DNA of 64,000 nucleotides from an uncultured delta proteobacterium (lineage in GTDB: Bacteria > Desulfobacterota > Binatia > Binatales > Binataceae), in the NCBI GenBank assembly GCA_963782535.1, contig CAWAKE010000011.1, positions 5,520-69,519 on the forward strand, read 5' to 3'. A program made the position numbers and the translations under genes. The notes under the pieces were generated by a model. That model was not told the DNA's origin. It ran no database searches and saw only the letters and a list, made by a program, of their open reading frames with translations. Position 1 is the stretch's first letter; the number at the start of each line of letters is the position of its first letter. Of the stretch, positions 1 to 64,000 are shown in pieces.

Positions 1-965
1 CCCTGGTCCGCGCCAAAACGGGTGACCCGTCGGCGCGGGTCAGTGCGCTCACCACGCTGCCCGGTCATGCCGGGCAGAGCTACAGCTTCGAACTCGAAAC
101 CGGCGGCGCACGCGAGCGTCTGGTCCTGCGGCTCGCACCCGAGGGCGTGCGCCCGGTCGGCACGGCCGACGTCGTGCGCCAGGCTCGCATCATGAAGTCG
201 CTCGAAGGGACGGCGGTGCCGGTGCCTCCGGTGCGCTGGCTCGACGACGATCCCGGGGCCTTCGGACGGCCGTACTTCGTGGTTGGGTTCGTCGATGGCG
301 ACAAGCTCGCGATGGGCGAGCAGGAGCATTCGGCGGCCGATCAGCAGCGTTTCGCGCGTTCAATCGTCGAGAAACTGGCGGCACTCCACGCGGTCGCGTG
401 GGAGCCGCGGCGTGCGGTATGGGGCGAGCCGCGTCCGCTGCTCGAAGAGATGGAGCGTTTCGACGCGTTGCTCGACCGTCCCATGCTCGATCCCAAGACC
501 ACCGTCGGCGCCGCCGAACTGCGCGAGCGCCTGCGCGCGACGATGCCGCCCGCGCCGCGCATCGGCTGCGTTCACGGCGACTTCCAATGGTCCAACTCGC
601 TATGCGCCGGCGACGGCGTGCAGGTGGTAATCGATTGGGAACTCGCGCAAATCGGCGCCGTGCTGATCGATCTCGGATGGCTCTGCTTTTTCTCCGACCG
701 CAAGAGCTGGGTCGATCAATCGCTGATTCCACCTCACGCGCCGACCCCCGAGGCGCTCGCCGAGCTCTACCGAAAAGCCGTCGCCTGGCCGGTTACCGAC
801 GCCGACCTGCGCTGGTTTCGCGCTTTCGCCGCATATCGTTTTGGCTCGATCACGGCGTTTAACCTGATGTTGCATCGACGCGGTAAACGCCCCGACCCGA
901 CCTGGGAGGATATCGCATTATCGTCCCCGCTTTTTTTCGAGCGCGGACGCGAAATACTCGGCTGA
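1..965 (+). CDS. phosphotransferase (APH/choline-kinase-like fold) family protein; 5' end lies outside the window
   Basis: The frame of ORF 147..965 stays open back to base 3 (..LPGHAGQSYSFELETGG..). It carries the catalytic-loop motif HGDFQWSN and the VIDWELAQIG loop typical of aminoglycoside-phosphotransferase-like kinases. Confidence 0.8.
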   Translation, partial: LVRAKTGDPSARVSALTTLPGHAGQSYSFELETGGARERLVLRLAPEGVRPVGTADVVRQARIMKSLEGTAVPVPPVRWLDDDPGAFGRPYFVVGFVDGDKLAMGEQEHSAADQQRFARSIVEKLAALHAVAWEPRRAVWGEPRPLLEEMERFDALLDRPMLDPKTTVGAAELRERLRATMPPAPRIGCVHGDFQWSNSLCAGDGVQVVIDWELAQIGAVLIDLGWLCFFSDRKSWVDQSLIPPHAPTPEALAELYRKAVAWPVTDADLRWFRAFAAYRFGSITAFNLMLHRRGKRPDPTWEDIALSSPLFFERGREILG

Positions 966-1268
966 TCCGCCAGCCGCCGCACCGGCGAGCCGCCGGCCGA
1001 TCGCCAATATAGATGAACGCCGTCAGGCCAACGGCCCTTTCCCGGCTATCTCATGCCTGATTCCCCCGGCCTACCGACCGGTTTTACGCCGGGCCATCAC
1101 CGCTCCCGAGCGGATTCCACGAGGACTTCGCAATAGAGACGAAATATCTTTTCGCAGTTTGAGGCTACGAATGTCCTATTCTGGCACGTGTCCGAAAGGA
1201 GCTTGCGGTAGTTATATGGCTTTGCTAGCGATGAAACAGTGTGACCTGTCCTTTTTTGAGGCGTCTAA

Positions 1269-2990
1269 ATGAGTGCCGCGGCAGTACGTGAATTCGACCC
1301 CGCCAACGCTGAGGAGCAGGCTCCCGCAGTTGACGCGATTCTCGGTGCAAATCCCTTCGTCGGCATCAATCCGCGCGACGTGCTGGCGTCGCTCGGCCAG
1401 TTCATGCGCAACGCGGCCGCCCATCCCGATAAATTCCGTGGGCGCATGTCCGGCTTTCTGTCCGACCTGATGGCGGTTGCAAGCGGGACATCGGAGATCA
1501 ATCCCGAACCCAACGACCGCCGCTTTGCCGACCCGGCCTTCGCGGAACATCCAGTTTACCGCCGTTTGATGCAGTCCTATCTGGCCTGGCGCGCCGCAAT
1601 GCACGACCTGGTTGGACTCGGCACCGAAACTGCTGCGGGCGAGGATTGGAAGCTGCCGGCGCAGGAGCGCTTCGCGGTGACGCTATTGACCGAGGCGCTC
1701 GCGCCCATCAACACCCTGCTGGGCAATCCGGCCGCGCTCAAACGGGCATTCGATACGGCTGGTCGCAGCCTGCTCGACGGCCTGCGCAATTACGTGACCG
1801 ATATGCTGACCAACGGCGGCATGCCGTCGCAGGTCGATAAGCGGCCGTTCGAAGTCGGCCGCAATCTGGCGGTGACGCCGGGCGCCGTAATTCATCGCGG
1901 CAAGCTCTGCGAGTTAATTCAATATCGGCCCGCGACCGCGCAAGTTTACCAGCGGCCGGTGATGCTGATACCGCCGCAGATCAACAAATATTACGTGATG
2001 GACCTCGCGCCCAAGCGCAGCCTGACCGAATACGCGGTGGCCCACGGGTTGCAATTTTTTACAGTGAGCTGGCGCAATCCGGGACCCAAGGACCGCAACT
2101 TCGGCCTCGACGATTACGTCAATGCGTGCAAGGAGGCCGCGGCGATCGTTGCGGCAGTGAGCGGCAGCCCCGATTTGAACCTGGTCGGGGTTTGCGCCGG
2201 CGGTATTACTTCGTCGGTGCTGCTCGGCCATCTGGCGGCGAGCGGTGACCGGCGTGTGAACGCCGCGACGCTGGTGGTGACAATGCTCGATTCGAGCGAG
2301 CCGTCGATGACCGGGATGTTCGCCAACGAGGAGAGCGTCGCGAGTGCGATCGAAGGCTCAGAGCGCCGGGGCGTGCTTGACGCGGGTTCGCTGGCGCGCA
2401 GCTTCGCCTGGATGCGGCCCAACGATCTGGTGTGGCATTACTGGGTCAACAACTACCTGATGGGACTCGACCCGGCGCCCTTCGACATCCTGTACTGGAA
2501 CGCGGACTCGACCAATTTGCCGGCCAAGCTGCACGCCGGGTTTCTCAACGTGATGCTGCGCAATCCGTTGATCGAAGCCGACGCGCTCAAGGTTCTGGGT
2601 ACACCGATCAATCTGCGCAACGTCGCATGCGACATGTACCTGCTCGCGGGAATGACCGACCATATCTGCCCGTGGCGCGCCTGCTATCGCGCGTCGGGCC
2701 TGTTCGGCGGCCGCACCGAATTCGTTATGAGCGGAAGCGGCCACGTGCAGAGCCTGGTCTGCCCGCCGGCGAACTTTAAGGCCAAATACTTTACCAACTC
2801 GAACCGCGGGCCCGATCCCGACGAATGGCTCAAGGGCGGCACCGAGCATAAGGGCTCATGGTGGGATAACTGGCTGGAATGGATCGAACAGCGTTCGGGT
2901 GACAAGCGCCCGGCGCCGGCGGCGCTCGGCGGGGCCGGTTATGAGGCGATCGAGCCTGCGCCGGGACTCTACGTTCATCAGCACGCCTGA
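1269..2990 (+). CDS. phaC: poly(3-hydroxyalkanoate) synthase, class I/II type
   Basis: 573-aa ORF with the lipase-box-like GVCAGG (G-x-C-x-G) carrying the catalytic Cys, plus conserved PhaC blocks (FTVSWRNP, ILYWNADSTNLP, DHICPW). GAGG lies 7 nt upstream of the ATG. Confidence 0.9.
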   Translation: MSAAAVREFDPANAEEQAPAVDAILGANPFVGINPRDVLASLGQFMRNAAAHPDKFRGRMSGFLSDLMAVASGTSEINPEPNDRRFADPAFAEHPVYRRLMQSYLAWRAAMHDLVGLGTETAAGEDWKLPAQERFAVTLLTEALAPINTLLGNPAALKRAFDTAGRSLLDGLRNYVTDMLTNGGMPSQVDKRPFEVGRNLAVTPGAVIHRGKLCELIQYRPATAQVYQRPVMLIPPQINKYYVMDLAPKRSLTEYAVAHGLQFFTVSWRNPGPKDRNFGLDDYVNACKEAAAIVAAVSGSPDLNLVGVCAGGITSSVLLGHLAASGDRRVNAATLVVTMLDSSEPSMTGMFANEESVASAIEGSERRGVLDAGSLARSFAWMRPNDLVWHYWVNNYLMGLDPAPFDILYWNADSTNLPAKLHAGFLNVMLRNPLIEADALKVLGTPINLRNVACDMYLLAGMTDHICPWRACYRASGLFGGRTEFVMSGSGHVQSLVCPPANFKAKYFTNSNRGPDPDEWLKGGTEHKGSWWDNWLEWIEQRSGDKRPAPAALGGAGYEAIEPAPGLYVHQHA

Positions 2991-3061
2991 ACGCAATATC
3001 AAATCCCGCGTGGACTTAGGCGCGGCCGGTGGAATTCAAGCGCCGGGGGGAGGAGAAAGTA

Positions 3062-3414
3062 ATGGCAGCGAGCAGGGTACTAACCAAGGATCTCGACACG
3101 CGGCTGGGCGCGGTCGAAGCGCGGCTCGGCGAAATGGCCGACATGCTCAAGCGGCTCAGGAGCAGGCGCGTCAGGCGCAGGCCGAAGCGCAATCAGCCGC
3201 GAACCGGTGCACCGCAGCCGCAGCGGCAGCCAACCGGATCGCCGAGGCCCAGGCGGCGACGCATCAGGCGGCGTCCAACGGCAACGGCAACGGCAATGGC
3301 TACGCGGGTTCCGACGACAAGCTCTCGCAGCTTGAATCGGCGGTCGGGCGGCTCGACGATCGGGTCGAAAGGATTACGCAGACGCTGATTCAGCAGGCTC
3401 ATCGGTTCAGTTGA
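3062..3414 (+). pseudogene. small Ala/Gln-rich coiled-coil protein immediately downstream of phaC (phasin-like by position only); reading frame changes near 3150
   Basis: GGAGGAG lies 6 nt before ATG 3062, which opens MAASRVLTKDLDTRLGAVEARLGEMADMLK and then degenerates into an Arg-rich tail. The adjacent frame from about 3150 reads AAQEQARQAQAEAQ..NGNGNGNG..LSQLESAVGRLDDRVERITQTLIQQAHRFS to the stop at 3412-3414, but has no ATG/GTG/TTG of its own. Confidence 0.5.
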
Positions 3415-3576
3415 TCGGAGTCCGCCGCCGGACCACCACGGCCGCGTACGATGCGGCAGGCGGGTCGTTGAATAGTTCACACGACCTCGCGAAGCAGGCA
3501 TCGAAGACTCGCCTTCAGGGATGCGCGCGAAGATGCGGGCGCGGGTAGATTACCGCCAGGCGCCGGGCAATCGGAA

Positions 3577-4299
3577 TCAACGGGCAGCGAGCACTTCGGC
3601 GAGATGAAAGGTCTCGATCTCAAGGCCCTGCCGATGTAGCGCGCCGCCAATCTGCATCAGGCATCCACAGTCGTTGGCGATGACGGCGGTGGCGCCGCTC
3701 TCCTTGATACGCACGATTTTATCCTCGACCATCGCGGCCGAAATGTGCGGGAACTTGACCGAGAAGACTCCGCCGAAGCCGCAACATTCCTCCGGATTGC
3801 GAAAGTCCACCATCCGCAGATTCTGCACGGCGCCGAGCAGCAGGCGCGGTTCGTCAACCACGCGCAATTCGCGCGTGAGGTGACAGGCCGGATGGTAAAC
3901 GGCGGTGCGATCGAAGCGTGCGCCGACGTATTTGACCTTGACCACGTTTACCAGGAATTGCGAAAACTCGAACAGCCACGGACGCATCGCAGCCGCCTTG
4001 GCCGCAAGCGCCGGCTCGCCGGCGAGCAGATCGGAATAGAAAATTCGGACCATGCTGGTGCATGAGCCGGACGGGATGACGACCGGGATGCCGGGCTCGC
4101 ACGATTTCAAAAAGCGCCGCGCCAGATCGACCGCCTCGCCGCGCAGCCCCTCGTTGAAGGGCGCCTGCGCGCAGCAGAACGCGCCGCGCACCGGGCGGAC
4201 CTTGAGCTTGAGACGCTCCAGTACGAGGGCGGCCGACTGGATCACCGAGGGATAGAATTCCTCGGCCAGGCAGGTCGCGAACAGTCTAACTTCGGTCAT
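3577..4299 (-). CDS. lutA: lactate utilisation protein A, (Fe-S)-binding CCG-domain oxidoreductase
   Basis: Has the N-terminus MTEVRLFATCLAEEFYP and two cysteine-rich CCG-type motifs (CCAQAPFNEG, EECCGFGG). It is the last gene of a lutB-lutC-lutA string. Start taken at ATG 4299 rather than TTG 4314. Confidence 0.85.
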   Translation of the reverse strand: MTEVRLFATCLAEEFYPSVIQSAALVLERLKLKVRPVRGAFCCAQAPFNEGLRGEAVDLARRFLKSCEPGIPVVIPSGSCTSMVRIFYSDLLAGEPALAAKAAAMRPWLFEFSQFLVNVVKVKYVGARFDRTAVYHPACHLTRELRVVDEPRLLLGAVQNLRMVDFRNPEECCGFGGVFSVKFPHISAAMVEDKIVRIKESGATAVIANDCGCLMQIGGALHRQGLEIETFHLAEVLAAR

Positions 4300-4323
4300 C
4301 GGCGAGCCTTTCAAATTGGCGAA

Positions 4324-5022
4324 TCATGCCGGGTTGGGCCAGATGGCTATCGCGTAAAGTTTTTTCGGTCCATGCACGCCGAGCACGATCATCTTTTCGA
4401 TGTCGGCGGTGCGGCTCGGCCCGGTGATCATCGCGACACGCTTTGCCGTGAACGCCGCGGCGCCGATGGCGGCGATCGCCGCGGCGAGATCCGGGCGCAT
4501 CCGATCGGCGTTGACAACGATCAGATTGGCGGGCGGCAGCAAGGTCAGCGAGTTAGGGCTGGCTGGCGTGCCGATGACGGCGAAGGTCCCGGTCGCGGCG
4601 ATGGCCGCGTCGGCCTCGACCACGCCAAGGTCGCATCCTGCAACGCGTTCGCGAAAATTCGTGCGCCCGCTATCGTCGCTCGCGCCGGGCTGGATGACCG
4701 CGATGCCGGCCTGCTCGAGCGCGCGCGCCACGGCTGCGGTATCGAGCGTGACACCGGCGCCGATCGCAGCGGTGCGGGCGCCGATTTCGCGGGCCAGAAC
4801 GACTGCGCGCGTGCGAATTTCGTCGGGCGAAAAAGTTCCGAGGAAGGCGCCGCCGACCGCTTCGAGTTCGCGGGCAAATTGCGAGATGAGCTCGGCGCGG
4901 CGGGCGTCGTGAGTCACCGGCACGACTACGTTCTCCGCCGCGGGGGTGTGCGGCGGCTGAGCGCTCGGCGGGCGTTCGAGCGCCGCCTTCACGGTGGCGA
5001 TTATTTTGTGAAACGCGCTCAT
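4324..5022 (-). CDS. lutC: lactate utilisation protein C (LUD domain)
   Basis: Only the part from ATG 5022 (MSAFHKIIATVKAAL..) of ORF 4324..5520 looks protein-like. The upstream extension is Arg/Ala/Pro-rich and overlaps lutB. It sits between lutB and lutA. Confidence 0.8.
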   Translation of the reverse strand: MSAFHKIIATVKAALERPPSAQPPHTPAAENVVVPVTHDARRAELISQFARELEAVGGAFLGTFSPDEIRTRAVVLAREIGARTAAIGAGVTLDTAAVARALEQAGIAVIQPGASDDSGRTNFRERVAGCDLGVVEADAAIAATGTFAVIGTPASPNSLTLLPPANLIVVNADRMRPDLAAAIAAIGAAAFTAKRVAMITGPSRTADIEKMIVLGVHGPKKLYAIAIWPNPA

Positions 5023-5047
5023 CGGGATTGCGGCCTCGCGCCGGCGG

Positions 5048-6478
5048 TCATGGGTTGCCCCGCGTTTTACGGCGGCGCGCGCCGGGCGCCGGGAAGTCGC
5101 GGCCCCAGCGCGTCCAGTTCCTGAACGGCCCGGGCATCCGGCGGATATAACCGCCGCGCGAGAGCGGCCGCAAGATCGCGCCGCCGATTCTGCCGAGCAG
5201 GCGCAGCGTGCGCGGATAACGCGCCATCCGCGCGAAACGCCGCACGCCGGCGCGCGCGCGGCGGGCGTCGGCGGGCCATTTGGCCGGCGGCTGCGCGAGG
5301 TTCTCTTTGGCCCGCAGGTGCAGCAGGATGCGCGGGATGTCGATCTTGACCGGGCAGATATCGCGGCAGGCGCCGCACAGGGTCGAGGCAAACGGCAACT
5401 TCGCGGCGGCACTGCCGAATAGATTGGGGCTGACGATCGAGCCGATCGGGCCCGGGTAGGGCGAGTTATAGGCGTGGCCACCGATGCGCCGGTAAACCGG
5501 GCAGACGTTGAGGCAGGCACCGCAGCGCAGGCAATAGAGCGCCTCGCGCATGACCGGATCGGCCAACATCGCGCTGCGCCCGTTATCGAGGATGACGACG
5601 TGCATCGTGCGCGGACCGTCGAGCTCGCCTTCGCGGCGCGGGCCGCTGATGAAGTTGGTGTAGGTGGTCAGCTTCTGGCCGGTGCCGGTGCGCGCGAGGA
5701 TTTCGAGAAAGTGCGATAGGTCGTCGAGCCTGGGAATTACCTTCTCGAGGCCCATCACGGCGACGAAGGTTTCGGGCAGCGTGCTGGTGAGGCGGCCGTT
5801 GCCCTCGTTTTCGATCAGCACCAGGGTGCCGGTTTCCGCGATCGCGAAGTTGACCCCGGTAACGCCCATGTCGGCGCCGAGGAAAATCGATCGCAGGCGC
5901 TCGCGCGCGGCCGCGGTCAGGATTTCGGGCTCGGCGCTGTAGGCGATGCCGAGCTGGTCGGCGAAGAGCTGTCCGATGTCTTCCTTCGACAGATGGATGG
6001 CGGGCGTGATGATGTGCGAGGGGCGTTCGCGGCGCAGTTGCACGATGTACTCGCCGAGGTCGGTCTCGACCACCTCCATGCCCGCCGCCTCCATCGCCGG
6101 ATTAAGGTCGATCTCCTCGGTGGTCATCGACTTGCCCTTGACCACGCGTTTGGCGCCGGCCTTACGGGCGACCTTGAGGATGTAGTCGCGGGCCTCGGCG
6201 GCGTCGGCGGCGACAAACACTTTGCAACCGTTGGCTTCGAGCTTTTGCTTGAGCTCGATCAGCAGTTCGTCGAGCCGTCCGATAGCGTCTTCCTTGATGC
6301 GGCGGGCGGCGTCGCGCTCGTCGCCGTAGCGCGGGAATTCGGCGCGCATCTCGGCGACGTGCTCGAGATGGCGGCCGGTGGACTTTTCGAGCTTGCGGCG
6401 CAGATCGGCATCGGCCACGCCGGCGCGGCTGGTCGCGAAGAAATCGGGTGTGGGCGCGGGTTTAGCGGTGGCCATCAC
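5048..6478 (-). CDS. lutB: lactate utilisation protein B, 4Fe-4S LUD-domain protein
   Basis: 476 aa with two ferredoxin-type motifs, CLRCGACLNVCPVY and CGACRDICPVKI. The N-terminal LUD-type region and basic C-terminal tail are typical of YkgF/LutB. Confidence 0.9.
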   Translation of the reverse strand: MMATAKPAPTPDFFATSRAGVADADLRRKLEKSTGRHLEHVAEMRAEFPRYGDERDAARRIKEDAIGRLDELLIELKQKLEANGCKVFVAADAAEARDYILKVARKAGAKRVVKGKSMTTEEIDLNPAMEAAGMEVVETDLGEYIVQLRRERPSHIITPAIHLSKEDIGQLFADQLGIAYSAEPEILTAAARERLRSIFLGADMGVTGVNFAIAETGTLVLIENEGNGRLTSTLPETFVAVMGLEKVIPRLDDLSHFLEILARTGTGQKLTTYTNFISGPRREGELDGPRTMHVVILDNGRSAMLADPVMREALYCLRCGACLNVCPVYRRIGGHAYNSPYPGPIGSIVSPNLFGSAAAKLPFASTLCGACRDICPVKIDIPRILLHLRAKENLAQPPAKWPADARRARAGVRRFARMARYPRTLRLLGRIGGAILRPLSRGGYIRRMPGPFRNWTRWGRDFPAPGARRRKTRGNP

Positions 6479-6500
6479 GCCCTGGCGGGTAATAATTCAT

Positions 6501-6588
6501 CGTTGAAGAACGCAAAACCATTATCTTCGCTGAGACCTCGCCGAGGCTTCAGACTTCCCATTTGGATAAAACATACGGGCTTCGCCCG
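6501..6588 (-). repeat. dispersed hairpin repeat, copy A (reverse orientation), between the SirB1-like gene stop and the lutB start
   Basis: The reverse complement reads CCAAATGGGAAGTCTGAAGCCTCGGCGAGGTCTCAGCGAAGATAATGGTTTTGCGTTCTTCAACG. This aligns by eye with copies at 15802, 25934, 27025, 27395 and 50648. Confidence 0.8.
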
Positions 6589-6657
6589 CCGAAACCCAAT
6601 CGCGGCTAACGTGCGAGCCCGCGCCTCGAGCAAAGCACCCTGAGAGATCCGGCACAA

Positions 6658-7482
6658 TCAATTGATGCGGGCGACCTGGCGCATCAGGCGCATAACGCAT
6701 TCGCGTGCGCCGTCGGCGTTGGGATGCTCGGGGGCCTGCGCGATGAAGCTCTGGAAATCCTCGAGGGCCGGCCCGAAACATTCGAGCCGTTCGTAAACCG
6801 TGGCGCGTTCGAGCAGTTCGTCGAGCGCGTGCGGATCAAGCATCAGGATTCGATCGAGCGCGGCCAGCGAGCGCTGCCAGTCGGCGCCACTGGCGTAAAT
6901 ATTTTTCAGATTACGCAACATCCGGGCGAGGATCTGACGAGCGCCGACTGCCTTGAGCATTATCGGATTCAGATCAACCGGCTGGCCGTAAATCTGCGTC
7001 AGGCGTGCCTTGATTTCGTCAAGGCTGAGGATCATGCCGGCGTTGAACGGGTCGATGATCAGTTCGCCGCGCTCGTCGACCGCCTTGACCAGGAAATGGG
7101 CTGGAAAGGAGACACCGAAGAGATTGAGGCCGAGGCGCCGGCCGATCTCGATGTAAAGGACGGCGAGCGTAATCGGGATGCCGAGGCGGCGTTCGAGTAC
7201 GTCGTTGAGAAAGGAGTTGCGAGGATCGCCGAAGGCGTCGCGATTTCCGTCGAAACCCTTCTGTCCGAACAGAAACTCCGACAGCAACTGAACCTTTTCG
7301 ATGGTGTCCTGGCCGGCCCGCACCAGCGGCTCCGCTTCGGCGGTGAGGGCGGCGATCTGCTCGAGGTATTTCTCGACGTCGAGGTCGGGATATTCCTCCT
7401 TGGCGATCAGCAGCGCACTGCGCATCAACGGAATCGGTTCGCGCGCGGTCAGCGTCGAAAATTCACGTCTGGCATCGTTCAT
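6658..7482 (-). CDS. SirB1/YchA-like protein (transglutaminase-like N-terminal region plus TPR-like C-terminus)
   Basis: 274-aa ORF. The pattern LMRSALLIAKEEYPDLDVEKYLEQI..GFDGNRDAFGDPRNSFLNDVLERRLGIPITLAVLY matches my recollection of the SirB1 N-terminal family. Confidence 0.7.
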   Translation of the reverse strand: MNDARREFSTLTAREPIPLMRSALLIAKEEYPDLDVEKYLEQIAALTAEAEPLVRAGQDTIEKVQLLSEFLFGQKGFDGNRDAFGDPRNSFLNDVLERRLGIPITLAVLYIEIGRRLGLNLFGVSFPAHFLVKAVDERGELIIDPFNAGMILSLDEIKARLTQIYGQPVDLNPIMLKAVGARQILARMLRNLKNIYASGADWQRSLAALDRILMLDPHALDELLERATVYERLECFGPALEDFQSFIAQAPEHPNADGARECVMRLMRQVARIN

Positions 7483-7529
7483 GGGTCATCACCATCCGAT
7501 TCAGTGATATTCCATTTGCGGGTTGCGGC

Positions 7530-8648
7530 TCAACCCGTCGCGCGCGCCAACGCCAGCGCAATTTCGGCGGCGGCCGCCGGATCGGATTCGCGTGTGCGGG
7601 CGGCTTCGAGCGTGTGCCGCGCGGCACCGCCGCCGAGTTCTCCGAGCGCCCACGCCGCGTGGCTGCGCACCAGCGCCTCTGGCTCGGCCGCGAGCGTGCG
7701 GGCGAGGATCGCGATCGCGTCGCGATTGCCGCTGTTGCCGAGCACGACCGCGGCGTTGCGCAACAATCCGCGGCGCTTGGTGCGCCGGATCGCGCTCTTG
7801 CCGAAGCGCCGGCGAAAGCCGTCCTCATCCAACATCATTAAATCGCCCAGCGTCGGCATCAAGGCTTCGTTGACCGGCGCCGCGCGGGCGTGGTCGTCGT
7901 TCCACGGGCAGACCTCCTGACAGACGTCGCAGCCGAAAATCCAGTTGCCGATGCGCGGGCGCATCTCGAGCGGCAGCGCTCCGCGATGTTCGATCGTCAG
8001 ATATGAGATGCACAGCCGCGGCTCGAGCCGGTAGCCGTCGCTCAAAGCCCCGGTCGGACACAGGTCGAGGCATCGGCGACAGCTCCCGCAATGTTCGCGA
8101 TAGGGTTCGCCGGCGGGCGCGAACTCGACGTCGGTCAGGATTTCGGCCAGAAAAAAATACGATCCGAAATAGCGGTTGAGCAGGTTGGTGTTACGCCCGA
8201 ACCAACCAAGGCGCGCCTCAGCCGCCCATTCGCGCTCCAGCACCGGACCGGTATCGACATAGACCCGGCTGAGCGCGCCCGCAACGGCGGCGGCTAAATC
8301 GTCGGCGACGGCGCGCGCGTGGCGCAAGACCACATCGTGATAATCCGGGCCGAGCGCGTAGGCGGCGATACGGCCGCGCAGTTCGGTACGCCAGTCGAAA
8401 TCGGGGGGCCGCGGCGGCGTGTAGGGATAGGCCAGGCTTACGACCGAGCGCAGGCGCGGGTCGAGGATCCGCGGATCGATACGCCGGGCGGGATCGCGCG
8501 CGAGCCATGCCATCTCGGCGGGGCGGCCCTCGGCGATCCATTGGTCGAAGAATTCGCGGCGCTCGTCGAGTGCTCGCAGGGGCGCGAAACCGGTCAAAAT
8601 AAAACCATGTTCCTTTGCGGACGCGGCGATTATCTCCGCGGCATTCAT
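7530..8648 (-). CDS. queG: tRNA epoxyqueuosine(34) reductase
   Basis: Has two 4Fe-4S motifs, CGSCRRCLDLCPTGAL and CDVCQEVCPWN, followed by a HEAT-like C-terminus (NAAVVLGNSGNRDAIAIL..HAAWALGELGG). The length of 372 aa fits. Confidence 0.9.
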   Translation of the reverse strand: MNAAEIIAASAKEHGFILTGFAPLRALDERREFFDQWIAEGRPAEMAWLARDPARRIDPRILDPRLRSVVSLAYPYTPPRPPDFDWRTELRGRIAAYALGPDYHDVVLRHARAVADDLAAAVAGALSRVYVDTGPVLEREWAAEARLGWFGRNTNLLNRYFGSYFFLAEILTDVEFAPAGEPYREHCGSCRRCLDLCPTGALSDGYRLEPRLCISYLTIEHRGALPLEMRPRIGNWIFGCDVCQEVCPWNDDHARAAPVNEALMPTLGDLMMLDEDGFRRRFGKSAIRRTKRRGLLRNAAVVLGNSGNRDAIAILARTLAAEPEALVRSHAAWALGELGGGAARHTLEAARTRESDPAAAAEIALALARATG

Positions 8649-8805
8649 CGGATTGACGCTCCCAGGCAGTCGGCCAGCGGAGCGGGCGGGCTTTCGATAG
8701 CTTGTTTCATACTTGCAACAAGGTTGCCATTAGGACTATTAGTACAATCGTCGGCATCTAAAAGCATCTTAGCGACATTAAGCCATCGTATAGAGAAAGT
8801 AAGCC

Positions 8806-10482
8806 TTGAACAGATTGCGCACAAACCGGATCGCGAAATTCGCATTACTTATCTTTATGATGCTCTGCATGTCTCTGGTCGACGTGACGCTCGCCGCCCG
8901 TATCGCAAACGCGGATAGCGGCGCTGCAACAATCGAGCGCAATACACTGCCGGTGCTCCGCACTGCACAATTTGTGAGCAGAGCTTCGCGGCGTCGTGTG
9001 ATGAGATTGGTGGTCGGCCTTCAGCTCCGTAATCGCGCCGAGCTCGACGCGATGCTGGTGGACTTGTACGATCCCTCATCTCCGAACTATCGTCACTTTT
9101 TAAGCCCGCAGCAATTCGCCGATAATTTCGCGCCGCCGCGCCGGCAGTACCGGCAGGTGAAGCGCTTTCTGCGCGCGCACGGGCTCGAAGTGACCGGCAG
9201 CTTTTCGAATCGGCTGGCGATCGAGGTGCGTGGTACGGTGGGCCAGGTCGAGCGCGCGTTCGGCGTCAATATCAACAGTTACGCTGCCGCCGGGCGGACA
9301 TTTTTCGCCAACGATCGCGATCCCCAGGTGCCGGCCGAGTTTGCCGGCGTGATCGGTTCGGTGGCCGGACTCGATAACTTCGTCGAATTACACGCCCATT
9401 CGCGACGGTCGGGTAAAGCCGCGGCGCCGGCCAGCGGCAGCGCGACGCCGGTTGGCTACACCCCGCAGCAAATCGCGACGGCCTACGATTATTCGTCGGC
9501 CTACGCCAACGGCTACAACGGCGCCGGTACGACGATCGCGATCGCGACCGCGAACACCTTCAAGGCTTCCGACGTAGCCGCGTTCTGGAATGCGTTTGGC
9601 GTGAGCGCGCCCGACTACACGATTATCAAGGTGGGCGGCTCCAGCCATAAGGCCGACCCCGAGACCACGCTTGACCTCGAGCGCGCCGGCGCGATGGCTC
9701 CGGGCGCGAAGATTCTGGTGTACGAGGGCGCCAACGGCCGCAACAGCACGTTCGAGGCGGTTTACAACCGAATCGTCGCGGAGAACAAGGCCTCGGTGGT
9801 CACGACCAGCTGGGGTCTGTGCGAGCAGCAGATGCCGCCGGCGCTGCTCACGCTCGACAACAATATTTTTGCGGAGGCGGCGGCGCAGGGCCAGGCGTGG
9901 TTCGCGGCTTCCGGCGACGACGGCGCGTACGATTGCGGCGGCCGCTCGACGCTTGCGGTCGATTATCCGGCGTCGGATCCCAACGTAGTCGCGGTGGGGG
10001 GGACGACCCTGACGCTGGACGCTAACGGCGAAATTTCCGGCGAGGTCGCCTGGGGCCTGAGCGGTGGCGGCGTCAGCGGCCTGTTCGCGCAGCCCCCGTT
10101 CGCTTACGGGCCCGGCGTGACCACCGCATACTCCGACGGTAATCGGCAGGTCGCCGACGTCGCGCTCGATTCCAATCCGATTACCGGCTACCCGGTTTAT
10201 TTCAAGGATTCGTGGTACGAGTATGGCGGGACGAGCTTCGCAGCGCCGCAATGGGCCGCGATCTTCGCGCTGATCAACGGCGCGCGCGGGACCGTCGGTG
10301 CGGTTGGAGCGGGTGGCCCGAATATCTACGGGCTCGCCAATGGCGCGATGCCCGAGCCGTATCCGGCGTTCAATGATGTCCAAAGCGGCATCAACGGCTA
10401 CTATCAAGCCGGCGCGGGCTGGGATTTCGCCACCGGATGGGGCAGTCCACGGGTGTGGAACCTCGTTCGGGATCTGTTGTAG
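8806..10482 (+). CDS. secreted S53 (sedolisin/kumamolisin-type) serine peptidase with pro-domain
   Basis: N-terminal signal-like segment (KFALLIFMMLCMSLVDVTLAARIANA), a pro-kumamolisin-type activation region (YRHFLSPQQFADNFAP) and the serine nucleophile motif GGTSFAAPQWAA. The start (TTG 8806) is uncertain. Confidence 0.85.
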   Translation: MNRLRTNRIAKFALLIFMMLCMSLVDVTLAARIANADSGAATIERNTLPVLRTAQFVSRASRRRVMRLVVGLQLRNRAELDAMLVDLYDPSSPNYRHFLSPQQFADNFAPPRRQYRQVKRFLRAHGLEVTGSFSNRLAIEVRGTVGQVERAFGVNINSYAAAGRTFFANDRDPQVPAEFAGVIGSVAGLDNFVELHAHSRRSGKAAAPASGSATPVGYTPQQIATAYDYSSAYANGYNGAGTTIAIATANTFKASDVAAFWNAFGVSAPDYTIIKVGGSSHKADPETTLDLERAGAMAPGAKILVYEGANGRNSTFEAVYNRIVAENKASVVTTSWGLCEQQMPPALLTLDNNIFAEAAAQGQAWFAASGDDGAYDCGGRSTLAVDYPASDPNVVAVGGTTLTLDANGEISGEVAWGLSGGGVSGLFAQPPFAYGPGVTTAYSDGNRQVADVALDSNPITGYPVYFKDSWYEYGGTSFAAPQWAAIFALINGARGTVGAVGAGGPNIYGLANGAMPEPYPAFNDVQSGINGYYQAGAGWDFATGWGSPRVWNLVRDLL

Positions 10483-10575
10483 CCTCGGATGCGTTGCATC
10501 GTAATTTCAGGTAATATTAAACAGTGATTCGGGCGCTGGCAGCCAGCCGGGCGCCCTTTGGATCGGGAGGCTTCG

Positions 10576-10965
10576 ATGTCAGAGGAATTCCAGCAGCAGG
10601 ACGCGAACTCCATTGGCAACAGCGCGGCCGAGGCGTTGCCGGGCGTTAAGCTAACGCCCAAGGCGATCGCGGCAGTGCGCAAGATGATTGAGAAGGAAGG
10701 ACTCGGCGCCGACCAGGGGCTTAGAATTTCGGTGGTTGGCGGCGGATGTTCGGGTTTTCAATATTCGCTCGGCTTCGACGAACGCAAGGACGGCGATACG
10801 CTTACCGTGCTTGAGGGCGTCAACGTCTTCGTCGACGAGATTTCGCTGCCTTATATCGCGGGGACTACGCTCGATTATGTCGAAGGCCTGCACAACGCGG
10901 GTTTTCGTTTCGACAATCCGCGCGCCAGCCGCACCTGCGGATGCGGTTCGTCGTTCAGCGCGTAA
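10576..10965 (+). CDS. erpA: HesB/IscA/ErpA-family iron-sulfur cluster insertion protein
   Basis: Has CSGFQY plus the C-terminal CGCGSSF cysteine signature. GGGAGG lies 5 nt before ATG 10576, so the TTG 10558 extension is not needed. Confidence 0.85.
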   Translation: MSEEFQQQDANSIGNSAAEALPGVKLTPKAIAAVRKMIEKEGLGADQGLRISVVGGGCSGFQYSLGFDERKDGDTLTVLEGVNVFVDEISLPYIAGTTLDYVEGLHNAGFRFDNPRASRTCGCGSSFSA

Positions 10966-11218
10966 AGCTCAATCAAGTGTGCGCCGCCGGCGGTGCGCGC
11001 GGGTATCGACCCCGGGCCACCGCCGAGTTGCGTGATCGCCAACAGTCATCGGCAGATGCGCACGCGCCGGCGCATCGGGCAGCTCCAGTGCATCGTCGAA
11101 GCGAGCGCGGATGCGGATCCAGGCTCGCATCCGCTGGAGACGTGTGTAGCGATTTTGGGTGCATGCGCGGTAAATCCGCTGCGACAATGCAATCTCAGGT
11201 GCGAGTAGGGTATCCCCG

Positions 11219-11965
11219 GTGAAAGACCTCGACGGCAAAGGCATCATCGTGACTGGCGCGACGCGTGGTATCGGACGTGCGATCGCGATCGAGGCGGCGC
11301 GGCGCGGCGCCAACGTGGCGTTCAACTACCTCAAGAGCGAGGGGCCGGCGGAGGAACTCAAGGGCGAGATCGAGGCGCTCGGATGTAAGGCGCTCGCCGC
11401 GCAAGTCGACGTCGGCGATTTGAAGGCCGTGCGCGAAATGGTCACTGCCGTCAAAGGTGCGTTCGGCCGTATCGACGGGCTGGTGAACAACGCCGGCCTG
11501 ACGCGCGACAAGCTATTGATGATGATGAGCGAGGACGATTGGTCCCAGGTCATCGCCACCAATCTGACCGGCGCATTCAATTTCGCACGCGCCTCGGTCT
11601 TTATGATGATGAAGGCCAAGCGCGGCTCGATCATCAACGTGACCTCGGTCAGCGGACTGGTCGGGATGCCGGGACAGGTCAACTACTCGGCCTCGAAGGC
11701 GGGGCTGATCGGGATGACCAAGGCGATGGCGAAGGAGCTTGGCCGGCTTGGCGTGCGGGTCAACGCACTGGCCCTGGGCTTTATCGAGACCGACATGACC
11801 GCGGCGCTGCCCGAAGAGAGTCGCACGGCCGCGCTCAACATGATTCCGCTCGGCCGCTTTGGCCAGGTCGAGGACGTGGCGCCGATGGCTGCGTTTCTGC
11901 TATCGGACGCTGCGGCCTATATCACCGGCGCCGTCATCCAAGTTGACGGCGGCCTCGCGATGTAG
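11219..11965 (+). CDS. fabG: 3-oxoacyl-ACP reductase-like SDR
   Basis: Has TGATRGIGRAIA (cofactor loop), NNAG, and YSASKAG (catalytic Y-x3-K). 248 aa with a GTG start. Confidence 0.8.
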   Translation: MKDLDGKGIIVTGATRGIGRAIAIEAARRGANVAFNYLKSEGPAEELKGEIEALGCKALAAQVDVGDLKAVREMVTAVKGAFGRIDGLVNNAGLTRDKLLMMMSEDDWSQVIATNLTGAFNFARASVFMMMKAKRGSIINVTSVSGLVGMPGQVNYSASKAGLIGMTKAMAKELGRLGVRVNALALGFIETDMTAALPEESRTAALNMIPLGRFGQVEDVAPMAAFLLSDAAAYITGAVIQVDGGLAM

Positions 11966-12093
11966 CGGAGGTGTGGGCTAATGAGATCGAAGTCGAGCAA
12001 CATTGTGAATCGCCGAAACCAATCAGTCTTGAAGGACAGGATAACGCTATTGATGATTCCAGCAGGTATTTAGCGGTGACCAACAGAGAGACG

Positions 12094-12585
12094 ATGTTCG
12101 AAGAACAGGAAGCACCGCAGGCGTCGCGCGAGTTGGCGGAACTCAAGACTTCGCCCGACTACGTCGCACCGTTTGAAATAATCCGGCGCCGGGTGATCGA
12201 CGACAACTACGAAGGCCGCATGACCTGCGACGCGACGCTGGTGATCCGTATCGGCGATACCGAGGATTCTGAAGCCGCACGCGGCGTCGGCGTGGTGCAT
12301 GCGCTCGACGTCGCGCTGCGCAAGGCGCTGCTCAAACATTTTCCGTTCCTGAGCGAAGTCAGGGTGACCGAGACTTACGCCCATGCGACCGGCGAATCGA
12401 CCGAAGCCGACGTCATCGCGGTCAACAAGTTCTCCGACGGCAAGCTGGCCTGGACCACCCTGGCAAAGTCCGCCAACACTATCGAGGCGCGCTGGCAATC
12501 GCTGCTCGATGGTTACGAATGGCGTATCGTACGCGAGCAGATGCGCTTGCAGCGCATGAGCCGCATCCCGGCCGACAAGCGCTGA
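12094..12585 (+). CDS. stand-alone LeuA/CimA allosteric (dimerisation) domain-like protein
   Basis: The block GVGVVHALDVALRKALLKHFPFLSEVRVTETYAHATGESTEADVIAVNKFSDGKLAWTTLAKSANTIEARWQSLLDGYEW resembles the C-terminal regulatory domain of 2-isopropylmalate/citramalate synthases. The 5' part of ORF 11971.. is visibly AT-richer, so the start is taken at ATG 12094. Confidence 0.55.
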   Translation: MFEEQEAPQASRELAELKTSPDYVAPFEIIRRRVIDDNYEGRMTCDATLVIRIGDTEDSEAARGVGVVHALDVALRKALLKHFPFLSEVRVTETYAHATGESTEADVIAVNKFSDGKLAWTTLAKSANTIEARWQSLLDGYEWRIVREQMRLQRMSRIPADKR

Positions 12586-12613
12586 TCAGCGCGCACACCG
12601 GAGTCGCGACGCC

Positions 12614-13060
12614 GTGGACCTTCCGCAACCGCTAGCCACGATTCAGCCGGACGGCGGCCGCGCCCGCCCCGGGCGCATCGCGGTCATCTACGACGGCGAG
12701 TGCAGCCTGTGCCGCGTCAGTGCCGAAGCGGTCCGCATGTTCGACAACTCCGACGCGATCGATCTGATCGACCTGCACGATGCCGAGGCCCGCGCGCAAT
12801 TTCCGGAGTTGACGATCGAGGCCCTGATGGAGGAGCTGCACGTGGTTGACGATAGCGGCCGCGTCACCCGCGGCGCCCGTGCGGTCAACGAAGTTTTGCG
12901 CCGGCAACGCGGCGTGCGCGGATGGCTGGCGTATATGTGGTACATCCCGGGCTACGCGTGGCTCGCCGACCGCCAATACAAGAAGATCGCGCGATCGCGC
13001 TACGGCGTCGATTGCGTGGGCCGCCGCGTCAAACCCTCCGCCGCCGCCCGCGACGCCTGA
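12614..13060 (+). CDS. thiol-disulfide oxidoreductase DCC (DUF393) family protein
   Basis: Has the hallmark VIYDGECSLCR (C-x-x-C near the N-terminus). The size of 148 aa fits. Confidence 0.8.
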   Translation: MDLPQPLATIQPDGGRARPGRIAVIYDGECSLCRVSAEAVRMFDNSDAIDLIDLHDAEARAQFPELTIEALMEELHVVDDSGRVTRGARAVNEVLRRQRGVRGWLAYMWYIPGYAWLADRQYKKIARSRYGVDCVGRRVKPSAAARDA

Positions 13061-13183
13061 TCGGTTCGTGCACCTGGACGCCGCAATTCAGTCCAGTTGC
13101 GCATGGCATATACACCATCGCCCGAGTCGCGCGACGGCTTGTGAGCGGTAGGAACGCACGCTAGGCTTGAGCGTATCGCGACC

Positions 13184-14680
13184 GTGAAACCCTTTCATAT
13201 TTTCAACACACTCTCCCGCAGCGTCGAGGAATTTCGTCCGTTTCATCCGGGCAACCCGGACCAGGTGGGCCAAGCGCCGGACGCGACCTTTTATTCGTGC
13301 GGGCCGACGGTCTATCTGCCGCAACATCTCGGCAACATGCGCGCCTATGTCTTCGTCGATACGCTGCGCCGTGCGCTCGAGTTCAACGGCTATCGCGTGC
13401 GCCACGTGATGAATATCACCGACGTCGGCCACATGACCTCCGACGCCGACGCCGGCGAGGACAAGATCGAAAAGACCGCGCGCGCCCAGGGCAAAGATCC
13501 GATCGAAGTCGCGGATTTCTATATTTTACAATTCAAAGCCGATTGCGCGAAGCTCAATATCGAGTTGCCGCCCGACGCCGCGCCGCTCGCCGCGCCGCAT
13601 CCGCCGCAAAGTGCGCTGTGCCGCGCGACCGATAACGTCCCGGCGATGATCGGCGTGATCGAACGAATCATCGCGCACGGCTACGGTTACGTCACGCCGT
13701 CGGGAGTTTACTTCGACGTCGAGCGCTGGCGCGGACCCGGCGGCGTGGGGCGCCTCTCGCGCCAGAGCCTCGGCGAGCAGCACGCTGCGCAGCGCCTCGA
13801 ACATTCGCCGGACAAGCGCAGCCCGCACGATTTCGCGCTGTGGGTGCTCAACCAGCCGCATCACATGATGCAATGGGAGTCGCCGTGGGGCCGCGGCTAT
13901 CCCGGATGGCATATCGAATGTTCCGCCATGTCGATGAAGTATCTCGGCGAGACCATCGATATCCATTCGGGCGGCCTCGACCACATCCCGGTGCATCACG
14001 AGAACGAGATCGCGCAATCGGAGAGCGCCAGCGGTCATCCGTTCGTGCGCTACTTCGTGCACAACGCGTTTCTGACCGGGATGGCGGGGGCGAAAATCAG
14101 CAAGAGCGCAGGCAAATTTCCGGTGGTCGCGGATTTGGAAGCGGCGGGAATCAACCCGCTCGCGTTTCGCTTGTTTTGCTTCGGTGCGAAGTATCGCTCG
14201 GAGTTGGCGTTCAACCTCGACGCGGTGCGCGCCGCCGAAAAGAATGTAGCTTACCTCGATGAGTTTGCGCGGAACCTGGGAGAGGACACTATCCAAAGCA
14301 CGGAAGACGCCGCATGGACCGCCGGCTATGAAGAGCGCTTTCGCGATGCGCTCAATAACGACCTGAACACCGCGCAGGCGCTTGCCGTGGTTCTCGATAT
14401 GGTCGCGGAAGCGCGCCGCCGCAACGATCAGCGGATATGGAAGACGCTTCAGAAGTTCGATCGGGTGCTCGGTCTAGACCTCGCGCGGAGACTCGATGAG
14501 GTACGCTGCGGTTCGTATCCCGCCAATGTGCGCAAGCTGATTGAAGAGCGCGAAGCCGCACGCGCCGCAAAAAATTTCAAACGCTCCGATGAATTGCGCA
14601 ACGAGATCGACGCCCTGGGTTATGAAGTGAAGGACACCAAGGCCGGTATGGCGATCATGCCCAAGCGACAATCGCCTTGA
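13184..14680 (+). CDS. cysS: cysteine--tRNA ligase
   Basis: Has FYSCGPTVYLPQHLGNMR (HIGH-type region), NITDVGH, WHIECS and KISKSAG (KMSKS). 498 aa with a GTG start. Confidence 0.95.
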   Translation: MKPFHIFNTLSRSVEEFRPFHPGNPDQVGQAPDATFYSCGPTVYLPQHLGNMRAYVFVDTLRRALEFNGYRVRHVMNITDVGHMTSDADAGEDKIEKTARAQGKDPIEVADFYILQFKADCAKLNIELPPDAAPLAAPHPPQSALCRATDNVPAMIGVIERIIAHGYGYVTPSGVYFDVERWRGPGGVGRLSRQSLGEQHAAQRLEHSPDKRSPHDFALWVLNQPHHMMQWESPWGRGYPGWHIECSAMSMKYLGETIDIHSGGLDHIPVHHENEIAQSESASGHPFVRYFVHNAFLTGMAGAKISKSAGKFPVVADLEAAGINPLAFRLFCFGAKYRSELAFNLDAVRAAEKNVAYLDEFARNLGEDTIQSTEDAAWTAGYEERFRDALNNDLNTAQALAVVLDMVAEARRRNDQRIWKTLQKFDRVLGLDLARRLDEVRCGSYPANVRKLIEEREAARAAKNFKRSDELRNEIDALGYEVKDTKAGMAIMPKRQSP

Positions 14681-14772
14681 ACAAAGCGCGGTGCGTCTCC
14701 TACAATCGCACCACGTAAATTGTCCCTTGCGCGGGAGTCGTCAAACTCCACTCAAGACGCTATAGGTGATCG

Positions 14773-15645
14773 ATGGCGATTGAACTGAAAAAATTCGACA
14801 CGCGGATGGGCACCCACGAGGGGCCCGAAGTCCGCCATCTCGACCCTGCGGCGACTCCCTTCTACCTGCCCATTGACGACGAAGTGGAAATCTTTTCGGC
14901 CGCTTACCGGGCGCGCCTGCCGGTGTTGCTCAAGGGTCCCACCGGATGCGGTAAGACGCGCTTCGTCGAGCACATGGCGCATTATCTGGCCACGCTCGAA
15001 AACGGCCCCAACGAACTGATCACCGTCGCCTGCCACGAAGATCTCACTGGCAGCGACCTGGTCGGGCGTTTCCTGATTCAGGCCGACGAAACCGTATGGG
15101 TTGACGGGCCGCTGACGCAGGCCGTGCGCCGCGGCGCGATTTGCTACCTCGACGAAATCGTCGAGGCACGCAAGGACACCACCGTCCTGATCCATCCGCT
15201 CTCGGATCACCGGCGCATCCTGCCGATCGAAAAACGCGGCGAAACGATCGAAGCGCACGACGGCTTCCTGCTGGTGATTTCCTACAATCCCGGCTACCAG
15301 AGCATCCAGAAAAACCTGAAGCATTCGACCCGCCAGCGCTTCGTCACGATCGAATTCAACTATCCGCCGGCCGAGAAGGAAGTCGAAATCATCGCGCATG
15401 AGGCGGGCGTCTCGCACGAGATGGCCTATCAACTCGCGCTGCTTGGCGAGAAGGTCCGCCACCTCAAGGCCTCGGGCCTCGAAGAAGGCGTCTCGACCCG
15501 CTTGCTGATTTACGCCGGTGAACTCATTCAGCAGGGCATCTCGCCACGGCGCGCCGCGACCGTCGCGGTCACCTGGTCGCTGACCGACGAGCACGACAGC
15601 AAGCGCGCGATCGACGAGGTGGTCAAGGCGATCATGCCGGAGTAG
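14773..15645 (+). CDS. CbbQ/NirQ/NorQ/GvpN-family MoxR-like AAA+ ATPase
   Basis: Has Walker A GPTGCGKT, Walker [11 protein letters not shown] and the CbbQ-type C-terminal region. The 290 aa length is characteristic of the family. Confidence 0.9.
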
Positions 15646-15666
15646 GTGCATCCGTCCGCACCGGGA

Positions 15667-15716
15667 CGGAAGCGGAGAAGATTCGTGAAACCTTCGAACG
15701 GTTTCGCACTTTCCAC
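15667..15716 (-). repeat. dispersed hairpin repeat, degenerate copy B1 (reverse orientation)
   Basis: GGAAGCGGAGAAGATTCGTGAAACCTTCGAACGGTTTCGCACTTTCC aligns with the reverse-orientation copy at 27025 (GGAACGCAGAACTGTAATTTTCTGAAACCTCACGAGGTTTCCGACTTCCC). Confidence 0.55.
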
Positions 15717-15801
15717 GCTGACACTCTGGCGGAGACCAGGGCGCAGCGGGCCGACGAGTCCGCGCGGCGCATGAACCGGGCATTTGAAATTCGAGGTTTT
15801 T

Positions 15802-15889
15802 CCAGGGCGAAGCCTGCATCTTACAAACGGGAAGTTTGAAACCTCGCTGAGGTTTCATTGAAAACTACAATGTTGAGTTCTTCACCAAC
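15802..15889 (+). repeat. dispersed hairpin repeat, copy B2 (forward orientation)
   Basis: The sequence is CCAGGGCGAAGCCTGCATCTTACAAACGGGAAGTTTGAAACCTCGCTGAGGTTTCATTGAAAACTACAATGTTGAGTTCTTCACCAAC. The leading 25 nt also match copy D. Confidence 0.8.
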
Positions 15890-15918
15890 TTCCCCACCAG
15901 CGCCTGATCGGCGAGTCT

Positions 15919-16986
<1,068 letters not shown>

Positions 16987-17005
16987 GCAAGCAGAACATT
17001 CGTCT

Positions 17006-17788
17006 ATGAATTCATTGAACGAGCTATTTTCACTGCGCGGGCACGTCGGTATCGTGACCGGCGCGTCGTCGGGACTGGGCGTCGAATGCGCGCATGCGTT
17101 GGCGCTGGCCGGAGCGGACGTTGCGCTGGCGGCGCGCCGCGGCGATCGGCTCGAGCCGCTCGCAGCCGAACTCCAGAACCAATACGGCATGCGCGCGATC
17201 GGCGTGCAGACCGACATCACCGCAGATGCCGACCTCGATCGCCTGGTCGAGACCTGCACGGCGAAGCTCGGGCTCCCCGACATCCTGGTCAACAACGCCG
17301 GGATTTCTCCCACCGGCCGCGCCGAGAGCCTGCCGCGCGCCACCTGGGACGACGCTCTCGCGACCAATCTCACCGCGCCCATGATGCTCGCGCAACGCGT
17401 CGCCCGCGGACTGATCGAAGCCAAACGGCCCGGCCGCATCATCAATATGAGTTCGATTTACGGGATCGTCGCGAGTTCGATCTATCGGCTCTCGGCCTAC
17501 ACCGCGAGCAAGGCCGGGCTGGCCAATCTGACGCGCCAGCTCGCCGTCGAATGGGCGCAATACGGGATTCTGGTCAACGCGATCGCGCCCGGATGGATTC
17601 CCACCGAAGCCACCGAAGGCGGCATGGCGAAGCCGCAAAATCGCGAGCGGATGGAGCGTTCGACGCCGCTCGGACGCCTCGGGCTGCCGCAAGAAATTCG
17701 CGGTGCGGTGGTCTATCTCGCGAGCCCGGCGTCGAGCTACGTCACCGGCGCGGTGCTGTCGATCGATGGCGGTTACGCTTCGTGGTGA
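17006..17788 (+). CDS. SDR family oxidoreductase
   Basis: Start taken at ATG 17006 (MNSLNELFSLRGHVGIVTGASSGLG). Has NNAG and YTASKAG. The upstream part of ORF 16943.. overlaps ltaE. Confidence 0.85.
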   Translation: MNSLNELFSLRGHVGIVTGASSGLGVECAHALALAGADVALAARRGDRLEPLAAELQNQYGMRAIGVQTDITADADLDRLVETCTAKLGLPDILVNNAGISPTGRAESLPRATWDDALATNLTAPMMLAQRVARGLIEAKRPGRIINMSSIYGIVASSIYRLSAYTASKAGLANLTRQLAVEWAQYGILVNAIAPGWIPTEATEGGMAKPQNRERMERSTPLGRLGLPQEIRGAVVYLASPASSYVTGAVLSIDGGYASW

Positions 17789-17985
17789 CACGGCCGCGCG
17801 ATCGTCGGGCGGCGTCGAAGCCGCGCGCCATCGCGCGCCGTCCGGATCCAGGCAGGCATCCTGCAAATTTCCGAAGGCATTCCGGTTGACTCTGTTCTGC
17901 GCCCGGAATAGTCGGTCAGTCGTCTAAAAGCTCGCGAACGGATCTGCGCGAGGCCGGGTTCCGGCCGCGCGGCAAAATAGCTGCG

Positions 17986-19431
17986 ATGGAGGCGACGGCG
18001 GGTATGAGGGAACAGCTCTTCAGACGCAAACCGGTCAAGGCCTTGCTGGCCGACGCCGCTCCGCATGCGGGCGGTCTCAAGCGAGCGCTGGGCGCGTTCG
18101 ATCTGACGCTGCTCGGCATCGGCGCGATTATCGGCGCAGGAATCTTCGTGCTGACCGGCGTGGCCGCGGCCGAATACGCCGGCCCTGCGGTCACGATGTC
18201 GTTCGTGATCGCCGGCTTTGCATGCGCGATGGCGGCGCTGTGCTATGCCGAATTCGCCGCGATGATTCCGGTGGCCGGCAGCGCCTATTCTTATTCTTAC
18301 GCGACCATGGGCGAGCTGATCGCCTGGATCATCGGCTGGGACCTCGTGCTCGAATACGCGGTTGCGGCGGCCGCGGTGGCCGTCGGATGGTCGGGCTATC
18401 TCAACGTCATTCTACTCGGCATGGGAATTCACCTGCCGGCCGCCCTCACGCATGCGCCGGCCGCGGGCCATCTGCTCCAGATCGATCTGCCGGCGCTTCT
18501 GATCGTGCTGACCATGTCAGCGGTCCTTTACATTGGAATCTCCGAGAGCGCACGGCTCAATTCGATAATCGTAATGGTCAAGCTGGCCGCGATCGCGGTA
18601 GTGATCCTGGTCGGGGTGTTTTACGTGCGGCCGGCCAACTGGACGCCTTACGCGCCGTTCGGATGGAACGGCGTGGTGCGTGGTGCGGCGATAATCTTCT
18701 TCGCGTACATCGGATTCGACGCGGTCTCGACCGCCGCCGAAGAGGTGAAAAATCCGCAGCGCGACCTTCCGATCGGCATCCTCGCTTCGCTCTTCGTCTG
18801 CACCGCGCTGTATATCATCGTCGCCGCGATCCTGACCGGGATGGTTCCGGCTAGCGTGATCGATATCAAGGCACCGCTGGCCTCGGCCTTCGTCCTGCGC
18901 GGGTTGAATTTTGTCGCCGGTATCGTTTCCGCCGGCGCCGTGGCCGGGCTGACCTCGGTGATGCTGGTGCTGCTGCTCGGCCAGTCGCGAATCTTTTTTG
19001 CGATCTCGCGCGACGGCCTGCTACCGCCCGCCTTCAGCCGGGTCCATCCGCGCTTCCGTACGCCCTACATTCCCACCATCATCACTGGAATCGCGGTGGG
19101 CGTCACCGCTGCGCTGCTGCCGATCCAGGAAATCGCCGAGTTGACCAATATCGGTACGCTCTTCGCCTTCGTCCTGGTCTGCCTCGGCATCTGGATTCTT
19201 CGCTATATCGAGCCCGAAATGAGGCGCCCGTTCCATACGCCGCTGGTGCCGTTGGTGCCGATCCTCGGCGCGCTGTTTTGCGGCTACCTGATGCTGCAAC
19301 TTCCCACGGTCACGTGGATTCGGTTCTTCCTCTGGATGGCGCTCGGGATGGGCATCTACTTCGGTTACGGGCGCTTCCATAGCGTGGTCGATGCGGCGAC
19401 CAATGACAGCGACCGCGCCGCGCTAAGCTAG
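17986..19431 (+). CDS. APC-superfamily amino acid permease
   Basis: 481 aa with about 12 hydrophobic segments and the N-terminal signature LGAFDLTLLGIGAIIGAGIFVLTG typical of cationic amino-acid transporter-type permeases. Confidence 0.85.
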   Translation: MEATAGMREQLFRRKPVKALLADAAPHAGGLKRALGAFDLTLLGIGAIIGAGIFVLTGVAAAEYAGPAVTMSFVIAGFACAMAALCYAEFAAMIPVAGSAYSYSYATMGELIAWIIGWDLVLEYAVAAAAVAVGWSGYLNVILLGMGIHLPAALTHAPAAGHLLQIDLPALLIVLTMSAVLYIGISESARLNSIIVMVKLAAIAVVILVGVFYVRPANWTPYAPFGWNGVVRGAAIIFFAYIGFDAVSTAAEEVKNPQRDLPIGILASLFVCTALYIIVAAILTGMVPASVIDIKAPLASAFVLRGLNFVAGIVSAGAVAGLTSVMLVLLLGQSRIFFAISRDGLLPPAFSRVHPRFRTPYIPTIITGIAVGVTAALLPIQEIAELTNIGTLFAFVLVCLGIWILRYIEPEMRRPFHTPLVPLVPILGALFCGYLMLQLPTVTWIRFFLWMALGMGIYFGYGRFHSVVDAATNDSDRAALS

Positions 19432-19707
19432 GCCCACGAACTGCCGCAGGACTACCGAAGAACTGGCGAAGCCGTGCGGGCGCCGCGTGCCGGCGAGATG
19501 CGCCAATGGCGTCATTGGATCGGCGCGCCGACCGCACGCCGGGCGAACCTTGCAAGGCGTGCTTGGCGGGCGTTAGAATTCTATAGATAGTCTTTAATTT
19601 TCGTGCGCTCCGTTGCGACCGGACACTCTCGGCGATTTTGCGTTCACGATCCGGCAAGCGCGCGGTGATACTTAAAATTCTCGCAAATGAAAGGACGGTG
19701 ACTCGCA

Positions 19708-20289
19708 ATGGCCTTCGAACTGCCTACTCTCCCTTACGCGATCGACGCGCTCGCGCCCCACATTTCCAAGGAGACCCTGGAATTTCATCACGGCAAGCAT
19801 CACGCCGCCTACGTCACTAATCTCAATAACCTGACCAAGGGCACCGCGAACGAAGGTAAATCGGTCGAAGAGATCATGAAGACCGCCGGTCCGGGCGGCC
19901 TCTTCAACAACTCTGCGCAGCATTACAACCATAGCTTCTACTGGAAGTCGCTCAAGCCCAAGGGCGGCGGCGAGCCCAGCGGTGCGCTGGCCGACGGTAT
20001 CAAGAAGGCATTCGGCGATTTCGAGGCCTTCAAGAAGAAGTTTACCGAGACCGCCGTCACCCATTTTGGGTCCGGCTGGGCCTGGCTGGTGAAGAATTCC
20101 GATGGCTCGCTCGAGGTGGTCGGCACCCACGACGCCGACAGCCCGATCGTTCACGGCAAGACCCCGCTGATCACCTGCGACGTATGGGAGCACGCATACT
20201 ACATCGATTATCGCAACGCGCGCGCGAAATACGTCGAGGCCTTCTGGAATCTCGCCAACTGGGATTTCGCGGCGGCCAACCTGAAATAG
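19708..20289 (+). CDS. sodB: Fe/Mn-family superoxide dismutase (Fe type likely)
   Basis: Has MAFELPTLPYAIDALAPHISKETLEFHHGKHH and DVWEHAYYIDYRN metal-ligand motifs. 193 aa. Confidence 0.95.
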   Translation: MAFELPTLPYAIDALAPHISKETLEFHHGKHHAAYVTNLNNLTKGTANEGKSVEEIMKTAGPGGLFNNSAQHYNHSFYWKSLKPKGGGEPSGALADGIKKAFGDFEAFKKKFTETAVTHFGSGWAWLVKNSDGSLEVVGTHDADSPIVHGKTPLITCDVWEHAYYIDYRNARAKYVEAFWNLANWDFAAANLK

Positions 20290-20415
20290 CCAACTTCTCT
20301 GCCGGGGCGTGCGCAACCGGCGCGCGTCCCGGCCGCGATACCGACCTTCAATTACGCTCGCGAAGCCGCGGCCGTCGCGCCCGGTTCGATTTGCCTGTGA
20401 ACGCCCATCGGGAAA

Positions 20416-20850
20416 GTGTCCACCCGTCATTCTGATCGGTCTGATAGCGCGATGCAGCCGATAGTGCGATCGCGCGCCGCCGCCGTGCGTAATAGGCTTG
20501 CGCGATTCGCGAGCCTCGGCTGCGCAGCGATCCTGGGCGCAGCGATCGCCTCAGCCTGCGGCAAGCCCCGCCAATTGAGCGCCGTCGCTCGCGGCGAAGT
20601 TATCTATCGCACCAATTGCGCTTCATGCCATAACCCCACCAACCCCAATCTGCCCGGTTCGATCGGTCCCGCGATCGCCGGTTCCTCCCGCGCCCTGCTC
20701 AATGCGCGCGTGCTCCACGCCGCTTACCCGCCGGGTTATAAGCCGCAGCGCAAGACTCACACGATGCGCCCGCTGCCGTGGCTCAACGGCCATATGGGCG
20801 ACCTCGCCGCCTACCTCGCCGGCGCCAAGGCCCATCATCCGGGCGCCTAG
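20416..20850 (+). CDS. c-type cytochrome (class I), probable lipoprotein/periplasmic
   Basis: Has the haem-binding motif CASCH and a signal/lipobox-like LGAAIASAC. The start may be ATG 20452. The stop TAG 20848-20850 lies inside the CTAG flanking the IS. Confidence 0.75.
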   Translation: MSTRHSDRSDSAMQPIVRSRAAAVRNRLARFASLGCAAILGAAIASACGKPRQLSAVARGEVIYRTNCASCHNPTNPNLPGSIGPAIAGSSRALLNARVLHAAYPPGYKPQRKTHTMRPLPWLNGHMGDLAAYLAGAKAHHPGA

Positions 20851-22405
20851 GAGTCCGTCCGAGAAATTTCGCCGGTTAAGTTGATCTCCGGATTGGAGCG
20901 ATTGGCTATTGATGATGCCGGTCGCCCCAGGATCCTGCGAAGCGCCGGCTGGTCGGCTGGCGACTACAAAGAGGTGCGCGTTTTGCTGCGGTATTTCTCG
21001 TGACCGCCTGGATGACGGTTACGCATTGCAGAGCCGGTGCAACTTCAAAATGTTGTGGGTGAGACAGACCAGCGCCCACTCGCCCCGGACTTTAGCCAAG
21101 CCGCGCAAAAGAAAGCGGCGAAACCCGCGGGCCTCTTTGATCTGGCCGAAGACCGGCTCCACGATCGTTTTCCGTGTCACATAGATTGCCCGCCCCACCT
21201 TAGTCTGAAGCTTGCGTTTCATGCGGTCGACCCGCGTCGCATTGCGCGGTAACGGTCCGCGCGAGCAGGGCTGGCGGTATTCGTCATGCTTCTGCTTGCC
21301 AGTCGCGATATAGCAATCGATCGGGTCTCCAGACTGACCGAGAGCCGCCAGATACGCGAGGTTCTTCTCCGAGCAATAGCCACTGTCGGCCACGAGGCCG
21401 GTGGGTCGCTGTCCGCTCTGTTGCTCGATCACCTGGACCATCGGTTCGATTTGCTGTTTATCGTTGGCTGCCGGCGTCACGCTCTGCCCCACGATTAACT
21501 GCAACACCGGCTCCACTGCCGCCTGCGCATTGTAGCCTTGCACCAGACCGTCGCTGCCCTGCATCAGGCGCGACTCCGGGTCGGTGAAATTGTATTGATC
21601 TTTGTCCGCGGGCTTCGCCGATTGCACTTCTGCGCGCGGCTTTCCGGCCTTCTCCGCCGACTGCCGCGCCCGCTCTTCCAGCGCCCGTTGCGCCGCGCGA
21701 ATCTTCCTTAGCCGGCTCTCGCGCCGCTGCAACTCTGCGGGTAGCTCGTCGCCCCGCCGATCGGCCCCGTAGTGCGCGTCTTCGGCGGCGTCCACCGCCT
21801 CGGCCTGGGCCAGCAGTTCCCGGACCTCTGCGCGCAGTTGCCGTTGCCGCTCCTGCATCCGGCCATAGCTCATCGCTTTGTGCTTGCTGGCGTTGGCTTT
21901 CAGCTTGGTGCCGTCCAACGCCACCCGCCCCAGTTTCAGCGCTCCCGCTTCCAGCGCGATCTTCAGCACCTCTTCAAACAGCCCGGCCAGCGTCGCCAGA
22001 TGGAGCTTGCGAAAATCTGCGATGGTACGGAAGTTCGGCGCGTTGCCCGCCGCCAGCACGCGAAACCCCACGTCCTCGATTAAACGCCGCTCGATGCGCC
22101 GCGAGCTAAATACCCCCACGCAATACCCATACACCAGCACCTTGGTCATCATCCGCGGATCGTAGGGCGGCTGCCCGCGTTGCTCGTCCCCATACGCCGC
22201 ATCCAGCGCCGATAGGTTCAGATTGTCGACCACATCGCTGACGAAGTAGACCAGATGATTCTCGGGCAACCATTCACGCAGGCTCGGGGGAAGCAGAAAC
22301 TCTTGATCCGGATGGTACGGTCGGTAGCTCTTACCCATGCCTAATTATCTACTACTCACACCCCGTTTTCTTCCTCAGTCAAATAACTATTTCTCGGACA
22401 CGCTC
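20851..22405 (-). mobile_element. complete insertion sequence, IS1182/IS5-superfamily, about 1555 bp
   Basis: Imperfect terminal inverted repeats: GAGTCCGTCCGAGAAAT (20851-20867) versus the reverse complement of 22389-22405, GAGCGTGTCCGAGAAAT (14/17). CTAG flanks both ends (20847-20850 and 22406-22409). One transposase ORF lies inside. Confidence 0.8.
21019..22338 (-). CDS. IS1182-family-like DDE transposase
   Basis: 439 aa with the N-terminal block YRPYHPDQEFLLPPSLREWLPENHLVYFV..YDPRMMTKVLVYGYCVGVFSSRRIE, a central coiled region and the C-terminal VEPVFGQIKEARGFRRFLLRGLAKVRGEWALVCLTHNILKL. Confidence 0.9.
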   Translation of the reverse strand: MGKSYRPYHPDQEFLLPPSLREWLPENHLVYFVSDVVDNLNLSALDAAYGDEQRGQPPYDPRMMTKVLVYGYCVGVFSSRRIERRLIEDVGFRVLAAGNAPNFRTIADFRKLHLATLAGLFEEVLKIALEAGALKLGRVALDGTKLKANASKHKAMSYGRMQERQRQLRAEVRELLAQAEAVDAAEDAHYGADRRGDELPAELQRRESRLRKIRAAQRALEERARQSAEKAGKPRAEVQSAKPADKDQYNFTDPESRLMQGSDGLVQGYNAQAAVEPVLQLIVGQSVTPAANDKQQIEPMVQVIEQQSGQRPTGLVADSGYCSEKNLAYLAALGQSGDPIDCYIATGKQKHDEYRQPCSRGPLPRNATRVDRMKRKLQTKVGRAIYVTRKTIVEPVFGQIKEARGFRRFLLRGLAKVRGEWALVCLTHNILKLHRLCNA

Positions 22406-22489
22406 CTAGTCGCCCCGCGCGCGCGATAGCCTGGTCGCGTCGGCGAGTGATATACGGAGGCGAGTCATTCATCTGCTCCAGGTGAGCCG

Positions 22490-25400
22490 ATGCGATGCGC
22501 AAAATGCGGGACGATTAATCCGGCGGGCAACAATTTCTGCGTGCATTGCGGAAATCAGTTGGCAGCGGTCTGTGCCAAGTGCGGTGCGGAGAACCCACCG
22601 ACGTCGAATTTTTGCGGCAAGTGCGGCGGTCCATTAAGCAAAGACCCACCAGCGCCCGGCACAACTTCTTCGCCCCAAGAGTCGCTTCCCGGATCGCAGA
22701 TCAGAGTCGCAGCCGATGCCGGCACCGCATCCGAAACCCTCGAGGGCGAGCGCAAGACCGTCACGGCGCTGTTTGCGGATATCAAAGGATCGACTGAGCT
22801 GATGGAGGACCTCGATCCTGAGGAAGCGCGTGCGATCATCGACCCGGCGCTGCGATTGATGATCGACGCGGCGCATCGCTACGACGGCTACGTCGTGCAA
22901 TCGACCGGCGACGGCATCTTTGCGCTGTTCGGCGCGCCGGTCGCCCACGAGGACCATCCGCAACGCGCGCTCTATGCCGCGGTGCGGATGCAGGAGGAAA
23001 TGCGGCGGTACTCCGCGAAACTGCGCGAGGCGGGCGACCTGCCGATTGAGGCGCGGATTGGCGCCAACACCGGTGAAGTAGTGGTGCGCTCAATCTCCAC
23101 CGGCAGCGGACACGTCGAGTACACGCCGATCGGCCATACAGCGAATCTCGCGTCGCGGATACAGGCGCTGGCGCCGACCGGTTCAATCGCAATCAGCGAA
23201 GCTACGCGCAAGTTGCGCGAAGGCTATTTCGTTTTGAAGCCGCTCGGCCCGACGCGAGTGAAGGGCCTGGGCGTGCCGGTCAACGTCTATGAGGTGACGG
23301 GCCTCGGTCCGCTGCGCACGCGATTGCAGCGCGCGGCGGGACGCGGGCTGACGAAATTCGTCGGGCGCGAGCGCGAAATGGACGCGATGCGCGCGGCCGC
23401 CGACCATGCGATTTCCGGTCACGGCCAGATCGTCGCCGCGATGGCGGAAGCGGGCACCGGCAAGTCACGACTGGTGTTCGAGTTCAAGGCCAAGCATCAG
23501 TCGGGCTGGATGGTGTTGGAGACTTTTTCAGTCTCCCACGGCAAGGCCAGTGCCTATCTGCCAATAATCGATCTGCTGCACACCTACTTCGACATCAAGT
23601 CCGAAGACGACGCGCGCAAGCGACGGGAGAAAGTCAACGGACGGATCGTGACCCTCGATCCCGTGCTCGAAGACACCCGGCCCTACCTGTTCGCGCTGCT
23701 CGGGGTCGTCGAGGGCGATGACCCGCTGGCCCAAATGGACGGGCAGATCAGGAAGCGGCGCACACTCGAGGCAATCAAGCGAATACTATTGCGCGAGTCG
23801 CTCAAGCAACCGCTGATGGTGATCTTCGAGGACCTGCACTGGATCGACGAGGAGACCCAGGCCTTTCTCAATCTACTGGCAGATTCGATCGGCACCGCGA
23901 GAGTGTTGCTGCTGGTGAACTACCGTCCGGAGTACTCCCATCAGTGGGTTAGCAAGACCTACTGCACGCAGTTGCGGCTCGACTCACTGGGCCGTGAAAG
24001 CGCCGACGAGATGCTGTCCGCGCTGCTCGGTGAGGGCGACGATCTGGCCGCCTTGAAACATCTGATTATCGAAAAGACTGAAGGCAACCCATTCTTTATG
24101 GAAGAGACGGTACAAGTGCTGTTTGACGAGGGCGCACTGGTGCGCGACGGCGCGGTGCACCTGACGAAACCCATCGGCGAGTTGAAGATTCCGCCGACGG
24201 TGCAGGGGATTCTCGCCGCGCGTATCGACCGGCTGCCGACGGATGCAAAAGACCTGCTGCAAACGCTCGCCGTGGTCGGGCGCGAATTTCCGATGTCGTT
24301 GATCCGTATGGTGCTCCCGAAATCGGACGAGGAACTCACCCGCATGCTGAATGAGTTGCAGCTTGGAGAGTTCATCTACGAGCAGCCGGCCGTTGGTGAC
24401 ACCGAATACATCTTCAAGCACGCGCTGACACAAGAGATCGCCTACAACTCGCTGCTGATTGAGCGCCGCAAGCAATTGCACGAACGAATCGGTGCCGCGA
24501 TCGAAGCACTGTACGCTAACTCGATCGAAGACCATCTCGACGAATTGGCCCGCCATTACAGCCGAAGCGGTAATGTGCCAAAGGCACTCGAGTTTCATGA
24601 GCGCGCGGGGCGTCAGGCGGTTCAGCGCCCGGCGTACACGGACGCAATGAGAGCTTTGACCGCCGCACTAGCGCTGCTGATGCGGCTGCCGGAGCGTACC
24701 GAGCGCGACCAGCGGGAGCTTGGCTTACAGACCACCCTCGGCTCGGTGCTGATGATCACCAAGGGATGGGCAGCGCCCGAAACCGAGAAGGTCTACCTTC
24801 TCGCGCACGAACTGGCCAGGACCGGTGGAACCCCGGAGCAACGATTCTCCGCGCTCGTCGGTTGGTTTGGAATCGCCTATGTCAGCGGCAGATTGTCCGC
24901 GGCTCGCGAGCGGTTTAAGGAGATTTTGGACTTCACTAGAGAGCACCCCGAGCCGGCGTTCGTTCTATAAGCCTGTCATTATGAGTGGTCCGTTGCGCTT
25001 TCGGCTGGGGACCTGAACGCCGCGCAAGGTCACGTCGAAGATGGGTTAGCATTCTACCAAGCGCATCCCGGTTCAGTCCCCGTCACGCCCTACAGCGCCC
25101 ATCATCCCGCCGTATGCGGACATGCATGGGGCGCCATCATATTCTGGCTGCGCGGCTATCCGGAGAGCGCGCGGCGGCATGCGGACCAGTCAGTCTCATT
25201 CGCGCACGAAGTTGGACATTCGCCTTCCGTGATTTTCGCATTGGGCCAAAGCGCAAACGTTCACCAAATTGCCAGAGAGGTCACGCCGGCCCTGGAGGCG
25301 GCCGAGGCTGCTATAACGATTGCGGAGAAAGAGGGCGTTCCCCTTTTTGAGGCCTGGGCGCGAGTAGCGAGGGGCTGGGCGCTGGCGTATCTGGGGCAGG

Positions 25401-25876
25401 CGGAACAAGGAGTTGCTCAGATCCATGAGGGCCTTGCGATGGCATCCGCGACCGGCGCGGAACTGTGGCGCACATACAATCTGGCGCAACTCGCCGAAGC
25501 CTGCGGAAAAGCGGGCCGCACCGACGAGGGTCTCGGGGTAATCGCGGAAGCTCTGGATGTCGTCCAGGAAAAGGGTGAACGATGGTGGGAGACTGAGATA
25601 CTTCGGCTTCGCGGCGAACTGTTGCTGCAGCGCAATCCTTCCGGGCTGGCGGAAGCTCAAACTTCGTTTGAGCGAGCAATCGAGATTGCGCGCAAGCAGA
25701 GCGCCAAGTCACTGGAGCTGCGCGCGGCGATGAGCCTCGCGCGGCTGCTGCGGGATACCAATCGCCGCGCCGAAGCGCGTGCGATGCTCGCCGACATCTA
25801 CAACTGGTTCACCGAGGGCTTCGATACCGCCGACCTCATCGACGCCAAATCCCTCCTCGACGAACTAAATACCTAG
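22490..25876 (+). pseudogene. STAND-type adenylate/guanylate cyclase (double zinc ribbon - class III cyclase - AAA/NACHT-like ATPase - TPR) interrupted by one in-frame TAA at 24968-24970
   Basis: ORFs 22490..24970 and 25229..25876 are in the same frame. The 258 nt between them are open and read like the family (..AGDLNAAQGHVEDGLAFYQ..FWLRGYPESARRHADQ..). Motifs: CAKCGT..CVHCG..CAKCG..CGKCG, cyclase TALFADIKGST..GDGIFALFGAP, P-loop AEAGTGKS, and the C-terminal FTEGFDTADLIDAKSLLDEL. Confidence 0.8.
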
Positions 25877-25933
25877 CCGCGCGTCCCTCCCGAAAATCGA
25901 GCATCGCGAACGTCAAGCACAGTGGCGCATGAT

Positions 25934-26148
25934 TGCGCAGCCCGCATCTTTACCAACGGGAAGTCTGAAACCTCGTCTTTCGAATCGCTCGCGGCGCTCG
26001 CTGTGCGCACGTCGCAGACTCCTTATTTTAGCGCTCCTCGCAAACTCGTTAGCTCGCTGCGCCTGCGGCTTCGCTGGTGTGCTCGACTTCGCTGCGCTCC
26101 GTCTAGTGCGAGGTTTCAGAAAAATATAAGTTTTGCGCTCCTCGACCA
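25934..26148 (+). repeat. dispersed hairpin repeat, copy C, split by an insert of about 130 bp between the two hairpin arms
   Basis: The left half GCGCAGCCCGCATCTTTACCAACGGGAAGTCTGAAACCTCG ends at 25974. The right half CGAGGTTTCAGAAAAATATAAGTTTTGCGCTCCTCGACCAC starts at 26108. Confidence 0.7.
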
Positions 26149-26274
26149 CTGTCCCGCCTTTCTTCGCGCTGCCGTGGCGCTGGCGCAGCGGGCCTCCTCC
26201 GTTGTAAGTTCGCCTTTTGCCGAGCGGGAAACTGACCCGCGAACCGAAACCGACCATGCGGAGGGTGTAACCCG

Positions 26275-26997
26275 ATGGAACTGCTCAAAGATCGAATTGC
26301 AATAATCACCGGTGGAACCGGCGCGCTCGGGCGCGCCGTCGGCGAACACTTTCTCGCCAACGGAGCCAAGGTCGCGGTGCCTTACATAATCGACGCCGAA
26401 GTGCCGCTCTTCCACGAAAAAATGGGCGGCCGCTTTCCCGCGGCGAACATTCATCTGGGCAAAATCGACGTCGGCAACGAGGAACAAGTCGCGGCCTTCG
26501 TCGGCGAGGTCGAGAAGAAATGGGGTCGCGTCGATATCCTGATCAACCTCGTCGGCGGCTTCTGGGGCTTCAAGACCGTGGCCGAGACCACCATGGCCGA
26601 ATGGCAGGCGATGTTCGACATCAATTTGAAGCCGACTTTCCTGTGCTGCCGCGCCGCCGTGCCGGTGATGCAGAAAAACAAGTACGGACGCATCGTGTCC
26701 GTCAGTTCGCGCACCGGACTCACCGGCGCGGGCGAGTTCGCCGCCTACGCGATCACCAAGGGCGCGATCAAAACCTTCACCGCGTCGCTCGCCGAAGAGG
26801 TGCTCAACGATAACGTACTGGTCAACGCGATCGCGCCCAGCACGATCGACACCGAGGCGAATCGCAAGGCGATGCCCAAGGCCAAGCACGAAAACTGGGT
26901 CAAGCCGGAAGACATCGCGCGCACGCTCGCATTCCTGTGCTCGGATCAGAACCAGGTGACGTCGGGCGCGGTGGTCCCGGTGTACGGTCGCGCATAA
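26275..26997 (+). CDS. SDR family oxidoreductase
   Basis: Has MELLKDRIAIITGGTGALGRAV, NLVGG and YAITKGA (Y-x3-K). 240 aa. Confidence 0.85.
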   Translation: MELLKDRIAIITGGTGALGRAVGEHFLANGAKVAVPYIIDAEVPLFHEKMGGRFPAANIHLGKIDVGNEEQVAAFVGEVEKKWGRVDILINLVGGFWGFKTVAETTMAEWQAMFDINLKPTFLCCRAAVPVMQKNKYGRIVSVSSRTGLTGAGEFAAYAITKGAIKTFTASLAEEVLNDNVLVNAIAPSTIDTEANRKAMPKAKHENWVKPEDIARTLAFLCSDQNQVTSGAVVPVYGRA

Positions 26998-27024
26998 TGG
27001 CAAGGGAATAAAAGGGGAGAATTG

Positions 27025-27106
27025 TCGAGGAACGCAGAACTGTAATTTTCTGAAACCTCACGAGGTTTCCGACTTCCCATTTGAAAGATGCAGGCTGCGC
27101 CCTGGG
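27025..27106 (-). repeat. dispersed hairpin repeat, copy D (reverse orientation)
   Basis: The reverse complement reads CCAGGGCGCAGCCTGCATCTTTCAAATGGGAAGTCGGAAACCTCGTGAGGTTTCAGAAAATTACAGTTCTGCGTTCCTCGA. Confidence 0.8.
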
Positions 27107-27394
27107 AGAACGCCGGCGAGGGGGCGACCGAACTGTCATCCTGAACGAAGTGAAGGATCTCGCGCGGTACTCCGCGCGTTAAGCCAAAACCCTCGCGTGG
27201 TTCTCCCCCGCGCGTTAAGCGAAAGCCCTCGCTCGGGTTCCGCGCGCTTGGGGCGGGGTGAGTTGCTGCGTCCGATTCTCCGGCCGACGCTCACGATGCA
27301 GCTTTGCGTGGTGAGGGCGGGCTCGCGTCATGACCGCTTAAGCTTTCCCGGCTGCATCGCAGCCGCGGCGATGCGGATCTCACCGCACTTTGGC

Positions 27395-27460
27395 CAATGG
27401 GAAGTCTGAAACCTCCATGAGGTTTCAGAAAAAAATAAGAGTTTTGCGTTCCTGAACCAC
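27395..27460 (+). repeat. dispersed hairpin repeat, copy E (forward orientation; cleanest copy)
   Basis: The sequence is CAATGGGAAGTCTGAAACCTCCATGAGGTTTCAGAAAAAAATAAGAGTTTTGCGTTCCTGAACCAC. It has a perfect 10-bp stem, CTGAAACCTC/GAGGTTTCAG. Confidence 0.85.
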
Positions 27461-27485
27461 TGGATTGCCCCGGGGGCGTCGCGGG

Positions 27486-27923
27486 TCAGATTTGAAAGTG
27501 GATCGCGCTCTTTCGCCGTGCCGCCAACGCCTGCAGCGTCGTGCGCCGCAAAATCGCGTTGACGCTGTCGCGCACCTCGCACCACACGTTGCGCATCGCG
27601 CAGACGTCGCCGCGCTGGCACGTCGAACCGCTGCTCTCCTCGAGACATTCGACCGGCGCGAAGTCGCCCTCGATAATCTCGACCACGTCCGCCATCGAGA
27701 TCTTTGCCGGATGACGCGCCAGCAGATAGCCCCCGCTCGGCCCTTTCTGGCTGGCCACCAGACCGCCGCGTTTGAGCTCGATCAGTAGCCGCCTCAGATA
27801 ATTCTCGGGAATCCCCTGAGCCGCTGCGATCTCCTCGACGCGCTGTGGCTGCACGTTCGGATAACGCTCCGCGAGCATGATTAGCGCCTTCAGGCAGTAG
27901 TCTACACCGACACCAAATTTCAT
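27486..27923 (-). CDS. Rrf2-family transcriptional regulator with three-Cys (Fe-S-type) ligand pattern
   Basis: Start at MKFGVGVDYCLKALIMLA. Has the wHTH segment AAAQGIPENYLRRLLIELKRGGLVASQKGPSGGY and a Cys cluster, C-x9-C-x5-C (VECLEESSGSTCQRGDVCA). It is divergent from sir. Confidence 0.85.
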   Translation of the reverse strand: MKFGVGVDYCLKALIMLAERYPNVQPQRVEEIAAAQGIPENYLRRLLIELKRGGLVASQKGPSGGYLLARHPAKISMADVVEIIEGDFAPVECLEESSGSTCQRGDVCAMRNVWCEVRDSVNAILRRTTLQALAARRKSAIHFQI

Positions 27924-27973
27924 AGGCTTATCGCCATCTTTATAGCATTTTCCGATCAATACGGGAATAGCTT

Positions 27974-28012
27974 ACTAACTTACTCATTTATTTAATTGAC
28001 TAACTAACTCAT
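27974..28012. promoter_or_regulatory. candidate operator: two 14-bp direct repeats ACTAACT(T/A)ACTCAT, 25 bp apart, in the AT-rich Rrf2/sir divergent intergenic region
   Basis: ACTAACTTACTCAT lies at 27974-27987 and ACTAACTAACTCAT at 27999-28012. This is the only strongly AT-rich stretch between the two divergent starts. Confidence 0.3.
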
Positions 28013-28062
28013 CTAAGTTATCTTTTGCCTCGATTCGTCCTTCAAGGAGCACCGAACGGACC

Positions 28063-29685
28063 GTGGCAATACGTCAAGCGCCATCGTGGGAAATGGTTTT
28101 GAAGCGCAACTCGGTCGAGCGCCTCAAGCACGACCTCTTCCCGACCGAACTCGCCAACCAATGGAACCGGCTGGTCGAGACGCCGTACGAAAAGCTGCCC
28201 GAGGAGGACATCGTGCGGCTCCAATGGTTCGGCATGTACCACGACAAGCCCAAGATCGGCACCTTCATGATGCGCGTGAAAATTCCCAGCGGCATCCTGA
28301 GCCCGGTCGGCCTCGCCGCTATCGGTGAGATTTCCGAACTCTACGGGCGCGATCAGGGCGAGCTGACCACGCGCCAGAACATCCAGCTTCACTACATCAC
28401 GCTCGACCGCTGCCCCGAGATTTTCGAGCGTCTCAAGGCCGCTGGCCTCACGACGATGGGAGGTTGCGGCGACGTCGTGCGCAATATCACCGGATGTCCG
28501 GTAGCAGGCGCCGACCATGACGAGCTTTTCGATACGACCGGCCTGGTCGCGGAGGCGGCGGGATTTTTCTACGGCAATCGCGAATATTCCGACCTGCCGC
28601 GCAAACACAAAATCACGATCGCGGCCTGCCGCTATCAATGCAACGCACCCGAGATCAACTGCATTGCCCTGGTCGGCATGATTCGCGACGGCCGCGAAGG
28701 CTACGCCGTGCGCGTCGGCGGCGGCCAGTCCTCGACCCCGCGCCTCTCGCGCCATCTCGGCGTCTTCATCACGCGCGACCGCGCCATCGAAACCCTTCGC
28801 GCGATTATCGACGTCTGGCGTTCGACCACCGAATATCGCATCTCGCGGGTCAAGGCGCGCCTGAAATTCATGATCGACGATTACGGCGTTGACGCTTTTC
28901 GCGACCTGGTCGAGGCGCGTCTCGGTCATCCGCTCGAGCCCCTCGACGAGATGCCGCTGCCCGAGGCCGAAAGCGATCACATGGGGATTCACGAGCAGAA
29001 GCAGCCTGGCCGCTATTACGTGGGCTTTCCGGTGCGGCTCGGCCTGATGAACGGTCGCCAGATGCGCGAGGTCGCGGCGATCGCGGCCGGCTTCGGCGGC
29101 GATATCCGGCTGACCCGCCGGCAGAATTTCATCATTGCCGGCATCCCGCATGAGCGCCTCGACGACACCATCGCGCGCGTCGCCGAAGTCGGCTTTCCGC
29201 TCGACGTCAACGGTCTGTACGCCGCGTCTATCGGATGTATCGGCGACCCCCATTGCAACTACGCGGTGACGCCGACCAAGGAAAAGCTCGCCACCGTGAT
29301 CGATCGGCTCGTCACGCAGTTCGGCGCCGCGGTCGGCGACTTGAAGGTCAACCTCGACGGCTGCCCCCACGCCTGCGCACAACATTGGACCGGCGATATC
29401 GGCCTCCAGGGCACCACCGGGCGCGGCCCCAACGGCGAGCCGCTCGAAGCCTTCGACGTAATTTTGCGCGGCGGTCTCGGACGCGACGCGGCGATCGGCA
29501 AGCCGCTGCTGCGCCGCGTGCCCTCCGTGCGCATCGAGGATACCGTCGCGCGCCTGTTCGCCGGCTACCTCGAACAGCGCGAGGCGGGCGAATCCTTTAC
29601 CCACTTTTGCGTGCGTACTCCCGACGAGGCGCTGATCGCACTCGGCAACGGCGCCGCCCCCGTCGCAGCCGCCGCCGGCGCGTGA
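28063..29685 (+). CDS. sir: ferredoxin-dependent sulfite (or nitrite) reductase, sirohaem/4Fe-4S hemoprotein
   Basis: 540 aa with duplicated NiR/SiR ferredoxin-like plus 4Fe-4S/sirohaem halves. Has cluster motifs GCGDVVRNITGCP and GCPHACAQHWTGDIGLQG. It is followed by cysH. Confidence 0.9.
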   Translation: MAIRQAPSWEMVLKRNSVERLKHDLFPTELANQWNRLVETPYEKLPEEDIVRLQWFGMYHDKPKIGTFMMRVKIPSGILSPVGLAAIGEISELYGRDQGELTTRQNIQLHYITLDRCPEIFERLKAAGLTTMGGCGDVVRNITGCPVAGADHDELFDTTGLVAEAAGFFYGNREYSDLPRKHKITIAACRYQCNAPEINCIALVGMIRDGREGYAVRVGGGQSSTPRLSRHLGVFITRDRAIETLRAIIDVWRSTTEYRISRVKARLKFMIDDYGVDAFRDLVEARLGHPLEPLDEMPLPEAESDHMGIHEQKQPGRYYVGFPVRLGLMNGRQMREVAAIAAGFGGDIRLTRRQNFIIAGIPHERLDDTIARVAEVGFPLDVNGLYAASIGCIGDPHCNYAVTPTKEKLATVIDRLVTQFGAAVGDLKVNLDGCPHACAQHWTGDIGLQGTTGRGPNGEPLEAFDVILRGGLGRDAAIGKPLLRRVPSVRIEDTVARLFAGYLEQREAGESFTHFCVRTPDEALIALGNGAAPVAAAAGA

Positions 29686-29702
29686 CTAACGCTCTGACAC
29701 CG

Positions 29703-30530
29703 ATGAGGCAAGCGTCAGCCATGGAAGCACAGGCCGAACATTTCCTGATGGACGAACTCGAAGCCGGAGAGGCCGCCGTCGAACTTGACGACCGCGAGCC
29801 GCAGGAGGTGCTCGAGTGGGCGATCGAAAAATTCGGACGCCGCCTCGGCATCTGCTCGAGCTTTCAGGCCGAGGGTTGTGTGCTGATCGACATGGCGTGG
29901 CGCATCGATCCGGGCATTCGCGTTTTCACTATCGATACCGGCCGCCAGCCCGAGGAGACCTATCGCCTGATCGACCGGGTTCGCGACAAGTACGGCATCC
30001 GCACCGAGATGTTCCTGCCCGACACCAAAACCGTCGAGCAGATGGTCAGCCGCCACGGCAACAATCTCTTCTACCGCGCCGTCAACCTGCGCCTGCTCTG
30101 CTGCCAGGTGCGCAAGGTCCTGCCGTTGCGCCGCGCCCTGATGAATTTCGACGGCTGGGTCGCAGGCCTGCGCCGCGATCAGTGGGCGACGCGCTCGAAC
30201 ATCCGCAAAATCGAAATCGATCACGACCACGGCGGCATCGTCAAGGTCGCCCCGCTCGCCGACTGGACCGAAGACGAAGTCTGGGATTACATCCGCGCCA
30301 ACGACGTCCCCTACAACGAGCTTTACGATAAGGGCTACCCGTCAATCGGATGCGGTCCGTGCACGCGGCCGGTCAAAGCCGGCGAAGACAAGCGCTCCGG
30401 ACGCTGGTGGTGGGAGACCGGTGCGCCCAAGGAGTGCGGCATGCATTGCTCGATCGAGACCGGTGGCTTCGAGCATGAGCTGGCGGCTCTGCTCGGCAAT
30501 AACGGATCTCATCACAGTGATAGCCGATGA
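29703..30530 (+). CDS. cysH: adenylyl-sulfate (APS)/PAPS reductase, thioredoxin-dependent; the Cys pattern suggests the Fe-S-containing APS-reductase type
   Basis: Has FTIDTGRQPEETY and LLCCQVRKVLPL (CC pair), then GCGPCT (C-x-x-C) and the C-terminal KECGMH. The N-terminal part of ORF 29235.. is an Arg-rich overlap with sir and was discarded. Confidence 0.9.
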   Translation: MRQASAMEAQAEHFLMDELEAGEAAVELDDREPQEVLEWAIEKFGRRLGICSSFQAEGCVLIDMAWRIDPGIRVFTIDTGRQPEETYRLIDRVRDKYGIRTEMFLPDTKTVEQMVSRHGNNLFYRAVNLRLLCCQVRKVLPLRRALMNFDGWVAGLRRDQWATRSNIRKIEIDHDHGGIVKVAPLADWTEDEVWDYIRANDVPYNELYDKGYPSIGCGPCTRPVKAGEDKRSGRWWWETGAPKECGMHCSIETGGFEHELAALLGNNGSHHSDSR

Positions 30531-31012
30531 CCGCGCCTGACTCGCATCGCGACCACCTGCCGGTGACGCTCGAGCGTTTGCATTGCGATATCCTCGCGCC
30601 GCAACTCGACGCCTTCATCGCCGCCGCGACCGACGCTGCCGCGCGCGCCCCCTACGAGGCTCTGCGCGAGGCGCTCGAGACCTGCGAAGTTCCAGCTGAA
30701 CTCGCTCCCCGGCTCGGCGCTATCGCCGAGCTGCTGATCACCAGTGGCAGGGCGCGCAACGCCTACGGCCCTGGCGCCGAACTGGCGCTATGGAGGCTCT
30801 TCCAGCAGACTCCGCGCGGCCGCGAGATCGCGGCTTCGATCGCTGCGCTCAACGCCGCGCTCAAACCGCTTGCGGGCCAGACCATCGAGGGCCTCAACGC
30901 CGTCGCCCGCGCGCCCGGCGCCTACTCGATCGCGCTCAAGACTTCGCAATGCGAATTGGTGATTCGCTTCGAGCCCAACGGCGTGCGCGTCGAAAGTCTC
31001 GAAGTCGGCTGA
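30527..31012 (+). CDS. hypothetical protein translationally coupled to cysH
   Basis: The ATG overlaps the cysH stop (ATGA at 30527-30530). The 161-aa sequence is Ala/Leu-rich and non-repetitive with protein-like composition. I recognise no motif. Confidence 0.6.
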   Translation: MTAPDSHRDHLPVTLERLHCDILAPQLDAFIAAATDAAARAPYEALREALETCEVPAELAPRLGAIAELLITSGRARNAYGPGAELALWRLFQQTPRGREIAASIAALNAALKPLAGQTIEGLNAVARAPGAYSIALKTSQCELVIRFEPNGVRVESLEVG

Positions 31013-31069
31013 CCAGGCGCACCGGCTGCGCCCCCGGGCCGGGATTGCGCCGGCCCGCGTCCGCGCCCG

Positions 31070-31426
31070 CTAAAATCCCATGCTGTCGGCCCAGTCGGCC
31101 AGCTCCGGAATCCGATACTTCTCGCCCGAGTACGCCTTGAACATCAGGAAGACCCAGAAGATCGCAAAACCCAGGTTGATCAGGCTCTGCAGAAAGCGGA
31201 TGAGCCCGCCGAGCGGGCCCGGAAGCACCGCGACGAATACGCTCAGGATGATGTTCACGACGAAGCATGCGATCGAATAAACGATCGACTGCCGCGCGTG
31301 GAAGCGTACGAACTCGTCCTTGTCGTAAGGCTCCAGGTACAGGAAAATTATCCCTGTAACGAAGCCCAGCAGATAGGTCAGAGCCGCAATCGGCCTGTTC
31401 CGCGGCCCAGTGGCCTCTCCGTCCAT
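31070..31426 (-). CDS. small integral membrane protein, DUF4870-like
   Basis: 118 aa with three hydrophobic segments. The pattern AALTYLLGFVTGIIFLY..DEFVRFHARQSIVYSI resembles the DUF4870 family. Confidence 0.7.
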   Translation of the reverse strand: MDGEATGPRNRPIAALTYLLGFVTGIIFLYLEPYDKDEFVRFHARQSIVYSIACFVVNIILSVFVAVLPGPLGGLIRFLQSLINLGFAIFWVFLMFKAYSGEKYRIPELADWADSMGF

Positions 31427-31701
31427 CGCGCAGTCCTCCTTTCAGCTTCCTTCGGTTCCGCCCGCGTTCGCTCCATCCAATCAAGCAGAAGGCGCTCACT
31501 ACGGCAACGTCGTTCCTGCGCCGGCGTCGTTCGAGTTACCTGCCCGCGTCGCGCCGCGGGTCAATCGGTCAGGGCGTTTGCCGATTAGGCGGGGTTTCAG
31601 TAATTACTGTTTCAGTAGTTATGACAGTTCAGCGATTCCAGCATTAATTGTTCACGCTGGGCCGGCTCGGCACGCCCCGCCGGTTCCAAAGGAGCGCCCC
31701 G

Positions 31702-33444
31702 ATGAACGACGTCCTGATCAAAGGTGGAACGGTGATCGATGGCACCGGAAAGCCGGCCTTTACCGGCGATGTTGCCTTTACCGATGGACGCATCACCGGG
31801 GTCGGCGCCGGCCTCGGTTCTGCCCGCAAGACCATCGACGCCGATGGGCTCCTGGTCTGCCCCGGCTGGGTTGACGTGCACACCCACTACGACGGGCAGG
31901 TGACCTGGGATCCGCAGCTCGCTCCATCGCTGTGGCATGGCGTCAGCACCGTCGTGATGGGCAACTGTGGCGTCGGCTTCGCCCCGGCCGCTCCCGACCA
32001 GCACGAATGGCTCATCGCCCTGATGGAGGGGGTCGAAGATATCCCCGCCGCGTCTCTGGTCAAGGGTATTCCGTGGGGCTGGGAGAGCTTTCCCGAATAC
32101 CTCAACGTGATTTCCGCGATGCCGCGTACCCTCGACGTCGGCACCCAGCTTACTCACGGAGCCTTGCGCGCATATGTGATGGGTGAGCGCGACGCCCGCA
32201 ATCAGCCGGCCAACGCCGACGATATGGCTCGGATGGCGGCGCTGACCCGCGAAGCGATCCTCGCCGGTGCCCTCGGCTTCTCGACTTCGCGCACTCCCAT
32301 CCACGTCGCCAACGACGGCGAGCCGGTCCCCGGCACCTATGCCTCCGAAGCCGAACTCAGCGCTATCGCGAGCGCCATCAAAAAGGTCGGCCGCGGCCTG
32401 CTCGAATGGGTACCCGCCGGAGTCGGTGGCGAGGATTTGCCCGGCCTGCCCGCCGAAGTCGAAATGATGGGCCGCATCTCCAGAACCACCGGATGTCCCA
32501 TCACCTTTCTCCTCATTCAGCATAATGCCGACGCGAATCAGTGGCGCCAGCAATTGAAAATCTGCGAGGAGGCCACTCGCGGCGGCGCCAGGATAGTTCC
32601 GCAGGTCTTCGCGCGCCCGGTCTGTACCCTGTTCAGCGTGCAGGGCGACAATCCGTTTCAGTATTTCCCGACCTTCGCGCCGCTCAAGCACATGACCCTC
32701 CCCGAACGCGTTGCGATCCTGCGCGATCCCGACTTCAAGCGGCGGCTCCTGGCCGACCACGATCCCAATACCACCGGCATGTCGCTGATTTACAAAATGG
32801 ACATCATGTGGGAGCGAACCTATCCCATGGGCTACCCGCTCAGCTACACCCCGGACAAGGACAATAGCATTGCCGCGATCGCCCGGCGCGAAGGCCGCAC
32901 TCCACGCGAGGTCGCTTACGATCTGATGCTCGAGCAGGATGGCCGCGCCTTTCTCATGTACGCGGCGGCCGGTTACGCCGACGCTGACGAGAACGCGATC
33001 CATTCGATGATCCGCCATCCGCTGACTGCCCTCGGCGGCAGCGACGCGGGCGCTCATGTCCGGGTCATCTGCGACGCCAGCGTGCCTACCTACATGCTGA
33101 CCCATTGGGTGCGAGGTCACGGCGAGGGCGATCCGTTTCATCTGCCGCTCGAGTTCGTCGTCAAAAAGCTTTCGCGCGACGGCGCGCGCCTGTTCGGTAT
33201 GTATGATCGCGGCACGCTCGAACCCGGCATGAAGGCCGACATTAACCTGATCGATTTCAACCGCTTGGGTCTGAATCATCCCGAGATGATCAACGATTTG
33301 CCCGCAGGCATGCCGCGCCTGATGCAAACCGCCAGCGGCTATGTCGCGACCTTCGTCAGCGGTGAAGCGGTGCAGGAAAACGGTCGCGAAACCGGCGCGC
33401 GTCCCGGCAAGGTCGTGCGTGGCGGAGAACCGCACCCGCTCTAG
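31702..33444 (+). CDS. N-acyl-D-amino-acid deacylase (D-aminoacylase) family amidohydrolase
   Basis: AAAGGAG lies before ATG 31702. Has MNDVLIKGGTVIDGTGKPAFTGDVAFTDGRITGVG..CPGWVDVHTHYDGQ (the metal-binding HxH region). Confidence 0.85.
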   Translation: MNDVLIKGGTVIDGTGKPAFTGDVAFTDGRITGVGAGLGSARKTIDADGLLVCPGWVDVHTHYDGQVTWDPQLAPSLWHGVSTVVMGNCGVGFAPAAPDQHEWLIALMEGVEDIPAASLVKGIPWGWESFPEYLNVISAMPRTLDVGTQLTHGALRAYVMGERDARNQPANADDMARMAALTREAILAGALGFSTSRTPIHVANDGEPVPGTYASEAELSAIASAIKKVGRGLLEWVPAGVGGEDLPGLPAEVEMMGRISRTTGCPITFLLIQHNADANQWRQQLKICEEATRGGARIVPQVFARPVCTLFSVQGDNPFQYFPTFAPLKHMTLPERVAILRDPDFKRRLLADHDPNTTGMSLIYKMDIMWERTYPMGYPLSYTPDKDNSIAAIARREGRTPREVAYDLMLEQDGRAFLMYAAAGYADADENAIHSMIRHPLTALGGSDAGAHVRVICDASVPTYMLTHWVRGHGEGDPFHLPLEFVVKKLSRDGARLFGMYDRGTLEPGMKADINLIDFNRLGLNHPEMINDLPAGMPRLMQTASGYVATFVSGEAVQENGRETGARPGKVVRGGEPHPL

Positions 33445-33557
33445 GTTTTAGATCGTGGGCGCCCGCACCGAGCGGTCGCACCGCTGGACCTTGCCGGCGT
33501 GCGTTCAATGGCGCGCTGGCGTTACGCCGGTTCGCGGACCGGACAGGAGGAACTACA

Positions 33558-33743
33558 ATGGCGCTTCAGGTGACTTGGGATCAGAAAGTTTGTATCCATT
33601 CGGCCAACTGCGTAAAGACCCTGCCGCAGGTGTTCAAGGTCGAAAACGGCCAGTTCGTCATCGATCCGTCCGCCGCCGAAGATAGCCAGGTGCGCGCGGC
33701 AGTCGCCGCTTGCCCATCGAAGGCGCTTAAACTCAAGGAATAG
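33558..33743 (+). CDS. small divergent 4Fe-4S mono-cluster (ferredoxin-like) protein
   Basis: AGGAGG lies 7 nt upstream. The 61-aa product has the pattern CIHSANC..ACPSKAL. Confidence 0.7.
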   Translation: MALQVTWDQKVCIHSANCVKTLPQVFKVENGQFVIDPSAAEDSQVRAAVAACPSKALKLKE

Positions 33744-33807
33744 GCTGCGCACACCCGCAGCCGCGCTGCGCGCACCCGCACGCGGCGTCCAGCCGAGGCG
33801 CGCTGGG

Positions 33808-34260
33808 CTATTTGCTCTCCTCGTTACGCGGGCGCTCAAGATTGCTCAGCGCCGCTTCGGTGGCGCGGCCGGCTTCGATCATTTCGAGCTGCGCCCGAAT
33901 CCGGTTGGCGAGCTGCCGGCGAAACACCGGCTTCGCCAGAAAATCACTGACGCCCAGCCGCATCCCTTCGGCGCGGGCATCCAGATCGTCACGCGCGGTT
34001 ATCATGATGACCGGAATTTCCGCCGTCTCCGGATCTTCCTTGAGCGCCCGGCACACCTGAAAGCCGTCCATCCCCGGCATCATCAGGTCCAGCAGAATCA
34101 CGTCAACCGGTTGCTCGTGAACCAGTCGCAGGCATTCGGCGCCCGATATCGCTTCGACCGCGCCGAAACCTTCGCGCTGGAGATGGCGCGCCAGAATCGA
34201 GACCGTGTCCGGGTCGTCGTCCACTACCATTATTTGCGGTACCCTTTCGGTTAATTCCAT
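33808..34260 (-). CDS. single-domain (CheY-like) response regulator
   Basis: Has VVDDDPD..VILLDLMMPGMDG..IPVIMITARDD..AKP receiver motifs. Start taken at ATG 34260 (GAGGG upstream, 7 nt after the upstream stop). ATG 34287 is an alternative. Confidence 0.8.
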   Translation of the reverse strand: MELTERVPQIMVVDDDPDTVSILARHLQREGFGAVEAISGAECLRLVHEQPVDVILLDLMMPGMDGFQVCRALKEDPETAEIPVIMITARDDLDARAEGMRLGVSDFLAKPVFRRQLANRIRAQLEMIEAGRATEAALSNLERPRNEESK

Positions 34261-34267
34261 TTCGCCC

Positions 34268-35311
34268 TCAGGAGTCATCCGCGTCATTTGCGCCAGACGG
34301 CGCGATTACGCCGCAGCGGCGCAATTTCGCGGCAAAGGTCGTGCGTTTGAGCCCCAGTAACTTGGCGGCGGCCTGCTTGTTTCCCCCGGTCTGGGTCAAC
34401 GCCTGATTGATCATCCGTCCCTCGAGTTCGCGCACCAGATTGTTCAGATTGATCCCGCCCTCGTCCAGCACCGCCGGCACCCGCGCCTCGGCAATGCGCC
34501 CGTTGCTAACCAGATTCGGCCCCAGCAGCTCGGTGTCGATTATCGAATCCTCGCACATGATAACCAGCCGCTCGACCATGTTCACCAGTTCCCGCACGTT
34601 ACCCGGCCAGTCATAGGACCACAGGGTGACCATCGCCTCGTGCGTCACGGTCCAGTCGCGCCCGGGCAGCCGCTCGCGCATCCGGCCGAGGAAATGCTCA
34701 ATCAGCAGCGGAATATCCGAACGCCGCTCGCGCAGCGGGGGAATCACGATCGGTACCACCTGCAACCGGTAAAACAGGTCCTCGCGAAAGGCGTTGCGCT
34801 TCACCGCCGCCCCCAGGTCGCTGTTGCTCGCGGCGATTACCCGCGTGTCGATCTTCGTCGAGCGGTCCGACCCCACCGGCCGTACGATTCCGTCCTCGAG
34901 CACCCGCAACAGCTTGGCCTGAAGCTGCAACGGCATCTCACCGATTTCATCGAGGAAAATCGTGCCGCCGTCGGCCGTCGCAAACAGCCCATGGCGCGGG
35001 GCGGCGGCCCCGGTAAAGGCCCCGCGCTCATGGCCGAACATTTCGGATTCGAGCAGTTCGTGCGGGATCGCAGCGCAATTTACCGGTACGAAATTTCGCC
35101 GGGCGCGCCCCGAGAGCGAATGTATCGAATGGGCTACGATCTCTTTCCCGCTGCCGCTCTCGCCCGTGATCAGCACAGTGGCCTCGGTAGCGGCGACTCG
35201 CTCGACCAACGCGCGCAGCTTTACGATCGTTGGATGGTCGCCAACAAGAGTTCGCTCGGCGAGCGACCCGCAAGCTCCGTCCACCGTATGAGGCTCGGAT
35301 TCTACCCTCAA
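34268..35311 (-). CDS. sigma-54-dependent transcriptional activator (bEBP) lacking an N-terminal sensory/receiver domain
   Basis: Has Walker A GESGSGKE, the GAFTGA loop (ERGAFTGA), ESEMFGHE and the C-terminal Fis-type HTH (GGNKQAAAKLLGLKRTTF). Only about 35 residues precede the AAA+ core. Confidence 0.85.
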   Translation of the reverse strand: MRVESEPHTVDGACGSLAERTLVGDHPTIVKLRALVERVAATEATVLITGESGSGKEIVAHSIHSLSGRARRNFVPVNCAAIPHELLESEMFGHERGAFTGAAAPRHGLFATADGGTIFLDEIGEMPLQLQAKLLRVLEDGIVRPVGSDRSTKIDTRVIAASNSDLGAAVKRNAFREDLFYRLQVVPIVIPPLRERRSDIPLLIEHFLGRMRERLPGRDWTVTHEAMVTLWSYDWPGNVRELVNMVERLVIMCEDSIIDTELLGPNLVSNGRIAEARVPAVLDEGGINLNNLVRELEGRMINQALTQTGGNKQAAAKLLGLKRTTFAAKLRRCGVIAPSGANDADDS

Positions 35312-35495
35312 AATTTCCCCCGCTGAGTTTCAGTCTGGACATTGACGGGTTGAGTCAGAATCTTTTCATATTCCTACAGTAGGAAACAAGTAGAAATCTT
35401 TAGAGCGAAATCAGGCGTTGCGCCAATCTGAACGATTAGGCGCCCGGAACGCAGTATTTGGAGAAGAAAACGCGGGCGGATAGCCAGCGGAATGT

Positions 35496-35993
35496 TCAGC
35501 TTTTTGCGATATCTTCGCGGTAGATCGCTGCCTGCCCAGGCCCTTCTGCGACCGATATCTCAATCGATACCACGTCGGAAAGCGCATTGCGCGCCGCCAA
35601 CGCATCCCGCAGCTCGTTCCAGATGTAGCGCGCCAATTCCTCGGCAGAACTGTGCGCAATCGGCAATATTGCGGCATCGCTGACCGGGAATACGAACCGA
35701 TCGTTGCCATACTGTACGGCTAACTCGTCGCCACGGCGTTCGATTTTCAAACAATCGCTGTTAGCCGGGATGATCGTGCGCTCGTCGAGCCGATCGGCGA
35801 TTTCCTTCGTCACCTTTTTGATTACGCCGAAGTCCAGCACGTATCCGGTCTCGGCCAGCCGTCCCTCGACGCGAACCCCGACCTGGTAATTATGACCGTG
35901 CAACGGCTCGCGAAAGCCCGGGTACGCGATAAAGTGCGCCGCCGAGAACTTGAGGTTCTCCTTGGTCACGTGAATCGAAAATCTAGATTTCAC
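35496..35993 (-). CDS. 6-pyruvoyl-tetrahydropterin synthase / QueD-family protein
   Basis: AAGGAG lies 6 nt before GTG 35993. Has FSAAHFI..PLHGHNYQVGVRVEG and YVLDFG, characteristic of the PTPS/QueD fold. Confidence 0.8.
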   Translation of the reverse strand: MKSRFSIHVTKENLKFSAAHFIAYPGFREPLHGHNYQVGVRVEGRLAETGYVLDFGVIKKVTKEIADRLDERTIIPANSDCLKIERRGDELAVQYGNDRFVFPVSDAAILPIAHSSAEELARYIWNELRDALAARNALSDVVSIEISVAEGPGQAAIYREDIAKS

Positions 35994-36003
35994 CGACGGC
36001 TCC

Positions 36004-36930
36004 TTACGCCTTCCCGTGCGCCCCGAGCAATGCGCCGAGCGCCGCATGCGGAGCGTCGCCAAACGCCCCCCGATAACGCCGCTCGTCGAGCGACGTCGCC
36101 TCCATGAAGCGCTCGCGTTCGCCCTCGGCCACCTGATGGATTCGCGGATGCAGCGCGCGTTCCAGCTCCTCGCCGAAGTCGCTGAACAGGTCGCCTACCT
36201 CCAGTCCGTGCAGCCCCCCGAGCAGGCATTCGACGTAGTAACCGACTTGCCCGTCGCGATCGAGCTCGAAACTCTCCACCCGCAACGCCTCGGCCAGCGT
36301 CAACAGCCGGTCCATCCCGTATTCATTGCGCTTCGACCGCACCGCCGCGTCGCCGCTGCCCTCGAATCCCGATCCGATCGCCGCCACCGCCACGCGCCCG
36401 TCGCTTAGCGGTATCGGATGAAATATGTAGCCCTCCGACGTGTATCCAACCAGCCCCTTGAGCGCCCGCCGGTACTCGAGCAAATTCCAATGCGTCCGCC
36501 GCGCAATCTCATGCAGGTAATCTCCCAGCGACTGCCCCGCCCGGTCCGCCAGCCCAATCAGCTCGACGAACTTGCCCTCGTCGTACTCCTCGCGCCGTGC
36601 GATTAGCGGTGCCCATTCGCGATCGAACACCAGCCCCAACGCGCCGATTCCCGCCTCCGATTCCTCTGCCGCCCGCGCCACGATCGGCCCGCTCGCGTCG
36701 ATCGGTTCCAGGTCCATCGCCAGGTAATGGCCGTGACTCGACGGTTTCGCCAGCCCCCGCCGCGCGTTCTGCAACCGCACCGGAAACGCGTCGCGCGCCA
36801 CCAGCCGGCTCTTGCCGCCGCGCCGATGCGCCAGCATTCCATAGCCGCTCAACAATGAACCGTATCCGATTACCAGCAGGGTCTCATTCACGGCCGCCGT
36901 CAAACGCTCCTCCTCTCGCGCAACGCCCAC
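36004..36930 (-). CDS. hypothetical protein; the N-terminus resembles the GGCT/AIG2/ChaC-type YGSL motif
   Basis: 308-aa ORF with protein-like composition and LLVIGYGSLLSGYG near the N-terminus. It lies between addA and the QueD-like gene on the same strand. Confidence 0.6.
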   Translation of the reverse strand: MGVAREEERLTAAVNETLLVIGYGSLLSGYGMLAHRRGGKSRLVARDAFPVRLQNARRGLAKPSSHGHYLAMDLEPIDASGPIVARAAEESEAGIGALGLVFDREWAPLIARREEYDEGKFVELIGLADRAGQSLGDYLHEIARRTHWNLLEYRRALKGLVGYTSEGYIFHPIPLSDGRVAVAAIGSGFEGSGDAAVRSKRNEYGMDRLLTLAEALRVESFELDRDGQVGYYVECLLGGLHGLEVGDLFSDFGEELERALHPRIHQVAEGERERFMEATSLDERRYRGAFGDAPHAALGALLGAHGKA

Positions 36931-37019
36931 GGCCCGTGCCGTTTTCGTCGCATCAGGATATTACCCGCTGCCCCCGCACCCGTCGATGCCGTCCCAACGT
37001 CCTCGCGCAGCTCTGCCGA

Positions 37020-40000
37020 TCAAATCAGTAAAATGTAACCGCTTACCGCCATCGACGACGACTCGCCGATCGCCCGCATATAGAGCCCCAACTGCATCCG
37101 ATATTCCGCCGCGCGCGCTTTGATCTCGTAGTCGGTCTTGAAATCCACCACGATCCATCGCGCCACGCCATCGCGCTCCTCGATGAACGCCAGGTCCGCG
37201 ATACCCTCGACCATGATTGACCGCCGCTCCGTCTCCGCTCCCGTCTTTGTCTCTGCGTTGGCCCCGTCCTTCGCCCCCGCTTCCGCGCCGGCCCCGTCCG
37301 CCGTCGCGACTTCCACCGCCAGCGGCGCTTCCCGCCGCACCACCGTCGCCGCCGCCGCCCGCCGCATCAGCGGCGACTCCAACGCCGCCGCCACCGCGAT
37401 TCGCGCCGCCGCGATCTCTTCGTCCGGCGCGTTGTAAATCCGCCCGGCAAACCGCGCCGCCGCCGCGATCGCGTCCTCCTTCGCGTCGAGCGCGACCTGC
37501 TCCATGATCGCATGAACCAGCGTGCCGAAGCGTTTGCCGCGCGGCCGCCCCGCCGCTCGAACCACCTGCTCGATTTCGATTTGCCCGGCCTCCGCCAGCT
37601 CGCCAATTATTGTACTGGTTCCGGTATCCGCGCCTGCGCCTCCGCCATGAGCGCCCGCCGCCAACTCGGTCGCACTCGCCACGCGCCGCGCCGGCACGCT
37701 GCCCGCCGCGAGCAGATGCTCGCGCCGCTCGCGCCACGCCGTGTACTCGCGATTCCCGCGCTCCGACCGCTCCTTGCGCTGGTCGGCCTCCAGCAGCTTC
37801 GATTGTCTGAGTCCCATCGTCTCGCGCGCGTCGAGCTCCAGTATCGACGGATCCCACCACACCACTCGATTACCCGCGCCGCCTCCCGCCTCCGCCCGAT
37901 GGACCCCAGGCGTCACTCCGGGCGAGCGCGTGTACGCATTATCGGGGCGCGTGCCGGCGATTTCCACGCGGAACTCCGGACAGCCCGCCGCCCGCCGTTC
38001 CAGCGGCGCGCGTGCGTTTTCGGGGGCCGGATAGAGCGCCGGATTGAGCCGCCCGATCCACCCCTCACGACGCTCATCGCCGACCACCGGCGCCACCAGC
38101 AGGTCGCGCGCGCGCGTTGCCGCCACGTACAGCACCCGCACCGCCTCCTCGGCGTCGCGCCGCAGTTCGTCCTCGGCATGCTTTTGCAATTCGTCCGGCG
38201 CCTGCCCGCCGAGCCGTTGCGCACACAACCGCCGCTCCGGATCGACGTAGCGCCGCGCCTCCGCCGCCCCCTCATGACAGGTGATATCGGCCAGGATCAC
38301 CACCGGAAATTCCAGCCCCTTGGCCCGATGCACCGTCATTATCCGCACCCCCTCGGTGCCCTCCTCGACCACCGGCACTTCGCCCGCCTCCTCGCGCTCG
38401 GCCCGTTCCTCCAGGTCCTCGACGAAGCCGCGCAGCGACGACGCCCCGCCCCGCGCCTCGTAGCGCCGCGCCAGATCCATCAGCCGCATCACGTTGGCCA
38501 GCGCCTGCTCCCCGGTCGGCCAGATCGCAAACCCCGCATGCGCCCGCGTGGCGCCCAGCAGCCGCGCGATCGTCTCTGCGATCGGCCGCCGGTTACGCCC
38601 CCGATGGAGTTCGCCGATTATCCCGAGCGCCTCCGCGACCTCGCCGAGCGCCGTCGGCAGCCCCTCGGGCAGCCGCTGAAACGGATTCAGGCTGTGGTGG
38701 CTTTCGCGAAAGCGCAGCAGCGTGCCGTCGGTGATCCCAAACAGCGCCCCGCGCAGCGTCGCGTACAGCGCCAGCTCGTCGTCGGGCCGCTCGATCGCCG
38801 CCAGCGCATTGCGAATCGTCTCGACCTCCTCGCGCAGATGAAACGCGCCGCCGCGCACCAGCACATGCGCCACGTGGCGCGCCTCCAGCGCCCGCACGTA
38901 GTTGCGCGTCACGTCGCGTCCGTACGCATTCAGCCGGCGAAACAGAATACAGATATGCCGCGGCCGCAGCGCCACCCGCCGCGCCGGCGCCTCGCGCTCG
39001 GTGACCGTCCAGCCGCTCTCCTCGACCAGCCAGCGGACCAGCGCCGCGATCGCGTCCGGCAGCGAATCGTCGATACTCCAATTTGTTATATGACCATACT
39101 TACTGTAGGGATTCGGCACCGGCAGCGCGATCACCGCCGGCTGTCCCGCGTAACCCTCGCGATAAGGCTCCAGCGCCACGTACGCCGGCTGGGTCGCCGT
39201 CTCGGCCGCCATCGCCGGCCCGAACGCCGCGTTCACCAGCGCCTGAATTTCGGGCGTCGCGCGAAAGCTCACCGATAAATTCTTCGAGCGCCGCCCCGCG
39301 CTCCAGCAGCCGCCGCTTTATAGCCTGGTACAGCGCCACGTCGGCCCGCCGGAAACGATATATCGATTGTTTCGGGTCGCCCACGATAAACAGCTTCCCC
39401 GCCTGCGGCCGCACCTCCAGCCAGTCGGTCGCCGCCGGATCGTCGGCCGCGAGCAACAGCAATATCTCGGCCTGCAACGGGTCGGTGTCCTGGAACTCAT
39501 CGACGAAAATATGCGTGAAGCGCGCCTGCAGTTCGGCCCGCACCGCCGCATGGTCGCGCACCAGGTCGCGCGCCGTCAGCAGCAGGTCGAGAAAATCCAG
39601 CCGTCCCGCCCGCTGTTTCAGCTCGCGATAGATTTCGACCACCGGCCACAGCTCTTCGCGCAAAAGCGGTGCGAGGTTGGCGCCCGCGCGATCGCGAAAT
39701 TCATGCAGCCGTTTCCGCAGCGCGTCGCGCCGCGCCATTATTTCCGCCCGCGGCCACTCGCCAAAGCGCGCGCCCGCGCCGCGCCAGCGCCAGTAGCGAT
39801 CGTTGCCGCGCACCAGCCGCAACAGCGCCGCCTCCAGCGCGTCGTAGTCGCGCTCGCGCACCGCCTCCAGCCGCGTCGCCTCGCCGATCGCGCCGGCCAG
39901 TCCCTCCAGCGCCCGCCGCAGCCAGTCCTCCGCGTCGCCCTCGCTTGCAAGCTTGCCCAGCGCCTCGATTTCGTCCACCAGCGCGTCGATTTCGCGATCG

Positions 40001-40626
40001 CGCGCGAACTCCTGATACTCCCACGGTGCGTCGAAATCGCGCCATTCGAGCAGGTCCCGTGCCGCCGCCCGCAGCAGCGGCCGCGGCCCCTCGCGATCGG
40101 TCACCTCGGGCCGCCGCAGTAAGCGCCGCAGCCCTTCGCCCGGATTGGCCAGCGCCGCCTCGAACCAGCGATCGAAGGCCGCTTCGAAAATCGCCGAGGT
40201 CGCGTCCTCGGCCGCCACCTCGAACATCGGATCGACCGCCGCCTCGACCGGCCGCTCGCGCAGCAGGTCGGCGCAAAACGAATGGATCGTGCCGATCCGC
40301 GCCTCTTCGAGTTTTTCCAGCGAGGCCGTCAGCCGCTCGCGCGCCGCAGCGTCGCCGGCCTGATGGCGTCCGCGTTCGATCTCGGCGCGCAGCCGCAACT
40401 TGAGCTCGCCCGCCGCCTTCTCGGTGAAGGTCACCGCCACCACCCGGTCGAGTTCGCTCAGCCCGCTCGCGATCACCGCGACGATCCGGCTTACCAGCGC
40501 CGTGGTCTTGCCGGTGCCGGCCGCCGCCTCGATTATCAGCGTGGTTCCGAGGTCGCTGCGAATCCGTTCGCGCACGCGCTCGTCGGCCGGCGCCGAGACC
40601 GCCCCGCCTGCCGCCGCCGCACTCAT
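37020..40626 (-). pseudogene. addA: AddA-type UvrD/Rep-family helicase with C-terminal PD-(D/E)XK nuclease; frame broken by an apparent 1-nt insertion near 39276-39278
   Basis: ORF 39100..40626 carries Walker A AAAGTGKTT and FIVGDPKQSIYRFRRAD, then turns into Gly/Arg junk. ORF 37020..39272 continues with ..SVSFRATPEIQALVNAAF, VHRAKGLEFPVVIL and the nuclease motif WIVVDFKTD. Removing one T from GAAGAATTTATCGG restores ..AALEELSVSFRATPEIQ.. Confidence 0.8.
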
Positions 40627-43600
40627 CGGAGCTCCCGCAGCCGCGTCAGGTTCGCCAGCCGCTCGGCCACGCTCTTGGCCGCCGTCTTGTATTCGACCCG
40701 GATATTTTCATACGGGCCGCACACCCGCCGGTAGTCGCAATAGTCGCACTCGCGCGCGCCCGGCGCCGCCGGCAGAAATCCCTCGGCCAGCGCCGCCCCG
40801 ATTACCGCGCTGAAGTCTGCCGCTGCCGCCCGCGCCGCCGCGTCGATCGCGACCACGCGCTCCTCGTAGCCGCCCGCCGCCGTGCAGTAGTAAAGCCGCC
40901 CCGCCTCGACCGGCTCGCCCAGTATCCGTTCGGCCGCCAGCGCGTAGAGCACCGGCTGCAGGATCTTGCCGCCGCCGATTATCACGTCGCGATTCGCCCG
41001 CACCCGGCCGGTCTTATGGTCGGTCACGCGCACCGACTGATCCGCGCCGCGCTCAATCAGGTCGATCGACCCGCGCAGCCGCAGCCCGATTTCGAGCTCG
41101 ATCGGTTCGGTCACGCTGGCCGGGTCGGCCTGCCCGCGATCGGCCAGCCCAAAGCCCAGCTCGAAGCGCTCCGGACGCCAGCGCGTCGCCTCGGCCGCGC
41201 TGCGCCGCAGCCATTCGCGCAAGTCGGCCCGAATCGCATCGATCCCGTCGAGCCATACCCGCTCGATCGCCGGCGCCAATTGCTCGCGATAGCGCGCCGC
41301 CACTGCCGCCAGCGTCGCTTCCAGCGCGGCCTGCCCGGCTTCGAGCGTCTCCGGCGTCACCGGCAAATGTCCCGCGTCGCGATACGCCGACAGGAACTCG
41401 AACTGGACCTCATGAAAAAGCGCGCCGCGCGTCAGCGGGTCGATCACTTCGATCCGCTCGATCTCCTCGCGCGGCGTCAGCCGATGTATCGCCTGCAAAA
41501 AGAACCGGTACGGGCACGCCGCGTAATTCTGCAGCGCGGTCGGCGAATAAGATCGCGCCGCCAGCTGATGGCGTTCCAGCGCCGCCCGCTCCTCTGCGTC
41601 CGGCGCATCTGGATAGACCAGCCCGTCGTTCGGCGTCCAGCGCCTGAGCCAGCGCCGCGCCCGCGCCCGCAGCGCCCGTCCCAGATGGGGATTGGCGGCC
41701 AGCAGATAATGGGCCGCGCCCGCCGTCGCTGCTGGGTCGGCGTCCACCAGCTTATCGAGCACCGCCAAGTCGAATTCGGCGTCGTCGATCGCGTCGGCAG
41801 GATTCACCGGCGCCGGCCATCCCAGCCGCGCCGGACGATCGCCCGCCGCGCGCCGCGCCAGCTCGTCGAAGCCCGGCAGCCGGCCCTCGGCCGCGCGGAA
41901 AATCTCGAGCGCGTAAAACGACGGCACCCGCGGCCGCCCCTGGTCCAGATCCACTCGCGGATACGACAGCACCGTGCGCCGCCGCGCCGCCCCCACCGCC
42001 AGCCTGAGCGCCAGCCGCTCGCTCGCCGCGCGCTCCGCCTGCAACGGCAGCGCGGGCGCGAGCCGCCGCCGCGCGGCGTCGGGCAGAATCGGATCCTCGA
42101 CCAGCTTTTTCGGAAATACCCGCTCGACCAGCCCCGGTACGATCGTGATTTCGAACTCCATCCCGCGCAGATCGCCGGCCGCCGCCACGTAAACCGCGCC
42201 GTAGCGCCGCCGCCGCGCCCGCCCGCCGAGCCGCCCGAGCCGATCGCCCAACGCGATCCGCACCTCGCCGAGCGTCACCGGCCCGATCGGTCCGAGCAAG
42301 TCGAGGTCGGCCAGCTCGCTCATTATTTCGTCGCGGTCGCGGATCGCCAGCAGCGTCAGCGCCCGCAGCGCGTCGAGCCACTTCGCCCAGCTCGCACTTT
42401 TGGGCAGCGCCGCCAGCGCCTCGATTAGCGGCAGCGCCAGATCGCGCAAATGTTCCAGATCGCCCAGATTCCGATCGAGCGCAGCCGCCCGGCCGTCGTC
42501 CTCGCGATCGAGCGCCGCGCGCTGCATTCGCATCTCGGCCTCGAGTCCCGCCAACCGCCGCGCCCAGCGCTCGCGGCTCCCGATCACCGCCGCCTCGATC
42601 AATAATTTTTCCCAGCGCCACGGCGCCCGCGCGGCGTGCGCCGCCTCTGCCTCGGGCCCGGCTTCACCCGCAGTTTGCCGCATTGCGGCGCCGCTCGCGC
42701 CGGCGTAAGCGCTGTCGCCGACCGGCGCAGCGGTCGCAAATTCGCCCGCCGGCGTCACCAAATCGCCGTCGAGCGTACTCGCCGCCGCGCCTGGCTCGCG
42801 CACCTGCCCGAGCGACAGGTATTCGGCGAAACGCCGCGCCGAAAGATTCTCGGCCGCGCACGCCAGCAACGCCAGCAGCGCGCGTCCGCCCGGCTCGGGC
42901 CGCGCCGTCCCGCGTACGAAATAGGCCGGCACCCCCGCCCGATCCAGCGCTTCTTCCAGATAGGGCGCATAACGCGACCCCCGCGGGACCGCCACCGCCA
43001 TTCGATCGAACGCCACCCCCGCGCGCGCCTCGGCCTGAATTCGCCGCGCGACCTCGACGCATTCCTGCATCTCGCCCGCCGCCGAAAATACCGTCACCGT
43101 GTCGTCGAGCGCGCGCTCGGCCGGCGCGCTATCGGCAAACAGATATTCCTGCAACCGCCCGAGCGAAGATTCTTCCGCGCCGGCCGCGTCCGCCGCGTCT
43201 GCCGTACCCGCCGGACTTGCCGTACTTGCGCCACGCGCCGCAGCCGCGCCGCCTGAAACTTCCACGCTGACACCGAGCGCCTGTTCGAGCATCTCGCGCG
43301 AACCTTCGTCGCCGGCTGCGACCGTGGCGAGCAGCCGCGGCGTCCGCGCCGCGAGCGCCGCCACCAGATCGCGCTCGCACAGATTTTCCAGCGGCAGATC
43401 GAGCAGCAACGTCGGGATTCCCGCCAGCGGCGGCGCCGCCGCACCTGCCGCCAGCGCGGCAATCGCGTAATCGATCGTCGCCGCCCGATCGGCCAGATGT
43501 GCTGCCGCCAACTCCTCGTCGAACTGGCGCAGCAGCACCGCGAGCGACGCGCCGCCCCCGTGGAGCGCCGCCAGCGCCTGCGGCGCCACCCGATACAGAC

Positions 43601-43997
43601 TGAGCTCGCGCTGCGTAGCCGCCAGCGCCGTGGCGAAGCCCGGATAGTTCATCACGCTGTCGAAATACGAGGCCTCGCCGCGCCCGCGCAGGCTGAACAC
43701 CGCGCGCGCCGCGATCGCCGTCGCACTCGCGCCGGTCAGCGGCAGCACTCCATCGGCCGCCATCCTCCGCGACGCCAGCATGAAAACCAGCCGGTCCAGC
43801 GTCATCCGATGGATTCCAAAACTCGCGCCGCGCGCCCCCGTCACCGCGCGCACCAGGTCGTCGGCCGCCGCCGGATTGTTCGCCACCACCAGCGCCTCGC
43901 CGCCCGGCGGCACCGCCGCAATAAACTCGCGCGCCGCCGCGATCCGCTCTTCGGCCCGCGCAGCGTAAACAATCATTTTGGTAGAATCCGATGGCAT
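40623..43997 (-). CDS. addB: AddB-type recombination nuclease subunit with C-terminal PD-(D/E)XK domain and 4-Cys cluster
   Basis: 1124 aa with the nuclease motif VRVTDHKTG..ILQPVLYALA and the cysteine staple YYC..ECDYCDYRRVC. The stop overlaps the addA start (ATGA 40623-40626). Confidence 0.8.
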   Translation of the reverse strand: MPSDSTKMIVYAARAEERIAAAREFIAAVPPGGEALVVANNPAAADDLVRAVTGARGASFGIHRMTLDRLVFMLASRRMAADGVLPLTGASATAIAARAVFSLRGRGEASYFDSVMNYPGFATALAATQRELSLYRVAPQALAALHGGGASLAVLLRQFDEELAAAHLADRAATIDYAIAALAAGAAAPPLAGIPTLLLDLPLENLCERDLVAALAARTPRLLATVAAGDEGSREMLEQALGVSVEVSGGAAAARGASTASPAGTADAADAAGAEESSLGRLQEYLFADSAPAERALDDTVTVFSAAGEMQECVEVARRIQAEARAGVAFDRMAVAVPRGSRYAPYLEEALDRAGVPAYFVRGTARPEPGGRALLALLACAAENLSARRFAEYLSLGQVREPGAAASTLDGDLVTPAGEFATAAPVGDSAYAGASGAAMRQTAGEAGPEAEAAHAARAPWRWEKLLIEAAVIGSRERWARRLAGLEAEMRMQRAALDREDDGRAAALDRNLGDLEHLRDLALPLIEALAALPKSASWAKWLDALRALTLLAIRDRDEIMSELADLDLLGPIGPVTLGEVRIALGDRLGRLGGRARRRRYGAVYVAAAGDLRGMEFEITIVPGLVERVFPKKLVEDPILPDAARRRLAPALPLQAERAASERLALRLAVGAARRRTVLSYPRVDLDQGRPRVPSFYALEIFRAAEGRLPGFDELARRAAGDRPARLGWPAPVNPADAIDDAEFDLAVLDKLVDADPAATAGAAHYLLAANPHLGRALRARARRWLRRWTPNDGLVYPDAPDAEERAALERHQLAARSYSPTALQNYAACPYRFFLQAIHRLTPREEIERIEVIDPLTRGALFHEVQFEFLSAYRDAGHLPVTPETLEAGQAALEATLAAVAARYREQLAPAIERVWLDGIDAIRADLREWLRRSAAEATRWRPERFELGFGLADRGQADPASVTEPIELEIGLRLRGSIDLIERGADQSVRVTDHKTGRVRANRDVIIGGGKILQPVLYALAAERILGEPVEAGRLYYCTAAGGYEERVVAIDAAARAAAADFSAVIGAALAEGFLPAAPGARECDYCDYRRVCGPYENIRVEYKTAAKSVAERLANLTRLRELR

Positions 43998-44238
43998 CGA
44001 GAGGCTACGCGCTCAAATCAATACTTTGTCATGCAATAATGCCGACAACAGCGCTTGGGTAGGTCCAATCTACAGCACCCGCGCCGCCCACCCAACCAGG
44101 ATTCCGCACCAGGCGAAAATCGTGGGGGTGAAATCCGTCATTTTTGCCGGCCCACCCCGCGACCCGCCGACACCCCGCGCACCTCCGCACCGCCTCAGCA
44201 AGTCGTCAGCGGGACATCAGCGAGGCGTCAGCAAGAGA

Positions 44239-45087
44239 TCAGGCGGACAGGTACACCGCGTCGCCGACGCTCACCGCGCCCGCCGCGCCGATCGATGCGA
44301 ACACCCCGACCGTGGCTTTGTGATATTGCGCGGCGGCCCGGATAATCCGCAGGTCGCGTCCGAGCTCTTCCTGCCGATGGGTGGTCATCACGCAGCGCAG
44401 CGCCGGATGCATCGCGACGATCTTTACCGCGCCCTCGCCAACTTCCAGCGTCTGCCCGAGCCATTCGTCCTCGACGAAGCCGTCGGCGCGCTCGCCGGTA
44501 TCGACCACGATGTTCGGACGAAAGCGGCGGGCGTCGAGCTGCGCGCCTTCGCCGACCAGCGAGCGCATGTGCGCCAGCGTGCCGGTCGCCAGCACGTGCA
44601 TCGTGGCGGAATCGAAGAAGGTACCGTTCATCAGCGAGAAGCTGTCGGGCATGGTTGCGAGGTTGAGCTGCGGCATCACGTTCTCGATCGCGACGTCGCC
44701 GAAGATCGTCGCGGGGTCGATCCCGGCGCGCGTATGCTGGCTTGCCTGCGCGCGCCCGATTACCACTTCGCGGCCGAGCGCGGCCGACAGTTGCACCGCC
44801 GCGTCGTCATCGGCGGCGTGCAGCACGCGCCCGTCTGGCAACTGAATCCGGATCGGCGCGGAGTCGCCGGCCTGCGGCGGCGACTCGTAGGCCGCGCGCA
44901 GATCCAGCATCTGCGGGAATTTTTTGGCGCTGACGATCTTGCCGTTGGCGCACTCGCGCAACGCCCACGCGCGGTCGCCCACGACGCCGCGCTCGCCAAT
45001 CTCGAAGCGCTCGAGGCGCTCGCCCAACATGGATTTCACCGGGTAGCGGAAGAGTTCCTTGACGATGCCGATTTGACGCCGTTGCAC
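44239..45087 (-). CDS. MOSC domain-containing protein (N-terminal beta-barrel plus MOSC)
   Basis: Has QRRQIGIVKELFRYPVKSMLGERL..GDRAWAL..RFRPNIVVD..C(V)MTT. The GTG start directly abuts the stop of the upstream paralogue, with AGGAG 8 nt upstream. Confidence 0.85.
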   Translation of the reverse strand: MQRRQIGIVKELFRYPVKSMLGERLERFEIGERGVVGDRAWALRECANGKIVSAKKFPQMLDLRAAYESPPQAGDSAPIRIQLPDGRVLHAADDDAAVQLSAALGREVVIGRAQASQHTRAGIDPATIFGDVAIENVMPQLNLATMPDSFSLMNGTFFDSATMHVLATGTLAHMRSLVGEGAQLDARRFRPNIVVDTGERADGFVEDEWLGQTLEVGEGAVKIVAMHPALRCVMTTHRQEELGRDLRIIRAAAQYHKATVGVFASIGAAGAVSVGDAVYLSA

Positions 45088-45930
45088 TTAGTCAGCTCCT
45101 GTCCCAATTTCCCGCAAGTAAATCGGATCGCCGATTCGAATCGCGCCCTGCGCGCCGACCGCCGCGAAGATGCCCGCGTAGGCCCGATGATACTGCCACG
45201 CGGTGCGCAGGATCGCGGGGTCGTGCAGCAGTTCGTCCTGCGGATGCGTGGTTATCGCACATCGCAGTGCCGGGCGCATCCCGACGATTCGCGCGTTCTC
45301 ACCGACTTCGATTATCCCGTCGAGCCACTGGTCCTCGACGAAGCGGTCGGCGCCGGCGCCGGTATCGACGAGAACGTTGGCGCGAAAGCGGCGCGGGTCG
45401 AAGTCGGAGGCGCCGCCGGCGAGTGCGCGCAGATGGGCGAGGGTGCCGGTCGCGATCAGGTGCATAACGTCTTCGTCGAAGTAGTCGCGCGCCGGCGGCA
45501 TCGAATCGCCGCGCATGATCGCTTCGCGTTGCTCCGGCGTGATCGGCGCGCGGTGCACGCGCTCGAGGCGGACTTCGCGCCGCAGGAAATCGGACAGCAC
45601 GCGTGACGCGACGGTATCGCCAGCGTGAATAATTGAACCGTCGGGCATCTCGATGCGGACGCGCGCGTCGCCGTCGGCGCGCGGATCGCTGGAGTCGGCT
45701 GTCGGATCCTGCGTCCAGGCGGCGCGCAACTGGAGCATCGCGGGCCACGCTCGTGCGCTCACGATACCGCCGTACTCGCATTCCCGCAGCGCCCACTGGC
45801 GATCGCCGGCCAGCCCGTGAGGCGTCACGGTGGCGGCGGAAAGGGCTTCACCGCGCATCGATTTGACCGGGTAGCGCCACAGCGCCGCGACCACTCCGAT
45901 TTGCCGCCGTTGCGTTTTCTGCGAGTTCAA
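45088..45930 (-). CDS. MOSC domain-containing protein, tandem paralogue
   Basis: Has QRRQIGVVAALWRYPVKSMRGEAL..GDRQWAL..RFRANVLVD. Start taken at TTG 45930 (GGAG 8 nt upstream). The longer ORF to 46173 is not protein-like. Confidence 0.75.
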   Translation of the reverse strand: MNSQKTQRRQIGVVAALWRYPVKSMRGEALSAATVTPHGLAGDRQWALRECEYGGIVSARAWPAMLQLRAAWTQDPTADSSDPRADGDARVRIEMPDGSIIHAGDTVASRVLSDFLRREVRLERVHRAPITPEQREAIMRGDSMPPARDYFDEDVMHLIATGTLAHLRALAGGASDFDPRRFRANVLVDTGAGADRFVEDQWLDGIIEVGENARIVGMRPALRCAITTHPQDELLHDPAILRTAWQYHRAYAGIFAAVGAQGAIRIGDPIYLREIGTGAD

Positions 45931-46093
45931 TCCATGCGCTCCGACCGGATTCCGCTGAACCGATAGACTAGGCGAATCTACGAAATACCGGCGACGATGT
46001 ACAATTGGGCCGCGGTAGTTTGCGGGCGTGCGGAGCGCCAGGATCCACCTTGCCGCGCGCCGCCGACTGCGGACATAATGGTCCAGTCCGGAG

Positions 46094-46834
46094 ATGCGCC
46101 TGATGGCTGAGCGAACGTGCGCGATGGTAGTCGTGGGCAACGAGATCCTGTCCGGCAAGGTGCAGGACAGCAATGCCTATTTTGCCGCGCGCGAGCTGCG
46201 CCGGCTGGGAGTTGCGTTAATGCGAATCGCAGTCGTGCCCGACGAAATTCCTGCGATCGCCACCGAGGTCGCCCACTGCGCGAAGGGCTTCGACTTCGTG
46301 CTGACTTCGGGCGGCGTCGGCCCGACCCATGACGACATTACGATCGAGGCGGTGGCGGCGGCATTTGGCCGCAAGGTCGTGATCGATCCCGAGTTGCGCC
46401 GGATCGTCGAGCGCCATTTTACCGGCGGACTGAACGCGGCCGGGCTCAAGATGGCCGAAGTTCCCGAGGGCGCCGTGCTGATTTCGGCGGGCGACGTGCG
46501 CTTTCCGACCGTGCAGCTCAAGAACGTCTATATCCTGCCGGGAATTCCGCAGATCTTCGAAACCAAGCTGACCGCGCTCAAGGGACGTTTCGCGACCGAC
46601 CCGTACTACATCCGCACGATTTATCTGAACTCCAGTGAAGGCCTGATCGCCGAACATCTGAACCGATGCCTGAAACTTTATCCGGAGCTGCTGCTGGGAT
46701 CGTACCCGCGGATCGGGAGCGCCGAGTACCGGATTAAGCTGACGCTCGAGTCCAAGGATAACGACTATCTGAAACTTGCTTTCGACTGCCTGATGGGATT
46801 GCTTCCGAAGGATGCGGTGTTGAAGTTCGAATAG
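46094..46834 (+). CDS. molybdopterin-binding (MoCF-biosynthesis/CinA N-terminal-like) domain protein
   Basis: Has VVVGNEILSGKVQDSNAYFAARELRRLG..VLTSGGVGPTHDDIT, the classic MoaB/MogA/CinA-N fold signature. It is divergent from the MOSC pair. Confidence 0.75.
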   Translation: MRLMAERTCAMVVVGNEILSGKVQDSNAYFAARELRRLGVALMRIAVVPDEIPAIATEVAHCAKGFDFVLTSGGVGPTHDDITIEAVAAAFGRKVVIDPELRRIVERHFTGGLNAAGLKMAEVPEGAVLISAGDVRFPTVQLKNVYILPGIPQIFETKLTALKGRFATDPYYIRTIYLNSSEGLIAEHLNRCLKLYPELLLGSYPRIGSAEYRIKLTLESKDNDYLKLAFDCLMGLLPKDAVLKFE

Positions 46835-46874
46835 TTAAGTATCAGTTTTTTTGGGTGGGGGAGGAGGAAGGAAC

Positions 46875-47543
46875 ATGAGGAAAGCAAACGCAACGATGAT
46901 CGCGACAGCGATCGCCCTGGCACTCGCGCTGCCCGCGGGTGCGCTGGCTCAGAACACTCCGAACAATGGCAGCGGCCCGGCGGTAGTTTCGCCGCTGCAG
47001 TTGCCCGGCACGGCCGCTGCGCCGCAGGCACAGGTGCCGCAGCCCCAGGATCAGCCCGGGGTTAACTGGAAGGGCGTCGGGGTCGGCGCCGGCACGGTGG
47101 TCGGTAATGTCCTGTACATCCCGGCGAAGCTGGTTTACGGGATTCTCGGCGGAGTGGCCGGCGGCGCCGGATGGGCGCTGACGGGCGGCAACACGCAGGT
47201 CGCCAATACTATCTGGCGCAGCTCGCTCGGCGGCGATTATGTGCTGACGCCGAGCATGGTGGCAGGACAGGACCCCGTCCATTTCAGCGGACCGACCACG
47301 ACCGCTACGCAACCGCTGCCGGCGGCGCCGCAGGTATCGTCGGCCTACAGCAACACCCCGACCGGCATGAGCAGTGCGCCCATGAGCAGTGCGCCCATGA
47401 GCAGTGCACCGATGAGCGCCGCACCCGCGGCGGGCGGCGCGATCGCCAGCGGGACCCATCCGATGGACAGCGGCGCGGGGCCGGTGAATCGAGGCGGATC
47501 GTCGCGGCTTTCGGGCCCGCTGCCGAGCACCAGTATCGAGTAG
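46875..47543 (+). CDS. secreted hypothetical protein with Gly-rich hydrophobic core and C-terminal MSSAP tandem repeat
   Basis: GGAGGAGGAAGG lies before ATG 46875. Has the signal peptide MRKANATMIATAIALALALPAGALA and 4 x 15-bp repeats at 47367-47426. Confidence 0.6.
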   Translation: MRKANATMIATAIALALALPAGALAQNTPNNGSGPAVVSPLQLPGTAAAPQAQVPQPQDQPGVNWKGVGVGAGTVVGNVLYIPAKLVYGILGGVAGGAGWALTGGNTQVANTIWRSSLGGDYVLTPSMVAGQDPVHFSGPTTTATQPLPAAPQVSSAYSNTPTGMSSAPMSSAPMSSAPMSAAPAAGGAIASGTHPMDSGAGPVNRGGSSRLSGPLPSTSIE

Positions 47544-47752
47544 GGCGCGAGGCGGCTGAATCGGGGCCGACGAACCGGCTGAGAAGCGGCCGAGAACCTT
47601 TCGGGAACTGGCCTGGCTCGGCGAGAGCCAGGCCGGGACGGCGAAGAAAATGACCGCCCCGGCGCGGGCGGTCATAGAAGGTCGTCGTCGGTCATTCGGT
47701 CGACGGTAGCGAGAACGTCGGCGGCAAGGATCGAAGAGGAGCGCAACAGCGC

Positions 47753-48103
47753 ATGAAGCGGGCGCGTTTTATCTGGAAATCGAGTTGAAGCACCTGTCGC
47801 AGCGCCAGGAGTTTCCTGCGTGACGAACTTGGGGTGGAACTTGACGAGCGCGACTATGCCAGGCAACGGCTGACGCTTGACGAATTGCGCGAGCTGTTCG
47901 CCGGCGCCGACCCGCGCGCCTATATGAACCCGAAGAGCCCGGCATTCAAGGCGATGGGGCTGCGCGGGAAAACGTTGACGGCCGAGGAGGCGCTAAGGCT
48001 GATGGCCGAGGAGCCGAATCTGCTCAAGCGGCCGCTGGTGATAGCGGGGCGCGTGTTAGTGGCGGGTTTCGACCGCGATCGGCTGCACGAAGTCCTGAAA
48101 TAG
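47753..48103 (+). CDS. ArsC/Spx/YffB-family thiol oxidoreductase with in-frame TGA (47786-47788) at the first Cys position of CxxC; candidate selenoprotein (or nonsense allele)
   Basis: The same frame as ORF 47834..48103 reads MKRARFIWKSS-TGA-STCRSARSFLRDELGVELDERDY..KSPAFKAMGL..NLLKRPLVI... Total length is 116 codons, as in the family. GAGGAG lies upstream of ATG 47753. A stem-loop at 47802-47821 starts about 14 nt after the TGA. Confidence 0.6.
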
Positions 48104-48237
48104 GTCCCGAAATAAGCTGCACGGGGAGCCGCGGCCGGTGCGAGGGCGGCGGTCTCTGAAACAAAGCACGATGGCCCGGACCGAATTGCAGCCGGTTCCG
48201 GCGTTGGCGCTTGGGGAAAAGGCCGGTGTGCGTCGGG

Positions 48238-49212
48238 TCAGGCGGATTTTTCGACTTTTTCGACGCGTTCCGGAGCTTCGGCGCGATCGGCTTTGTCGTG
48301 ATTGCGCGCCGGCGGGTTGCCCGGAGCCTTCGCTTTGGCGGTCGTCAGAATGTCAATAAATTTGGTCACGGCAGGCGACAGCTCACGGCCGCGCTTGTAG
48401 ATAATCGCGAGCGGTCGGGTAAACGGACCCTCGTTGAATTCGAGCACCCTGAGCGAGTTGCGCGCGGTTTCAAGCTCGACTGCCGAGCGCGGGACGATCG
48501 CGATACCCTGGCCAATTTCGACCGCGCGCTTGATGGTTTCGATATTGTCGAACTCCATCGTGTACACCGGTTTGACGCCGTGTTCGCGCAGGATGCGATC
48601 GGAGGCCTTGCGCGTGGCGATGTCGCGTTCAAAGCCGACGAAGTGCTGTCCGGCAAGCTGCGCCACGCCGACGCGGGTGAGCTTGGCGAGGGCGTCGTCG
48701 GGCGGCACGACCAGGACCAACTCGTCGTGGCGAAAGGCGATCGTCACAATCTGGCTGCGTTTGGCTGGATAGGCCACGACCCCGAGGTCGATCTTGCCCT
48801 CGACCAGGTCGTCGTAAATTTTATTGGAGCGCAGATATTCGAGATGGACGTTGACCTGCGGAAAGGTGCGCAGGAATTCGGTCAGGTAGGGCGGTAATTC
48901 GTGCAGGCCGACGCTGTAAACGGTGCCGACCCGGATGGAGCCGGCGATGACCGAGCCGATTTCGCGCAGGCGGTTTTCGAGTTCGACGAAGCGGCGGACG
49001 ATTTCCTTGCTCGAATTGTAGAGAATCTGGCCGGCCGGAGTGGGTTTGACACCGGCTCGCGCACGCTCTAACAATCGGCATTCGTACTTGTCTTCCAGGC
49101 TTCGGACCTGCTGACTGACGGCCGACTGGGTTACGAAATTTTGCGATGCAGCATAAGAAACGCTGCCGCTTTCGATGATGTCGCAGAAGACCTTTAGCGT
49201 TTCGATGTGCAT
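48238..49212 (-). CDS. LysR-family transcriptional regulator, divergent from glutaryl-CoA dehydrogenase (GcdR-like by context)
   Basis: Start at ATG 49212 (MHIETLKVFCDIIESGSVSYAASQNFVTQSAVSQQVRSLE, the LysR wHTH). The upstream extension of ORF ..49431 was discarded. Confidence 0.85.
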   Translation of the reverse strand: MHIETLKVFCDIIESGSVSYAASQNFVTQSAVSQQVRSLEDKYECRLLERARAGVKPTPAGQILYNSSKEIVRRFVELENRLREIGSVIAGSIRVGTVYSVGLHELPPYLTEFLRTFPQVNVHLEYLRSNKIYDDLVEGKIDLGVVAYPAKRSQIVTIAFRHDELVLVVPPDDALAKLTRVGVAQLAGQHFVGFERDIATRKASDRILREHGVKPVYTMEFDNIETIKRAVEIGQGIAIVPRSAVELETARNSLRVLEFNEGPFTRPLAIIYKRGRELSPAVTKFIDILTTAKAKAPGNPPARNHDKADRAEAPERVEKVEKSA

Positions 49213-49436
49213 ATAACTACGCCGTTGTATAAGAGTATTTGATGGTCGCGGCAGACGCAACGGCCCCCCTTGCGGAAGTCGCCGGACGGCTGGGGAGCGA
49301 TCAAAAGCGAAAACCGGAGGCGCGCCGGCTAAATGCGCCAGATTGTTGCGGAAGGTCTTACTTGCGATACCTGGGCACCAGGCGCGGCAAGGCGAGTTTA
49401 TATATTTCTGGTTTGTGTAATCAGGGAGCATGAAAA

Positions 49437-50606
49437 ATGGCCGGAATATTAAAGGATTTGGACTTTTTTCAGCTCGACGAATTGTTGAGCCCTGAAGATA
49501 AGATGACGCGCGACTCGGTGCGCCAGTTCGTCGGGCGCGAGGTGATGCCGAACGTCGAGCGTCACTTTGCGGGCGAGAGTTTTCCGCTCGAATTGGTGCC
49601 GAAGGTGGCCGAACTGGGTATTTTCGGCGCGAATCTGCATGGTTACGGCTGCGCGGGGATGAACAACGTGGCCTACGGACTGATCATGCAGGAACTCGAA
49701 GCGGCCGACTCGGGCCTGCGCTCGTTCGCGTCGGTGCAGAGCGCGCTCTCGATGTACGCGATTTACGCGTGGGGCTCCGAGGAGCAGAAGCAGCGCTACC
49801 TGCCGGGGATGGCGCAGGGCAAGCTGATCGGGTGTTTCGGGCTGACCGAGCCCGACCACGGCTCGGACCCGGGCGGGATGGAGACGCGGGCGAAGCGCGA
49901 CGGCGGCGGATGGATTCTCAACGGCACCAAGCGCTGGATTACCAACGGATCGATCGCCGACGTGGCGGTAGTGTGGGCGAAGATCGACCAGGGGATCACC
50001 GGCTTTATCGTCGAGAAGGGGACGCCGGGCTTTACCGCGCGTGACATCCACGGCAAGTTTTCGATGCGCGCGTCGATCACCTCGGAGCTGAATTTTGACG
50101 ACGTGAAGCTCGACGCCAGTGCGCAGTTGCCGGATGCGCGGGGGCTCAAGGCGCCGCTCGCGTGTCTGACGCAGGCCCGCTATGGAATCGCGTGGGGCGC
50201 GCTCGGAGCCGCGCGCAGTTGCTACCATTGCGCGCTCGACTACGTGAAATCGCGCAAGCAATTTTCGCGTCCGCTGGCGGGCTATCAACTGGTGCAGAAC
50301 AAGCTGGTAAACATGCTGACCGAAATCACCAAGGGGCAGCTGGTGTGCCTGCGGCTCGGGCAGATGAAGGACGCGGGCACGATGCGGCCCGAGCAGGTTT
50401 CGTTCGCCAAGCGCAACAACGTGCAGGCGGCGCTGGATATCGCACGGTCGGCGCGCGACATGCTGGGCGCCAACGGCATCGTCAACGAGTACCCGGTGAT
50501 CCGCCACATGCTGAACCTCGAGACCGTCAACACCTACGAAGGCACCTACGACGTACATACGCTGATCCTCGGGCGGGATATCACGGGAGCGAGCGCATTC
50601 GATTGA
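49437..50606 (+). CDS. gcdH: glutaryl-CoA dehydrogenase
   Basis: Has ELEAADSGLRSFASVQSALSMYAI..GCFGLTEPDHGSDPGGMETRA..RWITNGSIADVAVVWAK, closely matching the GCDH signature as I recall it. 389 aa. Confidence 0.9.
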   Translation: MAGILKDLDFFQLDELLSPEDKMTRDSVRQFVGREVMPNVERHFAGESFPLELVPKVAELGIFGANLHGYGCAGMNNVAYGLIMQELEAADSGLRSFASVQSALSMYAIYAWGSEEQKQRYLPGMAQGKLIGCFGLTEPDHGSDPGGMETRAKRDGGGWILNGTKRWITNGSIADVAVVWAKIDQGITGFIVEKGTPGFTARDIHGKFSMRASITSELNFDDVKLDASAQLPDARGLKAPLACLTQARYGIAWGALGAARSCYHCALDYVKSRKQFSRPLAGYQLVQNKLVNMLTEITKGQLVCLRLGQMKDAGTMRPEQVSFAKRNNVQAALDIARSARDMLGANGIVNEYPVIRHMLNLETVNTYEGTYDVHTLILGRDITGASAFD

Positions 50607-50647
50607 GCGGCGGTCGCGCGAGGAGGAGGCCTGAGCCAGGAAGTTGT

Positions 50648-50717
50648 TGAGGAGCGAAGAACTTATAGTTTCAGGAAACTGAAACCTCCACGAGGTTTGA
50701 GACTTCCCGTTTGTCGG
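50648..50717 (-). repeat. dispersed hairpin repeat, copy F (reverse orientation)
   Basis: The reverse complement reads CCGACAAACGGGAAGTCTCAAACCTCGTGGAGGTTTCAGTTTCCTGAAACTATAAGTTCTTCGCTCCTCA. Confidence 0.75.
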
Positions 50718-50961
50718 ACATGTTCGACTGGTGCTGCTTGCGCGTAGGTTTCCGGAGTCGCCGGTTGGTCAACGTGGCCAAAGTCAGCCGGAAAATTTCG
50801 TAATAAATCCTCCAATTTACGGACGGCTCTTTGCGCAAATTTGTAGTTGTTTTGCCGCTCGGTCATGCAGGTTCTCCCTACGCGAACGCTGGTCAAATAG
50901 GAGGAACGCGAGCGGATAGCTTTTATTCGCCGGCCTAGGCGTTTGGGCGCGACGCCTGCTA

Positions 50962-52102
50962 GTGTTGTGTCCCATAAATAACCTATTTAATTTATTACTC
51001 TAAAGCGGTATGATGCTGCCCGATGGGCAGACCTAACACGGTAGTGGAGGTGAGTGCGTCGGAGAGTGAGCAGTTGGGTTCGATTGCTCGCTCGCGGAGT
51101 TTGCCGCATTCGTTGGTACGGCGCGCGCGAATCGTTTTGATGTCAGCTGAAGGTGTACCCAATCAGGCGATTGCGGCGCGCTGCGAGGTCAGCGTTCCGA
51201 CCATCAGCCACTGGCGGCGCTGTTGGCGCGAACGCGGGGTGGCTGGGCTGCACGGCGAACTGCGTCCCGGACGGCCGCGCAGCTATGGCGATGAGCAGGT
51301 GGCGACGCTGATGCGCAAGGTGCTCCGCAGCCGACCGCCCAACGCCACCCATTGGAGCGTGCGCACCGTCGCGGCGGACACCGGCATTTCCAAGAGCACG
51401 GTGGCGCGCTACTTCGCGCTGTTCGGGCTCCAGCCGCACCGCAGCAAGAGCTTCAAGCTTTCCACCGACCCTTTCTTCGTCGAGAAGGTGCGCGACGTGG
51501 TGGGGCTCTATCTCAACCCACCGGACAAGGCCCTGGTGCTGTGCGTGGATGAAAAGTCGCAGATCCAGGCGCTGGAGCGCACCCAACCGGTGCTGCCGCT
51601 GGGTCTCGGCTACCTTGAAGGGGTAACTCATGACTATTTTCGGCATGGGACCACGACCTTATTCGCGGCGCTCAACGTGCTCGACGGGGCGGTCATCACT
51701 CAGTGCAAACCGCGCCATCGGCACCAGGAGTTTCTGGCCTTTCTCAACCACCTCGATCACCATGTTCCGGCCGCGCTTGAGGCGCACCTGATCGCCGACA
51801 ACTACGCCACTCACAAACATCCGCGGGTCAAGGCCTGGCTCGCGCGCCATCCGCGCTTCCACCTCCATTACACCCCCACCTACGCGAGTTGGCTCAATCA
51901 GGTGGAGCGCTGGTTCGCGCTTATCACGCACCGCGCGATCCGCCGCGGCTCGTTCCGTTCGGTGCGTGACCTGGTCCAAACAATCGATCGCTTTGTGACT
52001 CACTACAATACTCACAAGCGACCCTTTGCCTGGACCGCTACCGCCGACTCAATCTTCGCCAAGCTCCAACGCCTTTGTAAAGTTATTTCTGGGACACAAC
52101 AC
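50962..52102 (+). mobile_element. complete IS630-family insertion sequence (1141 bp) in a CTAG target with TA duplication
   Basis: The terminal inverted repeats are GTGTTGTGTCCCATAAATAAC (50962-) and the reverse complement of ..52102, GTGTTGTGTCCCAGAAATAAC (20/21). Flanks are C-TA on the left (50959-50961) and TA-G on the right (52103-52105). Confidence 0.85.
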
Positions 52103-52105
52103 TAG
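51023..52105 (+). CDS. IS630-family DDE transposase
   Basis: 360 aa with N-terminal HTH regions (VPNQAIAARCEVSVPTISHWRR), DEKSQIQALERT and DNYATHKHPRVKAWL..YTPTYASWLNQVERWF (DDE region). The stop TAG uses the flanking TA. Confidence 0.9.
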   Translation: MGRPNTVVEVSASESEQLGSIARSRSLPHSLVRRARIVLMSAEGVPNQAIAARCEVSVPTISHWRRCWRERGVAGLHGELRPGRPRSYGDEQVATLMRKVLRSRPPNATHWSVRTVAADTGISKSTVARYFALFGLQPHRSKSFKLSTDPFFVEKVRDVVGLYLNPPDKALVLCVDEKSQIQALERTQPVLPLGLGYLEGVTHDYFRHGTTTLFAALNVLDGAVITQCKPRHRHQEFLAFLNHLDHHVPAALEAHLIADNYATHKHPRVKAWLARHPRFHLHYTPTYASWLNQVERWFALITHRAIRRGSFRSVRDLVQTIDRFVTHYNTHKRPFAWTATADSIFAKLQRLCKVISGTQH

Positions 52106-52148
52106 TTTCCGGACAATAAATCGACACTCGGGACAGGTGGCATCGCTA

Positions 52149-52961
52149 ATGGAACTCAAGGGCAAAAATGCGATTGTGACGGGCGGCGCGCGCGGGATTG
52201 GACGCGGAATCGCGCTGAAACTCGCCGACGCCGGTGCGAATGTCGCGCTGGTCGATTTGGGCAATCCGGCCGATCGGGCGCTGACCTATAATCTGGCAGC
52301 GCAGACCGAACTGCTGCGCACGGTCGAGGAGGTGAAGGTGCGCGGGGTCAAGGCGGTCGCGATTCTGGCCGACGTTACCAGCTTCGCCGATTGCCAGCGG
52401 ATGGCGTCGGATGCGGCGGCGGCTCTCGGCAGTATCGATATCCTGGTCAACAATGCCGGGATCATAGCGGTAGGCGCGGTCGAGGAATTCGGCGAGGAGC
52501 AATGGGATCGGGTGATGGCGGTGAATGCGAAGGGCCCGTTTTTGTGCGCGAAGGCCTGTATCCCGTACATGAAGCGAAATCGCGCAGGCGCGATCGTCAA
52601 TACCGCGTCGATCGCGGGCAAGACCGGCTTTGGCGGCGTGTCGGCGTACTGTGCGAGCAAGTTCGCGGTGGTTGCGTTTACGCAGGCGCTGGCCGAGGAA
52701 TTGGGACCGGCAAATATTCGGGTCAACGCGGTCTGCCCCGGAATTTTGCGCACGGCGATGTGGACCGACGTACTGAACAAGATTCCGGGATTTCTCGGGG
52801 CCGGCGAGGGCGACAATCTCTCGATTTTTGCGGCGACGCGCACCCATCTGGGACGCGAACAGACGCCCGACGATATCGGTGAAGCGGTGGTGTTTCTGGC
52901 GAAGGCGGACAATATCACGGGAGTGGCGCTCAACGTCGCCGGCGGCGCAGAAGTACATTAG
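52149..52961 (+). CDS. SDR family oxidoreductase
   Basis: Start at ATG 52149 (MELKGKNAIVTGGARGIGRGIA). Has NNAG and YCASKFA. The upstream part of ORF 52026.. lies inside IS630. Confidence 0.85.
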   Translation: MELKGKNAIVTGGARGIGRGIALKLADAGANVALVDLGNPADRALTYNLAAQTELLRTVEEVKVRGVKAVAILADVTSFADCQRMASDAAAALGSIDILVNNAGIIAVGAVEEFGEEQWDRVMAVNAKGPFLCAKACIPYMKRNRAGAIVNTASIAGKTGFGGVSAYCASKFAVVAFTQALAEELGPANIRVNAVCPGILRTAMWTDVLNKIPGFLGAGEGDNLSIFAATRTHLGREQTPDDIGEAVVFLAKADNITGVALNVAGGAEVH

Positions 52962-53070
52962 GAGCGGCGGTTTGCCGGCACGATGCCGGTTGCATTAGAG
53001 AGAAGGCGAAGGACGGCGCACCCAGCGAGCGATCGGCTGGGGCCCATAACCAGTCCGTGGAGAACGCGAA

Positions 53071-53469
53071 ATGATTAAGACCACCACCTTGAATCACGTT
53101 GCGGTCAGGGTCAGCGACGTCGATAAGGCCAAGGAGTTTTACGAGAACGTGATCGGGCTGCGCAAGATTCCGCGGCCGAAAATCAAAATCCCGGGGGAAT
53201 GGTACGGTATCGGCGACAACGCCCTGCATATAATTGGGGGCGAGCCGCGCAAAGAGGGAATCGATCCGACAGGACCGCACATGGCGATCGAGGTCGAGGA
53301 TTTCGACGCGACCAAGGCGCGGGTCGAGGAGTTGGGCCTGCAGTACCTCGACGGTGCGGCGATGGTCGCCAAGATGACGCCGGAAGCGCGTAAGATGGTC
53401 GGTCGGCAACTGTGGATTCGGGATCCCGACGGCAACGTGATCGAGTTGCGTCAGAGCGCCAAGGAATAG
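53071..53469 (+). CDS. VOC (glyoxalase/bleomycin-resistance/dioxygenase) family protein
   Basis: Has LNHVAVRVSDVDKAKEFYENVIGL..PHMAIEVEDFD..IRDPDGNVIEL, the typical paired beta-alpha-beta-beta-beta module. Confidence 0.85.
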   Translation: MIKTTTLNHVAVRVSDVDKAKEFYENVIGLRKIPRPKIKIPGEWYGIGDNALHIIGGEPRKEGIDPTGPHMAIEVEDFDATKARVEELGLQYLDGAAMVAKMTPEARKMVGRQLWIRDPDGNVIELRQSAKE

Positions 53470-53582
53470 GCCGCGAGGGCCGGTCGAGGGGCCGGCGATA
53501 ATCAGTCGGCGGGCGACAATTGGGGCGTCGTAGTTGACTCCACGGGTCGGTTACGGTTAGCTCATCTACCTCGCCTGGCGGT

Positions 53583-53658
53583 GGGGCTGTAGCTCAGCTG
53601 GGAGAGCGCCTGAATGGCATTCAGGAGGTCGACGGTTCGATCCCGTTCAGCTCCACCA
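53583..53658 (+). tRNA. tRNA-Ala (anticodon GGC), CCA encoded
   Basis: Hand-folded cloverleaf: acceptor GGGGCTG/CAGCTCC with G3:U70, D stem GCTC/GAGC, anticodon stem CCTGA/TCAGG with loop ATGGCAT, T arm GACGG-TTCGATC-CCGTT. 76 nt. Confidence 0.9.
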
Positions 53659-54103
53659 ATCATTCTTTACGTTATTCGAGTCTGGGAAGCTGCGGTGTTC
53701 ACCACGGCCCGATGTAGTGTGGATTAAACGCGCGCGGCGCTGAGGACACGGTGGTGCCGCTTGGTACGCAGCGATCGGACCGCCTCAAATCAGCGTACCT
53801 ACGTATGTATCCAGCCAGAATCCGCGTGGCGCCGTCGCCACATAAACTCGATTCAGTTTCCGTATAGCCGACAAGCCTCACTGAGACTTCGCAGGAGATG
53901 AGCAGCCGGGGGAGTCGCATTTCGCGGTGCGATCGACGGCGCGGGCGGGTCGGCTATCGAGCGACGATACCCCTATCAATCGCTAATGAATGCGAGTAAC
54001 ATCTCTAATGTAACGCTTGGATTGTTCCTTTCACCTGAACTTGGGAATAGGCCCAGGTTTTCTGTTCGTGAGCTTCCCGGCCATAAATTACGGAGGGCAA
54101 TAA

Positions 54104-54415
54104 ATGCCCAGCAAATTGTACGTAGGCAATCTGGCCTACTCGGTAACCAATGCAGACCTGGAGCAGCTATTTTCAGAGGCGGGCCAGGTGCAGAGTGCGG
54201 CAGTGATCATGGACAAGTTCTCGGGTCAGTCCAAAGGCTTCGGCTTTGTGGAGATGGCCAATGCGGACGAGGCGTCCAAGGCGATCGCGCAGTTCAACGA
54301 GAGCGAGCTCAAGGGCAGGAACATCAAGGTGAACGAGGCCAAACCTCGCGAATCGAGTTTCGGCGGGGGCGGTAATCGCAGCGGCGGCGGAGACCGCGGT
54401 CGCAACCGCTGGTAA
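54104..54415 (+). CDS. RRM (RNP-1/RNP-2) RNA-binding protein with Gly/Arg-rich tail
   Basis: Has RNP-2 KLYVGNL, RNP-1 KGFGFVEM and the C-terminal GGGGNRSGGGDRGRNRW. GGAGGG lies upstream of the ATG. Confidence 0.9.
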   Translation: MPSKLYVGNLAYSVTNADLEQLFSEAGQVQSAAVIMDKFSGQSKGFGFVEMANADEASKAIAQFNESELKGRNIKVNEAKPRESSFGGGGNRSGGGDRGRNRW

Positions 54416-54425
54416 TCAGCTGACA

Positions 54426-54455
54426 GAGGGGCGGGCCCAGGCCCGCCCCTCTTTT
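54426..54455 (+). terminator. rho-independent terminator of the RRM gene
   Basis: Perfect 11-bp GC-rich stem GAGGGGCGGGC / GCCCGCCCCTC with loop CCAG, followed by TTTT. Confidence 0.75.
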
Positions 54456-54515
54456 CATTTCTGCCGTCCTGATTCGCAATGCCGATGACGGCGCCCGGAT
54501 CTAGAGGGCCGGCAG

Positions 54516-54686
54516 ATGGACAGCAAGCGCCGCAAAGAACAGTCGCGTCAGCAGAAGCAGCAGGACAGGCCGCAGCGACGGGCCATGCGCGAAGGCGAAA
54601 GGCATATCAAGCCGGAGGCGACAAACGATAAGGATGCAGACCTGAAAAAGATGATTCCCGGAGCGCAGCCCGGCCGGATTCTCTGA
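54516..54686 (+). CDS. possible small (56 aa) highly charged protein, below the ORF-track length cut-off
   Basis: GAGGG lies 7 nt before ATG 54516. The product is MDSKRRKEQSRQQKQQDRPQRRAMREGERHIKPEATNDKDADLKKMIPGAQPGRIL. Third-position G+C is about 75% by hand count, higher than for the antisense 67-aa ORF. Confidence 0.3.
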   Translation: MDSKRRKEQSRQQKQQDRPQRRAMREGERHIKPEATNDKDADLKKMIPGAQPGRIL

Positions 54687-55076
54687 TCGTCCCCAAGCTG
54701 CCACGAGCGGCGCTACCTGCGCGCACTCTCCAAACGCAAAATCGATCGATTTATTGGGCAGTCACCTGAACTAACCGCGCATGGCCGGGACCGTCGCGAA
54801 GTCGGTGCTCGCGTCGGACGGCGATATCCCGAATCAAGCTGGCATGTCATATAATTGATGCGGGTGTCGGCTTCCATGATGCGGCGCGGTGTGTGCGGCG
54901 ACGTATCTCATGCTGCCGTTGCGCATCCGATGAGCGGCAGTTGTCGGCGCCGAGTAGAATTGTTACCGCGCAATGCGCTTGATCGGCTCGTCAAGTACTT
55001 GACGTTTGCAGTGTGTCCGGTGCAGATGGAGAAACGATTTTTTTGGGGGAATCGACCCTTAGAAACAGGAGTGGCT

Positions 55077-55559
55077 ATGTCATACCCGTATCGTTCGATC
55101 CTTTCACCGATTCAGTTCGACGATCCTTCACTTGTAGCGCTGGGCATGGCCAAGCAAATTGCGGTGAAGCATGGCGCGAAGCTGCATTTGTTGCACGTAG
55201 TGCCGATGCTGCAGGCGTTTGGCGAACCCGACGTCGAGGAAGGGAAACACACACCGGAAGAGGCGAAGGCGGTAGTGTCGCTGCGCGAGATTGTGGCGAA
55301 GCATCTGGAGGGTGTCGAGACCGTCATCCACACTTGCCTTGCCTCGCAGCGTGGACTGGCCCATGCGGTGGTCAAGATCGCCGGTGAGGTCGATGCCGAT
55401 CTGATTGTTTTGAAGACCCATGGGCGCAGCGGCCTGTCGCGCTTTATTCTGGGCAGCGTCGCCGAGGAAGTCCTGCGGACGGCGCCCTGTGCGGTGCTCA
55501 CGATGACCTCGGCGGCTCAGGAGAAGGCTGCGAAATTGCGGTTGCACACAGAGGCGTAA
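55077..55559 (+). CDS. universal stress protein (UspA family)
   Basis: AGGAG lies before ATG 55077. Has the C-terminal ATP-binding signature LIVLKTHGRSGLSRFILGSVAEEVLRTAPCAVL. Confidence 0.85.
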   Translation: MSYPYRSILSPIQFDDPSLVALGMAKQIAVKHGAKLHLLHVVPMLQAFGEPDVEEGKHTPEEAKAVVSLREIVAKHLEGVETVIHTCLASQRGLAHAVVKIAGEVDADLIVLKTHGRSGLSRFILGSVAEEVLRTAPCAVLTMTSAAQEKAAKLRLHTEA

Positions 55560-55635
55560 AGCTGACAGTGCTGCAAATCGGCCGCGTGCGATGGGGGACG
55601 GGGATCCAGCCGGTCGGCATAACCGGCGGATTGCG

Positions 55636-56655
55636 TCATGGGATGGCGGCAACGTCATAAGCGGGGGGAAGTTTCTCCGCGATCATGCGGATAAAGCCCA
55701 CGCGCCAGTCCACCAGGATTACCGAGCCGTCGCTGAGTACGCCGAAAAATTCATTGCTATTAGCGGGATTTGCCAACAGCCGCATCGCCATTCCGCGCAT
55801 CGGATAGACGAATCCGTCGGCGCCCGTGAGGGGCGTGAAACTGCGGCCGTGATCGTCGCTTTGGAAGAGCATCGCGTCGGCGCCCTCCGGCCTCATCGGC
55901 CACAGCGGCGGCGGAGCGCCCGCGGCCGCGATGAAGATTGCGCCATCCGCGATCAGCAGCGGTACGGCGTAGGAGCGGCTGAGCCCCTTAAGATAATTCC
56001 ATGAGGCGCCAGCATTGGCGGAATAATAGAAGCCGCGTCCGGTGGTGACGAAGAGGCCTTTTGAGTCGGACGGATCGGCGGCCACGCAATGAATATCGGA
56101 ATAGACGCCACGGTTGAGCGGTTCGAAACTGCGGCCGCGGTCCGGTGATCGGTACACGCCGCCTTCCTCGACGGCAATATAGATGACCGACGGATTGGAG
56201 GGATCGAACGCGATCGATGTGACGTGCGGAGAATGCGGCGGGGACGGGAATCCCCAGCGTTCACGTCCGGGGATTTTCAGGAATTCGCCGCACTCATAGA
56301 AGGTGTGGCCGCGGTCGGGGCTGCGCAGTATGCGAGCGTGAGAGGTCCCGATAAAGACTTCACCGGGGCTGTCGGGAGGAGCCGCGACCGACCATATTTC
56401 TTCGTCGCGAGCGGCGCCGGGCGTGATGTCGCGCCAGTTGCGGCCGCCGTCGTCCGAGCGCGCGAGCGAGCCGCGTCCGCGGGCGCTGCCGGCCTGCGTG
56501 TTATTAACCGATCCGGCATAGAGCAGAGCGGAATCGGCGGAGTCCTGCGCGAGACACCAGACCGAGGACGGATCGGCCAGCACCATCAGGGGCAGACCGG
56601 CGCGGGCCGGATCAAGAATCACGATGCCCTTGGAGGTGCCGACACAGAGGCGCAT
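55636..56655 (-). CDS. BNR/Asp-box repeat beta-propeller protein (sialidase/Ycf48-like fold)
   Basis: Has five Asp-box-like motifs: SDDGGRNW, SPDRGHTF, SPDRGRSF, SANAGASW and SDDHGRSF. Start taken at ATG 56655. No obvious signal peptide. Confidence 0.75.
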   Translation of the reverse strand: MRLCVGTSKGIVILDPARAGLPLMVLADPSSVWCLAQDSADSALLYAGSVNNTQAGSARGRGSLARSDDGGRNWRDITPGAARDEEIWSVAAPPDSPGEVFIGTSHARILRSPDRGHTFYECGEFLKIPGRERWGFPSPPHSPHVTSIAFDPSNPSVIYIAVEEGGVYRSPDRGRSFEPLNRGVYSDIHCVAADPSDSKGLFVTTGRGFYYSANAGASWNYLKGLSRSYAVPLLIADGAIFIAAAGAPPPLWPMRPEGADAMLFQSDDHGRSFTPLTGADGFVYPMRGMAMRLLANPANSNEFFGVLSDGSVILVDWRVGFIRMIAEKLPPAYDVAAIP

Positions 56656-56677
56656 CAGGGAGTAGGCGCCGCGCGGG

Positions 56678-57598
56678 CTATTCGAGCCGGGCGCCCACGG
56701 CGATTTCGTTGGCGGTTGCAAGTTCGGCGGGCGCAACCTTTTTCGGACTGGAATCGAAGCGCGCGCGTCGCACGAGCATCGATCCACCGCTGAGGGCGAT
56801 TTTCATTCCGTCGCGGTCGATGCCGATGATCTCACCGAGAGCGGCTGCGCCGTCACCGGCCTGTAGCACGGCGTCGTAAAGCCGCAGGCAGCGGCCCGCG
56901 AGCGTCGCGAAAGCGCCGGGTTGCGGGTCGCATCCGCGAACCAGGTTATGGACGGCTGGCGCGGGCCGGCTGAAATCGATGGCGGCGTGTTCGTCGCGGC
57001 AGGGCGCCTCGTAGGTTGCGAGGCTTTCGTCCTGCGGCGTCGCCGACGCGTCGCCGGCCGCGATCAGATCGACCGCCTCGATCATGGTCTCGATCCCGAG
57101 CGGAAAGAGCGAATTGAAATATATTGAACCGGTGGTATCCGCGAGCCCAATCGGAACGCGCCGCTGAATCAGAATCGGCCCAGTGTCGATACCGCGATCG
57201 GGCCAAAACCAGGTCACGCCAGTTTCGGCATCGCCCTCGATGATCGCCCAGTTGATGGCGCTGGCGCCGCGATGGCGCGGCAGCAGCGACGGATGGAAAC
57301 AGATGGTTTTAAAGCGCGGCGCGTACAAAATCCGCTCAGGCACGATGAGAGTGACGAAGGCCATGATGGCGAGGTCGGCGTCGAGCGCGCGAACCTGATC
57401 GAATTCATGTTCACCGCGGAAGGAAGCCGGCTGGCTCACCGGCAGGCCAAGTTCGAGCGCTTTGGTTTTGAGCAAATCGGGCCGGGCGCCGGGAGCATCG
57501 GGCGGGGCGAAGACCTGCACGATTTCATGGCCGTGCGCGTACAGTGCCTCGAGAGCTTTTTCGGCAAAGGCCGCCTGACCAATCAGAACAATTCGCAC
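56678..57598 (-). CDS. formyltransferase-family protein (Fmt-like architecture; the catalytic block resembles the 10-formyl-THF dehydrogenase N-terminal domain)
   Basis: Has FHPSLLPRHRGASAINWAIIEGDAETGVTWFWPDRGIDTGPILIQ. GGAGG lies 8 nt before GTG 57598. Confidence 0.8.
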   Translation of the reverse strand: MRIVLIGQAAFAEKALEALYAHGHEIVQVFAPPDAPGARPDLLKTKALELGLPVSQPASFRGEHEFDQVRALDADLAIMAFVTLIVPERILYAPRFKTICFHPSLLPRHRGASAINWAIIEGDAETGVTWFWPDRGIDTGPILIQRRVPIGLADTTGSIYFNSLFPLGIETMIEAVDLIAAGDASATPQDESLATYEAPCRDEHAAIDFSRPAPAVHNLVRGCDPQPGAFATLAGRCLRLYDAVLQAGDGAAALGEIIGIDRDGMKIALSGGSMLVRRARFDSSPKKVAPAELATANEIAVGARLE

Positions 57599-58311
57599 TG
57601 CATCCACCTCCCGATACGACTACCAGCGGAAACCTAACAAAACCGTCCTTGCGGTGCACGCGGGGGCGTCGCGATTCGTCCACATCGTCCGCAGCAATGC
57701 ACCGGCAAGGGAACGCGGAGCGGCGTTGCGGATGCGCCGATCGACTGCGTCCGCCGGATTGCCTCCGTGTCAACGGGATTTGATCTCGCGATTAATGTTT
57801 GCTACATACGCTGACGCGCTTGTGCCCGTGTGCGGATTCAATTTTCAGTCGGAATCGGCGCGGGGCCGTTATGCGTGCGGGTTTCAGTCTGCGGACCGCG
57901 CGAGCACGGTTTAGATGATGGAGTGCGGTAGTAATTTGTGAGGTAGGCGGAGGAAGAGGCGGAGCCAGGTAGTTTCAACGGCGAGGATTAGTTCGGTAAT
58001 TTGAATTTGATCAGTTTCTGTCGGATTCGCTCCAGTTCTGAATCTTTAGCAGATTGATCGACATTTCAGGATATGCCCAGCTGCCAGCCTTTCGGGCTGA
58101 TGTCGGCTTAGTCATGCCCGACCGATCCGAGCGCCGCGCGTAATCACCTGCGCTGCCGCAGTTTCATCGCCTTAGCGGGGGTAGACACGGTTCTCTAAAC
58201 AGCGGCACAGCCGGAGTCCGATCGGTTAAAGCGGCTCCGACTATGTGGCTGGGGACGGAGAGTGGATCTCTTCGAGGCGTTCCAATGTCAGTCAGGCTGG
58301 GAGGAATTTGT

Positions 58312-60240
58312 ATGGAGACTGAAGTGCACCTGGGGTGTTCATCCGGGGGAGTCATAAAGAAGATCGCCGCGCTCGGGTTGGCGCTGGCGATCATCGGGCT
58401 GTGTGCCGGAAAATCAATGGCGGGCGATCTTTTCGCTCAACCCGCGCAAGGCTTGAACGTAACTGGTTCGGTTGCATCGGCACTGCCCGCGACCGCGGCC
58501 ACCACTTCGGTGTTGCCTGCAACCGTAGCTGCCACTTCGGTACTGCCCGATACGGCGGCTGGTCCGCCGGCGGAGAGCTGGTTGAGCGGCCTGCATGTTT
58601 CGGGATTTCTGAGCCAGACCTGGGGTATGTGGCAGAACCCGTCGACATTGCGGGAGTACACCACCAGCCGCAACAATCTGGCGACTTCGCGCACCTGGTT
58701 GCAGGTGGACGAGAACCTGCGGATCAACGACAACAACAACCTGTTCATGCGCGAATGGTTCGTGTATGAGCCGCCGTACGCGTTCAACAGCGCCAACGGC
58801 TTCGGCAAGTACGCCAACGAGTTCTACAACCAGTACACGGTTCGTGACGCGTGGTGGGAGAACAAGACCGGACCGCTAACCACTTACGTCGGCAATCAGA
58901 TCGTGGTGTGGGGCCAGTCGCTGGCGTTTCGCGTGGGCGACGTGGTCAATCCGCAGGACACGACCTGGGCGTTTGGCTTTGCCAACCTCGAGCAGTCGCG
59001 CATCCCGCAGTGGATGATCCATCCGATTCTGAATCTGCCGCAGATGGGACCGTTCTCGTCTAACTTCGTCGAGGGCATCCTGCTGCCGCGGCTGCAGCCG
59101 ATGTGGAACAGCTGCGACTACGCCGACCATCGCTACGACGGCGAGTGCAACGTCAACGCGGGCAGCGTGAACAACGGCTTCCCGGCGGGCGTCGGCTTCG
59201 ACCCGACCGGCCGCTTCGGTGCTCACCTGAGCAACTCGGGGGCCTTCTATCCGGGACGAACTGCAGTTGCGTACGGTTCGATCTACCCGCCGTACGGACA
59301 GCCGGTGCAGAACGGCCGCCTGATCGGCGCTCCGCTCGACAACGAATTCTTCTACTGCTCGAACCTGGGATCGGCGAGCCAGCCGTTCAACCCGGTGCCG
59401 AAGGGATTGCAGCGTAATTGCAAATTTCTCGGCAGCGGTGCAGCGGTAGACGTCGGGCAGTGGAAAATTCCGGCCTCGACGGTGTCGAACTGGGAGGAAG
59501 GCATCCGCTTCCACACGCTGGTCGGCAGTTCGGAATTGACGGCTTTCTACTTCAACGCGTGGAATCTCTATCCGAACACGTTCTGGCAGCAGTACACCAA
59601 CCAGTTCCGTGCGCGGTTCAATCCGATGCAGAAGGTCGGCGTGACCTGGGACGCACCGCTGCCGGTGCCCGCCGCGGTCGGCGAATACCTGCCGCTGGTA
59701 GCCCGGGCGGAAACCGTTTACACCAACCACGAGTCGGTGCTGAGCTTCGACCCGATCGCGCATCCCAACGGGGTTCGCTACACCGATATGCTGAGCTGGA
59801 TGGGCGCGCTGGATATCGACCAGGCCTACGCGCCGTGGCTGACCAAGACCGGCAACCTGTCGGCTAACCTCGAAGTGTACGACGAGATCGCCCTGGATTC
59901 GTCGGGCAGCATGTTCGAGACCTTCGGACCGTGGACTGGTGGCGGCATCGTTAATACCACCAACATCAAGAACAACGTCTCGACCCTGTTCAACATCGGC
60001 ACGTCGTTCTGGTGGAACGATATCGAGCCGACCTGGACCATGGTCTTCAATCCGAAGGGACGGACTTTCCTGCTCTTTCCGTCGGTGGTGCTGAATCCGC
60101 CGTGGACCAAGAAGTACTTCATGAAGCTGCAGGCGATTGAAATCCTTGGCGGCGACCGGAATGCGCAACAGGCGGGCGGCGCTCTTAAGGGCCAGAGCCT
60201 GTTGACCGCGCAGTTCCAGTACAACTTTAACCTGCTCTAA
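58312..60240 (+). CDS. outer-membrane beta-barrel protein, DUF1302-like
   Basis: GGAGGA lies 6 nt before ATG 58312. Has a signal peptide (KKIAALGLALAIIGLCAGKSMA) and the block YVGNQIVVWGQSLAFRVGDVVNPQD, which resembles the DUF1302 hallmark. The C-terminus is aromatic-rich (..QFQYNFNLL). Confidence 0.7.
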   Translation: METEVHLGCSSGGVIKKIAALGLALAIIGLCAGKSMAGDLFAQPAQGLNVTGSVASALPATAATTSVLPATVAATSVLPDTAAGPPAESWLSGLHVSGFLSQTWGMWQNPSTLREYTTSRNNLATSRTWLQVDENLRINDNNNLFMREWFVYEPPYAFNSANGFGKYANEFYNQYTVRDAWWENKTGPLTTYVGNQIVVWGQSLAFRVGDVVNPQDTTWAFGFANLEQSRIPQWMIHPILNLPQMGPFSSNFVEGILLPRLQPMWNSCDYADHRYDGECNVNAGSVNNGFPAGVGFDPTGRFGAHLSNSGAFYPGRTAVAYGSIYPPYGQPVQNGRLIGAPLDNEFFYCSNLGSASQPFNPVPKGLQRNCKFLGSGAAVDVGQWKIPASTVSNWEEGIRFHTLVGSSELTAFYFNAWNLYPNTFWQQYTNQFRARFNPMQKVGVTWDAPLPVPAAVGEYLPLVARAETVYTNHESVLSFDPIAHPNGVRYTDMLSWMGALDIDQAYAPWLTKTGNLSANLEVYDEIALDSSGSMFETFGPWTGGGIVNTTNIKNNVSTLFNIGTSFWWNDIEPTWTMVFNPKGRTFLLFPSVVLNPPWTKKYFMKLQAIEILGGDRNAQQAGGALKGQSLLTAQFQYNFNLL

Positions 60241-60260
60241 ACAGAGCCGAACCATCCAGC

Positions 60261-60292
60261 GGCGGGCGCATCCAGCGTCCGCCGTTTTTTTT
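60261..60292 (+). terminator. rho-independent terminator of the DUF1302-like gene
   Basis: 9-bp stem GGCGGGCGC / GCGTCCGCC (one G:U) with loop ATCCA, followed by a run of 8 T. Confidence 0.8.
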
Positions 60293-60374
60293 GGGTACGC
60301 GGCGAAGCTCGCCAATCCGTAATTCACTTCTCGGCTCGTGGCGATTGGATTATCATTCGCCAGGAGGTGACATC

Positions 60375-61271
60375 ATGCGCCGCGATATAGAAATAAACGC
60401 AGAGGGTACGATACTGCGGGGATGGCTCTATTTGCCGGAGCAGGCGCGGGGCCGGGTGCCGGCAGTGGTGATGGCGCATGGCTTCTCGGCTGTGAAGGAA
60501 ATGTATCTGGACCGCTTCGGCGAGGTCTTCAGCCGGGCGGGAATCGCGGCGCTGGTTTACGATAATCGCAATTTCGGAGCGAGCGACGGCGAGCCGCGCC
60601 AAGAGATCGATCCGTGGCAACAGGTGCGCGATTATCGCCACGCTATCACCTGGGCGGTAAGTCAGACGGAGATCGATAGCGATCGCATCGGGGTGTGGGG
60701 CTCGAGTTACAGCGGCGGTCATGTGCTGGTAGTGGGTGCGATCGATAGACGGGTCAAGTGCGTAGTTTCACAAGTCCCGCTGGTGAGCGGATCGCGCAAT
60801 CTGAAACGGCTCATCCGGGCCGATCTGATGGCCGCGGTGCGCATGCAGTTCGATGCCGACCGCGCGGCGCGATTCAAGGGAGCGGCGCCCACGATGATAC
60901 CGGTGGTAGCCGAGGATCCGATGGCGCCGGCGGCGCTGCCCACGGCGGATTCGTGGGGGTGGTTCACGGAAACCGGCAGCAGCCGCGCTCCGTCGTGGCG
61001 CAACGAAGTAACCTTGCGCACAGTCGAGATGCTGGGCGAATACGAGCCGTGCGATTATGTCTCGCGGATGAGTCCGACGCCGTTGCTGATGGTGATTGCG
61101 GCCGGCGATCATCTGGCAATCGCCGAAGAAGCCTTCACCGCCTATAATCGCGCGCTCGAGCCCAAGCGTATTCTGGTACTTGACGGCGGACACTTCGACG
61201 CTTACGTCAAGGATTTTGAACGCGCGAGCAGCACGGCGCGTGATTTTTTCAGCGCACACCTGTTGCGCTGA
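60375..61271 (+). CDS. alpha/beta hydrolase
   Basis: AGGAGG lies before ATG 60375. Has the HGF oxyanion region (VVMAHGFSAV) and nucleophile elbow GVWGSSYSGG (G-x-S-x-G). Confidence 0.8.
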   Translation: MRRDIEINAEGTILRGWLYLPEQARGRVPAVVMAHGFSAVKEMYLDRFGEVFSRAGIAALVYDNRNFGASDGEPRQEIDPWQQVRDYRHAITWAVSQTEIDSDRIGVWGSSYSGGHVLVVGAIDRRVKCVVSQVPLVSGSRNLKRLIRADLMAAVRMQFDADRAARFKGAAPTMIPVVAEDPMAPAALPTADSWGWFTETGSSRAPSWRNEVTLRTVEMLGEYEPCDYVSRMSPTPLLMVIAAGDHLAIAEEAFTAYNRALEPKRILVLDGGHFDAYVKDFERASSTARDFFSAHLLR

Positions 61272-61429
61272 GCGAGCTCGCAACGGCCTCATGCCGCAGC
61301 GCTATGGCTCTCACGCGCGGGGACCGGGCGCACTGGCGGACCCCTGCGCGGCTGCATTCGCTAACCGACACGGCGAATTAACCTCGGCGTAATTGACTCG
61401 ATTTGCGAGCCTGCGTAGGTCACCACAGG

Positions 61430-63298
61430 ATGAAATACGGACGGATGCGGTTGGCGGCGGCGGGCGTCGCGATAATTCTTGCGATCGCCGCGGTTGGCGC
61501 GAAGCCGGGCGTGGCCGGTGCGAGTGCGGGCGAAACCTCGGCGCACGGCAAGATTTTCGTACTGATGGTGTGGGACGGGCTGCGGCCCGACATGGCTGAT
61601 GAGGTCAACACGCCGAATCTTTTCGCACTCGGACGAGCGGGGGTGCGCTTTGCACGGCATCATGCAATCTATCCAACGCTGACCATGGTCAATGCGGCGG
61701 GACTCGCGACCGGCGCTGGTCCCGGAAGCAGCGGAATCTTTGGGGACATGATGTACCTCGCGCCGGTCCTCGACATGAAACGCGCGTCCGCTCTGCCGCT
61801 GTTGGGCGAATTGCTTGAGAGTCCGCTCAACCTGGAAAATTCGCACTACCTGGCCGAGTTAAACAGTCAGCGCGCCTTCGATGGGCGTCTGCTGGGTCTG
61901 CGCACCACCGCCCAGGAAGTCGAAGACGCAGGCGGCTACGTCGCCGCGATCGGCAAACAAGGGCCAACTCTTCTATTTAACGATAAATTCGCCACTCTGG
62001 CGATGAGCGCTCGCGCCGCGCACGACTTCATGTTCGTTGCCGACGACATGGCAGCACCGCATTCGATAGCGGCAATAATGGCGCACGAGCCGCCAATGAA
62101 GCACGGCGACTATGCGTCGGTGATCGCACGGGACAAATGGTTCGCGAATCTTGCGACCAGCCGGGCGCTTCCGGCAGCCAAGGCCGCATCGGACCGCGGC
62201 AAGCCCGCGTTCGTCGTATTATGGCAGCACAATCCCGACCTGACACAGCATTATGCGGGACTGGGAACTCGGCCGGCGCTAGAGGCGCTGCACGCGTCTG
62301 ACACCAACCTGGCAACGCTGCGCGCGGCGATCGCAAAGCTCGGCATCGCCGATCGGACCGACCTCATGGTCGTTTCCGATCATGGCTTTGCGACGATTAA
62401 GGCGACGGTTCCGCTCGCGCGCCTGCTGGTTGCAGCGGGGCTCAAGAAGTCGGAGAAGAGCACCGAAGTTGTTGTTTCCACCGATGGCGGCAGCGACGAA
62501 ATCTATCTTTCGAGGGAACGGTTTCCAAACGCAGAGGCACGCCGGAAAGTGTTGCGGCGGATCGTCGAATATGCCGAATCGCAAAAATGGTGCGGGCCGA
62601 TATTCTCACGCGATTCGGCCACCGGCGAACGGCCCGGCCAAGCGCACGGCTACCGCGGCTGGATCGAGGGTACGTTTGGCGATTCGGTCGTCGGCATGGG
62701 GAACAACGCACGTGCCGCCGATCTGATCATTTCATTTCGCGAATTTCCAAACGCCGACAACCGGTCACTGACCGGTCCCGCGCACCCGGCCTATACTATC
62801 GGACCCCACGGAGCGGAGGCACAGGAGAACCATTCGAGTGCCCTGGTGCACCCGATCCCCGGCGTGATCTATGCGGACGCAAGCGGATTCACCAGCGGAA
62901 TGGGAATGCATGGCGCGGTGGGAGCGCGCGAACTGCACAACTTCTGCGCTGCAATTGGCCCCGACTTCCGCCACGGTCTGGTCGATAAGGCGCCGACTGG
63001 AAACGTCGACATCGCTCCGACTGCCGCTAAAATCCTGGGGCAGCCAGCAGTCGAGGGAATCACTGGCCGCGTGCTTCGGGAGGCGCTGGCCGGCACCGGC
63101 GCCGGCCCAGGGCCGCATGCGGAAGCGATCACCGACATGGTGTCGCTGCAATTGAAGAATACGCGCGTGGTGACGACGCTCGACCTCACGCGTTACGCCG
63201 GCCGTGAATATCTGGATGGTTCGACGGTGGCAGTGACGCTGTCGCGACAGGCGCGGTTGCAGGGAAAAGCTGTGGTCAGGCCGGATCGAGTTCGGTGA
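61430..63298 (+). CDS. alkaline-phosphatase-superfamily protein (nucleotide pyrophosphatase/phosphodiesterase type), secreted
   Basis: Has a signal peptide (RLAAAGVAIILAIAAVGAKPGVAGASA), the metal/nucleophile region VWDGLRPD..YPTLTMVN and the distal VVSDHGF motif. Confidence 0.8.
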   Translation: MKYGRMRLAAAGVAIILAIAAVGAKPGVAGASAGETSAHGKIFVLMVWDGLRPDMADEVNTPNLFALGRAGVRFARHHAIYPTLTMVNAAGLATGAGPGSSGIFGDMMYLAPVLDMKRASALPLLGELLESPLNLENSHYLAELNSQRAFDGRLLGLRTTAQEVEDAGGYVAAIGKQGPTLLFNDKFATLAMSARAAHDFMFVADDMAAPHSIAAIMAHEPPMKHGDYASVIARDKWFANLATSRALPAAKAASDRGKPAFVVLWQHNPDLTQHYAGLGTRPALEALHASDTNLATLRAAIAKLGIADRTDLMVVSDHGFATIKATVPLARLLVAAGLKKSEKSTEVVVSTDGGSDEIYLSRERFPNAEARRKVLRRIVEYAESQKWCGPIFSRDSATGERPGQAHGYRGWIEGTFGDSVVGMGNNARAADLIISFREFPNADNRSLTGPAHPAYTIGPHGAEAQENHSSALVHPIPGVIYADASGFTSGMGMHGAVGARELHNFCAAIGPDFRHGLVDKAPTGNVDIAPTAAKILGQPAVEGITGRVLREALAGTGAGPGPHAEAITDMVSLQLKNTRVVTTLDLTRYAGREYLDGSTVAVTLSRQARLQGKAVVRPDRVR

Positions 63299-64000
63299 TG
63301 AGGCGGCCGCGAGTCTCTGGCAGCAGCCAGACCATGGCAGCACCGATAGCCGAGAGCAGTGCGCCAATCGCCAACGTCGGTCCGAAACCCAACAGCGGAC
63401 TAAGCGCGGTAATGATAAGCGGCGTGAAGAACTGGATGCCGCGGGTGACGTTGAGCAGCAGGCCCAGCGCAGTATTGCGCACGCTGGTCGGCAGCATCTC
63501 GGAGATCATCGGACCCACCCCCGACCAAATGCCCGTGCCGAAACCTGCGATTATCAACGCGCTGCGGATCAGTCCGGGAATTCCCGAAGCCCAATTCCAT
63601 ACCAGCGTCGCTGGCAACAGCCCCAGCGCCATCAGCGAGGCATATATGGAGAACACCGGACGGCGCCCGAAGCGATCGGCCAGCCCGCCAAAGGCAAAAT
63701 ATCCTACCAGCGCGCCGGTCTGCATCCAGATCATGAGGTTGCCACTGGCTTGCGGAGTGAGCTTGCGCGCGATGCGCAGGTAGCTCGGCATCCAGGTGTA
63801 AGTGAACCAGTAGGCTGCGGAATTAACCAGCAGGACCATGAAGAGCACGCCGATGATGCGGCGGTACGGTCGCAGCGTCTCGAGCGAGTGGGCGCCGATC
63901 CAGCGCTGCGGTGCTAGAGACGCGAGCGAGCGGCTGCGCTTCCACACGTCGCTTTCGGGCAACCAGTGCCAGACGATCAAGGCGACGATGAATGCCGGCG
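63276..64000 (-). CDS. MFS transporter, N-terminal part outside the window
   Basis: The frame stays open to the window edge (..AFIVALIVWHWLPES..). Has GGLADRFGRRP (MFS loop motif of the second half) and six hydrophobic segments. Confidence 0.75.
   Translation of the reverse strand, partial: PAFIVALIVWHWLPESDVWKRSRSLASLAPQRWIGAHSLETLRPYRRIIGVLFMVLLVNSAAYWFTYTWMPSYLRIARKLTPQASGNLMIWMQTGALVGYFAFGGLADRFGRRPVFSIYASLMALGLLPATLVWNWASGIPGLIRSALIIAGFGTGIWSGVGPMISEMLPTSVRNTALGLLLNVTRGIQFFTPLIITALSPLLGFGPTLAIGALLSAIGAAMVWLLPETRGRLITELDPA

Follow-up and report, generated by a model that had tools for sequence, protein, structure and literature searches.

Introduction

The described systems closest to the element reported here are the REP sequences (repetitive extragenic palindromes) and BIMEs (bacterial interspersed mosaic elements) of Enterobacteria and Pseudomonas. 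These are intergenic repeats present in many copies per genome, in which a short leader stands beside a palindromic stem that is conserved in sequence and closed by a variable loop. They are over-represented past gene 3′ ends and under-represented in promoter spacers, they occur both singly and as inverted pairs, they form mosaics with other short motifs, their sequence is specific to a lineage, and they have neither terminal inverted repeats (TIRs) nor target-site duplications (TSDs). The hairpin repeat that we describe from Binataceae shares each of these properties. It differs in its size, the Binataceae unit being 85–170 nt and more modular whereas a REP is 20–40 nt, and in its composition, since the Binataceae stem is A/T-rich with the leader GGGAAGT whilst the REP stem is G/C-rich with the leader GTAG. 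Its short-range junctions are head-to-head only, whereas E. coli BIME-2 also has tail-to-tail junctions. In contrast to the REP/BIME systems, no RAYT gene was found beside the Binataceae copies (in DNA amounting to <10% of any genome), and the host belongs to the uncultured phylum Binatota. The Binatota (here, Binataceae) are abundant uncultured bacteria of soil and peat that are known only from metagenome-assembled genomes (MAGs).

Palindrome-associated transposable elements (PATEs), which derive from IS200/IS605 elements, are directional, carry subterminal hairpins, and lack TIRs and TSDs, as does the Binataceae unit. The latter has a conserved short motif (CAAAY) at its left boundary and contains TCAAC in its right end; we take these motifs, as a lead only, to be comparable to the cleavage and target motifs of IS608-type elements. 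Unlike in PATEs, no tnpA or tnpB relative was found in the DNA searched, and the left and right hairpins are mutually unrelated. The MITEs ERIC/IRU, Correia and RUP/BOX are likewise small, non-coding, structured intergenic repeats of 100–200 nt, with positions that vary between strains, and are often co-transcribed with neighbouring genes. They have TIRs, however, and Correia and RUP also have target duplications and a matching family of insertion sequences (IS); none of these features was found here.

REPINs (PMC3116915, PMC3337134 and bioRxiv 10.1101/2022.05.22.493013) resemble the Binataceae repeat in comprising inverted doublets together with many singlets that look like decay products, and in being inherited vertically and persisting within clades as a population of diverged copies. 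The REPIN spacer is fixed and short and the whole forms one long hairpin, whereas the Binataceae spacers are heterogeneous and span 94–550 nt. The feature that defines a REPIN is a flanked single-copy RAYT gene; the Binataceae likeness is one of the repeats only. The REPIN/RAYT biology behind the analogy is drawn from PMC3116915, PMC3337134 and PMC5581495, and otherwise from general background.

The hairpin repeat is an undescribed family, probably of the REP/BIME type; the family is new, whilst the type is known.

Results

Copies and architecture of the hairpin repeat in the 64-kb window

Inspection of the seven places reported earlier for the window (the whole 64,000-nt stretch of DNA that was analysed) identified six clear copies of the hairpin repeat, approximately one per 10 kb, with the core layout GGGAAGT-CTGAAACCTC-NNN-GAGGTTTCAG. 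The 17-nt 5′ half of this core, GGGAAGTCTGAAACCTC, has six matches in the window at ≤1 mismatch (6543–6559 minus, 15829–15845 plus, 25958–25974 plus, 27062–27078 minus, 27399–27415 plus and 50692–50708 minus) against 0.11 expected; none of the 100 dinucleotide-preserving shuffles that give this expectation reached six. Under a covariance model built from 58 copies of the repeat, hereafter denoted R1, five window copies are full-length matches of 68–86 bits (27389–27479 plus, 15819–15908 plus, 27002–27088 minus, 50624–50718 minus and 6480–6569 minus), and the remaining, split copy is recovered as two halves, 25948–26064 and 26098–26168, at 25–28 bits. An earlier note on this DNA had listed seven copies; six are real, whereas the seventh (15667–15716) is not an R1 member (E > 10) and is instead a related variant hairpin.

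Read from 5′ to 3′, the unit consists of an optional module M2 (GAGCAWCGCGAGCGTCAATC), the segment CATGAT-GAGGTTTTC, an optional module M1 (CAGGGCGnAGCCCGCATCTT), CCAAAY, the leader, the stem-loop, an A-rich right part and a tail. M1 holds a GGGC-GNA-GCCC mini-hairpin, with GCGC/GCGC variants in other species, and the CAAAY motif lies directly 5′ of the leader. The leader, GGGAAGT, is 7 nt long and invariant, and the main stem has 10 bp (CTGAAACCTC / GAGGTTTCAG) and a 3-nt loop, NNT; as one foldable oligonucleotide, leader and stem read GGGAAGTCTGAAACCTCNNTGAGGTTTCAG. An optional TTTCCTG separates the stem from the A-rich part, AAAACTATAAGTTTTG, in which AAAAC and GTTTT form an apparent mini-hairpin. 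The right part ends with CGTTCCTCAACMA, including GCGTTCCTCAACMA, and is followed by a pyrimidine-rich tail (CTYTCC) of ~8–14 nt. Leader and hairpin together make up 30 nt, the conserved unit measures ~85–95 nt, and forms with M1 and M2 reach ~170 nt. The arrangement of these parts in the window is as follows.

6492–6590, minus strand: copy 1 (R1 68.3 bits); right end 6500–6513, core 6530–6559, M1 6572–6588; the core reads GGGAAGTCTGAAGCCTC GGC GAGGTCTCAG, its stem with one mismatch and one wobble; between tandem minus-strand genes, in the same direction as the genes
15685–15707, minus strand: variant hairpin, GGAAAGT-GCGAAACCG-TTCGAA-GGTTTCAC; no R1 match at E ≤ 10
15794–15896, plus strand: copy 2 (R1 75.5 bits); GAGGTTTTTC and M1 15804–15820, core 15829–15858 (outer pair T.T), right end 15875–15888, CU-rich tail; upstream of a threonine-aldolase-like gene (Pfam Beta_elim_lyase)
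~20847–22409: IS5-like element, ends GGAGTCCGTCCGAGAAAT
25899–25974, plus strand: 5′ part of copy 3; M2-like 25899–25912, M1-like 25932–25948, leader and 5′ arm 25958–25974
25975–26109: insertion in the hairpin loop of copy 3; 135 nt, second repeat family, its core ACTAGGCGAGCTTGCGAGCCGAGCTAACGAGTCTGCGAGGTGCGC reversed here
26110–26156, plus strand: 3′ part of copy 3 (R1 28.2 bits); 3′ arm 26110–26119, right end 26135–26148, tail; upstream of an SDR gene (26275–26997)
27002–27112, minus strand: copy 4 (R1 73.3 bits); tail and right end 27002–27035, core 27050–27078, M1 27087–27103; two letters, GT, separate the arms of the core, and the 5′ arm is CGGAAACCTC; the tail begins 5 nt past the SDR stop codon (26997)
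27113–27388: inner spacer of the pair formed by copies 4 and 5; a mosaic with M5 at ~27158 (minus strand) and M3, GGCTGCATCGCAGCC, at 27350
27389–27465, plus strand: copy 5, the flagged copy (R1 85.8 bits); core 27399–27428 (perfect stem, loop CAT), right end 27446–27459, then CTGGATT; the stop codon of an Rrf2 gene lies at 27486
50630–50718, minus strand: copy 6 (R1 71.0 bits); right end 50644–50657, TTTCCTG insert, core 50679–50708 (one stem mismatch), without M1; the tail faces the stop codon of an acyl-CoA dehydrogenase gene (50606)
50959–52105: IS630-like element, TIR CTAGTGTTGTGTCCCATAAATAAC

Alignment of the copies bears out the consensus given in the earlier note, with its 10-bp stem, its variable 3-nt loop and its extra 5′ arm (CAGGGCGnAGCCYGCATCTT, present in window copies 1, 2, 3 and 4). 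The extent assigned there captures the core and falls short of the true unit, which is longer by the ~8–14-nt CU-rich 3′ tail and by the optional 5′ modules. What had been described as a split copy (copy 3) is a real copy, but it is actually an intact one holding a 135-nt insertion of a second repeat family. The repeat is non-coding, as the note had it: an NTG often spans the junction of the loop and the 3′ arm, yet a coding reading was rejected because, judged from the alignment, indels destroy any common frame. The observation that all copies are intergenic also holds for the window, where each of the six lies between genes supported by a GC3-based gene map and by Pfam checks of the flanking genes. 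Similarly, no canonical intrinsic terminator is present: a scan around copies 4 and 5 (26900–27600) revealed neither a sigma-70 promoter nor an intrinsic terminator signature, and the stem is followed by an A-run on the forward strand and by ACTTCCC on the reverse strand.

The variant hairpin at 15685–15707, the 3′ arm of which reads GGTTTC, stands head-to-head with copy 2. It resembles GCGAAACCC..GGGTTTCGC, which is found beside the core, or replacing it, in other Binataceae genomes.

Sequence and structural conservation of the unit

The modules differ in how closely they are tied to the hairpin. M1 adjoins the core in 109 of its 115 occurrences; M2 is also a repeat in its own right, with 134 copies, 54 of them directly upstream of the core. 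The optional segments M1 and TTTCCTG are absent from many copies.

In the R1-family alignment, 99.1% of stem cells are paired. Because the stem is nearly invariant, its covariation is small; compensatory changes are present, and are limited to the outermost pair (C-G to U-A in 14 copies) and the closing pair (U-A in 6, G-C in 1 and a U-G wobble in 5). The stem is conserved as sequence, beyond structure alone. Loop positions 1 and 2 are near random, and position 3 is T in 96 and C in 18 of 119 copies. Forward-strand G.T wobbles outnumber A.C mismatches (11 vs 4), a weak hint that the forward strand may be the one that folds.

The unit has no terminal inverted repeats, its ends (CAAAY-GGGAAGT... 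and ...CCTCAACMACTYTCC) being unlike each other when inverted. A helix between the leader GGGAAGT and the CU-rich tail was considered and discarded, as 13% of tails are fully complementary to the leader, compared to 3–5% of controls, which is too few.

Position relative to genes and pairing of copies

Outside the window, 138 of 147 copies are intergenic. The 116 copies with called neighbours occupy spacers of the following types.

Convergent spacers: 49
Tandem spacers, same sense as the genes: 35
Tandem spacers, antisense: 24
Divergent spacers: 8

Promoter (divergent) spacers are therefore avoided, and there is little orientation preference relative to transcription. On its tail side the unit lies near a gene boundary, which is a stop codon in 73 of the 116 cases and a start codon in 37%. 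Such a stop codon is situated at a median distance of 60 nt from the end of the core, ~10–15 nt past the right part; in several relatives the convergent gene is terminated by the TGA within GGTTGAGG.

Approximately three quarters of the copies are singletons. Head-to-head pairs (minus then plus) number 25 and are spaced by 94–550 nt, and tail-to-tail pairs are never closer than 906 nt, i.e. the length of a gene. The interiors of pairs are heterogeneous mosaics of modules M1–M5, and the two left sides of a pair usually differ. Copies 4 and 5 fill the convergent spacer between the SDR and Rrf2 genes: the pair starts 5 nt past the first stop codon and ends ~20 nt short of the second. Inspection of the sequence next to the tails of 23 doublets revealed no target-site duplications, and none could be seen at the orthologous sites compared, where divergence of the flanks between species prevents the element boundaries from being placed to the base.

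Distribution across genomes

An exact scan for the 27 fixed bases of the core, covering one genome for each of 185,579 species, returned at least 110 loci, those listed all coming from 11 Binataceae MAGs (labelled Candidatus Binataceae, Candidatus Binatus or delta-/Deltaproteobacteria). Within the 816 kb made up of the window and the first 99 of the listed loci, which are copy-centred, R1 detects 193 copies; beyond the seeding copies this amounts to ~1 extra copy per 11 kb, a density as in the window. At an orthologous 9.6-kb sulfite-reductase locus from 80 Binataceae species (73–93% protein identity, 704 kb), there are 12 R1 matches in only 4 of the 80 species, all of them the closest relatives (87–93% identity). 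The hairpin repeat is therefore abundant yet confined to one branch of Binataceae, with a few more distant members that have the same core and different flanks, for example in MFD02248.bin.2.125 (80% identity).

These results agree with the earlier proposal of a lineage-specific family, and show that the window holds only some of its copies, many more being present elsewhere. The family also appears uncatalogued, as had been surmised. At the Rfam gathering threshold the window matches only a tRNA, and in E-value mode the region 26990–27500 gives chance matches only (E > 3); a literature search that included part of the core sequence as a query found no description of the repeat.

Turnover between relatives

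Comparison of the SDR/Rrf2 spacer between species illustrates the presence and absence of the element. Without it, the spacer is 24–92 nt in six species (75 nt in MFD09495), and with a head-to-head pair it is 289–495 nt (the window, SPRUCE_314, BP6.bin67 and SMAG_U5149); in SMAG_U13892 (locus L136) it is 160 nt and contains a single hairpin flanked by two inverted right parts. Orthologues of copy 2 that share its rare loop are present in MFD09495 (GCT) and SMAG_U5149 (GTT), and the site is empty in SPRUCE_314 (55-nt spacer) and in a contig from a soil metagenome, in which 15646 is joined to 15941. Places that are empty in the window are occupied in relatives: SPRUCE_314 carries a pair at the position corresponding to window 48103–48238, a syntenic 48.1-kb site at which its contigs 10 and 48 end within ~300 nt of the copies, and a further copy just behind the sulfite reductase gene (29.69 kb in the window), whilst the counterpart of window 31013–31071 is occupied in both SPRUCE_314 and BP6.bin67. 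One of the four sites that can be compared between the window and SPRUCE_314 is shared. Orthologous intergenic sites thus gain and lose copies between species that differ by ~30–40% at 4-fold sites; we saw neither a transposition intermediate nor a very recent identical insertion among the copies compared.

Conservation of resident copies in place

The 27 fixed positions of orthologous cores show 0.072 differences per site (four sites, 16 pairwise comparisons), compared to 0.29–0.43 at 4-fold degenerate sites of the adjacent SDR gene. The right part of orthologous copies is near neutral, at roughly 0.2–0.45 (counted by eye). The core of resident copies evolves ~5x slower than neutral sites, and the leader and stem are identical across species with sulfite reductase proteins that are only ~80% identical. 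The closing pair is compensated in three orthologous copies, L170 (C-G to G-C) and L117 and L112 (both C-G to T-A). The low divergence of the core, together with these compensated pairs, indicates that the hairpin is maintained in resident copies, which may reflect either selection on each copy or conversion between copies.

The hairpin loop is a landing site for a second small element

In copy 3, 135 nt (25975–26109) lie between the loop and the 3′ arm. Homologous insertions of 52–67 nt (ACTAGGCGAGCTTGCGAGCCGAGCTAACGAGTCTGCGAGGTGCGC...) are present at the same position in independent copies (L014, L019, L042/L170, L067 and L090), and L054 carries a longer instance without the 3′ arm; loop insertions are found in both orientations. 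In a soil contig of a related strain, only four letters separate 25973 from 26110, and the hairpin is uninterrupted. In view of the recurrent insertions at the same position and of this uninterrupted contig, a second family of small elements uses the hairpin loop as its landing site.

Searches for a cognate enzyme and for transcripts

No RAYT, IS200-type or other transposase was found beside or between copies in the DNA searched, which covers <10% of any genome, so that a single-copy RAYT-like gene could easily be missed. Tblastn of E. coli RayT (NC_000913.3) and of an IS200 TnpA against the window and 190 Binataceae loci (1.5 Mb) gave spurious matches only, judged by eye to lie over dnaJ-like and enoyl-CoA-hydratase-like genes. 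The open reading frames between head-to-head, tail-to-tail and tandem pairs look like ordinary metabolic genes, for example SDR, enoyl-CoA hydratase, HEAT, Sel1 and TusA-like, as identified by eye from translations, with Pfam used for L096 and L059 only.

An origin from the two IS elements of the window was rejected, the ends of the IS630-like and IS5-like elements being unrelated to the hairpin repeat. Readings as parS, dif, attC or operator sites were also set aside, on the basis of half-site order, copy number and dispersed positions in both orientations. A search of RNA runs gave none that contains the window. Contigs from peat and soil metatranscriptomes contain the element, including copies of L071; they are collapsed, multi-copy and without strand, and are therefore uninformative on discrete transcripts.

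Discussion

On balance, we consider the hairpin repeat to be a family of non-autonomous interspersed repeats that is built around a hairpin, restricted to one lineage and equivalent, in Binataceae, to REP/BIME/REPIN elements. This reading is favoured by the many intergenic copies, the invariant leader and stem with a free loop, the occurrence of singlets and inverted doublets and the mosaic make-up, and also by the preference for gene 3′ ends, the lineage restriction with vertical persistence, the rapid gain and loss of sites and the absence of visible TIRs or TSDs. The earlier note had proposed a REP/MITE-like or structured-RNA repeat, a proposal which is supported, with the REP/BIME-like alternative fitting better: better than a classical MITE, as no terminal inverted repeats or target duplications were found, and better than an oriented cis-regulatory RNA, as copies occur in both orientations relative to genes. 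In the mechanism we envisage, a trans-acting enzyme would read the invariant leader and stem as folded single-stranded DNA and would thereby spread copies. By analogy with the known systems, this enzyme may be a single-copy HUH/Y1 (RAYT-like) transposase, which would leave no inverted termini and no target duplication. The hairpin may be retained through being bound by this enzyme or by a host factor; alternatively, it may be retained as an mRNA 3′-end protector or insulator, analogous to REPs.

Strict membership of the REP or REPIN class is argued against by the longer and more modular unit and by the doublet spacing, which is not fixed. The slow evolution of the resident core, moreover, is as compatible with a host function as with a mobile element. 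A host-functional hairpin would operate in 3′ UTR RNA (in either orientation) or in DNA and would be selected copy by copy, as a stabiliser of mRNA 3′ ends, as an insulator of transcription or translation or as the target of a nucleoid or topology protein, its spread being secondary, via recombination or conversion. Such a function would account for the divergence of the core (0.072, against 0.29–0.43 at neutral sites, with the right part near neutral), for the compensatory closing-pair flips in orthologous copies, for the 11 G.T versus 4 A.C mismatches on the forward strand, and for the 73 of 116 tails that point toward a stop codon at a median distance of 60 nt beyond the core; a palindromic stem, moreover, folds in either orientation. 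We nonetheless regard it as unlikely, given that the turnover is high (1 of 4 comparable sites common to the window and SPRUCE_314), that the stem is invariant in its very sequence, pointing to a sequence-specific reader, that there is no U-tract or terminator signature, that 37% of tails point toward start codons, and that most Binataceae manage without the element. Doublets raise a different possibility, namely a DDE-type MITE of which the mobile unit would be the head-to-head doublet (250–600 nt), with TIRs of ~100 nt, the CU-rich tails as outer ends and single copies as decayed halves. The 25 head-to-head pairs at 94–550 nt with no tail-to-tail pair under 906 nt, the near-exact filling of a convergent spacer by copies 4 and 5, the degenerate reverse hairpin on the head side of copy 2, and the single hairpin between two inverted right parts at L136 would each be expected of such a unit. 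This explanation is nevertheless improbable in our estimation: about three quarters of copies are singletons, the pair interiors are heterogeneous mosaics with left sides that are usually unlike, no target-site duplications are visible at the tails, and the ends of the IS630-like and IS5-like elements in the window are unrelated.

An RNA-level explanation, as a multicopy small-RNA gene or an oriented (attenuator-like) cis-regulatory leader, seems very unlikely indeed. It would invoke alternative pairings of GAGGTTTTC with GAAACCTC, of the main stem, and of GGTTTCAG with CTGAAA, and the long form does show a succession of complementary segments; three window copies point to a downstream start codon, and the element is present in metatranscriptome contigs. 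These contigs, however, are collapsed, multi-copy and directionless, the orientation is near random (35 same-sense versus 24 antisense in tandem spacers) with most copies convergent, and M1 and TTTCCTG, both optional, are missing from many copies. Nor is there a promoter or terminator signature or an Rfam match, and a long-range closing helix is unsupported, with 13% of tails able to pair with the leader. We also entertain, as a speculative and rather improbable proposal, that the 27-nt leader and stem are recognised by a conserved protein or ribonucleoprotein system that is specific to this branch of Binataceae. It is compatible with the identity of leader and stem across species with ~80% identical sulfite reductases, with their ~5x slower evolution and with the repeated targeting of the loop, which is entered at one exact position and in either orientation by a second element of 52–135 nt. 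If true, this would represent a new hairpin-loop-targeting mobile system or a host-domesticated signal for genome structuring or RNA processing.

The REP/BIME-type reading that we prefer would extend mosaic repeats of this kind to a phylum in which none were known before. In practical terms, a model of the hairpin repeat would improve annotation, binning and scaffolding of Binataceae genomes and would provide a sensitive clade marker. The repeat alters intergenic lengths by hundreds of bases and, in some relatives, supplies stop codons to genes; its nested small elements, with the hairpin as their landing pad, constitute a natural system. The findings raise the question of why resident copies preserve the hairpin. 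Should there be a cognate single-copy transposase, the Binataceae repeat would represent a long-term association of the REPIN/RAYT type outside Proteobacteria.

Repeat modules and insertions within the hairpin

Further short repeat modules recur at many loci in Binataceae genomes, and in the window they lie at 27113-27388 (the inner spacer of the head-to-head pair formed by hairpin copies 4 and 5 between the SDR and Rrf2 genes), 25899-25912, 27350-27364 and about 27158. Module M2 (GAGCAWCGCGAGCG) is present in 134 copies in 880 kb; it and modules M3 (GGCTGCATCGCAGCC), M4 (CCTGCGCATATCGC) and M5 (CTGGATTACGCGCGGAGGACCGCGCGAGATCCTTCACTTCGTTCAGGATGAC) are joined to the hairpin unit in variable order and orientation. 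Elements of a second family of small repeats, 52 to 135 nt in length with many GCGAG motifs, are inserted into the hairpin itself at a single exact site, where the loop meets the 3' arm, and they occur there in both orientations. One of them interrupts the split copy 3 of the window, and others lie in related loci (L014, L019, L042/L170, L054, L067 and L090); in an X4 contig, a soil-metagenome sequence from a related strain, the hairpin is uninterrupted at the site of copy 3. Further features of the window are listed with this insertion.

Features of the window discussed in this section
20847-22409, IS5/IS1182-like insertion sequence; transposase at 21019-22338, minus strand, with DUF772 and DDE_Tnp_1 domains
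20850-26164, 5.3-kb block: IS5-like element, gene at 22490-24970 (zinc-ribbon, adenylate/guanylate cyclase and AAA_16 domains) and TPR gene
25975-26109, insertion of the second small repeat family
50959-52105, IS630-family insertion sequence; DDE_3 transposase with HTH domains at 51023-52105
53583-53655, tRNA gene (Rfam RF00005, 62.6 bits)

The IS630-family element carries 24-nt inverted repeats (CTAGTGTTGTGTCCCATAAATAAC) at both ends and is missing from the syntenic position in SPRUCE_314 (L023); its ends bear no relation to the hairpin repeat. The IS5/IS1182-like element has inverted ends (GGAGTCCGTCCGAGAAAT) flanked by CTAG, and is multi-copy, since soil-metagenome contigs whose match spans exactly 20847-22409 have a greater depth than the flanks. 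The tRNA gene is the sole Rfam match within the window. Within an AT-rich stretch at 31591-31629, in the divergent spacer 31441-31648, GTTTCAGTA is directly repeated (GGGGTTTCAGTAATTACTGTTTCAGTAGTT); this stretch was noticed solely for the GGTTTCAG that it has in common with the hairpin arm, and is probably unrelated to the hairpin repeat.

Possible rearrangements at hairpin copies

The 5.3-kb block is absent from the syntenic position in SPRUCE_314 (L063), SMAG_U5149 (L042) and MAG011 (L102), and in SPRUCE_314 its zinc-ribbon/cyclase/AAA_16 and TPR genes are found on a different contig (L103). Since hairpin copy 3 lies at the block's right edge, the repeats may mark breakpoints of rearrangement. 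In the orthologous SDR/Rrf2 spacer of SMAG_U13892 (L136:3259-3358), a single hairpin is flanked on either side by inverted right parts, giving a long element resembling a perfect palindrome; such a structure would be expected if recombination at the palindromic core had joined the two copies of a head-to-head pair, and this seems to be what happened.

Effects on assemblies and genes

MAG contigs end at or near hairpin copies at L013 (end of JBEKJC010000010.1), L023 (start of JBEKJC010000048.1), L008 and L032. The repeat thus interrupts short-read assemblies, as the first two contigs, both from SPRUCE_314, are syntenic with neighbouring parts of the window (48.1 kb). At L005 (6833, minus strand; 7273, plus strand) and in roughly ten further copies from related genomes, a TGA within the right end of the repeat (GGTTGAGG, reverse strand) serves as the stop codon of the convergent neighbour. 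Because the purine-rich complement of the repeat's tail is read as the last codons of these proteins, insertions of the hairpin repeat have remodelled their C-termini.

Follow-up and report, generated by a model that had tools for sequence, protein, structure and literature searches.

The gene at positions 47753..48103 of the window (the whole stretch of 64,000 nucleotides that was analysed) very probably encodes a thioredoxin-fold protein of the ArsC/Spx/YffB type with 116 residues, in which a selenocysteine (Sec) encoded by an in-frame TGA occupies the first position of a U12-S-T-C15 motif. The preliminary description had proposed that this UGA is decoded as Sec, giving a U-S-T-C motif, and the proposal is now supported by the existence of orthologues with Cys at the same position, by the conservation of the protein on both flanks of the codon, and by a hairpin with G-U in its loop that is constrained only in the TGA forms. 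The TGA is conserved in dozens of uncultured soil Binataceae species. The elements of the gene are the following:

47753..48103, plus strand: complete reading frame of the (seleno)protein of the ArsC/Spx family, running over 116 codons from M1 to K116, with the predicted Sec at position 12 and a TAG stop at 48101-48103.
47736..47741, plus strand: Shine-Dalgarno-like GAGGAG, 11 nt before the ATG at 47753, a spacing on the long side.
47786..47788, plus strand: in-frame TGA, putative Sec codon (U12) with which the U-S-T-C motif begins.
47795..47797, plus strand: TGT encoding Cys15, the second (presumed resolving) residue of UxxC; Cys is found at +3 in 81/81 orthologues and aligns with Spx Cys13.
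47797..47826, plus strand: SECIS-like stem-loop, with a lower 3-bp stem (47797-47799/47824-47826), a core helix at 47802-47821 with one bulged C, and the apical loop GUU at 47811-47813.
47834..48103, plus strand: 89-aa GTG-started ORF, the product of the ORF finder, which we regard as an artefact of stopping at the TGA and not as a separate gene.

The translation of 47753-48103 reads MKRARFIWKSS*STCRSARSFLRDELGVELDERDY..., with 116 sense positions and a TAG at its end. This agrees with the preliminary description, which had located the TGA (47786-47788) at the first Cys of a CxxC motif within a total of 116 codons. The start that it proposed, an ATG at 47753 with GAGGAG about 11 nt upstream, can be read directly in the DNA (GAGGAG 47736-47741), and the ORF listing indeed offers only the GTG-started 89-aa product at 47834..48103. 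Purine-rich motifs of the GGAG type are also present upstream of the start codon in many of the orthologues in the sequence listing. The assignment to the ArsC/Spx family holds as well, since the protein, with C substituted for the TGA, matches the Pfam ArsC family PF03960 over residues 9-112 with 56.7 bits (cutoff 24, E = 3e-15).

The orthologue set (n=81) is composed of the window and 80 loci obtained by scanning one genome per GTDB species. All the 80 loci come from Binataceae or Binatus metagenome-assembled genomes (MAGs), and they are orthologues with a conserved chromosomal position: a CinA-like gene is located upstream in 77/80 of them, a LysR regulator downstream in 58/80, and an acyl-CoA dehydrogenase gene accompanies them in 55/80. 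The codon aligned with the TGA of the window is TGA in 61/80 loci, TGC in 16/80, and TGT in 3/80, these counts including one locus (L076) that was incorporated via BLAST. With the window, 62 of the 81 orthologues are of the Sec type (TGA) and 19 are of the Cys type (TGC/TGT), and no other residue is found at this position. The alignment with orthologues had been named beforehand as a check, and its outcome was favourable also in that the hairpin described below is kept in the Sec forms. The same TGA is present in a Logan assembly (run ERR11571143, L083) that was obtained independently from a near-identical strain, and only one synonymous base differs over 201 aligned bases.

In 1.38 Mb of Binataceae DNA, a blind scan that covered 11,671 in-frame TGAs also recovered this TGA, as the sole credible site at which the aligned residues are exclusively TGA or Cys (61 + 19). 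The remaining matches of the all-against-all comparison, inspected for other Sec/Cys pairs, were translations of conserved genes in a wrong frame or on the antisense strand. When a rough neighbour-joining tree is made with only those residues of the protein that follow the hairpin, parsimony gives about 12 switches between Sec and Cys, with Sec at the root.

The pattern of variation around the codon is that of a protein-coding sequence on both sides. Among the 62 Sec forms, the entropy at codon positions 1, 2, and 3 is 0.42, 0.31, and 1.04 bits over the 10 codons before the TGA, and 0.57, 0.42, and 1.20 bits over the 100 codons after it. In 60 of these 62 forms, the eleventh codon before the TGA is ATG or GTG. 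Cys15 and Arg16 are invariant among the orthologues, and the stretch that follows the TGA (x-T-C-R-x-A-R-x-F-L-R...) is conserved at the protein level. Furthermore, TGA is an ordinary stop in 20 of the 46 coding-like ORFs of the window, and therefore this codon has not undergone a genome-wide reassignment. These alignments show a conserved UGA that lies inside translated sequence and that is replaced by Cys in some orthologues.

Directly downstream of the TGA, the RNAfold structure of the window consists of a helix from G47802 to U47821 in which GCGC pairs with GCGU and AGGA with UCCU; one C is bulged, and the loop is GUU (47811-47813). The hairpin drawn in the preliminary description, with a bulged C47805, the pairing CAGG/CCUG, and the loop AGUUU, is an equivalent alternative register of this structure. 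The other pairing that it mentioned, CGCAG/CUGCG, can also form, with a loop of 13 nt between its arms, but the minimum-energy fold is a different one. A hairpin is present at a fixed place in all the 62 Sec forms, its stem spanning +17..+23/+28..+34 when the U of the UGA is counted as 0. Most Sec forms have the sequence CGCAAGA-[A/G]GUU-UCUUGCG, i.e., a 7-bp stem with an NGUN loop, often extended by a closing A-U pair and by a lower stem of 2 bp. The window and a subgroup of six loci (L001-L006; n=7 with the window) have changed three bases (GCC/AGG/CUG vs GCA/AGA/UUG), which shifts the register by one base and produces the bulged C and the GUU triloop while 7-8 bp are kept. Five of the seven core pairs are standard in every distinct Sec sequence, and the other two fail in six or seven sequences, chiefly those of the window subgroup.

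In the folding check that had been named beforehand, a hairpin is predicted, but its stability does not exceed that of shuffled sequence, since the window hairpin has a z value of -0.88 and 35 of 200 shuffles fold equally well. Single-sequence folding energy was therefore dropped as evidence. Classical covariation was abandoned too, because no pair of the hairpin has changed on both sides in the Sec forms (0 compensatory double changes, shuffle control not exceeded), the helix being too conserved for such changes to be seen, and the contrast between Sec and Cys forms at synonymous sites was used instead. In Rfam searches of the whole window at gathering thresholds and of 47740-47880 at E <= 10, only a chance microRNA match was obtained in the region, so that this hairpin is not represented by any Rfam model.

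The Sec and Cys forms encode nearly the same peptide, A-R-S-F-L-R, at the place of the hairpin, and this makes the contrast informative. In the Sec forms, the third-position entropy of codons +5..+11 is 0.34 bits vs 1.24 bits in the rest of the gene, and the six-codon window that begins at +5 has the lowest third-position entropy of the whole gene, whereas in the Cys forms the corresponding values are 1.13 and 1.17 bits. The arginine at +7 is encoded by AGA or AGG in 62/62 Sec forms vs 5/19 Cys forms (Fisher 6e-12, kinship ignored), and only 5-8% of the Arg codons elsewhere in the gene are AGR. The mean local folding energy is -10.8 kcal/mol in the Sec forms vs -7.7 kcal/mol in the Cys forms (Mann-Whitney 4e-7, kinship again ignored). 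This contrast is not the product of a single split between the two kinds of gene, because about 12 switches are counted on the rough tree. These results show that the constraint, as read from codon usage, acts on the RNA rather than on the protein, and solely in the UGA forms. The hairpin is mostly lost in the Cys forms; one of them (L018) keeps it in full, a situation similar to the 'remnant SECIS' reported for genes in which Sec was recently converted to Cys (PMC1794560).

For comparison, the SECIS of E. coli fdhF, which has been defined by experiment and serves as the bacterial reference, was folded in the same way as the Binataceae hairpins, beginning at the UGA (codon 140), yielding a 6-bp upper stem, a bulged U, and the loop GGUC with G-U at +22/+23. 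Both hairpins lie directly 3' of the UGA within the coding sequence, both have an upper stem of 6-7 bp and a tetraloop with G-U at loop positions 2-3, and the variant of the window shares with fdhF a bulged pyrimidine in the 5' arm. They differ in that the G-U of Binataceae, at +25/+26, is separated from the UGA by exactly one codon more, in that their primary sequences are unrelated, and in that the bulge is absent from most Binataceae orthologues.

The genes required for Sec decoding were looked for in the DNA that surrounds the gene. No match to selA, selB, or selD was obtained by tblastn with E. coli SelA, SelB, and SelD, nor with motif regexes, in about 1.38 Mb of DNA corresponding to about 20 kb around one locus per genome. 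ARAGORN detected no tRNA-Sec among the 8 tRNAs present in the window and the 80 loci (about 20 kb each), the only tRNA of the window being a tRNA-Ala. Coming from so small a share of each genome, these negative results carry little weight. Scans of the window for ORFs joined through a TGA, which could reveal a second selenoprotein gene, yielded only adjacent genes or off-frame ORFs. Since no Sec machinery was seen in the DNA around the locus, we infer the identity of the residue at the UGA from the standard comparative criteria, namely, protein-level conservation on both UGA flanks, Cys homologues aligned to the UGA (19/81 orthologues), and a stem-loop 3' of the UGA, which all the 62 Sec forms have, with the loop [A/G]GUU or a GUU triloop.

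These negative results, together with the lack of covariation support for the hairpin and with the fact that no other selenoprotein gene was seen in the window and the 80 loci, are what would be expected if the UGA were read through without Sec, a near-cognate or suppressor tRNA inserting Cys, Trp, Gly, or Arg and the hairpin acting as a generic stimulator of readthrough. We consider this explanation quite unlikely, because the UGA takes precisely the place of the redox Cys in CxxC and, over about 12 switches, is exchanged for nothing but Cys codons, which is the signature of Sec/Cys pairs, and because the geometry of the hairpin is fdhF-like, with G-U in the tetraloop and a codon-phased distance. 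Efficient general suppression is moreover unlikely given that TGA terminates 20/46 coding-like ORFs of the window.

The way in which the gene appears in the databases bears on another explanation, according to which the TGA is a true stop. A collection of 5.8 billion proteins was searched and the best 120 homologues were examined. The full-length homologues among the matches listed have 115-118 aa and the motif W-K-S-T-C-[ST]-T-C-R, whereas 57 of the best 120 are proteins of 89 or 95 aa that start just past the motif, and none of the 120 contains U or X. A true stop would leave an upstream ORF of 11 codons followed by re-initiation at a GTG, ATG, or TTG, yielding a protein of 89-95 aa devoid of the redox motif; gene callers deliver products of exactly this length, and a short leader peptide followed by a hairpin could in principle be regulatory. 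Nevertheless, the start codons picked downstream vary, being V28/M28 in some genomes and L22/M22 in others, so the restart is not conserved, while the stretch from the TGA to the restart is conserved at the protein level and contains the invariant Cys15 and Arg16. In addition, the product would miss, according to the structural model, the core strand 1 (E4-8) and helix 1 (H13-25) of the thioredoxin fold, and the orthologues with Cys are read through as one 116-aa protein. The true stop is thus very improbable, and the 57 truncated proteins of 120 are the footprint of gene callers that halt at the internal TGA in many independent assemblies. Since 57 of the best 120 proteins are such stumps and none carries U, the gene is mis-called in a whole clade of bacteria from soil and peat, and the protein databases lack its active site.

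The nonsense allele (pseudogene) or sequencing or assembly error of this contig that the preliminary description had offered as the alternative, for which it could be argued that a single base separates TGA from TGC/TGT and that other lesions had been noted in the window, has practically no chance of being correct and is refuted by the same TGA in 61 other species-representative genomes from many studies and samples and in the independent Logan assembly of a near-identical strain, which exclude a base-call error or a private allele, and by a variability dominated by third positions on both flanks, which denotes purifying selection on the protein.

Sec decoding being the preferred reading, the mechanism can be outlined by analogy with E. 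coli fdhF. The UGA at 47786 would be read by Sec-tRNA(Sec) during translation, and this tRNA would be delivered by SelB in its complex with the hairpin that the mRNA forms 14-35 nt after the UGA.

Concerning the protein, the AlphaFold model of a Cys homologue (P0001) that is 79% identical to the window protein has a pLDDT of 94, with strand 1 at 4-8 and helix 1 at 13-25, i.e., a thioredoxin-like fold in which helix 1 has the redox residue at its N-terminus. Foldseek TM scores of this model are 0.80 with Spx, 0.81-0.83 with YffB, and 0.70-0.76 with ArsC. The nearest solved structures by sequence are those of Spx (E = 1e-10), in which U12 aligns with Cys10 and Cys15 with Cys13, so that the U12-x-x-C15 of the window protein matches the N-terminal redox switch C10-x-x-C13 of Spx. 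The curated subfamily models gave scores under their cutoffs: the best of the NCBI models was Spx/MgsR TIGR01617 (65.1 bits vs 75.05), and lower scores were obtained with the Spx-type NF002459 (43.3 vs 123), with the glutaredoxin-dependent ArsC TIGR00014 (38.6 vs 106.05), and with NF041106, 'ArsC family (seleno)protein' (22.6 bits vs 85).

A selenolate placed at the N-terminus of helix 1, as is Cys10 in Spx, may act as the nucleophile, and the reversible formation of a U12-Cys15 selenenylsulfide could make the protein a fast redox-active reductase or a redox sensor. The U12-C15 selenenylsulfide redox couple is the most likely chemistry. Spx is a CxxC redox-switch regulator that binds the C-terminal domain of the RNA polymerase alpha subunit. 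We are not aware of any Spx homologue for which Sec use has been reported. It is conceivable, though doubtful, that the protein is a Sec-based Spx-like redox sensor that binds RNA polymerase or another partner and switches via the U12-C15 selenenylsulfide; the gene may also be the first sign of Sec decoding in the uncultured phylum Binatota. Such a sensor would be, to our knowledge, the first selenoprotein transcriptional regulator. In the literature searched, whose coverage was incomplete, we have found no report of Sec use in Binatota.

Sec decoding at this UGA would imply that most Binataceae decode selenocysteine. Sec and Cys would have been exchanged about a dozen times within one family, which can be compared with the 15 Sec-to-Cys events counted over all bacteria in a 2006 survey (PMC1794560). 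With 62 orthologues of the Sec type and 19 of the Cys type at a single conserved locus, about 12 switches, and a SECIS hairpin that decays after the change from Sec to Cys, the gene constitutes a natural experiment. The locus is thus useful to study why and how often Sec is lost; it reveals no new mechanism, and its value lies in correcting the annotation of a gene that is mis-called in the clade and in the implied use of Sec by Binataceae.

Spx of B. subtilis (PDB 1Z3E, 3GFK, 7F75) is the nearest relative by sequence and shares with the window protein the fold (TM 0.80), the aligned CxxC/UxxC motif, and the conserved LL[KR]RP motif. The two proteins differ in that their identity is only about 25-30% and in that the window protein scores below the cutoffs of all the Spx models. 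It also ends at residue 116, lacking the C-terminal tail of about 15 residues that distinguishes Spx, if the Spx termini are those that we presume. YffB (E. coli b2471; Pseudomonas PA3664, PDB 1RW1) is similar in fold (TM 0.81-0.83) and in length, but it has a single Cys and no CxxC. Compared with ArsC (E. coli/R773, PDB 1I9D), the fold is alike (TM 0.70-0.76), the catalytic Cys12 aligns with U12, and R94 of the ...RP... motif (LL[KR]RP) is conserved as R93, whereas R60 is aligned with Asn59, which is invariant, and no Arg is aligned with R107, in a pairwise alignment that is only indicative at 23% identity. The oxyanion triad Arg60/Arg94/Arg107, which would have pointed to an oxyanion reductase, was therefore discarded, only the equivalent of R94 being kept in that alignment. 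No ars genes (arsR, arsB/acr3) are located nearby, the neighbours being the CinA-like gene, the LysR regulator, and the acyl-CoA dehydrogenase gene. From the scores below cutoff, the missing Spx tail, the incomplete Arg set of ArsC, and the absence of ars genes, we conclude that the protein is a member of the ArsC/Spx/YffB superfamily that falls outside every curated subfamily.

The UxxC ArsC-like kind of selenoprotein is already known, because it has been described since 2006-2008; among the domain models involved, we take cd03032 to be the Spx-type ArsC subfamily in CDD. Zhang et al. (2006; PMC1794560) listed selenoproteins termed 'ArsC-like' for Desulfotalea and Desulfuromonas, the GOS survey contained an 'Arsenate reductase 2' (cd03032) with a UxxC motif (PMC2398784), and recent reviews include the arsenate reductase-like UxxC family NF041106 (PMC9312934, PMC13188914). 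The statement of the preliminary description that ArsC-like Sec/Cys pairs had been reported before is thereby borne out by the literature (PMC1794560, PMC2398784, PMC13188914). The window protein resembles these selenoproteins in its ArsC-family thioredoxin fold, in the UxxC motif that lies near the N-terminus and begins with the predicted Sec, and in having Cys homologues, and it has been predicted by the same computational criteria. It has the same type of UxxC motif as NF041106 but belongs to a different subfamily (22.6 vs a cutoff of 85). Unlike the ArsC-like UxxC selenoproteins described so far, it comes from Binataceae (phylum Binatota), a group that appears to lie below the NF041106 cutoff and whose Sec forms appear solely as truncated ORFs among the best 120 homologues of the protein collection searched.

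The SECIS-like hairpin located 3' of the inferred Sec codon (TGA, window 47786-47788) of the selenoprotein gene contains a short repetition in its 5' arm:

window 47798-47807, direct repeat of the CGCAA/CGCAG type, 5' arm of the hairpin

This repeat reads CGCAACGCAA in most orthologues and CGCAGCGCCA in the window, and it offers the 3' arm two alternative 5' partners, which accounts for the alternative CGCAG/CUGCG pairing that the preliminary description had pointed out. The minimum-energy fold of the hairpin is the longer helix.

Scans of the whole window for TGA-joined reading frames did not reveal a second selenoprotein-like case. The matches corresponded to adjacent genes in the same frame or to upstream non-coding sequence; for example, the match at 4326 on the minus strand was rejected because it consists of adjacent genes sharing a frame, and that preceding a CysS-like gene at 13142 because the joined sequence is upstream and non-coding.

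The surroundings of the selenoprotein gene contain the following features:

window 46842-47675, minus strand, 277-aa candidate ORF, flanked by the CinA-like gene on one side and the selenoprotein gene on the other
window 47650-47675, minus strand, GC-rich inverted repeat of 10 bp, ATGACCGCCCGCGCCGGGGCGGTCAT, followed by a T-rich tail
window 51023-52105, plus strand, IS630-type transposase gene with DDE_3 and several HTH domains

The 277-aa ORF had no Pfam match, but 44 of the 80 orthologous loci contain a tblastn counterpart in the equivalent position, with about 44% identity. A 230-aa ORF overlaps it on the opposite strand, and thus either of the two may be the true gene. Together with its T-rich tail, the inverted repeat resembles a minus-strand terminator; it precedes the start of the selenoprotein gene by about 80 nt. 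The transposase gene follows on the downstream side of the selenoprotein locus, at a distance of about 3 kb.

Two MAGs, MFD05513.bin.2.80 (L005 and L006) and MFD06092.bin.1.266 (L026 and L041), each contain two contigs carrying near-identical copies of the Sec-form gene, which could reflect either a genuine duplication or the presence of redundant strains in one bin. A further observation concerns a Cys-form orthologue:

L018:10028-10075, MAG MFD05377.bin.1.214, Cys-form orthologue with a SECIS-like hairpin

This locus has TGC in place of TGA, yet it retains the full hairpin, whose local energy (-14.6 kcal/mol) is the most stable among all 81 orthologues. This suggests that Sec was converted to Cys recently at this locus, leaving a remnant SECIS. 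On a rough tree, built on about 90 residues and not robust, the Sec and Cys forms of the 80 loci (codon aligned with window 47786-47788) are interleaved, and parsimony on this same tree yields about 12 Sec/Cys switches with Sec inferred at the root, which is a high number within one bacterial family.
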